A DNA stretch of 62,961 nt, counting the filler, from Neoconidiobolus thromboides FSU 785 (lineage: Eukaryota; Fungi; Entomophthoromycota): the NCBI GenBank assembly GCA_025603075.1. It is 11 parts of 11 records of this genome, joined end to end, with 100 filler letters (N's around TTAATTAATTAA, not from the genome) between each part and the next. Parts side by side here need not be neighbours in the genome. Positions count along the whole stretch, not along the records: positions 23,872 to 33,515 come from MU626658.1; 10 more parts are not named here. The stretch is one strand, 5' to 3'. Shown piece by piece: positions 1-62,961 of the stretch. The position numbers and the translations under genes are program-made. The notes beneath the pieces were generated by a model. The model did not search any database. It saw nothing but the letters and a program-made list of their open reading frames with translations, and had not been told where the DNA came from. Position 1 is the first letter of the stretch, and every line of letters starts with the position of its first letter.

Positions 1-392
1 CCTGTGTGCCCATCATTCAATTGATGGAATAAATTAACTAAATCATTTTGAAAGTTCATTTCATACTGGTAGCTTTTATACCCAATTTTACGAATTTCTT
101 CAATCAAATCTAATTTCAAAGGTATTTTAGGTTCTGGCGAGGATTTAGCTATATCTAAAAATGCATAGAATGGAAGAGCTTTCTTTAAGGTATCTAAAGT
201 ATTCTCACGTACTGTTTCATTAAAAGGGAACTCTTTATAACATCTAATAGCTTCATCATAAGTCACTATCTGTTTATCAGCAATTAAATAACAACCATCA
301 TGGGGATCTGTAGACGAAAGAAAATGCTGACGAGAACCATTTATATTTAAAAACAAATAAAATAAAATTCCTAAACCTAAAATTAGCTGCAT
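1..392 (-). CDS. Secreted peptidase S41-like protein (fungal type), 5' part; runs off the window start
   Basis: Manual translation from ATG at 392: MQLILGLGILFYLFLNING (signal peptide)...TYDEAIRCYKEFPF...LKKALPFYAFLDIAK...FQNDLVNLFHQLNDGHT, the N-terminal pattern of fungal S41-family proteins. The catalytic region is not in the window. Confidence 0.65.
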   Translation of the reverse strand, partial: MQLILGLGILFYLFLNINGSRQHFLSSTDPHDGCYLIADKQIVTYDEAIRCYKEFPFNETVRENTLDTLKKALPFYAFLDIAKSSPEPKIPLKLDLIEEIRKIGYKSYQYEMNFQNDLVNLFHQLNDGHT

Positions 393-1056
393 TTTGTATT
401 TTAAAAAATAAAATAGTGTTGTACATTTTTTTACTTTTATCACGTCACTAAATTCATGTGATTTGAGGTTAGCCAATAGTAGTTATCCCGTTTTAAACAA
501 TGAAAAGTGACTGCTGAAACAATAACTTAATGGGCAAAGTTCTGGTTCAAATTGAATGGTTTTAATTGGCATTCTTTAGTCTTCTCACTTCATATTCTTG
601 ATAAAAGATTCAATTCGGAGAGAATGTTGTAATCATGTAAAACTTATCTAGAATAAAGTTAATTGTTTAGCCCCCCTTCTACCTTTTCTCATCATCTAAT
701 CTACCGATTTAAACATATTAAATCTTAAATTTTTTTACCTCCAAAAAAAACATTTTCAATTAGAGCTAGGTCAAATAATGATCTATTTGGTCCTAGTTTT
801 TTGTATTATACTTATGAATACCCGAAATACGTGTAGAAATTGATGTTTGGTGTAATTGTTATCCTTATCTTTGCAACAATACCTCATATGTCTCGTTAAT
901 GCAAAAGAAATTTACTCAGTCGATTTGGATTGACTTTTGAAGTTTAAATCAAGCAACAAGTTGATGTTTAGTTCATAGCGATATTTTCATAAATAAAATC
1001 GTATTTTGATACCATTTTTATGTCATATATATACTATAACATAAAATTTAATATAT

Positions 1057-1153
1057 GGGGGTGTTTTTTTGATTTGATTACTTTTCCCATTTTTCAAGTC
1101 CTATTTGAGTGAAAAAATTGGTAGTAAAATTATCAAATACAAAATACATCGCC
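1057..1153 (+). mobile_element. MITE family A copy
   Basis: GGGGGTGT..CTATTTGAGTG..AGTAAAATT..ACATCGCC; ATAT on both flanks. Confidence 0.75.
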
Positions 1154-2990
1154 ATATTATTATTGAATCTAACAACTATATTAAACATGAAATTATAAAT
1201 TTTGATTCACCTTAAGGCTCTAATAACACGCTATTCGTTGATAACGGGTACTTTTTAAACATAAATATAAGATTTATAGTTTAGTAAATATAGACGCTAA
1301 AAAAGGTAGAAGATAAAAAAATAGTTCTGATTTGAATATCAATGTATAAATAGTATAATAATAAGCTATCATTTATTAAGTTATAGGCCATTATGTTTAA
1401 AATTACATGGTTATTAGATAACGCAGTTACTTTACAAATACTTTTATAGTTTAAACGTATTCACCTTTTAAAAAAATTAACAAAGGACTAAACATTATGT
1501 TTATATAGCAACTATTGATTAATAAATCATTTAAAGCTTATTTAACATACTAAATGTCATATGTTTTTAGGATTGTTAAAGGTTTGTTACAATTAGGAGT
1601 TATCAGTTATTTATGTATTATATAAGAATTGATTATAAACTATATTCTTGTTCGATGTAACTTCAATTAACAATATTATTTATATATTATTTGAAATAAA
1701 TATAACATTTTATGCAATCAAAGATCATTGATTAATTTTTGATAATAGACTTGCATAACTAGCAATAATTAAATTTTTACAAATGAATAAGTCTAAAAGC
1801 TCAGTTAAGATCGAGAGCAAAGTTTTCTATTTCACTTTTTTTGTCCATTTACTATGTAGCGTAAGTTGAAAAATCAAATAAATATTGAATAAAAAAACGC
1901 TCAAACATATTATTTTAAAATTAAGCAAAAGGCATACTTTCATAGCACTTAGTGTTTAATTCATAACATTTACTAAAGATCTAAGTTAGACAAAAAGAAT
2001 CAAACTTTTAAAGTGTCTCAAATATAAGATACACTAAAATTCAATATTGAATTATCACTTTAAATTAGATAAAAATGACTAAAAACAATTAGATTCATCA
2101 GATTCTTGATGATCTCATTAATTTTTTTAAAAATGATTAAAATCTTATAAAACAAAACAGATCGTCACAATAGTTAATTTGGTAGTAAAATTCAATTATT
2201 GCATGACTAAGATCAACATGTATAATTTATAAATACTATTGATTCCTACTCTATATCTTGATAAAGTTTTTAAATTCTTTACAAATGTTGATTCAAGTTA
2301 AAAACAAAAGCTCTATGGTTAGGTTACCCTTGAAACTTAAATTACGAAATAAACTTTTGTTAGTTTGGGAATCAATTTGTTATATTGGTAAAATGACCAC
2401 AGAACCGACTTTAAGTAAACATATTGTTGAGCACTCAGATAACATTGAAAAAAAAGGATTGTTAAGTTTAGATAATGAAAGTATGACTCAATTGATTGAT
2501 GCTTAACATAAGTGGAGGATATTGTGTTATTTTTCTTTTTTGCTATTGTTTTAAACCTACTACATTTGAATTTCGTTTTTACATCTTTGTTAAATGTCTG
2601 TTGAAATACAAATATGAAATCGGTTTTATTTTTAATAAATAGATATACTTTTATGGTGCGTATTGTGTTTTTATATTTATTAACATGTTAACAAGTTAGA
2701 TGTAACAATGCAACATCAGTGATATATGAACAATAGAGTCTTGTAAAAATAATTATAAACTTTAAAGTAGCTTGAGGTTTAAATAATACATTATTTTTAC
2801 TCATACACTCACTATTTTAAATAGTCTTGTTCTATTAACTTTGACTATATTTTAATTGAGCCGTATTATAATCTATTTTTAGCTCACTAAAAAATAATTG
2901 AATTTTAACTCACACAAATCAAATCAAATCAAATCAAATTCACTACGTCAAAATGAATTTCGAGAAATTCAAAAACATCTCTATTTCAAA

Positions 2991-4492
<1,502 letters not shown>

Positions 4493-4694
4493 AACACAAT
4501 AAAAATGGATTGAATTGTTTATTACATTTCAATCTTTAAAGGTCAATTCAATATGATGAGTATTTTCTAATCTTTTTCTATATTAAAATTTCAATGTAGA
4601 ATCAATATTAAATTTTAACCAAATAATAAAAATAATAAAAATATATGATATAGATTTCATTTATTGTTAAAAATTAAGACTACAAAATTCCTTC

Positions 4695-5901
4695 TTATTC
4701 AGGTTTTGATGAAGACTGCGTATTATCCTTAATCTCATCCTCTTTTGGTTTCTCCTTAACATCCTTGACCTCCTCTTTAACATCCATTTTAATATCTTTT
4801 TCTTTTAGATCTTCTGGAATTGGAGTATAATCATTGTTGGGTAATATATTAGCATGATAAGTATTTGATTCAGAAGTAGTAGATGTGCTTGGTTGAGTAT
4901 TATGATTGACTGGAATATTCAATGCTTTTAAAGCTTCATCTCTTACACCTTCAACGGAACGTACAGCAGTTTGTACAAATCCACTTACTTTTTTACCTTG
5001 TTCAGTTTCAAGTGCTTGATGACTTAAAGAAGAGACTGTAGCAGCAGCTGTATTTATAGTAGAAGTAACGCCTAATTTTTTATCTAATTCAGTAGCTCTT
5101 TCACTTACATGGTATTTTTCATCAAGTTTTTTAGTTTCCTCCTTTGCACGTTCAATATAGCTTTTAACTTGAGTTGAAACCCCATATTGAGTATCAATTT
5201 CTTTACCAGTTTGAATTACTTTTTGCGAAAGTTGAATACCAGTATTTATAATACTATTAAAAAAAGAATTTCCCTAAACAATGTAAATACATTATTAAAT
5301 AACTAAATAGAATTAATTACCCCTTGAGCAGTTTGTTCTGAGGAAGCGGTGGTTGAATTGGCATTTTGAGCTCTTTGAATTTCACTCACTTTTGGTGTTG
5401 GAAAATCTTCCTTATAATAAGGTTCAACAAGTATATTACGTTCTCCAATCGAAGCATTGGTGAGCATAAGGGCAGTTTTTGCAGCAGATTCTATAACAAT
5501 TAATTCAGTCAAATTCTAATTCAACATACTCTTCTAATAGCTTACCTTTTTCAAATAAAATTAAAGCTTTATTACTTTCGTTATCTTCAGCACTAAAAGA
5601 GATTAATATTTAACATTAAAGGATTAAAAAAGAAACTTACGGTATAATTAAAAATTGTTCAATTTTACCACAGAACAAGAAAAAGTCTTTGACTATAAGA
5701 AATATAAATATTGAATTAAAATGATTTATAAATTAATAAAACTTACCAACTTTTTCATCAGTAACAGGGGAGATATTACTTACAAGGATTAACTTAGCAG
5801 TTGGTGCTTCTGGTAACTTATATATAATTATTAATACTTATTGTTTTAAATATATATAAAACTACTCTTACTTTAAAATCGGGCCATTCGTTATTACTCA
5901 T
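4695..5901 (-). CDS. RRM protein, Vip1-like, about 5 introns
   Basis: Exons give ILVSNISPVTDEK..KDFFLFCGKI..ALILFEK..ESAAKTALMLTNASI, then GKEIDTQYGVS..KKLDEKYHVSERA..LDKKLGVT repeats typical of Vip1-like proteins. Confidence 0.75.
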
Positions 5902-6525
5902 GTTGAATTTTTTTTTGAATATTTATAAATAAAGAACTTTCTAATCTTTAATTTTAATTTATACCAAATAGTGATGTAATTTTAAAAGGTTTGGTCTATT
6001 TTTCGTAAGCTAGGATGATTTGGTTTGCTAAGAAAAATTGAAATTTAGCAAAAAAAAATTTAAGGTTTGGTTTAAGTGCCACTTTAATATTATGGCTTTG
6101 CTCATTTTAGATTGGCAAAAATTGGCAAACGTCAAATTTTTTTGAAAGTTTTTAAAATTAGTGATAATAGTAATATTAAAAATTATTCAAGATATCAACG
6201 TATAGAGATTAATTTATTTTATTTAGATATAAAGCATATACATAGTTTAATATAAAGCTATATAATTTATGTATAACTTATAGCTATTTAGTTCAATATT
6301 AGAATTTAAAATATTATCTCTGATCTAATATCATTGTTTGCCAAGAAGTTTGGAAAAATGATAGTACTATTTTTTATCTTAAAATGTTTAGAATTAAATG
6401 ATAATTGAATTATCAATGTATTATTCTTATTAATTTAAGTCAGTGATAACACTGCCTATTATTTTATTAACATTAATATTTTATAGATTTGAATTTCATA
6501 AGGCATTTTATCAATTTTAACATAT

Positions 6526-6623
6526 GGGGATGTTTTTTTTGGTTTCACTACTTTTCTACTTTTTAAGACTATTTGAGTGGAAAGATCGTTAGTAAAATTC
6601 TTGAACAAAAAAACACCCCCTCC
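6526..6623 (+). mobile_element. MITE family A copy
   Basis: Full length; ATAT/ATAT flanks. Confidence 0.75.
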
Positions 6624-6831
6624 ATATAGTATAATCTACCAATATTCAATTAGATTTTTTAATTTAATATCGATTTAACTTAATCAATAGTATTTTAAAT
6701 CAAAGGAATTTTATAGATAAATAAGTGACGGATTATATTAAAGTATTTTGTTAATTTTATTAAACAAGGTTACATAATCTAATCTATTAAATAAAGTCAA
6801 ATCTTTTGTTTTATAGACACTATATAGAAAT

Positions 6832-6925
6832 GGGAGTATTTTTTTGGCTTCATTTTTTCTGTTTCTTAAGTACTATTTGAGTGAAAAAATTGCTAGTAAA
6901 ATTCTAAACAACAAAGTAGACCCCC
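6832..6925 (+). mobile_element. MITE family A copy
   Basis: Full length; AAAT/AAAT direct flanks. Confidence 0.75.
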
Positions 6926-8224
6926 AAATAGTAGGCTTAAATTTCTGACATTATTTTAGAAATGTTTGCTACATTTGATTTGTAGAAGCATTTATAATGA
7001 CAATAATTAAGAACACTGTCATTTTAAACATAACAATTAATAAACAAATGGTATCAAGCATTTGTTAGTTTTCATAAATTTTTTATTAAACTATTTTTTT
7101 ATTAAACCCGTATTTTAACATTTTTATACATATTATTAACCTTATATTTATATTTACAAGAGCTCAGGATTAATAAATGTCATATTATCAGGACCTTAAT
7201 ATAAATCAACGTTTATAAATTCGTTTTTTTCTGTTATTAAATCCAGTGAAAATAGGGATTGTAGTTTGTAAATCACTACTTGCTATTCTAACTTAATCTA
7301 TTACTATAAATGCGTTTTTGTTCTCCAATATAATAATAAGAGTTATTATAATGAGCGTTACTATTATTAGCTATTTATTATACTTTATATTATGATAACA
7401 GTATAATTATTACTAATATAAGGAGTTCGATTAGCGTAAACAAGTTAAAGGGTTATTGATAAATAAATAATTTTTTAAATAATTTGAATAAGTAAACCTT
7501 CCAATTGTATCATTGTTGGAGGTAGAAAATTGTTTTAAATTTTGATCTGTTTAGATATATAGATTACAGGATAAGACTGAATAGAAAGGCAAGTTAAACA
7601 GTTAACTTTGTTATGGATAAACTTTATAATTAAAACTGTCATCTAGAGTAAAGTATAATATCATTTTAAGATTAAGTCATTTATTAACAAAATTAAATGA
7701 GAAAGCCAAAGAACGGCGTTAGAATCAGTTTGTTTGAGCCCGAAAATTATACATAGTAAGTATATCTTTTCTATGTAAGAATTCTAGTACACTTTTTTCA
7801 TTTAATAGCATTTAATAAGCAGACAAATAACCAAACTATGAAATACTTCCCCCCTACAGGTTTGCAGAATATCATGAACCGTAAATTACTATAAATTTTA
7901 TTAAACATAGAATTGGTAATTTTCAATTTCGTATTTGCTGAATTTATTTGGGTCTACTTTTTCTATCTTTGTGTTCGCCAAATACAAAATTGGAATCCCA
8001 AGCTCTACGCTTAATATAATTTGGCAGTTAGATTAATTTTTAATCCAGGTGATAAAAGATTTATAAGGATTCCTAAATTAGTATTAAAAATATCCATAAG
8101 AACAAAGATTAATAGCAACACTCTCTTAATTAAAACTAAGAACGTCAAGAACTTAACACATGAATTTAATGACATGATAAAAGTAAAAAAATGTACAACA
8201 CTATTTTATTTTTTAAAATACAAA

Positions 8225-8451
8225 ATGCAGCTAATTTTAGGTTTAGGAATTTTATTTTATTTATTTTTAAATATAAATGGTTCTCGTCAGCATTTTCTTT
8301 CGTCTACAGATCCCCATGATGGTTGTTATTTAATTGCTGATAAACAGATAGTGACCTATGATGAAGCTATTAGATGTTATAAAGAGTTCCCTTTTAATGA
8401 AACAGTACGTGAGAATACTTTAGATACCTTAAAGAAAGCTCTTCCATTCTA
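8225..8451 (+). CDS. Secreted peptidase S41-like protein, second copy, 5' fragment cut by a gap
   Basis: Reverse complement of 166-392 with two synonymous differences; about 70 nt of upstream sequence is also shared. Confidence 0.65.
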
Positions 8452-8551
8452 NNNNNNNNNNNNNNNNNNNNNNNNNNNNNNNNNNNNNNNNNNNNTTAAT
8501 TAATTAANNNNNNNNNNNNNNNNNNNNNNNNNNNNNNNNNNNNNNNNNNNN
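8452..8551. other. Artificial 100-nt assembly linker
   Basis: 44 N + TTAATTAATTAA + 44 N. Identical linkers at 16757-16856, 23772-23871, 33516-33615, 51590-51689, 53696-53795, 54933-55032, 56553-56652, 60343-60442 and 61452-61551. Confidence 0.97.
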
Positions 8552-8608
8552 GTGCTATTTGAGTGGAAAATTCTTAGTAAAATTCTTAAACACAAAAATA
8601 CATCCCCC
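8552..8608 (+). mobile_element. MITE family A copy, 3' half (cut by a gap)
   Basis: GCTATTTGAGTGG..AAAATACATCCCC. Confidence 0.7.
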
Positions 8609-8612
8609 TATT

Positions 8613-8860
8613 GTATTAAATTTTTCAAAAGTTCCATTTTAAAGCTTAGTTATGAAAGTATGGATTTTATTTTTATTTCAACAAAAAACAAAGTCAAATA
8701 AGTGTATTTATATAATTATATAATCATATAGTTATATATTATATATCTGTTAAATATCTAATATAAATAACACAAAACATATAGTTAGGAAAATTAGCTA
8801 TTTAAGAAAAGGAAACAATTAAAACAAGTTTTGAATAAAGAGATTTAATTTAGGCTTTTT
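8613..8860 (+). repeat. Repeat C (diverged; second copy at ~54596-54835)
   Basis: TTTTAAAG[C/T]TTAG[T/C]TATGAA[A/G]GT[A/T]TGGATTTT and further collinear similarity. Confidence 0.55.
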
Positions 8861-8904
8861 AGATTTAACCGTCACATTAGACACAAATTTAAAAATTTAA
8901 AAAT

Positions 8905-8949
8905 TGGATTAACTTTTAAGTAAATTCTGAAATCAATTCAGACAACCCC
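8905..8949 (-). repeat. Repeat B-like terminus, diverged
   Basis: AAATTGGAT..AATTCAGACAACCCC, shared with 17200-17238. Confidence 0.5.
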
Positions 8950-9153
8950 AATATTTTAAATATTACTTTATTTTATTTTTTCGCATTAAGATATTTAACT
9001 TAAAAGCTTTTAACACAAGTGTGTTTAAATAATGTATGGAGTGCTATCCTTATAAAAGTAAAATTATCCTTTAAAAAACATTTAATAAATGTACTTAATC
9101 AAACCAATTAACATTATAATTATTTATAATATTCTTGTAATTTATCATTATTT

Positions 9154-9238
9154 AGTGATGTCTCTTTAAAATTTACTAACATTTTTTAGTTCAATAGTGT
9201 TTAAAAGAAAAAATTAGTGAAATAAAAAAAACACCATC
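9154..9238 (-). mobile_element. MITE family A copy, degenerate
   Basis: TTTACTAAC..AATAGTG..AAAAAAACACC; ATTT/ATTT flanks. Confidence 0.55.
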
Positions 9239-9364
9239 ATTTTTTAAAACATTTAAAATTTAGATTCTATAAAAAAATCATGATTCATACTTTTTGTTTC
9301 AATGTTAATAACTTTGACAATTTATGATTTTTTTAAAACAACCATTGGCTAATTTTTGTTGAGA

Positions 9365-12300
9365 CGTTACTAATGTACTGAAGAGTAATACTATCCTCTG
9401 ATACTTAAAAGTTGCTTCTGAGTCCCTATTTCCATCGGCTTATTACGTTTCATAGCAGTAATACAATCAGACCCTTGGATAACAGATAAAGGATGAGCAA
9501 TTGCAACTGTAGTCCTGTCTTCTGAAGTGTCATTGAAAGCTGTTTGAACAACTTTTTCACAATCTCTGGACCAAGTGCTGATGTAGCTTTATACAGCAGC
9601 AATAACCTAGAATTTAAAAGTACGTTCCTAGCAATACTAACTCTTCCTTTTCACCATCACATTCTTGTATCTTTATTTTATAGCTTTGAAGCTGTTCTAA
9701 AATAAAAGTATATGTGTTGGCCATTTTAATAGCACTGGTGGTTTTCTCCTCACCTGTATTCGGTTTCCCATAGGCTATATTTTTTGTAATACTTAAGCCA
9801 AAGAGTATAAGCTTTTTTCCTACTAGTACCATTCTAGATCTTAAATAAGACAAACTCCATCCTTTGATATTTATTTCTTCAATATTTAATCTCCCTGTGC
9901 TTAAATCATAGAACTGCTGAATTAAGTTGATAATTGTGGACTTTTTTGAGTATAAAGACCCAACTAAAACTACTAACTTTTCAGCTAGTATAGAAAGGCA
10001 AAAAACCTGAAGGATAAGCATACCCGAGCGCGCAGGGTATGAAAATCTAGCGTTATCTAATTCAAATTCCCAATCAATCCAGCTGAACAGGTACCATAGT
10101 CTTCACTACAGTCAATAGTTGGCTTACGATCTAATGAATTAAAAATATCGTGAGCTACAACTTTAGCTTTAACATAAGTGGTGTTTTCAGATGATAGGTT
10201 TCCTAAGGTAGATCTAGTAAAAGTTACTGAAATTAATACCTGAAGCATCTAGGTAAAATTTTGCTTTTTACCTATTACTAGAGTACTTCTGTATCAAAAA
10301 ACTAAGTGTGAATAACAAATCATGCTCCTATACCAAAGCTATAACCAATAGATGCTTTGTAAATACTAACTAAAGTATAGCGATAAGCTTTAGGAACTGA
10401 TTTATTATAGTTTTCTAAGAACGTATTTTCTTTTTTAAGACCTACAACAGTGTCAATATTTATAATAGCCTCAATTTCAATTTGTGAAACTTGTTGATAG
10501 TTTTAGTTAGCATTAATATTTAAGTATGTTAGTGCTTTAGTTCTATAAAATACCATAGATACAGATAAAAACATATATGCTAAAGCAATTAAAGTAGATT
10601 CATAACTATAGTCAAAGGTAACCCCTAGCTCTACACCAAATCAAGAAATAGCAATTAAAGCTGAACCTAAAACTTCGAATATTAATCGCTAAATGTTTTG
10701 AATCTCAAGAGGTAATTTAGCATACGATGTTCCAACACCATATTTAGACTCTTCATAAAATGAAATTCCTTGGTTCGATAAATTTACAAATGCTTTTAAT
10801 CGAATCTTGTGTTATAGATTCTCCAGCGTGTTCTAAGGCTTACAATTTAAGGCACACAGTGATAAAAGTAAAGATATCCAATGGAATAAACAATAAATAT
10901 TAAAATTTAGAATCTGCTATTCTTTTTCTGTAGAGCTCAACTGTGGCTATTTTAACAAATGTCATAGATATTTGGCCCAATATTAAAGAATACAATGGTA
11001 CTATAGTCTCAGTACATAAAACACCAGCTATTCCTAAAAATGTGATTAGTTCCCGTAAAAAAGCTATTGTTGACGCTTTATTAAAGATGAAAATTGCTTT
11101 TTGATTTTTATCCCTAAGATAGACTTATTCAACTTGGTTTTAATTGCCTCATTTTTTTTCCTTATCAAAATTTAATATTGTGCTTTCCTTTACTGTTTTT
11201 TCATTTCTTTATTGATTTTTTGATAGCTCTTTGTTGACCAAATATTCTTGGTCTTTATTTTGATTATTGTTAGCGCTTATCCCCTATAATTCAAATAATG
11301 CAACGTATATACCTCCTTCCTTCAATAATTCTTCATGATTGCCTTCCTCTTCGATTTCACCATTATTAAATACCAAAATTTCATCTAGATCCCCAATTGT
11401 AGATAAGCAACGTGCAATAGAAATTATAGTAAGATTTTCAGTGGCATTGTTTAAAGCAGCTCAAATAATCTTTACAGTTTTTGAGTCAAAGGTGACATAG
11501 CCTCATCCAATAATAATGTTCTTAGGTTCTTAATCAAAGACCTTGTAATATAAGTATATTGTTTTTGACCGTCTGATAATACATAATCTTTTTTACCTAA
11601 CCAAGGTTCATAAGTTTTATTAAAGCTGTAATAAAACCTCGGATGTTAGATAATATACAAACTTCAATCTTTTTTTGAATTCTTTCGTCTTTTTATTTTT
11701 CGTTATATTTATAATCAGACAAATAAAATAAAACGTTTTACATAATTGAAGTAGAAAACATAATAGGCTTTTGTCTAACAATGACAATTTAACTTCTTAA
11801 AAACTCAATACTAACTTCACTTATATTTATATTACCAATAGTGATTGAACCCGAATTTTCATCATAAAACCCTTCAATTAGTCCAATTACACTACTTTTA
11901 CTGGATCCTAAAGGTCTAACTAAAACCATAATAGTACTGATATCAACTCTTGAATTTAACACATTTAATCTAATAATATCAAAACGCGTTGGATAGGAAA
12001 AAACGATATTATTAAATAAAATTTCACCTTGAAGTTTACTTACTTTATCCTCCTTTTGCTTCATTAATGCGACATATGTAAATGTATCTATTTTAGATTA
12101 TCTTTTGATCACCTAAGATAGTTTAGCTGCCGCTTCTTGTCCAGTGGCTAAAGCAGTCAAAAAAAGTGAACTATACCTAATCGATAGAGCTCTTCAAATA
12201 ATTGAAAAAGCACTGAAGTTAAATTTTCTGGTTTATGCTCTTGCTTTGCAATAAAGTTGTTGCCATAACACATTTTTAGTGAATAAGTCAAAAACGCAAT

Positions 12301-13233
12301 AAACTCAACTCGAACAATATTAACTACAAAAATAACTGAACTTTTGTGATCATATTTGTTTGTTTGAAAAAGTTTCTACTCATACCTTAAGATTTCTCTT
12401 CTCGGAGATCCAAAAGCATAAATGATTCAAACAAATGATAACACTTCCCCAGCCATTGATCTAGCTTTTCCATAAGCGTTTTGATCGCTAGTAGATAATG
12501 AGCAACTCTTTTGATAAAAAACAACAACAACAGTAACTAAGGGGGTTATAACCATTAAAACTAAACTAAATCCACAACATTGGGCAGAAGCTACAATATA
12601 GTCCGAAAGAAAGCTGAAAAAGTTTTGAATCATAAAACCTAATTTTTCAGATATACCACTTTGCACTAAGTGCATATCTCCAAATACATAGGAAGCTATA
12701 CCCTCTGAATAAATTGTATCGAATTAACCGATTTCTTGTGATAAAATTGCTTTATAGTAATTTTGTCTTATATATAATGCTTAGTTTTTGCCTACTACCA
12801 CCCGTAAACTGATTTTTCCGTGTGCAGCAACTAAAACAGTAATACCAACTTCAAAAAATTGAAGGCATAATGTTGTAATCGTAAGTTTAAAAGCTTGGAT
12901 AGCCAGCATTGGGTTATTTTAAGAATCTATGATATAATTTGTAAAAGCACCTACAACCCCAGAATGTAGTAAAGAAATCAATGGTTGACGAGCACCATTA
13001 ATGAGTGAAAATATAAAGGTAAATGCCAAGATAACCAAATGGTGATGTATTTTTGTGTTTAAAATTTTTACTAATAATTCCTTCACTCAAATAACACTTG
13101 AAAGATGGAAAAAGTGATGAAGCCAAAAAAACACCCTCAAATCTTTAAAACTAGTAAATTTTTATAATTTTAAAATTGGAACTAAAGCAACCGATGCTCA
13201 TTTATCTTTTTTAATTATCTTCTTGAAAGACAT
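9365..13233 (-). pseudogene. Decayed full-length ABCB/MDR transporter pseudogene, intronless, interrupted by a MITE
   Basis: Collinear TMD1-NBD1-TMD2-NBD2 remnants (VPILKL*KF..D, SLINGARQP, EKLGFMIQ, FSYPTRFD, LSDGQK, SFSYPARSG, ATSALGPE..EKVVQTA..TTVAIAHPLS) broken by many stops and frameshifts; degraded Walker A motifs. Confidence 0.85.
13041..13138 (-). mobile_element. MITE family A copy inserted in the ABCB pseudogene
   Basis: AAAT/AAAT flanks; excision restores the reading frame. Confidence 0.8.
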
Positions 13234-15036
13234 GCTTTTTATAAATTGATATTTTATAATAAATTACTTCGATTCTTTTAATACTAATCTTCATATCATA
13301 TTGAATTTTCTATCACATCTTATTTATCTTACTAAAAAATTCGAAATATGACATCTCAATATAAACTAAATTGATTCAAAGTTCTAAGATTATTTCGTGA
13401 AACTCTAAATTATGATATTGAAACAACTACAATAAAGGTGGGCACAATAATAATAATTATATACCTTTATCAGATATCATCAATATTTTGAAACACTGAT
13501 GCTACCCATCTAAATTTGATTTATTTACTGATATAAACAATGTTTTTAAATTTTAGTAATAAAACTTTCACTATTACCAAATTTCGTTTTTAGATATTTG
13601 AGCTATTGAAAAAAAGTTGTAAAGTATGATTAACAAAATAACTGCTATAAGTAACCTAAATTCGTGTTTTACATCATTTTTCTAACTCATTTTCAACAAG
13701 AATTATAATTGTAATGTTAAAACAAAACTTACTATAACTTTAGCTATTTACTTTGTTAAATTGAATTGAACGTGTTTATTATATTGTCAGGCTCATACTA
13801 TATAGGTATTTCTCTTCAGGACTACATCAATTTATTAAATGTACTGCCAAAAATGTTGGTTGGGAATTTTTACACTTCTGTTCTATGACAAATTTATCAT
13901 ACTTATAAACTTTCATTTTTAAATTCAGATTTCAGTACTAATATGTAGCACTTTATTTAAAGAATAGAAAATAGCGTCGGTGAAAGCTTAAAATCCCAAA
14001 AATTTTGTCTTTCTCGTAATAAAAGTGGTCCAAAGCTCTAAGAAAATGGGCCATCTCTCTTTCACAACATTTTAGCTACTTTCTATTTAATAAAATACTC
14101 AAGAGCTTGTGGCTCTTTCAAGAATATAAAAAACATTTATTATTTAACACTCCATCAAAACTATGGTATGATAACTCAAAACCCAAAATTTGTTACATGA
14201 TATGAAAAAATAAGTTCTAAAAATTCTGCTAACATTTTAACTAATCAAGGTTAATTATAAGAGTGATTATCTTTTTGATGTGTTGTTTTTATAATCACTT
14301 TTCCACTATAAAAAATATCATTTTATAGCAATTAGAATATTCACTCTAAAATAAAAAACAGTAATTTTGATTTCATTACAACCAAAAGCAACTTGCTAAC
14401 ACTGATAAAAAAGTAAAGCTATGTTGAAAATGATATATATATTTAATTCCTAATGTATTTTTCAGATTCCAAGGTAGTAAAATAAACCAGTTGTTTAGAA
14501 ATTAAAATTTCGAAAAAAGTAATATATGCACTTCAATTTTATTTCACCTTAAATTATTAACTATTCTATAAAAAAACGTTAAAGGGATACTTTATAGTAT
14601 TTTATAAATACGGTTCATTTCAAAACTTTTTCATATTTCTTGATTTATTAAGAGCTCATGACTGCAAAATGTGATTTTGAATTCAAGTTTTATTTTAAAA
14701 AACTTGTTTTTGGCTTAAAATGTAAATGGCTTTGAAATTCGAAAAGTTGCACATCTGCTTCATCCCTTAAAAACAAGTTAATTTGCTAATTATAGCGAAA
14801 TTGGAACTACAAATTAATAATCCAAAATAGAAATATCTCGGTTAAATATGAGATGATTAAAGTGACCTAAATTGGATTTATAGAACTCGATGTGATCTAT
14901 AATATAAAAAGTATAGTTAGTAACATGACTAAATTAGGATCAAAATATTGATGTGTTATTCTTTAAGTTCCTAGAAGCAAATTATAAAAAATTTAAAATT
15001 TAATCAACTTTAAAATTATATCTTTGTTGTGAATTA

Positions 15037-16239
15037 ATGATGCAAGACTCCCCACTTTATAACTTTTTATATAAGGATTTCTATCCTATCAGTTCACTCA
15101 TCTCTGTTAGTCTATCTGGATCTATCATAATTGTTATGGCCAGTTTAGGTAAGTCCATTAGTATGATAGTCACTAGCTACTAATTATTTAAGCCTTGTAT
15201 AAAAAGACTCTTGTGGATAGAGTATCATTACGTTTACAGATCGCTATCTCATTTTATGATATATGGCTTCATACAATGCCGTTTTGGAGTAGGGAAATTA
15301 AAGATGCTGGGACCATGTGTACTTTCCTTGGATGGCAGCAAGCCTTTTTCCCTTTAGTTTATACCTTAATTAATGCTATCATTGGGATTAATTTACAAAT
15401 TGCTTTTTTACATAGAATCGATATAACGAGAAACATTGAAATTCTATATTGGATACTTCCAATAGTAATAGGCTTAACAATTACAGCTCCATTATTAGGT
15501 ACACAAAAACATTGTTCAACTGACAATTATTTATATTATTAAGCGTTAGGACACTTCGGATTTGGGAAATACGATAGGTGTTATATCTCAGGAAATGATA
15601 TTGACTTTGCTAAAAAACTTGATTTTTTCATTGTTCAACTGCCATTAATGATATCAATAGTTTATCTATTAATAGTTGTATGTTTCGTTTTACTTAAATT
15701 GCGTAAAGGTGTGTTGACAACCAAAAAGATGTTATTTGTTGCCGACTCTGGTTCTTATAATAGCGCACTTAGATATGTGAAACAATTTGGCTATAGATTG
15801 TAAGTACAGTTTAAATCCCTAACCTAATATTTATGATTTTAGACTACTCTACCCCTTCATAATGTTAATATCACATTCGGGATTTATCATATCGCATATC
15901 TATTATGACTTCAATGATAAAACTAATATCCGTAATGAAACTAGCATCCATTTAGTAGAATGTTCATTAATGCTATTATGTACGACTGGCTCATTAAATT
16001 TCATAGCATTTATATTTGATCCAACAATATTTTTAGCTTTTAAAAAAATATATCTTAAGCATTTTGTGAAAAATGGTAATAGATTTCAAATTTTAAATTA
16101 TCTAATTAAAGGTTATTTAGATGACTTGGATGGTCACGATCTGTCTAACACAACTTATATGAGTAATAGTAGAACTAATAGATGGTCTTTTTCTGATGAA
16201 GTGGAAAGTATTCTCTCAATGTTGATTCGCTCTTTATAA
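15037..16239 (+). CDS. 7TM GPCR-like receptor (cAMP-receptor/Git3-like), 3 introns
   Basis: Introns 15149-15192, 15499-15549 and 15800-15842 join the ORF-track pieces in frame. Hydrophobic helices, LVDRVSLRLQ motif, conserved Cys (MCTF, DRCY), LLLYPF and LNFIAFIFDP. Confidence 0.75.
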
Positions 16240-16633
16240 TTAACTACCTTATCACTAAATAAAAATTAATGCTACTTCATTTAAATTGTTAATTTTATAT
16301 AAGAAATTTTATAGCCACATGCCTTTGTTAAATGCTAGAATGCCAAATGATACACAATAGTTTTTTTTATAAACGCTAGTTCCTTAATTTTAAGGAACTA
16401 TCCAGGCTAAGACTTAATAAAAAGCTTTAATCCAATAATTTATAACAGTTATGTACTCGATATCAATTGATTTAATTCTTGTTTAAGACATCTGCATTAT
16501 TTTTAATTTTTATCTAGAATTGATTAACTTGAAGTCCAACTTTTTCTGGCTTTGATTTATTGCAAAGAAATAAATTCAGCATAAAAAATATAAAATAAAA
16601 AGCATGCTTTTTTTAATTAAAAAATTTAATATG

Positions 16634-16756
16634 GGGTGTGAAATCTGGTACTCAAGGTTTGGAGTCAAGAACAGCTATTGCTGGGTTGACTACACTATAA
16701 GTCGAAAGGCCTTAGTTTATGTGACTAAGATAGACTTGGACTATGAAAAATAGCAC
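16634..16756 (+). repeat. Repeat D end (ATAT-GGGGTGTGAAATCTGGTACTC..), runs into the gap
   Basis: Similar to 54838-54932 and to the reverse complement of 53796-53890. Confidence 0.7.
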
Positions 16757-16856
16757 NNNNNNNNNNNNNNNNNNNNNNNNNNNNNNNNNNNNNNNNNNNN
16801 TTAATTAATTAANNNNNNNNNNNNNNNNNNNNNNNNNNNNNNNNNNNNNNNNNNNN

Positions 16857-17238
16857 TATTACTTGTACTATATAGAGGTGGTTAATTATAGTTTTGGGGC
16901 TAATCACTCCCTCGCATGCAGCTATTTATTAACTTGGCAATATATTAATAATGTAATTACAACATTAAAGTAGTTTACTTATTTGATAATAAATATACAA
17001 TGTTGGTTATAAAGCAGTTGATAATAAATATTTCTCAATAAAGTTTCATAAGAATGTATGTATTTAAGATCTAGTACAAATTCAACTAACTTACAGTATG
17101 AGCTATAATAGAATGATTTAGAACTCTGTCTGGATACTTTTTTTAATAAAAGATATGATTTTATAGGATTTTAAGCGAAGTTTTAAAATATAAAATTCAA
17201 AAATTGGATAAAATAATGAAACTAATTCAGACAACCCC
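16857..17238 (-). repeat. Repeat B (longer element end, terminus ..CAGACAACCCC-ATAT), runs into the gap
   Basis: Near-identical reverse complement of 23385-23771. Confidence 0.8.
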
Positions 17239-18298
17239 ATATTATATCAACACTTTTTAATTCAAATTACTCCAATATTTTACTAATTAAAAATGTTATT
17301 GGCGTTATCGATTAAATGAGATTTTTAATAGCTTGTTAGAATTTTGAAAGGTGAATTTGGAATCCTTGTCTTAATTTAGGCTTAGGAGGAAATTTTTGAT
17401 TTATTTGTATATTTGATAATAACCATTTGGACTCAAAATTAACATTTCAATTAACTACTATTAAGTTTCCTGTTAGTTTTTTATGTAGTATAAATACAAA
17501 TCTACTCCACTTTGAATTTGTGATTTAGGTCTACTTTTCAAAAATAATTAAAACAAAAAATAAAGAGCAGTGCAATTTGATAAGTGACAAAATTCAAGCT
17601 TGATTTAAAGTTTTAGCTTGATTTTGAAACAATTAAATGGTATCTAAATTGCGACTGGACTGCATTTAAATAGGAATTAATTTGTTTTAAAATTCAACCT
17701 TCTGATTTCATCTTCATCCTTATGAATATTTTGAGGATTCTTGAAATAATTAGAGAACAACAACGAAAAATGATCTCAATTTTAAAAATCTACTGTTTTT
17801 ATTATTTTCAATCAATTTAATTCAAAACAACAGTAGTAAAGATTATATCCGCTAATATTACTTTGATAGATTGTTATAAGAAACTTCAATTACATTTATA
17901 ACTTAATTAGTATTCTTTTTACTCTGTTTTAAAATTTACAGATCTCTTTTATATCTTTTATATTGCTCAGTTTATTTAAAAATCATATGTTATTGTTTTC
18001 CCAGGAATTTCAATTTAAGACAGAATTAATCATTTTTATGCTTTTTATATTGTACTTTAAAGCAATATAGGTTAAATTTGATATATTTGTTTTATGATTT
18101 ACTAAAATCTCTAAAAAAGAGAAGACTAACCACCACTCTCTCTCTTCTCACTTTATTTCCCCCTCCCTGTTATTTTGTCAACTTATTTTATAAATGACAT
18201 TTACTTCTCTTTTCTGGCCTCTAAACTTTTTAATATTAGAAATAGAAGGCCTATTAGTCTCTCTATCTCTTATATAATCGTAGCCACTTATAATATAC

Positions 18299-18393
18299 GA
18301 AGGTGTTTTTTTGGCTTCACTTTCTCCATTTTTAAGCGCTATTTGAAGTGGAAATATTGTTAGCAAAATTGTTAAACGAAAAAATACATCCCC
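18299..18393 (+). mobile_element. MITE family A copy
   Basis: Full length; ATAC/ATAT flanks. Confidence 0.75.
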
Positions 18394-19484
18394 ATATAAT
18401 TATAATACTATCCTACAAGTATTTTAGCTGCAATTTTTAAATTTTAGCTTTTAGCAACTCTGTCTGGATAGCTCTATCACATTCTGTTTTAGTACTCTAT
18501 TTTACTCTCGTTTTACACCTAAAAAGGGTCCCAAACGCTACTTTGACCTGAATTTTACCTTCTATTTTTTAATCACTACTATTAACAATAAATTGGGGAG
18601 GGAGAGTCTTTCCCTTTTGGGGCTCTTTTCAAGATTTTAAAAACAACTAACCTCAGTTTTTAACCAGTGAAAATCAACGAATTTTTATAAAATATTAACT
18701 TTAATTATAAAAGAAATAACATTTTAAAAAGCGCATTTATAACCTTATGCTTACCTTGAGCTTACCAGATAAAAACTGAGTCTGATTTAATGTTAATTAA
18801 TGAAAAGAGTAGGATTTTGCAAACTTGAATTTTTTAAATTAAACCAAATCCTAATCAGCTAAAGCTCTAATAGTAAACTATTGGTGTACCAAGAAGATAT
18901 GTTATGTTATAGCCCCCGATCTCTGACTTTGTTTATATTGATAAAGTTATTTTCATATAGCTAACTTATTTTTATCTTAATCTAACTTGAAAACACTTAC
19001 ACATGATTTTATTCTTCCTTGCTCCAAACTCCTCAACATTTAGTCATAAATAGGACCAAAATTATTATTAACTAATATTTGAAATAAAGTGTTTACTATG
19101 AATTAATTGTTTTCAAATTTTGTGTATTTTAGTAACTTAATAAAATTTTGCAATTTCAGTATAATATAATATTTATCGTTTTCAAATCATGGTGAGACAA
19201 CTAATTTTATATATTTTAACTTTATTCAAAAAGGGTCTGTTGTTTAAAGGCTATATTTTAATCTTATTAGTTAAAATGTTTATATTTAATAATCGATTTT
19301 TTCGATAAAAACTTACAATATAATATCTTTTTTTTAAAGGTCACATAATGATATGTAATTTTGGTTATAGATTTTATGTATTTTATTTGATAGTAGCTTT
19401 TTTATGTTTTTGATTAGTATATAAAATATCCATCATTGGCTTTATATTTTAACTATTGTACTTAATAAGAATATAAGAGAATAT

Positions 19485-19584
19485 GGGAGGATGTGTTTTT
19501 TATTTAAAAATTTTATTAACCTTTCCACTCAAATAAAATAGCGCTTAAAAAATGGAAAAGTGATCAAATCCAAAAAAACATCCG
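19485..19584 (-). mobile_element. MITE family A copy
   Basis: ATAT/ATAT flanks. Confidence 0.7.
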
Positions 19585-19770
19585 ATATGTTCTGTTCAGA
19601 TAATAATGAATATTTTGAAAAATTATTTTTTGTTATTATTTAAATATCCAAATACCAAATACACACTTTATATGCTTGTGTTTATTTTATATATCACTTT
19701 AGTGTTATACTCATATAAAATCTTTCGTATTTGGTAAAATAATTTAGTTATAAGTTTTTGATAAAATTAT

Positions 19771-19877
19771 GGGAGGGAAAGATAAATTTTTGTATTCGAG
19801 AATTTACTAATTTCTCCACTCAAATAGTCCGGGGCTTGAGAAAAGACAGAAAATGTGAAGTCAAAAAAACACCCCTC
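19771..19877 (-). mobile_element. MITE family A copy, degenerate
   Basis: CCACTCAAATAG core; right end ACCCCTC-ATAT. Confidence 0.65.
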
Positions 19878-20530
19878 ATATCAAGCTTAAACATCTGTTT
19901 TAATCATCTTTATCTCAACTTTGGTAAAATGATCTCTGTCTTTCCATATTTAAAACTCTTCAAATCATCCATTTGAAGACGACTAGAGTTTTATCATCTC
20001 AACAAAACGTGTTTGCAATATTAAAACTGGCCTCCATTCATTTCTATAATTATGATAAATATGTTTTTAATTTTGCTATTTTCAATTATTATATAAATAA
20101 AATGATATAGTAAATATTTTATATTACAAAATGGTCCAAGCAATATTGGCCATTACAAACCACTGTAACTAACACTGATCTATATTTTTATACAAATCAT
20201 CTCATATTAATTACTGTTTTAGATTGATTGTGCTTTTATTGTCAATTACAAATTTAATTTTTTCAAAGATACCAGGGAGGGGGGGAGGCCTTCTATGAAA
20301 ATTAGGAGTGTTATAGTTTATTAAGATAAAATAAAATAAAATTTGAACTTATTCAAATGTTATAATAACCAACTGAGGTCATAATTTTGATTACAAAATT
20401 TCATAAATCAAATTTGGTTGCTTCGTTTATTTAGTGTTTTTAAAATCAATCGTCATTAAAGATTATCAATGCCTCATATTTATAATCATGATTTTATAAG
20501 AGTTTTTGAGTCTAGTCGTCAACATCTATA

Positions 20531-20625
20531 GGGGTGTTTTTGTTTGGCTTTCACTTCTTTTCATTTAAGCGTTATTTGAGCAGAAAAATCTATTAGTAAA
20601 ATTCAAGCACAGAAACAATCTACAT
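20531..20625 (+). mobile_element. MITE family A copy, degenerate
   Basis: GGGGTGTTTT..TAAGCGTTATTTGAG..AGTAAAATTC. Confidence 0.65.
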
Positions 20626-20915
20626 TTTAAGATTAAATTTGCTAAAAACGTTACATAATTCTTTACCTTTCTTCCCCTTTTTTACTAGGCAATTTCAGCA
20701 ATTGGTTCCTGTTTGTAAATAGCTTTTGAATTACACCCTTTACATCACACTTGCTTGGATTTGCTTATATTAGAGTTAACCAAAGCTCTTAACGCAATTA
20801 AAAATTTCATATAATAATTTGTACTTAAAACTTGATTTTTCATAATAGTTTTACGATCATTGGATCATTGATCTTCTTGGGCATAAATGTAGAGTTGATC
20901 TTAGATTTAATAAAT

Positions 20916-21013
20916 GATATATTTTTTTGTTTAAGAACCTTTAACTAACAATTTTTCCACTCAAATAGCATTTAAAAAATAGAAAAAGTGATGATGCCAA
21001 AAAAAAACATCAC
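20916..21013 (-). mobile_element. MITE family A copy
   Basis: ACTAACAATTTTTCCACTCAAATAG core. Confidence 0.7.
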
Positions 21014-22545
21014 AATATCCTTTATATGTTTTAAATCAAAAATAAACAGTGATTCTTATTAAACATTATGTTAAATGGTTAACTAGCATTTTTCTTCTAG
21101 ATTCTTCAAGTAAACGAAGCATCATTGTTTGAAGCACTGGTTACAATGTAGTCGTTTAACCGTTAAAGTTATACTTTTTATAATTATTTTAATATAATTG
21201 AAATACTATTTTTATAATAGATAGAGTAATATTTAGAATAAAAGTATTTCCCCATCTTTGTATTGTTTCTGGTTTTTACAGCCATTTAGTTTATAAATCT
21301 CAGGTTACTCAATTGAATTATTTAAACTATGAATGTATCGAATTCAATGAATAATAAATATATCAATTCAGGGAAAATAATTATTAATGTAATAAATTAT
21401 TATATCAACTAAGTTGTTGTTTTTAGTTAATATACAATTTTATCTATAATGTAGCAATAGTTTATCCGTATTGATAATTCCTAAAAGCAATTACAAGTTC
21501 AAAGATTTCATTATATTAATCTAATTTTAATTAGTGAAATTCATATATAATTTACTTATGATGATTAATTATGTTATGATAAATCTTTAATAGATTATAT
21601 TAGTGTAAGAGATGATAAAAATTATAATGATAATCGAAGAATCAGGATGAATTGAATAAATCATAAAATGTAGTAGATAAAGTACAGATGTAAGAAATCG
21701 CATAATAATCATCAACAGAAATAAAAGTCTATAAGTATTAAGTTTTTATCCTTGATTTTAACTGATAACAACTTCAAAAAATTGTTTGTTTTATTTGCTT
21801 GTTCAGTGCTTTGATAAAGTTTTAAATGGCGATTTGGAGCCATAGAAAAAGTGATTATGTTTAAAGTTCACCTTTCATATATAATGACGTTTTGTCATTG
21901 CTATGTTTAATTCTTAGTTATTTCAAATACAAAATAGTAGCACGCTATTTAATAATTTAATAATGTTGAACTTAGTTAAGCAACCTTGATGATAAATTCG
22001 AAATAAAAGTTAAGAGTATACTCTAATGTCTAATGTAACGATTAAACTAACCTCTCAAATATTATTATCTAACAATGATTTCATCATCAAAGAAGTAATT
22101 CAAAAAGCTGGAGATTGTTGCTAACCATCAGGTGGTTATAAAAATACTAAACTTAATTTCAGATCAAGAATATGTTATGTATTGAAAATTATAAAAGATT
22201 AACAAAATTCAAAATTATAAACTTATATTTAAAATGTGTAATCGATCCCTCTTTTTATTAGTTAGAGCTGGATTTATTGAACATGTTTGAACCAATGACA
22301 AATAAATTATGTTATCTAAAGATTATCTCTTTTTATCCAGATGTTGATTGGCATCCTAATATTTAACAGTAGTGATTATTTTTCCTTGAATGTGACTTTT
22401 TATGTATTAATTGAGCTAAAAATTTCCAAAGTTTTTAAATAGCTATTAAATTGAGATCCAAACAATAACCATTTGTTGTTAATATTATAAACAAATTGTA
22501 TTTAGCTGAATAAAAGTCATAATTTTTATTGCTATTTTACTATAT

Positions 22546-22643
22546 GGGGGAATATATTTTTTTCAACAATTTTACTAACAGTTTTTTCGCTCAAATAGCG
22601 GCTTTAAAGAATAAAAAGTAATGAAGCCAAAAAAAACATCCCC
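22546..22643 (-). mobile_element. MITE family A copy
   Basis: Full length; ATAT/AAAT flanks. Confidence 0.75.
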
Positions 22644-23287
22644 AAATTTTGTCAATTTTCTATATACAATTTAGTCTTGTCAAAGTAATCATTTTTAAAG
22701 TATGATAATTTTAATTATTGCCATATTAGATCAGGCATCACTTTACTTTTTAATTTTAGTTGATCAACCTCAAATTGTTTAATATTTTACAACACAGTTT
22801 GGTAATATTGATTTAAAACTTCTTAAGCATATATATTCTTGGCTCTAAACAATATAAATTTATATAAATTTATACTATAGGATAAAATATATTTAACCAT
22901 ATACTGTGTTATTGATGTATATTTTTTTATCCTTAATATGAGTTTAAGAGAAAACAACAAGTTTTTCAAATAAAATCAATCATAACTTATAAACTTTAAT
23001 TTAGTTAATAAAAAAGCAAAACAAATAGTTTTTAAGATCCTATCATCCTACCAATTTTTTAAAAAATTTAATATTCAAACCGCTACCACCCACTGCAAAA
23101 TAAAGGCATTGAAAAACTACATTTTTTTTTGGCTATATTTAAAAAATAGGTTTGTTACTTAGAAAAAACTACTTTTACATTCAGTTTTTAGGATCTACGA
23201 TGTCCAAACTGGTTTCAGAATTTAGTTAAAAATTGATCCAACTTTTGTTATTTTAAATTTGTAAGTGTCCCCCAATCAATATATTTT

Positions 23288-23380
23288 GAGGGTGTTTTTT
23301 GGTTTCATCACTTTTTCTATCTTTTAAGCACTATTTGGGGAAGAAAATTTGTTAGTAAAATTCTTAAAAAAATATACGTC
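23288..23380 (+). mobile_element. MITE family A copy abutting repeat B
   Basis: Shares ATAT (23381-23384) with the start of repeat B. Confidence 0.7.
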
Positions 23381-23384
23381 ATAT

Positions 23385-23771
23385 GGGGGTTTTGTCTCTG
23401 AATTAGTTTCATTATTTTATCCAATTTTTGAATTTTATATTTTAAAACTTCGCTTAAAATCCTATAAAATCATATCTTTTATTAAAAAAAGTATCCAGAC
23501 AGAGTTCTAAATCATTCTATTATAGCTCATACTGTAAGTTAGTTGAATTTGTACTAGATCTTAAATACATACATTCTTATGAAACTTTATTGAGAAATAT
23601 TTATTATCAACTGCTTTATAACCAACATTGTATATTTATTATCAAATAAGTAAACTACTTTAATGTTGTAATTACATTATTAATATATTGCCAAGTTAAT
23701 AAATAGCTGCATGCGAGGGAGTGATTAGCCCCAAAACTATAATTAACCACCTCTATATAGTACAAGTAATA
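23385..23771 (+). repeat. Repeat B, second copy in inverted orientation, runs into the gap
   Basis: ATAT-GGGGGTTTTGTCTCTGAATTAGTTTC..; matches 16857-17238. Confidence 0.8.
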
Positions 23772-23871
23772 NNNNNNNNNNNNNNNNNNNNNNNNNNNNN
23801 NNNNNNNNNNNNNNNTTAATTAATTAANNNNNNNNNNNNNNNNNNNNNNNNNNNNNNNNNNNNNNNNNNNN

Positions 23872-24748
23872 GTAAAAAAATACCATTGCTCAATCCTGTA
23901 AAAAAAGCTTTACGAAACCCTTTCTTACGAGCTAATCTTAGTTTATCCTCATATCTATTCTGTTCTTTTTCCTGAGTATTGAATGAGTAGACTGTTTTGA
24001 TAGCAGATAATACCTCTTCAACTATAGACCCTGCTTCGCCATATACACCTTGGCCATTTTTAGAGGTATCTGCGATATCATGACTTATGAACATACTAAC
24101 AACCCCCATTAGTGGCACTGAAGCTAACATTACTAAAGTTAATTTCCACCCTTTTATAAAAGCTATAACGAAAGCAGCAATAAAGCAGGTAAAATATTGT
24201 ATAAGAAGACCGACTTTATCTGATATGCCATCTTGAACTAAATTAATATCACCGGCTATGCGTGAAGCGATATCGCCTGAAGAAATAGAATCAAACCACC
24301 CCATTTCTTGACTTAAAACCGAATGATAATATTTATTTCTGATTCTTACAGCCTGACTTTCTCCAACCATTAACCAAAATGATAATTGAAAGTAAGCAGC
24401 GGCTGCAGTAATAGCTCCAACTATTACAAACATAATACACAAGAAATCAACAGTCTCTCTTAATGTTTTATTAGCGAGATCTGGATTCTCAGAGTAATTC
24501 TTTTGATAATCACCGAATAAACCAATGGCTTGAGAAAACAACAAAAATAAAATTGGTTGAGATATACCATTAATGATAGAAGCCAATGACGCAAAAGATA
24601 TTAGTAATCTATCTTTAGTTGTAGCAAATTTGAACAATTTAAGGAGAGGTACGTTTTGCACATTTTGTACTTTTTCTTCTTTTCCCTCTAAGCCAATATC
24701 TTTTTCGTTCACTCCGTTATTATTATGTTTCTTATTAAAATTAAACAT
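23872..24748 (-). CDS. ABCB/MDR transporter, N-terminal TMD1 (truncated by a gap)
   Basis: VPLLKLFKFA..NGISQP..QEMGWFDS..RIAGDINLVQDGISDKVG..GWKLTLV..EEVLSAIKTV; open and intronless. Confidence 0.9.
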
Positions 24749-25291
24749 ATATTTATTAAGTTGTTATTTCTGAGATACCCCAATCACCCTTTTATAGTTT
24801 TTGATTTAAATATAGCTTATTTGTATAGCTTTACAAGAATCATATAATAAAGGGGATATTAGATATTCAATAATACTTCGAAATTAAATGTACGTTTTTA
24901 CATCGAAGTATTATCCGGTGACTATATATTATTATTCTAGTTTAAACATGAACTAGGCATTTTTAATTTTGTACTATTTAAATTAAGCCGTAAGTGTTAT
25001 ATCTAGTTTTATATTCGCCAAATACAAAATTAAAATGCCCAACTCACGTTTAAATTGGATCAGTAATAATAGCTATTTTAATTTATTTGGATAATTCTCG
25101 AGGAATTCATATAAAGCATTGAACTTATTTGTTGAGCTCTATTCAATTAAATCATACATATGTTTAGTAACAAATATTAAAAAGTTAATTCTTTAAACAA
25201 GCTTTATTTAAAGGTTGACTATAGCTTTGGTTTTGGCTAATTAAACTTTTATTAGTATTTTCTGAGCAACGATTTACCGAAATAATAATAT

Positions 25292-25388
25292 GAGACTGTT
25301 TTTTTTATTTCACTACTTTTTTATTTTTCAAGTGTTATTTAGATGAAAGGATTGTTGGTAAAATTCTTAAGCAAAAAAATACATCCTC
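25292..25388 (+). mobile_element. MITE family A copy
   Basis: ATAT/ATAT flanks. Confidence 0.7.
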
Positions 25389-25483
25389 ATATTATCATTT
25401 GCTTCAAAATAATTTTGTACACTCTTATAGGTCCAGAAAATTTAGTCTTAAGCTTACATGAAATGTGTAACTCTTTAATGAGT

Positions 25484-25576
25484 AGGGATGTTTTTTCTGA
25501 TTTTACTACTTTTCCATTTTTAAGCGCTATTTGAGTGGAAAGATTGTAAAATTTTTAAACAGAAAAATACATCCTC
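25484..25576 (+). mobile_element. MITE family A copy
   Basis: TAAGCGCTATTTGAGTGGAAAGATTG core. Confidence 0.75.
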
Positions 25577-25889
25577 AATTGGTAAAATTCATATAAAATG
25601 TTTACTATTTTTTATGAAATAGTAAATCATAAGTGAAAATAGTAGTATATTAACATTCTAATTTTTAGTTTCATTAATTTTTTTAGTAGTTTACTCAATC
25701 GATATTTTAGTTTAATATGTAATTTCAAAATGCTTCCTCATTTTATTTACCTTTATCATACATCGGAGAAAAAAATATAACAATAGATTTTTACTTTTAT
25801 ATTGCTGCCCTTTACCTCTAAAAAGGCAAATAATATATTAAAATAATAACATTTTTATAATCACTGATAAAATTTATATACTTTTATTT

Positions 25890-26777
25890 TTATAGACTCT
25901 TCTTTTTGCCTCTAGAAATAGTGGCGCAGGTATTCAAATCCTTTTTATAATGCCTATTAAGGGCATCAAGTCGGGCAAAAGATTTATCACAAGAGGGACA
26001 CTGAAATGGTTTAATGCCAGTATGAAGATTTGAATGTCTTTTCATATCATGTAGCCTTGAAAATGAAAACTGACAAATTTCACAAATAAATGGTCTTTCT
26101 TTGGTGTGGATCCTAAAATGTGCTTTTAAATTATAGGGTCGTGTAAATTTTTTACCACATCCAGTAAAGTTGCATTCAAATTTTCCTTCCTTCTTTTTCT
26201 TGATTGGACTATTGCTATGGTTAAGTAGTTTCTTTTTTTCTCCCTTTCTTCCCTTTTCTATATCCGACTTGTTTTTTGATAATGACTTATCCTCTTTATT
26301 TAGGATGTATATGTTTGGATTATAAACTATATTGTTATTGTTATAAGTATTATTTATAGAATGCTCGTTATAATGCTGGTGATTAGTATGATGATAATGG
26401 TTATAATTATAGTAATTTAAATATGGATGATGGTGTTCATTTATGATAAAACTTGTATTAGAAGCTTCATTAAAGGTGTTGTTATCAGTATTCTCTGTGT
26501 TTCTACTATTACCACTACTGCTACTATTATTCGTTGGATAATTCCAGCTTAAATGCATATCTGGATTAAAATAATCTACGAATTGATTTAAAGGTGGTGA
26601 TTCCGATGAAATTTCATTCCCCCATAAATCATGATTAGGTTGTAATTGAATTATTGGGGTAGAGTAATGAGTAAGATAGCCTTCATCTAGGGTGTAATAA
26701 TAAGGCTCTATGATGTTAGAATTGCTTATTGAAATGTCGCCCATTTCTTCGTTACTCATACTATTTATTAAATCCAT
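25890..26777 (-). CDS. C2H2 zinc-finger transcription factor, Crz1-like DNA-binding domain
   Basis: Three fingers: CNFTGCGKKFTRPYNLKAHFRIH, CEICQFSFSRLHDMKRHSNLH, CPSCDKSFARLDALNRH; N/H/S-rich N-terminus. Confidence 0.85.
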   Translation of the reverse strand: MDLINSMSNEEMGDISISNSNIIEPYYYTLDEGYLTHYSTPIIQLQPNHDLWGNEISSESPPLNQFVDYFNPDMHLSWNYPTNNSSSSGNSRNTENTDNNTFNEASNTSFIINEHHHPYLNYYNYNHYHHTNHQHYNEHSINNTYNNNNIVYNPNIYILNKEDKSLSKNKSDIEKGRKGEKKKLLNHSNSPIKKKKEGKFECNFTGCGKKFTRPYNLKAHFRIHTKERPFICEICQFSFSRLHDMKRHSNLHTGIKPFQCPSCDKSFARLDALNRHYKKDLNTCATISRGKKKSL

Positions 26778-27853
26778 TTTGAAATAAAAGTGAAACGCAA
26801 CTAAGTATAATTAAAAGAGTACAGCCAGGTATCTTTTAATAAGAGAAAGTGTTAGTAATAAAAGAAAAAAAGTAAACCAAAGGCGAAGGAAAATGAAATA
26901 AAAGTTAAATTTATTCTCTGATTTTAGTAGATCATAATAGCAACATAATAAAATAACTTGAGATTTATTGTTATTATTCTTGCTCTTTTTTAAAAAAATG
27001 TTTTATTCTTATTTTTATTTTTACAAAATTTAATTATTTATTTCTAACTCATAAATTAGTTTTAGCACAATTCAATTCATTTTAATTTCAATAAACTTAA
27101 ATTTTTTATTTTTTACTATATTTAGTAAATTTTTATTTCATAGATCATCATAATACTTAATATTAAATTTGAGACCTTATTTTGAAATTATTTTATTAGC
27201 GTTGATCAAAATTAATTATTTTCGTGTAATGCCTCTCTTATAAATCATTTGAAGTTTTTCATTAAGATAATTTTAATTTAGATCCATAAGTTAGTAGTAA
27301 TCTATCTTATTTACGATTGGATAATGTTATGTAAAAGTTTATAAATGAGTGTAGTACGTAGCATTGACCTTTTTAAAACATATATTAGACTTGGATAAAA
27401 ATATATACATATATACACACTTATACTTTTTGGATAGTTTATATTAGATTGCAGATTTCAAATCAAAGTTGAGTATACTTAAGAGGTTTAAAAACGAATG
27501 TATAAAGGATAATTTCATTGTTTTAGTATATTTTTATAATAATTTGATCAACAAAGGTACAACTCAAATTGTTTTAAAACTCCAAAATGGGTGAAAGGTG
27601 GAGAATGTTGCACGAAATTCTATTTATACTAAACAAAATAAAAAGAGTAAACGTTTTAAATCGTTTAATACTATAAAATATTTAGCAAAATCCTAATTTC
27701 ATCACAGTTGTTTTAGTTGATAAAGTTTAAATGTGTTTGATGTTTTTGAATTTATTACCAAGCTTTTTTTTAATTTGTGGGTTTTGATGTCATTTTTTTA
27801 ATAATTCTTCTCTCAAAAATATATTTTATAAATTGAACAAGCAACAAAAAAAG

Positions 27854-27926
27854 GCTCCGTTAGCTCAGCTGGCAGAGCGTGGTGCTAATAACGCTAAGGT
27901 CATAGGTTCGACCCCTATACGGAGCA
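27854..27926 (+). tRNA. tRNA-Ile (AAT)
   Basis: Cloverleaf: acceptor GCTCCGT/ACGGAGC, D arm GCTC/GAGC, anticodon loop CT-AAT-AA, T arm ATAGG-TTCGACC-CCTAT. Confidence 0.95.
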
Positions 27927-28102
27927 ACTATCTCTTTTTTAGAGTAGTTAAGAAAACATTTAACATTTCAGAAATGTATAAAAGTGTTACCAAACCAATA
28001 GTAAAAGTATTTTATTTAAATACATATTAAGTTTGTTTAGTTATTCAAAAATTAAGCCTAACAAATAAATTTAATAGTTAATTTTAATCAATATCTTTCA
28101 TT

Positions 28103-30467
28103 TCATCTTCTCCTAGGTGGTAAAGAGGGTGGTAACTTAACTCCAAAATTATTATTTTCGTCGTTCCTTTTAGGTGGCAAAGGTGGCGGCATCATAGGCG
28201 AATTGGTGTATTTAACAGAATTAAAACTACTAGTGCTGTGTAATGGTGTATTTGAATAATTAAAATTTTGACCAGTAGCATTACTCTTATTGGAGCTGTT
28301 TACCATATTATGATTTGGAAAAGTAGAAAATGGTGGACTGAGATTAGTGGGAGATAAAGTAGTTTGGGGAATAGTATAAGGGGATGGATTTAGATTTGGA
28401 CTATAATTCGAAACATTAGGAAATGGCATTATTGGCATACTATAATAATTGAGATTGGGATTTGTTGGTGGTAATTGCGGCATTGATGAGATATCAGCAT
28501 TTTGAAATTGAGGAGAAAAGAAATTAGAAGGAGAAGGTGGTAATTGAAATTGGGGCTGTAGGTGATATTGTTGATCTGGAAGGATGAGATGGACTGGCTC
28601 GTTTAATAAACTTAATAATTGGTGAGCATTTGGTCGATTTTCTGGCTTTGGATCCCATGTACGATCCAATAACAAATGATATTGTTGATTTATTAGATTC
28701 TTGTTTGGTGTTATGTTATTTTTCATATTATTATAAACTTCTTCTTTGGTTAATTTATCGTAAGGCAGTGTTAACGAAAATAAACTAAAAAATAATAAAC
28801 CATAACTATAAATATCATAGTAATAATTTGATATGATTTGATTAGAACTGTTAACGTAATATGGATCCAACCAAATTAATTTACTTAATGGTATATTATT
28901 TGCATCATTTTTATATAGATTAAATATAGAATAATTGTTGACATCATTATTGGTGCTGTTTAGTTTTACTGAAAATTCGAAGCCTGTAATTTTTCCTCGA
29001 TTACTTTCAGTGATTAAGATGTTATATGCGTTTAGGTTATTATGACTGAAATTACGAGTGTGATGGAGATAAACTAAACCGTGTGCGATGTCTTCCATCA
29101 AGGTTAAATTGAACTCCACTCCTTTATTTTTGCCACACTTTATATAATCATATAAACAACCACTAGAAGTAGTTTCAACTAAAACTGAGTAAGGATAAAA
29201 GTCAGGCATCCCAAAGCTAGAATCCGTTATTCCAAATAAACGAACAACATAAGGGGATCCCTGTAAATTATGTAGATTGGCTATCTCTTTTAATATCATT
29301 TTTAAATTATCTTGATATTTATTTACATAACTTTTTTCTTCAACCAACTCTACACATCCTGGAAAATAGATTTTATATTTTTTTATTTTATAGTGCTCAA
29401 ACTCATTAACGCTTTTATCTTTGTTTAAACTGTCTTCTTGAACTAAATTACCACCTGGAATATAATGGGTTTTCAGAAATGCTTTGAACTCCTCACTTAA
29501 TATACTATAAGGCTTTTCTATTTTCATTTCTTCTATCCCTTGTGTTAGTTGATGTACCTCATCCTTCTTAATATTACTAATGACACTATTTACATTCAAA
29601 CTTACTTCTTGCTGCGTCTTTGTATCTTTGGAACTAACGTCATCTAACTTTTGGCACACTTCTTGTTGAGTATTAATGTCAGTTGAATTAACCCTATTCT
29701 CACTTTTTGTTCCAATCATATTGGATTGTTCTTGACCAACAACCACATTCTCTGACTTTGAATCATTTAGAATACTAATACTACTTTCAGCATTATTAGC
29801 ATTTAAATCTGAAGATGATGGTATGTCATTTTCTGGTTGATTTAAAGTTAATTTAGATGGCAAAGCTTCATTTTCTTTCTTATTTTTAGATTCAGCGCTA
29901 ATTTCTGTTTTTTTGTCTTCATGGTTCATATCTGTAGTTACTATACTCTCATAAAATAATTATAATTACTTCTGATAAAAATTTACCTTTATTGTCAACC
30001 TTAATTTCATTTTGAACAACCACGGAATCTAATACTTTATCCTCTTCAACCATGGCTTGCATGCTCTTCTTGGCCTTTTCAAAGTTTAATCTTTCAATTA
30101 AGCATGCTTCAGTGTCTAATTCAAAAATGGCTTGTTCGATATCATTTAAAATAGAGTAAAGTGCTTTTTTATGATTTTCTGAATTTAACATATTAGTGAT
30201 TGCATATTTTTTATTCAATGCTTGCACAAATTCTAAACAAGATGCTAATATTGATAAATAATTCTTAACTACAATCCCTAATCGTTTTGTATTGGGCTCT
30301 TCCTCGGCGTCAAAATTCTTTTTAATATCCTCAATTATTAATTCGCCTCTCTTTACTTTACGGGTAATTTTACTCATTTGTCCAGTAAGTATTTTGGTTT
30401 CTTCTCCTTCAGATATTAGCTCCCTACCCACCTCGATGCATTGACATATATCCAGTAAGACTGTCAT
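28103..30467 (-). CDS. MLKL-like protein: N-terminal four-helix bundle + low-complexity linker + TKL-type pseudokinase + Pro-rich tail (772 aa, one intron)
   Basis: A 46-nt GTAAAT..TATAG intron at 29941-29986 joins ORFs 29949-30467 and 28103-29929 in frame (NK-G|TA-TTD-MNH). Kinase subdomains are recognisable (DIAHGLVYLH, DIYSYG, WDPKPENRP), but HRD->HNN, DFG->GFE and APE->DPY. Confidence 0.75.
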
Positions 30468-31105
30468 TGTCTTGTTATATTCTTACAATAAAAGATGTTT
30501 AAACCTTTATAACTTGTATTATCTAGTATTCAAAGATTTAAATGAATACTGAATTTTTATTGGCTGTACTAATTATTAAATCATTTTTCTTATTAAATTT
30601 TATTGAGAGTAATTTTGCTTTCAAACCACTGTAAATGTCATCAAAATTAAAACTTAGTTTCAACGCAACTATTTAAAATAAATTAATATTTGAAGTGAAA
30701 TAATGAGCTAAAGAAGCCTTTATTGTATTTAATATGGCTATTAGATAAATTTAAAAGTGATTTATATTAAAGGATAGAATTGTTTTATCATTAATAATTT
30801 AATTTAATTTAATGTTATGACAAATATAGGGGAAAATATAACTGTTTTTGAACCTTGATATTTTCCAGAAATCAAACTTCATAGATAGATTTGAAATTTT
30901 TTATATCAATTTTTATTTATTGTTTATATAAATGCCATTTTTCTAACTCTAGAGCTTTGATTAAGGATGTTAGATTTTCACTGCTCAAATATATAAGGGT
31001 ACTGATTCTTTGTTAAACTACCAAGTCTAAGAGGCATGTGTTTTATTTAAGGTATTATTGAGTTTGCTTAAAGTATGGTAATCTTGGTAGATTGGAAAAC
31101 TATAT

Positions 31106-31197
31106 GAGCATGTGTTTTAGGGATTTTACTAACAATTTTTTCACTCAAATAGGATTTAAAAAATCGAAAAAATGATGAAATTAAAAAAGACATCTCC
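31106..31197 (-). mobile_element. MITE family A copy
   Basis: ATAT/ATAT flanks. Confidence 0.7.
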
Positions 31198-31299
31198 ATA
31201 TGGTTGTCATTCGTTCTGCAAATTCTATTTCATCTTATAACTATCCATATGCAATAGTTATATTGGATGTTATGTGTTTTTCAAAGAGTAATTTCTAAT

Positions 31300-31398
31300 G
31301 GTGATGTTTTTTTTTGCTTGGTTATTTTTTTCATTTTTTGAGCGCTATTTGAGTGGAAAGATTGTTAGTAAAATTCTTATACAAAAAAATACATCCCC
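31300..31398 (+). mobile_element. MITE family A copy
   Basis: Full length. Confidence 0.75.
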
Positions 31399-31726
31399 AA
31401 TATTAATTTAAATATTCAGCTTTAAAATTATTCCAACCAATGGCTCATTTTTACATTTCAATAGCATTTTGCTGGATATTTATCATTATATAGGATCACT
31501 TGAAACTAGTATATGATATATAACGATCCACTTAAAAATTTAAATGGTGATATACAGTTCAAACTTATATTTATTAATATAATTCAAATTTTTTTAAACT
31601 TAAAATATATACTTTTTTTATTTAATCTATAAACCTTTTGCAGAATTGTATAGGGTAAAATTAAAAATCTAATGACTTCATGACATAAATTTCATAATAA
31701 TGTCAATATCATTATTAATAATAATT

Positions 31727-32509
31727 TTATTTAGAATTTTCCTTTATAAAATCAACAGCGGCTGAAGCCCGAGTATACACACCTGGTTTGCCTTTAAGAG
31801 CACAGCCTTCACCCCATGAAACAATACCGACTAATATTGGAGTAGTACCTTCTTCAATGAACATTGGGCCTCCAGAGTCGCCTTGGCACGAATCTTTACC
31901 ACCTTCTGGATAAGCAGCGCAAAATTGAGATTCAATATCCAAGATTGGATAAGCTTCCTTACAATCACCGACATTAAATACCGGTGCTTTTACTTCTAAA
32001 AGAACTGGTGAAAGGCTACCGCCATATGAGGTAGCACCCCAACCAATGACTTTTAGGAGGGTGTTATCAGCATTAGAATACGTGCCAGGATCAATTTTAA
32101 TACCAGTAGACGGTCCAGAAGCATTGTCAAGCTTCCAAATAGATATATCATAGGCTCGAGTGCGTAATCTATAGTATGGATGAACAATGCGGGATTTGAT
32201 ATTGTAGGTTTTTCCTTGTTCGGAAGATTCAATAGCACTCAAATTGTGACGATGTATACGAGCAGTCCATAGTAAGATATCTCTTTTTGCACAATGAGCA
32301 GCTGAAATAACAGTGTTGGCATTATATAAAGTACCACCACAAAAATGGGAGTGATCATAATCAAGGGATACTACCCAAGGGTATTTGAATTTGGGGGATA
32401 CCTCATAGCCACCTACAATACGGCCAGGTGGAATTTCTGAAGGAACACCAGCAGGAATAGCAGCACTAAGAAGAGTAAAGATAAGGATGAAGATAATAGT
32501 AAATTTCAT
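31727..32509 (-). CDS. Secreted trypsin-like serine protease (S1A)
   Basis: Signal peptide, propeptide ending R-IVGG, catalytic SAAHC / YDISI / GDSGGP, Asp in KDSCQ at the specificity pocket. Confidence 0.95.
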   Translation of the reverse strand: MKFTIIFILIFTLLSAAIPAGVPSEIPPGRIVGGYEVSPKFKYPWVVSLDYDHSHFCGGTLYNANTVISAAHCAKRDILLWTARIHRHNLSAIESSEQGKTYNIKSRIVHPYYRLRTRAYDISIWKLDNASGPSTGIKIDPGTYSNADNTLLKVIGWGATSYGGSLSPVLLEVKAPVFNVGDCKEAYPILDIESQFCAAYPEGGKDSCQGDSGGPMFIEEGTTPILVGIVSWGEGCALKGKPGVYTRASAAVDFIKENSK

Positions 32510-33080
32510 TAAGTTATCATATAAGTTTTTAACAATTTTGAGTTAGTTTTTATAGCTGTATTTTTAATTTGTTTTTAATTTTTATTTGGTTGTATTTGTC
32601 ATACTTATACAATGTGATTTTACTTGTAACTTTAATTGGCAAGTTATCTAATTTGTATATTGAGTTTCCATTTATATGTTTACTATATATATTTTTATTC
32701 TTTATCGTAAATAAATCACTTTCGGTAAGTAAATTTATAACCTTTTATAATATTGCCCTACCAATATATAATAACAAGTAAACCTTAGCAGCTAGATTCT
32801 TCTATTTATATTTCCACATTTAATTTCACAACTAATAAATATTTAGTATAAATAATGCAACTTCATTGTTGTCAAAGTATTTTTTTTATAGTTACAAGGT
32901 TGCTAATATTTTTTATTGAATTTTATAAAAAAACCACAATTGCAACGATAAAGATGTAGCGGAATAACAAAACAGTTTTATAAATGAATGTTAAAAGGGA
33001 ACAAAAAACAACTTGCTTTTTATTTTTCTATATTACTGATATATTAGAATATACGAAACGGTAATAGTCCTTTAATTAAA

Positions 33081-33515
33081 TTAAAGGGATTGATTTTGAA
33101 CTAAAGATGTGTAGAATCCATTAAGTGTTAAAAGATTATCATGAGTGCCCATTTCTACTTTTTTACCATCTTTCATAACAATAATTATATCGGCATCTTG
33201 AATAGTGGACAAGCGATGGGCAATAGTAATTGTAGTTCTACCTTCTGAAGCTTTATCCAAAGCATCCTGTACGACTTTTTCAGATTGAGAATCTAAAGCG
33301 GAAGTAGCTTCATCAAGTAGTAATAGCTTTGGATTTCTAATGAGTGCTCTAGCAATAGCTATTCTTTGTTTTTGACCACCTGAAAGTCTACCACCACGTT
33401 CACCACATGAAGTATTGTAACCATCTGGAAGATCCATGATAAAATCATGTGCATTAGCCATTTTAGCTACATGGATAATTTCTTCTTTTGTGACATCTCT
33501 TTCTACTCCGTAAGC
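33081..33515 (-). CDS. ABCB/MDR transporter, C-terminal NBD2 fragment (enters from a gap)
   Basis: [38 protein letters not shown]. Confidence 0.9.
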
Positions 33516-33615
33516 NNNNNNNNNNNNNNNNNNNNNNNNNNNNNNNNNNNNNNNNNNNNTTAATTAATTAANNNNNNNNNNNNNNNNNNNNNNNNNNNNN
33601 NNNNNNNNNNNNNNN

Positions 33616-34102
33616 TGAGTCTACTTTTGAATCATTACTTGCAGGTACTCCGATTCTATGCCTAGCTCTATTTGGAGATCAGTTTCGAAATGGACGTAAG
33701 ATAGAAGAGATGGGGGTTGGACAGTTTGTCGATTTGGATACTTTTACGCCCCAAAGCTTATTAGATCAGATAGAAGCTGTGATCGAAGATAAAGATAATC
33801 AGATTCAAAGTAATATAATTAGGATGAAAACAATTGTCCATCACAATAGTAAGAAAAAAAATTCAGCTGCGGATCTGTTTGAACAACATGCATATACAGC
33901 AAAAGCTTGTAGATTATTTGAGCCGTATGTTTCCAGTGATGGAAAGCTACCATGTGAAATTAGACATCTGATACCAATCAGTGAAGAGATGGGGGTCATA
34001 AAAGCTAATAGGTTCAATATTCATTCTTTTGCTATTTTAGTAGCTACAATTGGCCTATATTTTTTTACTTATTTTCTGTTGTATTATTCTCTTTTATCAT
34101 GA
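33616..34102 (+). CDS. UDP-glycosyltransferase (GT1), C-terminal fragment with TM anchor
   Basis: Reading from the gap: ESTFESLLAGTPILCLALFGDQFRNGRKIEEMGVG (UGT signature region), ending in a hydrophobic helix. Confidence 0.8.
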
Positions 34103-35274
34103 TAAATTATATTGAGAATATTAAACCAAAATGAGATTAAACTACTTTTTGAAGTAAAAGATTCAACAACTAAAATAATAATTAAACAAAATACTATATT
34201 TTGTTAGTTATTTCATATAGAATTTTAAGGTGTTGGCGGTTAATTGGTTTTAAACAAGGAAATTATTATTAAGATATTGACGATAAGGCATTATAATATT
34301 ACTTCAAAATAGAATCAAAACATTTAAAGTTTACTATTTTCAAATTATATACGAAAACAAGCTCAAGAAGTCAATATCAAATAAATAGAACATTATTTTT
34401 TTTAGTTTATTAAAACTAGAATTTAATTAAAAAAGTTCGTTGTTCCATATGCTTTCACTTCCAAAGCTGATTGGAGATAAAATCAACTATGACCTAAGCA
34501 ATTAAATAGGCTTAATTTTTAAGAGTGTATAGACTATTACTCATTAAATGATGAAAGATTTTGTTAAAAAAATACATTAACTTACTATTGGCAATAACAC
34601 AATAATTTCATAGTAAGTTAGCAAATAATTGTTATAATACAAACTAAAATAAATAATTTTAACTAATTGCAAAGTAACTGTGCCTAGATGAAACAAATAA
34701 TCACCTTAAACTGCTGTGCTTAAATTTACAGCTAATTTCGTAACCATCGGTTTTCTTAAAGCACGTGATAAACTTATCTTAATAAAGCAAATTCACACAG
34801 ATTGTTTTCAGTTGTAAATTAAATTTACATTCAGATAAAAAACTATAAAAGTCTATAGTGACAGTTTAAGCTTATGACTAGTCATGACTAAGAGATTTGT
34901 TAGATTGACTCGAAGCTTGATTGATTTGTTACACATTTTTAAAAAAGCGTTGTTTTGAAATAGTAATCAACAAGTTTTATTGATAGTGCTTAAATTGAAG
35001 GAGATTTGGTAGTAGGCTAATTGGATTAAAAAATTAACCAATTAATAAATAAATAAATTTTAAATTAAACCATGATTGACTTAATTCTAGTAAAAAAGTA
35101 GTCACTATTTTCTCAAAGCTCATTTTGACAAAAAGTAATGAGCAAAAGACAATAAAATAATCCGCTTTATAATTTAATAACTTAATTTTTTAATTTCAAT
35201 TTCTTATTGTGTATTTGTAATTTTCTATTTATTCTCTGTTTTAGATTCAATTTCAATTTCTACTTTTAATCATT

Positions 35275-38200
35275 ATGTCTTTCAATTTTTCGGATAAATT
35301 ATCAACCTCCTCAAGCCCAAGCTCAGCTTCATCTTTAACCCAAAGTTCTATGACTAATAGGGTTAACCCTCAACCTAAATACTTAAGGTACAAATAATAT
35401 TTAAAGGTAACTTGAAAAGCTAAAACTTAATATTAGAGACCCTACAACGATGGAAACAATTTCTTCAACGTTTAATGGGATATCTTCATTTATGATGAAG
35501 AATACTCTGTTGGGTAAAGCGTTTCAGAAAAACAACAACTCATCTTCAAATACTCCCAATTCATCTTCATTATCAACATCACCTATGCAAAAAAATGAAA
35601 AAACAATATTATCTAAAGTTAAGCCGAAAGCAGCAGTGACTTGTACTGAGTTTGATACTATTTATTTAAATAGAGAAGAGCGGAGGTAATAAATGTATTT
35701 TTGAGCTTTATTAAATTGTTAAATCATTTTTTAGGTCATGCTTATTGATAGGCTATTCTGATGGTTTTCATGTATGGGATATTGAAGATGTTGGAAAAAT
35801 CAATGAGATTGCTTTAATTAAATTGGATATTGGAGAGATTAAATGTTTGAAGGTTTGTGATTTTATTATAATTCTGAACAACTTATTCAAATGTTTTAGC
35901 TTATAAACTCAGAAGATTATGATCCTCAAAAAACAAACCTATTAATAGGGTATAATAAACTTAGTAAAAAAATACATTATTAAACAGTTTATTTAGTGCG
36001 GTTAGAACGCTTCCAGCTTCACCAGATGATGATGATGATATGAACTTTGTACCTAAAGAAATATCAATTTTATGTTTATATTCTTTATATGAAAATAGGA
36101 TAATACATAAAAATGTCTATGAAAATGAAAAGATAACTTCATTTAAAACCAATGAACATTGTATTGCATTAGTAAGCTACCTATACTTATTTATGCGTTA
36201 TTTAATTTCAAATTAAGGGCACTTCACTTCCAAGCATTAGATTACTTTCTAGAAAAGATCTATTGGAATATTATTGCTTTACGGATATTTTGACAACACC
36301 CAGCTCTAGAATGCCTGTATTTACACTAGGAGCTCGTTGGATCGCTTATTCAACTACTTTAGAAACCCCTTGGAAGCCAGATTTTAAAGAAGTATCTTCT
36401 ATTCCGGGGAAGAATAGTAAGGTTGATAGAGTTGCTAAAGATGTAGTTAATGGACTTAAATATATAGGTAATAGAATAAATAAAATAAATAGCTATAGCT
36501 AATATTAAAATATGATATTAGGAGATTATGGATATCAACGCTTAAATAATTATCTAAAACAAAGTCCAGAACAGCTAAATGAACCAAGTTCAAATTCTAG
36601 AAGATTATCTATAGGAACTGGTATTCGTTTACAGTTTGAATATACAAATAATATGTCAATATCCCCTGAAGAAAAAGGATTTTTAAAAGATTCTGGAAGG
36701 GTAAATAATATAATATAAAATATATTCATAATTTATAATTAACATGTTATTACTATTACTAGGTAGTTATAAGGGATGTTTTAGATTTTATTGATGAAAG
36801 TGTTGATCATCCTTTGTCACCCAAAATGGAACCAATAATTGGTTCATATTTACCATCTGTTGCTCATTTCCATTGTCATTATTACCCAGTAGCTTGTTTA
36901 GCATTCAATGGTACTGGAAATTTATTAGCAACTGCCTCGGTTGAAGGGCATACATTTTATATTTATGAAATTATTGGAGCAAATAGTCAGCAGCCACCCT
37001 TTAAATTATTGTATAAACTATCAAGAGGATTAACAGATGCTAAAGTCATTGATATGGTATTCAATATTGATTCAAGGTGGTTAGCAACAACAACTCAACA
37101 TGGAACAACGCGTAACTTTTTATTATTTAATAATAATACACTTAACTTACACCTTTTAGATTTATTTCAAATTAATCCATATGGCGGGCCACCTCATCAT
37201 GAATCTCATACCTCTGGTAGGGTGATGAATCCTATAAATTCAAGTACATCAAATAAAGGATATACTGATTATTCTAAAGTAAGTTAATAAATAACAAATA
37301 ATATATAAGCTGATAGACTAACAATAATATAAGCCATATACATTGAACCCAGCAGCAAGATTCAAAAGAACAAAAGACCATGATTCAATGGATAATATTG
37401 ATGAATCAAGTAAAGAAGTATCGCATTCATCTATCATATCAAACGAAACACTTATTAATTCAACTAAATTTTTGATATTAACTTCATCTTTATGTAATTG
37501 GTTAAAAAAATTGCCATCAGCTTATGAAATATCGGATTCCTTTGAAAACTATCTAAAATCCAGTCAAATCATGTTGAATATTGATCATGAAGGTTCTTTA
37601 ATGTTAGTACGTATTAACGTTACTGCAAAGCCTATATTGGGGAGTTTACCTGGTAAAACAAATTCATAATTAATTTAATAAAATAAATATTAACTATTAT
37701 TAGAAGATAAAGAAGAAGAACTTTCTATTAAAATAGAAAGGATAGCGGAATGGGGACTATCTAAGAATATTGGAGATAGTGAAAAATATTTTGAAATTAT
37801 TACTAATGTAAGTCAATATTAATATATTAATTATATTTATAATAATAATAATTTATAGGAAGTGAGAATTGATAGTGAAACTAATTATTTAAGTGAATTA
37901 GAATCAAGGTATATAAATAATAATAATAATAATAATAAATGAAACAGTAATATGTAAAGTAATAATATATGATAATAATAAATTAATAGATGGTTACCTT
38001 ATCTTGAAACTAAAAATTATAATCCATATACGTCATTTAATAGACCTTTATGGTTATTAAATCAATTTGATTTTAAAACTTATAGTAATGAACCAGTTAT
38101 GGATAATGACTCAGATGAACCTGGAATCATCATGTTTAATAAAGAAAAGAACGAGGATGAAATATTGCGCTTAACAAAACAAAAGATTTTGCGACCAAAT

Positions 38201-38894
38201 TCAAAGTAAATTTAATTAGTTAATTATTTATAATATTTATTAAAATATTTATATTAGAGTAAAAGTAACTTATCAACCAAGTTCATCTAAAGATGAAATT
38301 AAAGGTAACATTTATTATTATTTATATACTTAATTATTAATATTTATTTAGATCATCTTGTATCTGCAATGCAAACAGACTTAGAAAAACCACCAATTAC
38401 ATCTTCACTACCTATACGTAGTGGTAAGAGTAATAAATAACATAATATTTTATAAATATTAATTCATCTTTTTAGATCCAATTTCATTTGAAGATGCCCT
38501 TGAAATACATATGGTAGAAACCTTTGGAGGGAATAAAAAAGAAGTAAACCAAAATCGAATGAATGAAATAGCACCTAATTTTATTAATGAAATAATTCAA
38601 AATCAAAGTATGAATAATAGTTTTAATGAAAATCAACATAAAATTGAAGAAGAATTTGCTATATTTGAAATGGACAATGATGATTATTCAACTAATAATG
38701 AGTTAAATAATGATATGGAAGCAGTACCTATTTCTAATTCAAATCTTGATAGTGATGAGTTTAATTTATCTAATTCTCCACCTTTACTTTCTGTAAGATC
38801 TCGTATGACAGAGTTAGATGATTGTGATGATGTTCAATATGAAGCTACTGATCCATCAACTTCATTTACATTAGATGAATTTTTAAATCTTTAA
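35275..38894 (+). CDS. BCAS3: BCAS3-like WD40 beta-propeller (PROPPIN-related autophagy protein), multi-intron
   Basis: Exons give LGARWIAYS, AHFHCHYYPVACLAFNGTGNLLATASVEGH, YKLSRGLTDAKV, DSRWLATTTQHGT-HLFQINPYGG, WLPYLET..RPLWLLNQFDFKTY. Confidence 0.75.
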
Positions 38895-39328
38895 TAGTTT
38901 TTATTATAATATTAAGAATAAGTAGGATTATTTTAAAGTAACAGGTATAAATTAATAGAATAAGACATTTTTAATAATGTGATTATTTTTTTTTTAAAGT
39001 GTAGAAAGTAGTAATTTTTTAATTTTTTTTTATAACTAAAACCTAGGATTTTAGTTAGTTTATTTTTTTATTGATGGTTACTGGACTTCTCCACTCTATT
39101 CTCTCTCTTTTTAAATTTGTATTAATAAATGAAATATTAAAAATATTGTGATAATTTATTATTTTTAATTGTTATTTCATTTGTATTACTTATTATTTTA
39201 AATCCCATCAAATTATTAATAATTCTGAACTTTTTGGATTGAACTTGATTTTTAAAAACTATTTTATACAATTATATTTTTAAATTTAAAATCGAAAGTT
39301 AATTTCTTTTAACAAATTATTAAAAAAA

Positions 39329-39880
39329 ATGTTTCAATTAACCAGAAGTCTTAAAACTGTTGCCAAACTCTCCTTAAAAACTAAATTATATCAACCAACT
39401 AGTATTCTTGGTAAGTTTATTATTTATGTTTTATTTGAAAGTTTGATTTAAAAAATAAAGAAATTTTACAACAAATTATTAATTAATTAAAACGAAATTT
39501 AATACATAAATTTAAATTCACCAAAGGACTTAAAACTAATTTGATCATTTTTAGCTCGTCGTTCATACTCTGATCACTCTTTGACCTTTGATGAACACAG
39601 TGCCCAATACGTTAACTTTTTCAATGAAGTAGATGATGTTTATGAATTACAACGTGGACTTACCAATTGTTTTTCTTATGATTTAGTACCTTCCCCATCC
39701 GTTTTAGAAGCTGCTTTAAAAGCTAGTCGTCGTGTTAACTCTTATTCTACTGCTGTACGTATCTTTGAAGGTATTAAAGATAAAGTAGATAATGAAACTC
39801 AATATAATGAGTATGTTAAGGAATTAGAACCCATTCGTAAACAATTAAGTATTTTAACTAAGGAAGAATTAGGGTTATAA
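39329..39880 (+). CDS. COX6: Cytochrome c oxidase subunit VI (COX5A homolog), intron 39411-39554
   Basis: Transit-peptide exon plus ELQRGLTNCFSYDLVPSPSVLEAALKASRRVNSYSTAVRIFEGIKDKV. Confidence 0.93.
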
Positions 39881-40264
39881 ATGGACGAATAAAGAATTTA
39901 GTATAGGGTTTAGTCATTTTTAGAGTTAAAATTTTTAAATTTATTGAGGATTGAGGTTTTTTTATTTTTTTTAAAATTAGATTCGAAAATAAATCCGATA
40001 ATCAAATCAATAATAGATTTTTAAATGAATTGAAAAATTTAAAATAAATGTGATTTCTAGAAAAATTTTAAAAATAATTTAGAATAAAAATTCATCAGAT
40101 AAAAATGATAAATTTTCAAACTTGTATAAAAGCCACGTCATGCTCTAATATGAATTCATTATCAAAAATCAAAAACTATATAAACTCTTATTTTATCATT
40201 ATCTACATAAACAAAAATTTAATTTAATTTTTATTAAAAAAAAGACATCAACAAAATTAAATAA

Positions 40265-41477
40265 ATGCAACGTTCCACTTCATTATTGAAAAATCTACCA
40301 TCATCTTTGTCTTTACCCCTTGGTTTTAAAGCTAGTGGTGTTCACTGCGGTATTAAAAAAGATATATCCAAACCAGATATAAGTTTAATAGTATCTTCAT
40401 TACCATGTGTTGCCTCCGCTGTAGTCACTCAAAATCAATTCAGTGCCGCACCAGTAGTTGTAACCAAACAAGTGTTATCTAAAAATAATAATAATATTTA
40501 TGGTTTAGTAGTGAATTCAGGTTGTGCTAATGCAGTGACTGGAGAGCAAGGATTAAAAGATAGTTGGGAAATGGTAGAATTGACTAATGAATTGATAGGA
40601 AAACAAAAAGATAGTGTATTGGTAATGTCAACAGGGGTAATAGGACATACATTACCTATGGATAAAGTAAAGAAAGGAATTAAAGAAGGAATTGAAAAAT
40701 TAGGTGAGGATGAAGATAGTTATCATAAATGTTCCCAAGGATTTATGACTACAGATGCTTTCCCAAAGATTCAAAGTTATCAAAATAAAGTTAAAGAAAA
40801 GGGAATGGATTATTCTATATTAGGCATTTGTAAAGGTGCAGGTATGATTCATCCAAATATGGCTACATTATTAACAGCTTTAATTACGGATGTTAATATT
40901 AGTGAAACTTGTTTAAAAGATGCATTAAAATATGCTACAGATAAAAGTTTTAATTCAATTTCAATTGATGGAGATACTTCCACTAATGATTGTTGTATTG
41001 TATTGGCTAATGGAGGGAAAAAGAATGAAATTATTAATAATTTAGAATCAGAAGAATACAAAAAATTTAAATTGAATTTGACTGAGATAATGATTCAATT
41101 AGCTAAATTAATTGTATTAGATGGGGAAGGTGCTACCAAATTTTTAAGTATTCATGTTAAAAATAGTCGAAATGAACTTGAAGCAAAACAAATTGCTAAT
41201 TCAATAGCTACTTCAGCCTTAGTAAAAACAGCGTTTTATGGGGAGGATGCTAATTGGGGTCGAATTATTGCTGCTGTTGGATATTCAGGAGTTAAAATCA
41301 ATACGGAAAAAATTGATTTGAAAATTAATGTAGGACAAAAAGAAAGTGATGATAAAAATCAATGTATTTATTTATTAAAAAATGGGAAGCCAATTGTTAT
41401 GGATGAAGTCAAGGCAAAAGAGATTATGAAAAATAAAGAATTGTTTTTAAGCATTGATTTAAATTTAGGTAATTATT

Positions 41478-41520
<43 letters not shown>

Positions 41521-41634
41521 TACTAATATTTATTTATTTTTATTTATATAATAATAGGGGATAAAGATGCCACTATATGGACTTGTGATTTTTCACATGA
41601 ATATGTAACTATTAATGGCTCTTATCGTACATAA
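40265..41634 (+). CDS. ARG7: Glutamate N-acetyltransferase/ornithine acetyltransferase (ArgJ), intron 41469-41557
   Basis: [37 protein letters not shown] (autocleavage Thr), [22 protein letters not shown]; last exon [18 protein letters not shown]. Confidence 0.95.
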
Positions 41635-41639
41635 AAAAT

Positions 41640-41737
41640 TTAAAATAAATGAAATTGTTTAATAGCTAATGGCTGACCACCTAAAATTCTTTTTAATTTT
41701 TGACCATAATTAGTTAAATAGTAATAATCTATAATAA

Positions 41738-41774
<37 letters not shown>

Positions 41775-41990
41775 TAATGAAATATAATAAATTATTAAAT
41801 TATTATGTATATTATTTGTAGTTAATAATATTGTAGTATTATTATAATATGTTAATTGTTGATTAATTAATTTATTATTAAAATAAATTAAAGCTAAAAT
41901 ATTATTATTAATAGTCAATTCTATAGGTATTTGATAAAATTCATTAATTAATTCATTTGGTAAATCAAAATTAATAGTTGTTTTTAATAG

Positions 41991-42029
<39 letters not shown>

Positions 42030-43157
42030 GTTATTGTTATCTATTAATTCCCAATTATATGGATTAGCTATATTATTTGAATTAAATAAATAATAGTTGA
42101 TATTTAAATTTAATTGTTGTTCTTGTTGATACTGATTATTGTTATTTTGTTTTAATTTATAATCTAATAAACAATTATTATTAAATAAATAAATTAAAAT
42201 TGAATTATTCATTGTATTATCTATATTTACTTCGATCCAATTGAATTTATTCATACTAATTTCTACTATCTGTTGATTTAATAATATAATTAAATTATTA
42301 TTTAATACTTTAAATAATAAACTATTTAATTGATTTTTTAATATGTCTACTTTGATTAATATATTATTATTATTATTATTATTATTAGAATATTGAATAA
42401 TATCTTTTATTGATGTAATATCAAACAATAAATTTTCTATTGAAAAATTTAATTGTTGCTTTTGTGGTTTAACAAATATTGAATTAATTGAACTTAATTG
42501 ATTGTTTTCAATAGTAAATATAAAATCACAGTTTAAATATTGATTATTTTTAATAAATGAACTATTTAATTGATATTTGTAATATTCTGGTAATATAACA
42601 ATATTTTGTTGATTTAATGAATGATAGTTATTTTCTCTATCTATATTACTAAACCCAATAATCTCCTGTTCATTATTATAAATAGGCCATAAATTAAGTA
42701 TAGTTTGATATTCTATAAATAAAATATATAATAATTGTTCCTTATTTCTTTCATATAATGCTACCCAACCAATTCCTTGATCAAAATTTAATAAAGAAAC
42801 TTGATCTTTATCTTCCATTCGAATGTCAATACCAATAGTACCAAATGAATTTATAATGTTTTCAAATATTAATTCCCCATCAAATAAATTATCAATTGGG
42901 GAACAAATCCATAATTCATTATTGTTATTATATTTCATTATAAAATGAATTTGTTTACTATTATATTTTAATAATAAATTATTATTTGTACGATAATTGG
43001 AAAGTGAAATTAAACTATTTTTATAATTTAATTGACTAGAGATAAAATAAGATTCATGAGATTCCAATTGATTTAATTCATTATCAATATTCATTTGAAT
43101 ATCAAAATTACTTTTCATTTGTTCATTATAATTACGATAAAATGTAAATTCTAATAA

Positions 43158-43250
<93 letters not shown>

Positions 43251-44483
43251 TGTCATCCTATGATTTAATAATAAATTTTCCTCATTAATAGTAATAAAAG
43301 GTAATGGATCAATATTTGAATGAATTAATTCTAATTCAAAATTATTAATAAATAATAAACAATTTTTAAATACTAATAATTGTTCATTTAAATATATATC
43401 AAAATAATTGTCAAATAATAATTGATCCCAAATAATAGTAAATATCCCCTGAGATATACAAGTTTGTATTATTATTTTTAATATAAAGGGATCTTTAATT
43501 AATTGATTTTTAATATAAATTGATTTATTTTTAGTTGTATATTGTAAATCATCCATTTCATTTATAAACTTTTCAATATTATATTCATCAAATTCTTCAT
43601 TATTAGAACATTGATTCCCCTCTTTTTCAATTGGCTCTTTAATTGGACAAACTAAATCTATATCTTTTTTATATCTACTTAATAAATTTATACTATTGTT
43701 ACTAATAATGGGTAACATTATGTTATTATATCTAAAATAGAACATAAATCAAATAAATTATAAATATATAATAATACAATTATTTTACCTTAGAAAATTG
43801 ACTATTCCATTAATAAATACAGATTCTATTCCCATTGTATAGGATTTTTGATTTGGCCATGACATATTTAATCCAATAATACAACCCTGTTCATCAATTG
43901 TGTTAATATCTTTAATTAAATTACATAAATTACTCAGATATAATTTTAAATCTTTCAATAATTGAACATAAAATCCTGAATTCATTATATCATTCCATTC
44001 TACTTTTTTTTCATCTAACTCATAAACAATATCAATATTTTCTTTAACTAAAAACTGTATTATAATTGAAAACTTATTTTCATTTAATAATTTAATAATC
44101 TTATTAATCTTATTAAAATAATGCTCTATTGATACTTCTTTTTCATTGATACTTAATCCTTTATTTTTCCAAATCACTAAATATTCAATTACATTCAATT
44201 TCAATTGAATCATATTAACACCTAGATTTTTATATACTCTCACTTTCTTTTCTAATTTTTCTTCATTTATATCCAAATCAACTCCAATTAATATACTATT
44301 TTTTCCATTGATGATGAAGCTGGAGTCATTGGAAACAGGATGGGGATAAGTTAAGTTACCATGGGGATGAGAATATTCTTCAAATAAAAGTTGCTTTGGG
44401 TAAAATATATGATGTAATTTGAGATATAGATAGTAAAGGATAAACGAAAAGATACTTAATACTAAAACTAATTTGAATAACAT
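41640..44483 (-). CDS. Asn-rich 928-aa membrane-anchored protein, highly diverged GH35 beta-galactosidase-like; intron 43732-43788
   Basis: A 57-nt GT-AG intron joins the two ORFs in frame. N-terminal TM helix; SFIINGKNSILIG..YKNLGVNMIQL (GH35-like start of the TIM barrel); C-terminal TTINFDLP..IPIEL..ALIYFN (jelly-roll-like); poly-Asn tracts. Confidence 0.5.
43146..43246 (+). repeat. (TTA)n microsatellite encoding poly-Asn
   Basis: About 30 trinucleotide units inside the GH35-like CDS; shorter tracts at ~41745, ~41990 and ~42365, and an (AAT)n tract in the ARG7 intron. Confidence 0.9.
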
Positions 44484-44951
44484 TATTACTTATTGATGAT
44501 GGGATCTTTTTTATATATTATTCGTTATAAAGATAAAATGATATCTTTCTTTAGTTTATTAGGAATCCATTTCAGTTACGTAATATAGATATTAATGAAT
44601 TGTCAAGAGATAAATTGAGTCAATAAAATCCATTCATTTAGTTAACAAATTTATTTTAATTTGTTAATTTTTTTATTTGGAAATATCACTGCTTTTTTTA
44701 GATTACGAATCATTCATTGATCGTTTATTAAGTAACTTAAAATTTAAAAATATGGGCTAATAAAATCTTAAAAAATATTACTATAATTAATATTTTTTAC
44801 TTTATTAATAGTAACACTTTATTTTAAATGATTAATTATTTTTATTATTAAAGTTAATAAAAAAAACATTAAAGAAAGTATAACACAGTTAAAAATTAGA
44901 CATTTATATTAAAATAAAGCAAATAACTTAATGCAATATGACTGACTATAT

Positions 44952-45050
44952 GAGGATGTTTTTTGGTTTTATCACACTTTGTCATTTTTTAAGCACTATT
45001 TAAGTGAAAAGATTGTTAGTAAAATTCTTAAACAAAAAAAATACATTTTC
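44952..45050 (+). mobile_element. MITE family A copy
   Basis: ATAT/ATAT flanks. Confidence 0.75.
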
Positions 45051-45990
45051 ATATATATATGAAATGTAAATTGAGTTTTAAAATGATCTTATAAATATAA
45101 AATGAGTTGACTGTTAATAGATAGGATTAAATATTCAGTAATTAATAGAAGAATTCATTATGTGAAATCTTAACTAATATAGGAATGAACGTAAAGGGAA
45201 GTTATCTTTGAATTTCTACAATTAAACAATATTTAAAGTAACTTTAATAATTGTAATCTAATTAAATAATCTTATAATTTTCTAATATTTAAATAATAAC
45301 TAGGTTATTATAAACAAGTCATCATTATATTAATTTCATTATGACCATTATCTTTAATCTAAATAATTATTCAATGCTTAATAAGATCTATTCTACTGTT
45401 TCTTATATAAAGTATTAGTTTAAAACCGTTATTTACTTTTATAATATCAAGAGTACTAATTATATTCGATCAATAATGAAATTAAATAATAATGAAACTG
45501 ATATTGATATTAAAAAATGAATTTAATATTAAACTGTTGTTGAACCTTTATTTAAAATTATAAATCAATTAATTGATCTAAATAAAATAGATTTAAAATA
45601 AGAGCAGTATTAGAATTAATTAACATATTAAAAATAACTATAAAATTGAGTTTTAGTTTTAATTTAGTTAATAGTAAATACTAAATATATATATTAAAAA
45701 ACAGTTATTTCAAATGAAATTAAACCTGTATTTTTAATATTAATATTTATTATAAGATATTTTTTAATATTATCTTTGAATATACTATGTAGATCTTCAA
45801 ATTAAAGTTAAACTATTCTCATAAAAGATTTAAAAGCTAACTTTTTATTTAAAAAAATAGATCGGATATGAATGTAAATCAATAAATAAATCAAACTTAA
45901 TAAATATCAAAAAAAAGCTATCAATATTTAAAATTGATTCTTTATTTAATCTTACTTCAATTAATCATATAAAATAAAATAAAAAGCACA

Positions 45991-46503
45991 ATGTCAAAAC
46001 TTATCATCTTATTCTATCTCTTCTATCTATCATTAAATGGCTACATTCACACTTCAATTAATACACATAAAGGTCTATTAATCCCACGAGAAGTCAGTGG
46101 CTTAACATTTAACAAATTAGATGATAAATCCATAGAAGAACCTGGCAATGAGGATGATAATAGTGGGGAATACGATTTCAGTGTTCGAGAACTCAACAAA
46201 TATATTGAAAGAGTGGAACAAAGTAAACAAAGTCATAATCGACTAGAATTAGAACTATATGAAAAAGAAAAAGAATTATTAGCAAGTAAAAAGAAGGTAG
46301 CTTTAGCCGAAAGTATCTTAAAATATCATCAAGATAATTTAGAGAAATATCAAAAATTATTAAGTGAAAGGGAAAAAAAATATCATCATGATATGGAACA
46401 AAAGATTCAACAAAAAGTTAAGGTGGAAAAGGAATTAAGGGAGAAAAAATTATTACAATTTGAGATGGAAGAGAAAAAACGTCGATTATTAGCTGGATTG
46501 TAA
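45991..46503 (+). CDS. Hypothetical secreted coiled-coil protein
   Basis: 170-aa ATG ORF with a hydrophobic N-terminus and a long E/K-rich heptad region; no family recognised. Confidence 0.6.
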   Translation: MSKLIILFYLFYLSLNGYIHTSINTHKGLLIPREVSGLTFNKLDDKSIEEPGNEDDNSGEYDFSVRELNKYIERVEQSKQSHNRLELELYEKEKELLASKKKVALAESILKYHQDNLEKYQKLLSEREKKYHHDMEQKIQQKVKVEKELREKKLLQFEMEEKKRRLLAGL

Positions 46504-47043
46504 AGATAAGCAAATGGGATAGTTGTGTTAAGTATTTATTTAAAATAAATTGCAATTAATTTTAGAACTTTTTAGAATTTAGTTTTAATTATTTACTTAT
46601 CCTACTTAAGTTGTATTATTTCATTGCTAATAAGTTATATTTGATTGATCTGGATAAAACTAATTTTGTTTTAATTCATTTTATATAAATTAAGTTGAAA
46701 ATAAATAAATTAATATTAATATTAATATTATTTAAATTCATTAATACTAAAATTTATATAGTAATTGTTCAATTTAAATTTCATTTGTTTTTACCCTTTA
46801 ATTAGTTTAAGGCATAAAATGAAGTCAATAATCCCAAAAATAAGAGGGGAAAAGACATCAAGATAACCACAATCGAGGGGAAAAATTGAAAATGCTTTAG
46901 AAACTTTTAAAAAATCTTCATAAAGTGCATAAATTTCATTAAAAACCATAATAATAATAATAATCTAATATCAAAATAAATAGATATAAAAAGAATCTAA
47001 ATTGATATTAAAAAACCGTAACTTTATTATTCTAATTTCAATA

Positions 47044-47697
47044 ATGTTATTCAATATCAATTGTTGTCCTTTAATCTTTCTACTCCTAACTAATTTCAGT
47101 TTAAGTTTAACTACAAGTTTTGGCACAGGTTCCGGTTTAACCTTAGTCAAATTAAGTCAAATTTTTCAACCTTGTGGAGTAGAAAATAGTATAGCACCTG
47201 GAGAAAGCATCTCATGTTCAAAGGCATTACCATTGATTCAATCTGCCGCTTCGAAATACTCTTTAACCACGAATGAGCAATTAGCCTTTTACTTATCCAC
47301 CATAGCTATTGAATCAGGTAATCTTTCCTTCAATAAAAATCATTTCCCCGGACGTATAGGTCAAGGAACATACAGTATGTTAATGAGTCCTAATTTATAT
47401 GCATTCTACAAAACCGAAATCAATAACAATTCTATTCAATATAATGAAAATGATGATAATTCGAAAGCCCAATTATTAAATTATTTAAACCAAAATGAGC
47501 TCTATTTCTTACCAGGTGCTTGGTGGATTGCTAAAGGGGCTGGAGAAATTCAAAATTCTTCTTGTAATTCATTGAAAAATGATTTGGTTAATGCTGATAC
47601 TAGTAAAGTAGCTCAATTGTTTACTACTTGCTTAGGAGTCGATGGTATGTCTAGAGTTTCCGCTTATAAAAATGCTTTACAGGTCTTGAATTCCTAA
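47044..47697 (+). CDS. Secreted lysozyme/GH19-like protein
   Basis: Signal peptide; ASKYSLTTNEQLAFYLSTIAIESG (GH19-like helix with Glu), NHFPGRIGQGT, GAWW; paired Cys. In-frame ATG at 47044. Confidence 0.6.
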   Translation: MLFNINCCPLIFLLLTNFSLSLTTSFGTGSGLTLVKLSQIFQPCGVENSIAPGESISCSKALPLIQSAASKYSLTTNEQLAFYLSTIAIESGNLSFNKNHFPGRIGQGTYSMLMSPNLYAFYKTEINNNSIQYNENDDNSKAQLLNYLNQNELYFLPGAWWIAKGAGEIQNSSCNSLKNDLVNADTSKVAQLFTTCLGVDGMSRVSAYKNALQVLNS

Positions 47698-48503
47698 AAC
47701 TTTAATAAAATTGAGTTTCTGTGTTAATATTTCTTTTGTAGAGTTTATTGTTTATATTATTATTATTAAAAGTAAATGATAAAATGGATTGAATCTAAAG
47801 ATATTAGGGTTTTGATTGAATGAATTCAAATAACTGGTAGTAAATAGAGTTGGCTATATGTTTATTTGTAAAATACAGATAATAAAATATTAGCAATTTA
47901 ATGTAATTTGATATCAAAGACATCAATATTTTTTTAAATTGAACTCATAAATTAAAAATGACATTATATTATGCAGTTTGATTAAGTAAATAAAAGATAT
48001 ATTATTGTTTAATACAGGTTAATTTAGTAATAATACATAATCTTAATATAATGGGCATGTATAATATCTTTTAAGGACATAGTAATGTTTTGTCTTTTGT
48101 ATATCAAGGCATTTACTATAAATTCTGCATTAAATTTAATTTAATTTTACTTTAGCTGAGTTTAAATTGAGCCAATTGAAACTGGTTATTTTATAAATAG
48201 AACTGAAGTAATTAAAAAAGGGGAAGGAATTGAGTACAAAATTGAAAATATCAATTTGATATTTTTAATGAATATAAAATAAATATACTAAACTATTAAA
48301 ATGATTTACTAAAAATAATACAATTCAAATATAAAATGTTAAGCATTATAACTTTATTTTATTTATCCAAAAAAAATTAAAAGGATATTTTATATTTTTA
48401 TATTTTTATATTTTTATCTATATCATAGTAAAAAAGTATAGTATTTTAAAATGCTTAATGATCATATATGATGACTACAAAATTGTTTATATCATATTAA
48501 AAC

Positions 48504-50141
48504 TTACATTACCTTAATCAAATCTTCATCAAGCTCACTCAGTTTAAATTCCACACCAACACCCATAAGTGATTGGTAATAACCAACTCCTTCATCTTTC
48601 AGCTCTATTTCTTCATCACCAACATCCATAACTGATTGATAAAATTCAGCTGCCTTATCAAACCTTTTAACATGACGTAACTCTCCATTTGGATATTTAT
48701 TATTTGGGTGTTTAAGTCTACAACCAACTTTAAAACATTTGCCAGCAAAAGAACATTTTTTAAGACGATGACTAGGAAGGATCTGCTTAGGATGATATAA
48801 TTGGCAATCATAGCCAAGGCAATCTTCTTCAAGGAAACATCTTACTCCAATAATAGAATATGGGTTTAGATTAGCATACCTACGTAGCTTATGTATATAC
48901 ATACAATCAGGGAGAGTGCATGCTTCATCATACCTACAAATCATGGCTTCCTCAATAGGGTGAACAAAAAGGCATTGTCTGGTTTTATAACCTTCGCAAG
49001 TATTCCCATTTTCACATTTTTCAGTTGGATGAAAATATGTACAACTACTGTTATCACAGCCTGGAAAATTAATGCATTTGATACGTTTAATATAATTGGG
49101 TTTGTAGTGATTATAGCTTTGAAATGGGGTTGAATTCACTACTGGTATTGGCATTGGTCCTGATCCTACCATTTTTGTTTGAGATGGCAATCCTGTACTA
49201 GATTGGCTGTTAATAGGGCTAGTCGCATGGTTTTGCTTCTGTGGGTGCCTATTACGTGTAGGATAAGGGTCACTTACATTCTTTCCTAAACGAGAGAAAA
49301 CAGATGCACTTTTAATAATTGGTTGCTTACTGCCAGTTTTTTTCTGGTTATCAGCATGAGGAGACGATGGCGAGATAGGTGAATTTTTGGAAGGCGTAGG
49401 CTGTTCTATTTTAGTAGTTATCTTTGAACTAGAGCGAATGAAAGAAATCTTCTCCTTCATAGGAGTTGATTCCTTACGAGATTGAGATTGAGATTGTTGT
49501 CTGACGTGATTAGATGTTGATGACTGATCAAACGGCGTGTTTGGCCGACCATTTCTAATTGCATCGCTAGAGTCTTGATCATTAGGACTTAATGATGGTG
49601 CTTTGTTATTAGATACAAGTTTAGAAGAGCGAGTAAAGGAAAGTCCTTTACTTTGAATTACCTCTTTAATTTTTGTAGTATCAGAATGTGAGCGCCTTTG
49701 ACTTGGAGATCTTAGTTCGTTTTCATAATGTGGGTTACTGCGCTTAAATGATAATGAAGTTTTCCTTTCACTTCTATTTTCAAGAAACCTTTCAGGCACT
49801 CTGGTGTTAGAAGATGAATTAAATGATATAGGTCTTCGGCGCATGTCTGAGTCTCTATCCAAGTCCTTTCTTTCTGACACTCTGCTATCTGGAGACCTAA
49901 TATGACGATTTTCATTGCGATAGTTATTACGATTATCTAGTTGCTCCCTTTGGGGGCGGTGATCATTATTATTTTGATGTGAGCGAACCCTTGGAGTATG
50001 GGCTTCCTGCCTACGCACTAATTCTTTTTCAACAGTGGTTGTAAGGCTAGGCAAATCTTTAGGCGTTTTTATATCTTTGAAAGCTCTCAGGAGGATACGA
50101 GAGTTACGAGCGCTTTCTTTAGTATTGTTAGTTGACGACAT
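48504..50141 (-). CDS. Nab2/ZC3H14-like tandem CCCH zinc-finger protein, intronless
   Basis: Five Nab2-type fingers (CINFPGCDNSSCTYFHP, CENGNTC..CLFVHP, CRYDEACTLPDCMYIH, CFLEEDCLGYDCQLYHP, CSFAGKCFKVGCRLKHP) after an R/S-rich disordered region. Confidence 0.75.
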   Translation of the reverse strand: MSSTNNTKESARNSRILLRAFKDIKTPKDLPSLTTTVEKELVRRQEAHTPRVRSHQNNNDHRPQREQLDNRNNYRNENRHIRSPDSRVSERKDLDRDSDMRRRPISFNSSSNTRVPERFLENRSERKTSLSFKRSNPHYENELRSPSQRRSHSDTTKIKEVIQSKGLSFTRSSKLVSNNKAPSLSPNDQDSSDAIRNGRPNTPFDQSSTSNHVRQQSQSQSRKESTPMKEKISFIRSSSKITTKIEQPTPSKNSPISPSSPHADNQKKTGSKQPIIKSASVFSRLGKNVSDPYPTRNRHPQKQNHATSPINSQSSTGLPSQTKMVGSGPMPIPVVNSTPFQSYNHYKPNYIKRIKCINFPGCDNSSCTYFHPTEKCENGNTCEGYKTRQCLFVHPIEEAMICRYDEACTLPDCMYIHKLRRYANLNPYSIIGVRCFLEEDCLGYDCQLYHPKQILPSHRLKKCSFAGKCFKVGCRLKHPNNKYPNGELRHVKRFDKAAEFYQSVMDVGDEEIELKDEGVGYYQSLMGVGVEFKLSELDEDLIKVM

Positions 50142-50744
50142 TTTTGAAAAAATAAATAAATAAATGGCTAGTTTCCCCCCTTTTTATAGTTGAACTGTAT
50201 CACTAAGTGAATGGTTAATGATTCATGAATTATAGTCCAATCACATTGAGATTATCCTTTTTTGAGGCTAAACACTGGAGGCTGGTAAGGGATTTTGAAT
50301 CTGATTTAATTTCTAATCACAAAGTTACTTTTATGCAGTAGAACTTCACGGTTAGCCAATCAGAGTTAAAATATATAGCAAAGCTTAGCCCTTGTCATAA
50401 GTTGATCTAGATTGGCTTAAAAAAATGAGTAGGAGTAATAGTAGTTTATTTTCAACACAAACTATGACTATGACATTAAGTCAATTTTATTAACACTATT
50501 ATAATTTAAAATTACGATTTGTAGTCTGTAATTTTTTATCAATATTAGCTATAGCATCTAATTGTAATTATTGAATTTAAATTTAAAATAGTTAGCATTA
50601 TAACATAACTATGGTAGATTATTTATAATAAAATGTGCAAAAATTTTATTAAAAAATCAAAAATAGGTTCTAATTTTTATTTATTTCTTGATGATTAAGC
50701 ATATTAAATAGTTTATTATATTGTCTCCTATTTATTCAATATAT

Positions 50745-50837
50745 GGGGATATATTTTTTTGTTTAAGAATTTTACTAACAATCTTTCCAATTAAATAGCA
50801 CTTAATATAAAAGTAATGGAATCAAAAAAACATCCCC
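50745..50837 (-). mobile_element. MITE family A copy
   Basis: ATAT/ATAT flanks. Confidence 0.75.
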
Positions 50838-51063
50838 ATATCAATTTCTTAAGTTTACCTTTGTATACTATTTTGCGAAAAATCGCTTTTGTATATTAAA
50901 AATCATACTTTAAAGTAACATAAATAACATCTTATCTTTGGTGTCTTACTGACACATCTCTTATTCAAAATCATTTAGTTACTAACATTTTTTAAAATTC
51001 TACAAAAAAAGGCTTTGCATCTTAAACTTTATTATTTAAGATTGCATTTTCAAAAAAAAAAAT

Positions 51064-51589
51064 TTAATCTTCTTTTAGTCTATTATCCATACTGTTTTTT
51101 GTAGCAGCAAAAGAGAGTAAATAGGATACAAAACAGCTCAATGAATACAGACTGGCTAAAATTAGTAAAAGTGTAACAAAATAAAGATCAATTCCATTGG
51201 CTTTTATGACCCCCATCTCTTCACTGATTGGTATCAGATGTCTAATTTCACATGGTAGGTTTCCATCACTGGAAACATACGGCTCAAATAATCTACAAGC
51301 TTTTGCTGTATATGCATGTTGTTCAAACAGATCCGCAGCTGAATTTTTTTTCTTACTATTATGATGGACAATTGTTTTCATCCTAATTATATTACTTTGA
51401 ATCTGATTATCTTTATCTTCGATCACAGCTTCTATCTGATCTAATAAGCTTTGGGGCGTAAAAGTATCCAAATCGACAAACTGTCCAACCCCCATCTCTT
51501 CTATCTTACGTCCATTTCGAAACTGATCTCCAAATAGAGCTAGGCATAGAATCGGAGTACCTGCAAGTAATGATTCAAAAGTAGACTCA
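51064..51589 (-). CDS. UDP-glycosyltransferase (GT1), second copy, C-terminal fragment
   Basis: Near-identical inverted copy of 33616-~34005 with a different TM tail. Confidence 0.8.
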
Positions 51590-51787
51590 NNNNNNNNNNN
51601 NNNNNNNNNNNNNNNNNNNNNNNNNNNNNNNNNTTAATTAATTAANNNNNNNNNNNNNNNNNNNNNNNNNNNNNNNNNNNNNNNNNNNNATAAAAATCGT
51701 ATCTTTATTTTATATCAAATTAATTTATTATTGCTTGTTTTAGTATTATCAAGACTAGATATATTATAAAAAGAATTTGTACTAAAT

Positions 51788-51886
51788 GGGAATGTATTTT
51801 TGTGTTTAAGAATTTCACTAACAAATTTTCCGCTTAAATAGCGCTTAAAAGATGGAAAAAATGCTCAAGCTAAAAAAAACATCCCC
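51788..51886 (-). mobile_element. MITE family A copy
   Basis: AAAT/AAAT direct flanks. Confidence 0.8.
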
Positions 51887-52680
51887 AAATAATCACTGTA
51901 GTACATTACCTTATCAATGAAGTAAAGTGCTTCTGATTAAATGTCTTTTGCTTCAAACTTTGCAACATTATTGTTTGTAAAATAATTTTGAAAAACCAGG
52001 TGTATTATAACATTTTGATTTATACTTCTAGGCTAATTATTTTGCTCTAAATTTATTTACTATAATTCTTTATTAATCTCCTAATATCAAAATTTGATAA
52101 TTAAATCATAATACTTAAGCGTAATTTAAGTTGCATTTGTAAACATTAATATCCCAGAAAATAAAATTTCCAAGAAAAAGTAGTTTAAAATATTATACAT
52201 ATAGCTCAGATTGGACTTATTTAAAGCTATAAGGAAAATTTTAGCTACGGATTCCTTTGGTCCTGGATCTTCTGTCGTTTCAAATGTTTTATCTTTACTA
52301 ACTTAGTTGTTATAGATTTTAACTATTGTCTTAAGCATGTAATTCAAAATTTTTTTTACATACTTTTGCTGTAAATTTATGTAAAACAAACTGACAAAGT
52401 TAAAATGAGAATCCTGTATGAATTACTGAAAAAATTAAAAATAGAAAAAATAGCAATACTCAAATAAACAATAGCTTTTGAAAAGCTATATCAAGATAAA
52501 AACAGTTGTATCATATATTGGCTCTTCTAAAGATTTATGTATTATAAACTACCAGTAAACATTAGAAAATTATTTCATTGCTTAAAGAAGCATAATAAAT
52601 CTTCAATATAAATTCTGACAAAAACTGTTCAGTAAGTAATAAAAGCATCATTTTTATTAAAAACTATTATCGAAGAAAAA

Positions 52681-52751
52681 TGCAATGTCCGGGAATCGAA
52701 CCCGGGGCTGCCGCGTGGCAGGCGGCAATTTTACCACTAAACCAACATTGC
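52681..52751 (-). tRNA. tRNA-Gly (GCC)
   Basis: Reverse complement GCAATGT..GCCGC-CT-GCC-AC-GCGGC..CCGGG-TTCGATT-CCCGG-ACATTGC-A. Confidence 0.95.
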
Positions 52752-52992
52752 ATGTACATCTGCTTTAAAATAAATATATAATAATAATATATTTTTATCA
52801 CAACTAAAGGTCAACCAAAAAGATGTGATTTAGATAATTATCATCTTACTAATACTCATGAAATGAAAAATATTTTACTTTAAGATTATACTATAAGTTA
52901 TCATTGATTTGAAATAATATGTTAACTGATTTTTATAAAAATTTATTTGAATTTGTATAAAATAATAGCATATATATTATTACTATCGTAGT

Positions 52993-53695
52993 TCAGGCTG
53001 CATATGGATCATTATCTGGATCAGCATTATATTTATACTCTATCGCGGCTGTATAAATTTTAGAAAATGCGTTACCATTAACTAAAGAAAGTATATATGC
53101 AGCTGTGTCGATCCCAGAAGCAGTGCCACTTGAGGTAATATATTTTTTGTTATGCACCCAACGAGCTTTATGGATCCATTTAACATCAGGGTAATTAGGC
53201 GTATATTTAGAATAGGCCGCTTTATTAGTGGTTGCGTATATATTATCAATCAAACCAGTCTTAGCTAATATAAAGGAACCAGTGCATGTGGTAAATACCA
53301 CTTTAGACTTATTACAAAGTTGTTTATAGTTACTTATAAACTTGCTGTTGTCCAGCATTTTCGATATAGCTGTGCCTGTGCCTGGTAGTACTAGTATATC
53401 AAACTCCTGCTGGATTGCTTCTTCCATACTTAATTTCGTATTTAGTGATAAAGTATTACGCTTTGAACCAACAGTTCCATTGCTATTTTCACCAATAGTT
53501 ACAATGTCAAATATATAGTCGTTACCAATAAATATATCTGCAGATCCTATCAAGTCTAATGTAGAAAATTCAGGATATACTACTAAACCCACTCTATATC
53601 TTAAGAGTCTTGGAAAGTAGGGATCGATGATGTTTTTGAACCGTTTTTGTTTACATAAAATGTAGTTGAAGTTGAGTAATAAGAAAATGAATGTG
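52993..53695 (-). CDS. DJ-1/PfpI-family protein (InhA/ThiJ-like), probably secreted; start lies in the gap
   Basis: LVVYPEFSTLD, FDILVLPG, TTCTGS (nucleophile Cys), TSSGTASGID. The frame is open upstream to the gap through TFIFLLLNFNYILC. Confidence 0.85.
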
Positions 53696-53795
53696 NNNNN
53701 NNNNNNNNNNNNNNNNNNNNNNNNNNNNNNNNNNNNNNNTTAATTAATTAANNNNNNNNNNNNNNNNNNNNNNNNNNNNNNNNNNNNNNNNNNNN

Positions 53796-53890
53796 TCTTA
53801 GTCACATAAATCAAGACCTTTCGACTTACAGTATAGTCAACTAGGCAATAAGTGTTTTTGACTCCAATCACTGAGTACCAGATTTCACAT
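53796..53890 (-). repeat. Repeat D, inverted copy at the segment start
   Basis: Exact 95-nt reverse complement of 54838-54932. Confidence 0.8.
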
Positions 53891-54144
53891 AGTCATATAT
53901 AGTATATAAATCCATTTTTCTTGCTATCTTTTTTAAAATATTTAGTATATATTTAAAAAAATATTAACCTAATTACTACTTTGTCTTTCAAATCACCAAA
54001 ACATTTACTATATACCATTTTTTTTACTTTTATTTGATAATATTATCTGATAAATATTTATCATTATTGAATCTTAATACAATAGTCGAGTTATTAAACA
54101 AATATTGTATAATAATTTTAGTTTGCTATTTTTAATTTATATAT

Positions 54145-54240
54145 AGGGGTTTTTTTGGCTTCATCATTTTTTTAATCTTTTAAGTGCTATTCAAGTGGAA
54201 AAGTTGTTAGTAAAATTCTCAAATATAAAAATACATCCCC
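54145..54240 (+). mobile_element. MITE family A copy
   Basis: ATAT/ATAT flanks. Confidence 0.75.
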
Positions 54241-54837
54241 ATATATATTTTTAATAAGTTATAATACTAATATTTTATTAATATTAACTATTTTCAAACA
54301 ATTATGTCAATTTCTGTTCATATTAAATCCTACTTATATTAGATTCACATCTTTTACGTTTGTTAAAAAAATATAATAAAGTTGCATTTGATGATAATAT
54401 TACTTATTATTTTTTGTTTCTTTTAAGGCACTAATTGACATATATTGTTTAATTAAGTTTATTGATAATAGTAATAAATCTTAATAATACTTTTTCTGTT
54501 TTATTATAAAATTCCATAAACTCTGGGTTATTATAAATAGCTGTTAAAATTAATATAAATGAACTACAATGTTAATATAATATGCTTTTCCTTCCTGTAT
54601 TAAAATTTCCAAAAAGTTTATTTTAAAGTTTAGCTATGAAGGTTTGGATTTTGTTTTTGTTTTAATATAAAAAATAATGTTGAATAGCTATATGTTTGTA
54701 TATTATATACTTATTGAACATCTGGTAAAAATAACATAGAACACATAATTAAAAAAATTAACTATTTAAAATAATAATAATTAAGACAAGTCTTTTAAGT
54801 TAAATTTTTTTATTTAACTAAGCTTTTAATTTAACTA

Positions 54838-54932
54838 ATGTGAAATCTGGTACTCAGTGATTGGAGTCAAAAACACTTATTGCCTAGTTGACTATACTGT
54901 AAGTCGAAAGGTCTTGATTTATGTGACTAAGA
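54838..54932 (+). repeat. Repeat D copy at the segment end
   Basis: ATGTGAAATCTGGTACTCAG..GTCGAAAGGTCTTGATTTATGTGACTAAGA. Confidence 0.8.
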
Positions 54933-55413
54933 NNNNNNNNNNNNNNNNNNNNNNNNNNNNNNNNNNNNNNNNNNNNTTAATTAATTAANNNNNNNNNNNN
55001 NNNNNNNNNNNNNNNNNNNNNNNNNNNNNNNNTGTAAAAGCTACATAAAATACTATCAGAAAGATTTAGTGGCTTTATTAAAGATAGGATGTTAACGGAT
55101 AATTCAGTTAAAAAGCCTGGAGTTACTGTGTTCTAGAATCTTTTTTATGCTTCAACAATTATGGATATCAAAACGAGAAGATAATAATGTCCTTCAGAAT
55201 GAAGTTAGAAATTCTCATAGCAAATCAAAATAAAATTTTGGGATTGATTGTCTCTGAACTCGAGAACACAACAGCCTAAGCGATTATTATGTCATAATCA
55301 ATCATGGAACTGACAAGGTGATATCTTGGAACTCATTACTATTGAAAAACTCTTTTATCTCTGTTCTATTTTTTATTGCTATTTTTTTTCTAACTATATA
55401 CTGGGCAACATAT

Positions 55414-55510
55414 GGGGGTGTATTTTTATGTTTAAGAATTCCATTAGCGATTTTTTTGCTTAAATATTGTTTAAAAATTGAAAAAGTGATGAAATCAAAA
55501 AAACACTCTG
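55414..55510 (-). mobile_element. MITE family A copy
   Basis: ATAT/ATAT flanks. Confidence 0.7.
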
Positions 55511-56023
55511 ATATATTTAATTAAAATATCAATATTGGTATATTATTTAATGTATTTTTATAACCTATTAGAATATAAAATTTGCTTAAATTTTGAAAAA
55601 AAACGTTTATAATAATTTTATAAGTTATACAATTTTTCCAAGCTGTATAAAATTTAACTATTTCATTATATGTGATTTAATATGAAATTTGCAAAACTAA
55701 TGCTTCATATATATACAATAATGTTAATTCAAATGAAAAAGAGAGCAGTGTTCAATTATCAGTTATTGAGAAATGTATGTTCAAAACTGAGAGCTCAATT
55801 TCTAGAACAATTTTTAAAAGGACTAAATATGAAAATACGGCTGTTGATTATAATTTCAAAAGCATACAGCATACATATCAAATAAATCGTTACAAACTTT
55901 TAATAAACTTTGAATATTGAATAGATGCTCGCTCTCCAGTTTCATTATTGATGTCTTCCCTAGCAGCATCTTCAGATCTTTTCAACTCAAAAACGTCATT
56001 ATAGTCTAATAAAATTTAGTATA

Positions 56024-56552
56024 TTAACTAATAGAGTAAACTAAACTACTTGGTCCATTGGATCCTAATTCTTTAATCTCTTGTTTTTTTACTACCCTAT
56101 AATAGATAACTATAAACGCATGGTGTACAGTTGGGTCAAGTAAAAAAGCAACAAAATTAAGAGTTCCTAACATTCCACCAGTAATAAGTGAAAAAATGTC
56201 CAAATCATCAGACGCGATGTTAGCAAGGTCATAAGCTGTTTGATTTACTATTAATCCGGAATGAGAGACAATCATAATTATAGGATATAATATGCTGAAA
56301 TATTTTTAGTACAACAAAATATATCAATATGAGATCTTACATTCTTGAAGCAAATAATCTGATATTTCTAACAGCTTCGGGTGATTGACTAGCATCTATA
56401 GCCAGCTTTTGCTCTTTTATCAAATTCAATCCTCGATATATTTTAGCTACAACCAAGACCACAACTATGAATAAATAAATCATACAAACTATCATAATCA
56501 ACATATTAGAATAGAAATGGAACATTTTTAGATAATTTTCATCATCTGTTGC
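56024..56552 (-). CDS. 7TM GPCR-like receptor, C-terminal fragment with one intron
   Basis: IMIVCMIYLFIVVVLV..RI|ILYPII..SHSG..LNFVAFLLDP; paralogous to 15037-16239. Confidence 0.7.
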
Positions 56553-58519
56553 NNNNNNNNNNNNNNNNNNNNNNNNNNNNNNNNNNNNNNNNNNNNTTAA
56601 TTAATTAANNNNNNNNNNNNNNNNNNNNNNNNNNNNNNNNNNNNNNNNNNNNAATAATGGATCAAGTAATTTAAAGTACTTCTATTCATTAATTAAGAAT
56701 TATCATTTAAATTCATTTCAATTTATACTTTATTTATAATTTGGTAAGAATATTAGAATTATAGTTAAATTTTAATAATATTAATGCACATAATTTTTAT
56801 ACTCTATTCCATATTTAACTTTATTTCGATATTACTATTTTTAGCATATTGCTTTATATTACTAGTATCATCTTAATTTATCAAAAATTAAACTACTATA
56901 ATTTGTTGTTTTGAAGAGTTCTTTAAACTATATTTGATAAATGCTAACAGACTTTATACTGCTGATCCTTGCTAAAAGAATAAACCTTGTTTAAATTCAG
57001 TTTACATACTTTTGATTCGCATAAAGTTACCACAATAAAATAAATTGTTATTAATAAATTGTGTTGTTTATATTAAGTGCTAATTACAAATAAATTTATA
57101 ATATACTTTTGTAAAGGTACATGACATGGTATTTTTAGTAAATTCTATTTGCTTATTTAAAAAGAACTTCGGATCCCTAGGCCAAGATGTCTATTACTAC
57201 GTCTTAATAATCTAAAGCTTAAAACAGTGTTTTAACATCAAACCTCAATAAAATAATAAAAAACAAATATCGGATACTAAATTTATTATTTTATAAATAA
57301 TAAAACCAATAAATGTATATGGTGCTTAATGATCCGATAATATCGAGATAAACGAATTTTTATTTTTCAATATTTTGAATTATATTTATTAAACTGTTTT
57401 TTCAAATTATAGAAACGTATTCATACTTAAACTGTTTATTAAACTATATTTTGTTTATATGATGAATATTGATAGAAGTATAAGTATTTAAAATTTTATT
57501 TGCAAAAGCTTTTGCGAAGTTAAAAATAGATCAAAATAACTCATATAATGACAATTTTGAATATCTATATTTTATCAGTATTTACTTGATATAACTATCA
57601 TATAGCTTAAGAATAGTTTAGGTTTGTAATTAGTTTATAGAATAATTTGATTAATCTTTTTAACACTATTTGGGCTTTACACTTAATGAAACCTAAATAC
57701 TTAAACAATTTGTTTAGAAGCGTATTGAGTTATATCAAAAAAATATTCTAAATTCTAAATAAAAAATATAAATGGTGTGATTTGAAAGTAGTAATATTTA
57801 TAAAAAAAACTATTCAAAAGGAGTAAAAATAAGTGATGAAAAAACTTATAGATTAGTTAATTATAAACAAACGTAACCATCTGACTTTGATTTGACCGTA
57901 TGTTATCTCATTTATTGGATATTTATGTAATTCTTGAAAAAAGGATCAGAAGTGTTTAGATGATTACTATCAATATTGCTATAACAATAAAATTATTAAT
58001 GATTACTTTTAACATTTGATATTGATTTTTGTACTTGTTTTCTAAAAAAACATGTTTAGGACGGAATTTATTAAAACTACAATATCAATATTTAAGGATC
58101 AATAGAATTAGTCAAGTTATTAAAACCTCAAGTATTAAAGCAGATCTATTTCCCTTAAAAACAAGATTACCATTTAAAAACCGCCTTAAGTTAAAAAGAG
58201 GAGAAAAATTTATAAACGAAGAAAGCCCCATATTATAAAAGCTAGAATTTAAATGAAAAGCCTAGACAAAACTTAAACACTCGTATACAATACTACGGTT
58301 AAAGCGATAACTATAACTTTAATTTTGTACTTTTGTAATGTCTTTATGTGATAAAAATATTTTTTATTATATAATTAAAAGTAACTACATTTCTATAATC
58401 AATTTAATTATAATTTAGGTAATAAGCTTAATTTAATTTAGGTGACTACATTATTAAAATTAAACACACTTATAAATCAAATTCATACACAATTAATTTA
58501 AAGTTTTTTTATTTAATTT

Positions 58520-58611
58520 GGGAATGTATTTTCTCATTTAATTTTGCTAACGATCTTTCTGCTTAAATAACGCTTAGAAAATAGAAAAAGTGAAGTCAAA
58601 AAAACATCCAT
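58520..58611 (-). mobile_element. MITE family A copy
   Basis: ATTT left flank; right end degenerate. Confidence 0.7.
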
Positions 58612-58859
58612 ATTTGCTACAAAAAACTTTATTTTCATATTTTAATATCCATACTTAATAATCATGGTAAGAAATTATAACTAATAGTATTTTTTATATA
58701 TACAACATTTTGTTATAAAGTATAAAAAGCTTTTTGTTATAAAATCTTTTTTTGAATTTTAATGTTTAGTTTTAATAAAATTTATTTAATTTTTTATATA
58801 ATTTATTATTAATATGAATTATTTTTTCTATATTTTGTATAACCTGCTATTTATTATAT

Positions 58860-58954
58860 GGGGATGTATTTTTATCTTTAAGAATTTTACTAACAAATTT
58901 TCCGCTTTAAATAGTAGTTAAAAAATGGAAAAATAATGAAAAAAAACACTCCCC
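58860..58954 (-). mobile_element. MITE family A copy
   Basis: ATAT/ATAT flanks. Confidence 0.75.
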
Positions 58955-59016
58955 ATATGTTACTTTTGCTTTATAAATAATTTTAATTATTAAAACTAAG
59001 ATTCGTCATAACAAAT

Positions 59017-59112
59017 GAGGATGTTTTTGACTTCATCACTTTCTCTATCTTTTAAACGCTATTTGAGTGAAAAAATTGTTAGTAAAATTCTTAAAGATAA
59101 AAATACATTCCC
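59017..59112 (+). mobile_element. MITE family A copy
   Basis: AAAT/AAAT direct flanks. Confidence 0.8.
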
Positions 59113-60257
59113 AAATAATTAGATACAATAAAAGCAAAATTTAGTAATATACATTAATTATTAGTAGTTTAATATTTGTAACTAACATAATTGATTTTAA
59201 TATAAGATATTTAGTTTATAAAAATTTAGTAGCTTAATGCTATTAAATTATACTGATTTAGTTTTGACTAATAACAATAATTATTATAAAATACTAAATT
59301 AATGATATTAACTTTTATCAAATCTGGTTTATTTTTATAATTGCAAAGTTCGCGAAATAACCTAATTTATAGTACTAATATCTCTTATAAGTTGAATATA
59401 ATGACTAGTATTTTTGTGTATGATTACTATTTAAATATTTTAAACTAATCTAAAAAAGTTATTTTAATTTCAATAATAGCTTTATTTATAAACTAAAAAC
59501 ATTTTAATGATTTCATAAAAATACCTAGACTATTTTATTTTCAGCTATTTTTAATAAACAAGTCTAATAAAATACTATATCAAGGTCTTTTTTTATTAGA
59601 TTTAATACTTTACTCACTTTAACAAAATCATTAGAGTATTTACCATCCTTCTAAAATTGTAAGATTCTATCTGTTGAGATCTGACAAGGTTCATCTTTCA
59701 GGTATCCGTTAAAATCGTTTAATTTGTAACATTATATATTATATGTCATTATCCCGCTTGTTTAAAAGAAAAAACACAAACTATTTTTCCCTTCACTGCT
59801 ATCTACCAAGGTGGGAGCATTTCAATTTAGCACTTTTTTATGATACTATTATATTTAAACATTTACCATGCTTTGCACTCTCTTGTCTACTAAATTTGAC
59901 GCAAAAAGATCTCTGCAATTTACATAATAACACACACCGTTTCCCTAGCAATTGCTTCATACAACCCAAATGCTATACTGAGCTTTAAATACATGTCATC
60001 CGCCTGATTTTTCATTGATTTTAAATAGACAATCTTAAATAAAATTTTATCTCACACTGACCTTATTTAACAATGGGCTTTTCTCTAAAAAAGATTAGTA
60101 TTATTTTCACAATGTTAGAGTGCAAAGTTAAACAATATGTAATTTATAATCACAATAGTTCAAATAAATAATGTAAATGGAAATCTAACAACAACAAATG
60201 AATAAAAATGCCAATTTTTGAAATATACTGTTTATTAACATAATAAAAGCTCATAAA

Positions 60258-60342
60258 CTAACGAATTCTACAGGTTGAGTTACATTCCTCAATGCTAGTA
60301 AAAGCAAGACATCCACCACAACCACCATAAACGTCTTCAACA
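60258..60342 (-). CDS. Kunitz/BPTI-like domain, C-terminal fragment
   Basis: Manual translation from the gap: VEDVYGGCGGCLAFTSIEECNSTCRIR*. Confidence 0.45.
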
Positions 60343-60442
60343 NNNNNNNNNNNNNNNNNNNNNNNNNNNNNNNNNNNNNNNNNNNNTTAATTAATTAANN
60401 NNNNNNNNNNNNNNNNNNNNNNNNNNNNNNNNNNNNNNNNNN

Positions 60443-60536
60443 CTTGTAACTTTTCAACTTCTTTGGTGGTGCCTGGAGCTGGAATTTGTTCCACTACATA
60501 GCTTTCTTGTGGGTAAGTTTCCTTCAATATTGTCAT
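60443..60536 (-). CDS. Possible 5' end of an unknown gene running into the gap
   Basis: ATG ORF MTILKETYPQESYVVEQIPAPGTTKEVEKLQ with coding-like GC content. Confidence 0.3.
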
Positions 60537-61168
60537 AATTTTTAAATTATTAATTCTTGGTTTTAACTTGATTAAGTTTAAATTATTTATATATAGTTTG
60601 ATTAATGCTATATTATTAATACAGATTTATTTTAATTATTATTATTGATCTTAGTGGATAACACAATAGTAACTAAATATTTCGAATTAAAACTATTAAT
60701 TAATCAAAACCAATCATTTTACTCAATATGCTAATTTATTAGATCACTTTTATGTACACAATTTTTGAAAATTGATAACAGGATTCATTAAGAACTACTT
60801 TAAATAATTTTTTCAAAAATACGATAAAGCTACACTATAGCCAAGGTCATAAAATATTTGCAAATCAACCATTTGCTTTATTGGCAGAATAAATATACTA
60901 CTAAGACAAGTAAATCCCCATGGTTTTTAAGTAAAAATAATATAAACTTTTGAAAAGCAACAATGAATTTCAGCACTAGAACTAGTTGCGTTTAGATGCC
61001 TTTGATTTAGTTTGCCATTAATTTCTTTTACATTAAACCCACAAACTATATATAACTTTTTCTCCATATATTCATCATAAAAGAAATGACGACAAATTAA
61101 TAAAATACAAATATCTAAATGCAATCCAGTTTTAAATTTGGTTTTTTTAGTAAGTTAAAATTAAATTT

Positions 61169-61260
61169 GAGAATGTGTTTTTTTAAAAATTTTACTAACA
61201 ATCTTTCCACTAAATAGCGTTTAAAAAATGTGAAAGCAATAAAACCAAAAAAACACCTCC
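61169..61260 (-). mobile_element. MITE family A copy
   Basis: ATTT/ATTT direct flanks. Confidence 0.8.
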
Positions 61261-61420
61261 ATTTATTTGAATTGTAATTGAAAACAATGAAAAACTCTAT
61301 ATTATAATTGTATATATAAATACAAAACAAGGTCGTTTGGTTATTATAGCTACTCTTTGTTTACCATTTGTTCCTAAAAACAATATTTTTAATACAGCTA
61401 TATTTAAATAATCAAATTGA

Positions 61421-61450
61421 ATTATATTGAATTATATTGAATTATATTGA
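61421..61450 (+). repeat. 10-bp tandem repeat (ATTATATTGA)x3 at a segment end
   Basis: Directly visible. Confidence 0.8.
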
Positions 61451-61551
61451 ANNNNNNNNNNNNNNNNNNNNNNNNNNNNNNNNNNNNNNNNNNNNTTAAT
61501 TAATTAANNNNNNNNNNNNNNNNNNNNNNNNNNNNNNNNNNNNNNNNNNNN

Positions 61552-62120
61552 CAGGGCCAGCTGAAATCTTTAGTGATAATAGTGATATATTTGAAACTGT
61601 AACCATTGGTATAACCAAAAATGGAACTGTAGCTTCTCAAAGTGGTTCATTACATTTTACTTCCGAGTTAAGTATGGAAGAAGCTATTCAACAAGAATTT
61701 GATATAGTGGTATTACCTGGCGCCTTTATAGATGGATTGAAAATATTAGATGATAAAGTATTTATAAATAAATATAAACAGATTTGTAATAAAGCAAAAG
61801 TAGTGTTCACAGTTTGTAGTGGTGCTTTAGTATTAGCTAAAACTGGATTAATTGATGGTGTGTATGCTACTACTAATAAAATGGCCTATCCTATTTATAC
61901 CCCTATACTTCGTAAAGTTAACTGGATTTATCATGCTCGTTGGGTACATAATAAAAGATATATTACATCAAGTGGTATTACAGCTGGTATCGACGCCTCT
62001 ACCTATATCCTTTCTTTAATCAAAGGTGGTGAATATACTAAAAATTATACTCAAAAAATAGAGTATAAATATAATGATGATCCAGATAGTGACCCGTATG
62101 CGATTCTACCCTTATTATAA
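61552..62120 (+). CDS. DJ-1/PfpI-family protein, 5' truncated
   Basis: GPAEIF..FDIVVLPG..TVCSGA..TSSGITAGID; paralog of 52993-53695. Confidence 0.85.
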
Positions 62121-62354
62121 TATGATTATTATTATTTTAGTCTATTGTAAACTAATTAAATTTAAATAATTAACTAAATAAAGATATTAATATTACAGTA
62201 GTCAAATGCTAATAAATTTAAACTAAATTATCATTTGTTTAATTATTTATTAGCTTTTTATTAAAATAAATACCAATAGTTAATAAGAATAAAAAGCAAT
62301 TATAACTAAAAATAATTGTTTATTTAAAAAGTTGCGATATCAACTTTATCATTT

Positions 62355-62449
62355 AGATGTTTTTTTTGATTCCATTACTTTTCCATTTTTTAAGCGCTAT
62401 TTGAGTGAAAAATTGTTAGTGAAATTCTTAAACGAAAAAATACATCTCC
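62355..62449 (+). mobile_element. MITE family A copy
   Basis: ATTT/ATTT flanks; left end lacks two G. Confidence 0.75.
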
Positions 62450-62605
62450 ATTTGTTTATCTGTAGTACTAAACGGTCAAGAAAACAACTCACCCCATTCT
62501 ATTAGATTACCAAAGCAATTTTGTATTTGAAATGCTACAATACATATCAATTAAATAAAGGATTAATAAATTATAAAAAAGAATCCTCAATATATTAATT
62601 TATTA

Positions 62606-62961
62606 TCAAGATTCATAAACTTTAGCAAAAGGATCTTGATCTGGATCGAAATTAGCTGAATATTCTAAAATATCAGCAAACTCTTTTGCACTTTCTTTTC
62701 CTCTGACTAAGGAAATAATATATAAAGCAGCATCCATACCAGCAGTAACACCACTTGACGTAATGTATTTATTATGATGAACCCAGCGCGCGTGATAAAC
62801 CCAATTGACCTTAGGATGATTCGGTGTTTTTTCATAAAATACCATTTTGTTAGTAGTTGCTTTCATTCCATCTAATAGTCCAGTTTGAGCTAATATTAAT
62901 GCACCAGTACAAACTGTAAATACTACTTTAGTATTGTTACATAATTCAGTGAAGTCTTGAA
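62606..62961 (-). CDS. DJ-1/PfpI-family protein, C-terminal part (5' end beyond the window)
   Basis: TVCTGA..ARWVH..TSSGVTAGMD. Confidence 0.85.
   Translation of the reverse strand, partial: QDFTELCNNTKVVFTVCTGALILAQTGLLDGMKATTNKMVFYEKTPNHPKVNWVYHARWVHHNKYITSSGVTAGMDAALYIISLVRGKESAKEFADILEYSANFDPDQDPFAKVYES

Follow-up and report, generated by a model that had tools for sequence, protein, structure and literature searches.

A two-exon gene of Neoconidiobolus thromboides for an MLKL-like protein with a predicted four-helix bundle and a GFE pseudokinase

In a preliminary description of the window (the whole stretch of DNA analysed here, 62,961 nucleotides of Neoconidiobolus thromboides FSU 785 with filler included), two open reading frames were joined across a short intron and their product was proposed to be a fungal protein with the full architecture of MLKL, which executes necroptosis. 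The locus raises the question of whether such a protein is encoded there and, if so, whether it is a relative of MLKL in origin and in function. We favour, with a probability of about 0.6, the reading that the locus is an expressed two-exon gene for a cytosolic 772-aa MLKL-like protein that would work by an MLKL-type switch mechanism. A cell-killing or immune function is suggested by analogy. The features of the locus are collected in Table 1.

Table 1. Features of the locus, in positions of the window
Feature	Coordinates	Strand	Details	Basis
Exon 1	29987..30467	minus	ATG at 30467; codons 1-160 and first base of codon 161	ORF list, sequence, transcript contigs
Intron	29941..29986	minus	46 nt, phase-1, GT..AG (GTAAAT...TATAG), 17% GC	Sequence; contigs of runs X1-X4
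Exon 2	28103..29940	minus	Remainder of codon 161 to codon 772; stop at 28103-28105	Spliced translation identical to P0001
Predicted four-helix bundle	30087..30467	minus	aa 1-127; helices 3-23, 28-51, 60-91, 96-127	AF2 model, family profile, Pfam, VIA, AFDB, ESM
Brace-like extension of helix 4	29994..30086	minus	aa 128-158	AF2: helix 96-154/158, pLDDT falling from 83 to 44
Linker	29507..29993	minus	aa 159-305; low-complexity, S/N/E/K-rich; intron inside	pLDDT <35 throughout; composition
Pre-kinase helix and predicted pseudokinase	28562..29506	minus	Helix aa 306-319; TKL/TK-type domain aa ~320-620	Pfam, family profile vs PDB (RIPK1 and MLKL both ~121 bits)
Beta3 lysine	29333..29335	minus	K363 (VEEK)	Invariant in family alignments
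HNN replacing HRD	29036..29044	minus	aa 460-462; catalytic Asp absent	Sequence; H-x-N or H-x-S in 9/9 relatives
GFE replacing DFG	28976..28984	minus	aa 480-482	G and E invariant in 9/9 relatives; on GFE of human and mouse MLKL
C-terminal tail	28106..28561	minus	aa 621-772; Pro/Asn/Ser-rich, predicted disordered	20% Pro, 8 PxxP motifs; pLDDT <35
PPPLPPKR	28166..28189	minus	aa 745-752; fits class II SH3-ligand consensus	Regex scan
KLPPSLPPRRR	28106..28138	minus	aa 762-772; C-terminal SH3-ligand-like motif	Regex scan

A single expressed gene and its relatives

The spliced coding sequence of 2319 nt is translated into a protein identical to P0001, which is deposited as a "kinase-like protein" of Neoconidiobolus thromboides FSU 785. 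The exact skip of the intron was found in transcript contigs of four RNA-type runs from two studies, and both exons are bridged by one 2285-nt transcript contig. The proposed fusion of the two ORFs by a 46-nt intron is therefore borne out by the RNA-seq evidence as well as by the identity with P0001, although the protein was not hidden by the intron as had been claimed, since the fused 772-aa model already stands in the public annotation. If the two ORFs were separate genes and their fusion an annotation artefact, one could point to the stop that is reached after 172 aa when exon 1 is read without splicing and to the ATG that the second ORF has of its own. This reading, whose probability we consider negligible, was ruled out by the spliced contigs of all four runs and by the homologues, in which both domains are carried by one protein; in Entomophthora muscae the orthologue occupies one ORF of 710 codons without interruption. 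The locus is a single expressed two-exon gene. Transcripts of a second strain differ from it at 14 synonymous and 6 non-synonymous sites (pN/pS ~0.1), and the gene is under purifying selection.

A word-indexed homologue search with residues 1-165 retrieved nothing beyond the protein itself, and the relatives, from Entomophthora, Massospora, and two further assemblies, were detected only by exhaustive HMMER search. With aa 1-165 as the query, phmmer found P0004 of E. muscae (7e-22), P0005 of Massospora (1e-15), P0006 (2.5e-10), and P0007 (9.6e-5), in all four of which bundle and pseudokinase occur together. Met1 is invariant in the nine relatives compared. One orthologue per species is present in Neoconidiobolus, Entomophthora (as two near-identical copies), and Massospora, and a set of paralogues in Entomophthorales (P0007, P0009-P0011) combines the bundle and an HKN/GFE pseudokinase with Sel1 repeats. 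As judged from these sequences, a family with lost catalytic residues is conserved in Entomophthorales. Around the loci of E. muscae and Massospora, no further gene was called within 10 kb, and tblastn matched none of the gene's neighbours in the window there.

The predicted N-terminal bundle and its link to MLKL

The N-terminus of P0001 taken alone is silent in sequence searches: its bundle-containing ~130 aa matched no Pfam family at E<=1, phmmer found no PDB match at E<=10, and Pfam MLKL_N remained below its gathering score. The link to MLKL_N runs via the family profile, with E-values that are marginal (0.005-0.08). When the N-terminal family profiles A1 and A3 were compared with 177,635 PDB sequences, the top seven matches were MLKL chains within that range, and the remaining matches were few, weaker, and unrelated to MLKL. 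Conversely, Pfam MLKL_N (PF22215) matched seven of the nine relatives, at best with 1.1e-6 and always in the identical register, and PF22215 is already part of the precomputed annotation of P0011. The alignment of the first ~120 aa to MLKL that had been made by eye is the same one that HMMER gives, with GRELISEGEETKILTGQMSKITRKV and with NYLSIL... on RFKAAL.... The search against MLKL_NTD profiles that had been proposed as a check thus agrees with the claim at the level of the family, P0001 by itself falling below threshold. Two lysines of the bundle, K33 and K37, are invariant in the family alignment.

AF2 modelled the region as a four-helix bundle with a pLDDT of 81.7 and a pTM of 0.72. In VIA-align, this model was compared with solved MLKL bundles (6zz1, Z 13.5; 4btf, Z 12.8, rmsd 1.9 A; Z 12.5-13.5 and 1.9-2.9 A overall) and with plant proteins (AtMLKL2, Z 12.9; NRC2 CC, Z 13.1; NRG1 CC-R, Z 11.7), and in an unbiased structural search of 48,161 chains MLKL occupied ranks 2 and 3. 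The closest Swiss-Prot models were RPW8 and HR proteins, while many of the top 30 AFDB clusters are HeLo-like "Fungal N-terminal domain", MLKL-domain, PigL_N, DUF7792, or HeLo. In the ESM feature search, MLKL_N clusters came out on top with a score of 0.93 and 182-184 common features. The combined AlphaFold and Foldseek check was only partly favourable: the bundle is confident and its AFDB neighbours are MLKL_N/HeLo-like, but in the PDB nothing reached E<=0.001 by Foldseek of the bundle model, and IncA, designed repeats, and GPCRs were intermixed with MLKL. Helical bundles match promiscuously, and unrelated ones score like MLKL (IncA, Z 13.4; the HSL N-terminus, Z 13.5; Cbl TKB, Z 12.4); for this reason the case was not rested on fold alone. 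Sequence profile, predicted fold, and language-model features support the homology of the predicted N-terminal domain with MLKL_N/HeLo-like/RPW8 bundles. The likeness to HeLo itself is at the level of the fold only, as no HeLo or Helo_like_N Pfam match was present at E<=10 in any of the nine relatives.

The bundle of MLKL carries basic patches that bind phosphoinositides; the fungal bundle has a net charge of -5. Its N-terminus MTVLLDICQCIEVGRE contains charged residues and is not transmembrane-like. A brace-like helix had been described after the bundle, and a helix is indeed predicted there, helix 4 running on to ~155, but in place of the compact brace of MLKL it is followed by ~150 residues of low confidence, up to a helix just before the kinase. 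This linker is predicted to be disordered save for weakly predicted helices at 252-258 and 270-296, and it is far shorter in P0006 and P0007. The full-length AlphaFold model (pLDDT 50.9, pTM 0.38) is too poor to show how bundle and pseudokinase pack.

A predicted pseudokinase and collinearity of the whole protein with MLKL

The kinase region was recognized by the Pfam families PK_Tyr_Ser-Thr (1.1e-20) and Pkinase (2e-17), and AF2 modelled its C-lobe with confidence and its N-lobe poorly. Of the features of active kinases that were tested (Gly-rich loop, VAIK Lys, HRD Asp, and DFG Asp), the protein has the Lys alone. It has no Gly-rich loop, the Pfam kinase alignment beginning only at profile position ~40, and neither the HRD Asp nor the DFG Asp is kept in any of the nine relatives. 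The alphaC Glu is kept in the subfamily of the window's protein and the catalytic-loop Asn, at 467, is also kept. The earlier reading of this domain (beta3 Lys/alphaC Glu pair kept, no Gly-rich loop, HRD changed to HNN and DFG to GFE) was accurate in each of these points. HNN is aligned with HGK of human MLKL and with HRN of mouse MLKL, and the activation segment after GFE bears S484, S489, and T490. What the family conserves here is a GFE-bearing pseudokinase domain, predicted to be catalytically dead.

It could be argued that the protein is an atypical active kinase with a non-canonical mechanism, the bundle being merely a regulatory or dimerisation domain, since the Lys, Glu, and Asn just named are retained and some kinases lacking canonical motifs are known to keep activity. 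We rejected this as very improbable given the loss, throughout the family, of both the catalytic base of HRD and the Mg-binding Asp of DFG, the absent Gly-rich loop, and the degenerate and poorly modelled N-lobe.

The whole protein was then compared with MLKL through the full-length family profile A4, whose best genuine PDB matches are full-length MLKL, aligned collinearly in a single stretch. Positions 5-482 of the profile fall on residues 2-469 of human MLKL (6lk5, E 4.8e-41) and positions 4-485 on residues 6-464 of mouse MLKL (4btf, E 5e-38), GFE lying on GFE. The claim that this fungal protein has MLKL's full architecture is supported by this collinear profile, the predicted bundle, the GFE pseudokinase, and the one-gene transcripts.

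Whether the architecture as a whole also shares its origin with that of MLKL is another matter. Against the PDB, a kinase-only profile scored 105-121 bits with MLKL, 116-122 with RIPK1, and 114-118 with SYK, so that by these profile scores the kinase domain, taken by itself, lies at least as near to RIPK1 as to MLKL and hardly farther from SYK; because the scores are nearly equal, common origin of the architecture is not proven. The likeness to MLKL could be convergent, a HeLo-like bundle having been fused independently to a TKL pseudokinase with GFE arising in parallel, in which case the protein would be an analogue and not an orthologue. Besides these scores, such an origin would agree with the Foldseek search of the full-length model, in which generic TKL/TK kinases (TNNI3K, FGFR2) come first, with a linker and a tail that have no counterpart in MLKL, and with the frequency at which bundles are fused to other domains in fungi and plants (PMC9815663, PMC12881547). 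Nevertheless, the single-stretch alignment to full-length MLKL also covers the segment before the kinase, and with the MLKL pseudokinase-only chains the alignment begins ~20 to 50 profile positions upstream of where it begins with RIPK1 and SYK. G-F-E, the H-x-N/K loop, and the pattern K[IL][AST]GFE[FL] are common to the family and MLKL, and a published tree unites fungal, plant, and rotifer MLKLs (PMC11476962). We regard convergence as quite possible, though at less than even odds.

Possible function and comparison with known systems

In the mechanism that we infer, the pseudokinase would act, as in MLKL, as a conformational switch that holds the bundle inactive and whose setting may depend on nucleotide binding at K363, on phosphorylation of the Ser/Thr residues just after GFE by some kinase, or on both. 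Upon a signal the bundle would be freed, oligomerise, and insert into or permeabilise a membrane, with regulated cell death or another membrane event as the outcome, and the proline-rich tail could recruit the protein to an SH3-domain partner. A C-terminal PPLPP[KH][KR] motif is common to P0001, P0004, and P0008, and the E. muscae orthologues terminate in APPLPPHKK or APPLPPCKK. In the literature, no functional data were found for any fungal bundle-plus-pseudokinase protein, P0001 included.

The same architecture might also serve without killing, in a conserved scaffold or membrane-trafficking regulator whose bundle mediates reversible association with membranes or proteins and whose tail docks onto SH3 proteins of cortical actin or endocytosis. 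One-to-one orthology and purifying selection would be expected of a conserved cellular role no less than of an immune executioner. The acidic bundle, the maintained C-terminal motifs, and the extended disorder of linker and tail, as is typical of scaffolds, are points for the scaffold. No RIPK3/RHIM-like, NLR, amyloid-motif, or partner-kinase gene was found in the 9.6-kb piece around the gene, which points the same way. On the other side, every one of the bundle's closest characterised homologues (MLKL, plant MLKLs, RPW8/CC-R, and HeLo/HELL) is an executioner of cell death or immunity (PMC12881547, PMC10197012), the MLKL switch has a GFE-bearing dead kinase as its hallmark, and motifs of the SH3-ligand type are short and frequent wherever a tail is rich in Pro. 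A scaffold, whose role would resemble the non-necroptotic endosomal roles reported for MLKL, appears to us rather unlikely.

With animal MLKL (6lk5, 4btf, 2msv, 6zvo) the protein has in common GFE for DFG, the lost HRD Asp, the kept beta3 Lys, and the collinear profile. It differs in the weak sequence similarity of the bundle, in the ~150-aa disordered insert between brace-like helix and kinase, in the acidic bundle, and in the 150-aa Pro-rich tail with SH3-ligand motifs. Vertebrate MLKL is activated by RIPK3 through phosphorylation of the activation loop, whereas no RIPK3-like partner was seen for the fungal protein in its 9.6-kb piece. It is conceivable, but doubtful, that the Entomophthorales family is a true MLKL orthologue with the GFE switch that is wired to an SH3 partner through the tail motif and not to a RIPK3/RHIM necrosome. 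If that were true, an executioner made of a four-helix bundle gated by a pseudokinase would be older than the split of animals and fungi, and the family would offer a tractable, RIPK3-independent model for the release of the MLKL switch.

Plant MLKLs (AtMLKL2, AtMLKL3, 6lba, 6ka4; wheat Pm13) are built of a HeLo/MLKL_N bundle, a brace, and a kinase-like domain. The predicted bundle of the window's protein gave structural matches to them of Z 12.9 and 11.4 over 130 residues, and DUF7792/MLKL_N plant clusters are among its nearest neighbours, but the C-terminal extension of plant MLKLs is of another kind. The fungal HeLo/HELL executioners HET-S and HELLP and the RPW8/CC-R domains of plant NLRs (NRG1 CC-R, Z 11.2-11.7) belong by predicted fold to the same bundle superfamily, RPW8-like models being at the top in Swiss-Prot and "Fungal N-terminal domain" among the commonest named AFDB clusters. 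Their trigger is amyloid templating or the oligomerisation of NLRs, whereas the window's protein has a fused pseudokinase as the C-terminal partner of its bundle and, unlike the HeLo/HELL executioners, no prion-forming or amyloid motif.

Fungal proteins of this sort have been named before: an "MLKL" homologue of Basidiobolus meristosporus, ORX91397.1 (PMC11476962), kinase+Sel1 proteins of Glomeromycotina placed in TCDB 1.A.105 (PMC8778642), and HELL domains fused to kinase or pseudokinase domains (PMC12881547). Like the window's protein, the named homologues come from early-diverging lineages and unite a bundle and a kinase-like domain in one protein (for ORX91397.1, by its published description), and Sel1 repeats, as in the Glomeromycotina proteins, are present in the Entomophthorales paralogues; in contrast, the window's subfamily lacks Sel1 repeats and has the long linker and Pro-rich tail instead. 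The novelty implied in the preliminary description is thus reduced, since both the gene model and such fusions were on record, while the GFE/MLKL architecture stands. The gene adds to an already known sort of protein and does not define a new kind of system.

In the literature searched, the experimental characterisation of MLKL-type executioners concerns animals and plants, work on fungi has centred on HeLo/HELL proteins with amyloid or NLR triggers, and fungal bundle-plus-pseudokinase proteins receive passing mentions only. In an insect-pathogenic fungus that can be cultured, the locus supplies a clean example, both expressed and conserved, whose collinearity with animal MLKL extends even to GFE, and with it one can ask whether a pseudokinase-gated bundle switch is ancestral to opisthokonts and how it is controlled where RIPK3 is absent. 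The public annotation can be refined from "kinase-like protein" to "MLKL-like pseudokinase".

The gene, its transcripts and its deposited model

The locus is one expressed gene. The preliminary description had fused two ORFs across a 46-nt intron (see the table), and once it is excised, codon 160 and one further base continue in the frame of the second ORF, leaving a CDS of 2319 nt that encodes 772 aa. This product is identical at every letter to P0001, the public "kinase-like protein [Neoconidiobolus thromboides FSU 785]"; the gene model is therefore right, yet already public. Contigs of four RNA-type public runs (two studies) were aligned to positions 27950-30650 of the window, and every contig aligned omits 29941..29986 to the nucleotide. 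On the plus strand the missing segment reads CT..AC, hence GT..AG in the direction of the gene. One contig of run X1, 2285 nt long, spans both 28132-29940 and 29987-30426. Whatever splice prediction says, both halves form one protein, since the Entomophthora muscae orthologue is a single 710-codon ORF without interruption.

Three of the four runs derive from a strain slightly different from that of the window. The CDS in the other strain's runs differs from the window at 20 sites (14 synonymous and 6 non-synonymous), and the pN/pS of ~0.1 indicates that the gene is under purifying selection. In a contig of run X2 the match to the genome breaks off in the 5' UTR, 16 nt before the ATG (~30483), and 32 unrelated letters follow; the strain may differ here, or the 5' UTR may hold an intron.

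Coordinates of the gene parts, the neighbouring features and the orthologous loci
Feature	Position	Strand	Basis or remarks
First ORF, 172 codons	ATG at 30467	minus	ORF list
Second ORF, 608 codons	29929 to 28103	minus	ORF list
Intron GTAAAT...TATAG, 46 nt, 17% GC	29986..29941	minus	sequence
tRNA-Ile (AAT)	27854-27926	plus	177 nt downstream of the stop of the MLKL-like gene, opposite strand
Trypsin-family serine protease, 260 aa, intronless	31727-32509	minus	Pfam Trypsin 5.6e-47
295-aa protein	25890-26777	minus	Asn/His-rich low-complexity N-terminal half, three C-terminal C2H2 zinc fingers
ABC-transporter fragment	23873-24748	minus	N-terminal ABC_membrane region, truncated at the left edge
ABC ATPase domain	33081-33461	minus	C-terminal end, near the right edge
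E. muscae orthologue	L001 10001-12133		no intron
Massospora orthologue	L002 10001-11929		model 1929 nt long for 556 aa

Relatives and likeness to MLKL

An exhaustive phmmer search of the N-terminus against 1.8 billion representatives found four relatives, P0004 from E. muscae (E 7e-22), P0005 from Massospora cicadina (E 1e-15), and P0006 and P0007 from Logan assemblies (E 2.5e-10 and 9.6e-5). P0009-P0011, one more E. muscae protein among them, were added by further search. All relatives found carry the N-terminal domain of P0001 followed by a kinase-like domain, and the gene is conserved across Entomophthorales. P0007 and P0009-P0011 (in part from E. muscae) form a paralogous Entomophthorales family, in which the same bundle is joined by a short connector to an HKN/GFE pseudokinase, with Sel1 repeats at the C-terminus. 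This architecture is the one that one study reported for Glomeromycotina proteins carrying Sel1 repeats that match the TCDB MLKL family (PMC8778642).

A full-length profile built from nine proteins aligned to human MLKL (6lk5) in one continuous stretch, positions 5-482 on residues 2-469 (144.8 bits, E 4.8e-41), and also in one stretch to mouse MLKL (4btf; 134.8 bits, E 5e-38). These two full-length proteins were its best matches, bar an artificial tandem EGFR chain. The family motif K[IL][ST]GFEF aligns with KLAGFEL of MLKL, and the LH-x-N loop with LHGK in the human and LHRN in the mouse protein. Among kinase-only chains MLKL (~121 bits) and RIPK1 (~122 bits) scored alike, with SYK, ITK and Eph lower, so that the kinase domain by itself is no proof of orthology, while domain order and motifs are MLKL-like. 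We put the probability that the protein has the MLKL architecture at about 0.9.

Pfam recognised the kinase domain (PK_Tyr_Ser-Thr 1e-20, Pkinase 2e-17), the alignment beginning only at profile position ~40. In the family alignment the beta3 Lys (K363) is invariant, the alphaC Glu is kept in the subfamily of P0001 only, there is no Gly-rich loop, HRD is replaced by H-x-N/S (HNN in P0001) and DFG by an invariant G-[FL]-E (GFE in P0001). Both catalytic aspartates are gone in all nine proteins. Judged from these sequences, the domain is an old, conserved pseudokinase. Its AlphaFold2 model has a confident C-lobe and a poorly defined N-lobe.

Residues 1-160/165 of P0001 alone gave no match in Pfam or among PDB sequences, and only themselves in a word-indexed homologue search. 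At the family level, though, Pfam MLKL_N (PF22215) matched seven of nine N-termini below or near threshold, in constant register and with a best E of 1.1e-6, and it is present in the precomputed annotation of P0011. When family HMM profiles of the N-terminus were run against all 177,635 distinct PDB sequences, the top seven matches were human and mouse MLKL chains (E 0.005-0.14), followed by a few weaker, unrelated proteins; HMMER gives the same alignment to MLKL that had been drawn by eye. In a language-model feature search MLKL_N clusters ranked first (score 0.93, 182-184 features in common).

AlphaFold2, with a five-sequence alignment, modelled the N-terminus confidently (pLDDT 81.7, pTM 0.72; helices 3-23, 28-51, 60-91 and 96-154). 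VIA-align gave Z 12.5-13.5 against solved MLKL bundles (1.9 A over 100 residues for 4btf), 12.9 for AtMLKL2, 13.1 for NRC2 CC and 11.7 for NRG1 CC-R. MLKL took ranks 2 and 3 in a Foldseek-independent search of 48,161 chains. Unrelated bundles (IncA, HSL N-terminus, Cbl TKB) reach similar scores and Foldseek against the PDB gave weak E-values; the fold alone is therefore not decisive. AlphaFold DB neighbours were more specific: RPW8 and HR proteins topped Swiss-Prot, and about half of the top 30 AFDB fold clusters were HeLo-like "Fungal N-terminal domain", "Mixed lineage kinase domain-containing", PigL_N, DUF7792 or HeLo. Combined, the sequence, structure and language-model results assign the domain to the four-helix-bundle superfamily of MLKL_N, HeLo-like and RPW8 domains, where MLKL_N is its closest kin at the sequence level.

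Departures from MLKL and a possible mode of action

A brace-like helix had been described after the bundle; the last helix does extend at aa 128-158, but unlike in MLKL it is followed by a disordered-type connector of ~150 S/N/E/K-rich residues (pLDDT <35), much shorter in P0006 and P0007. The net charge of the bundle is -5 in P0001 and -1 to +6 in its relatives; K33 and K37 are invariant and are aligned by HMMER to Arg30 and Arg34 of human MLKL. Also unlike MLKL, P0001 has a Pro/Asn/Ser-rich tail of 150 aa ending in PPPLPPKR and KLPPSLPPRRR; in the E. muscae orthologues the last residues read APPLPPHKK or APPLPPCKK. These motifs conform to the class II SH3-ligand consensus, which suggests that the tail may be recruited by an SH3 protein. 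The disordered insert and this tail are lineage-specific features, and they go unmentioned in the literature that we found. The Massospora model, whose length implies introns, lacks the Pro-rich tail, perhaps through truncation of the model.

The mechanism proposed here is modelled on MLKL and plant MLKLs (PMC12881547, PMC10197012). By analogy, the pseudokinase would keep the bundle inactive until a signal frees it for oligomerisation and attack on a membrane. The signal might be phosphorylation of Ser/Thr right after GFE (S484, S489, T490) or, alternatively, altered nucleotide binding at K363. We hold such an executioner mechanism to be a tentative reading, at slightly under even odds, its main rival being a non-lethal role as a scaffold or in membrane association.

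Our literature search turned up no functional work on fungal proteins that combine a bundle with a pseudokinase. MLKL_NTD-like domains have been described in basidiomycete NLRs (PMC9815663), and as the literature already mentions such fungal proteins, the gene is a well-supported further example, not a new kind.

Genomic surroundings

No NLR, amyloid-motif or RIPK-like neighbour was found within the 9.6-kb piece. Within 10 kb of the E. muscae or Massospora orthologue there are no other called genes, and no homologues of the window neighbours were found at these loci. Since each edge of the piece carries an ABC-transporter fragment, two MDR-type ABC genes flank the locus. The trypsin-family protease sits 1.26 kb upstream of the MLKL-like gene on the same strand; its N-terminus is hydrophobic and signal-peptide-like, so that this insect pathogen plausibly secretes the enzyme.
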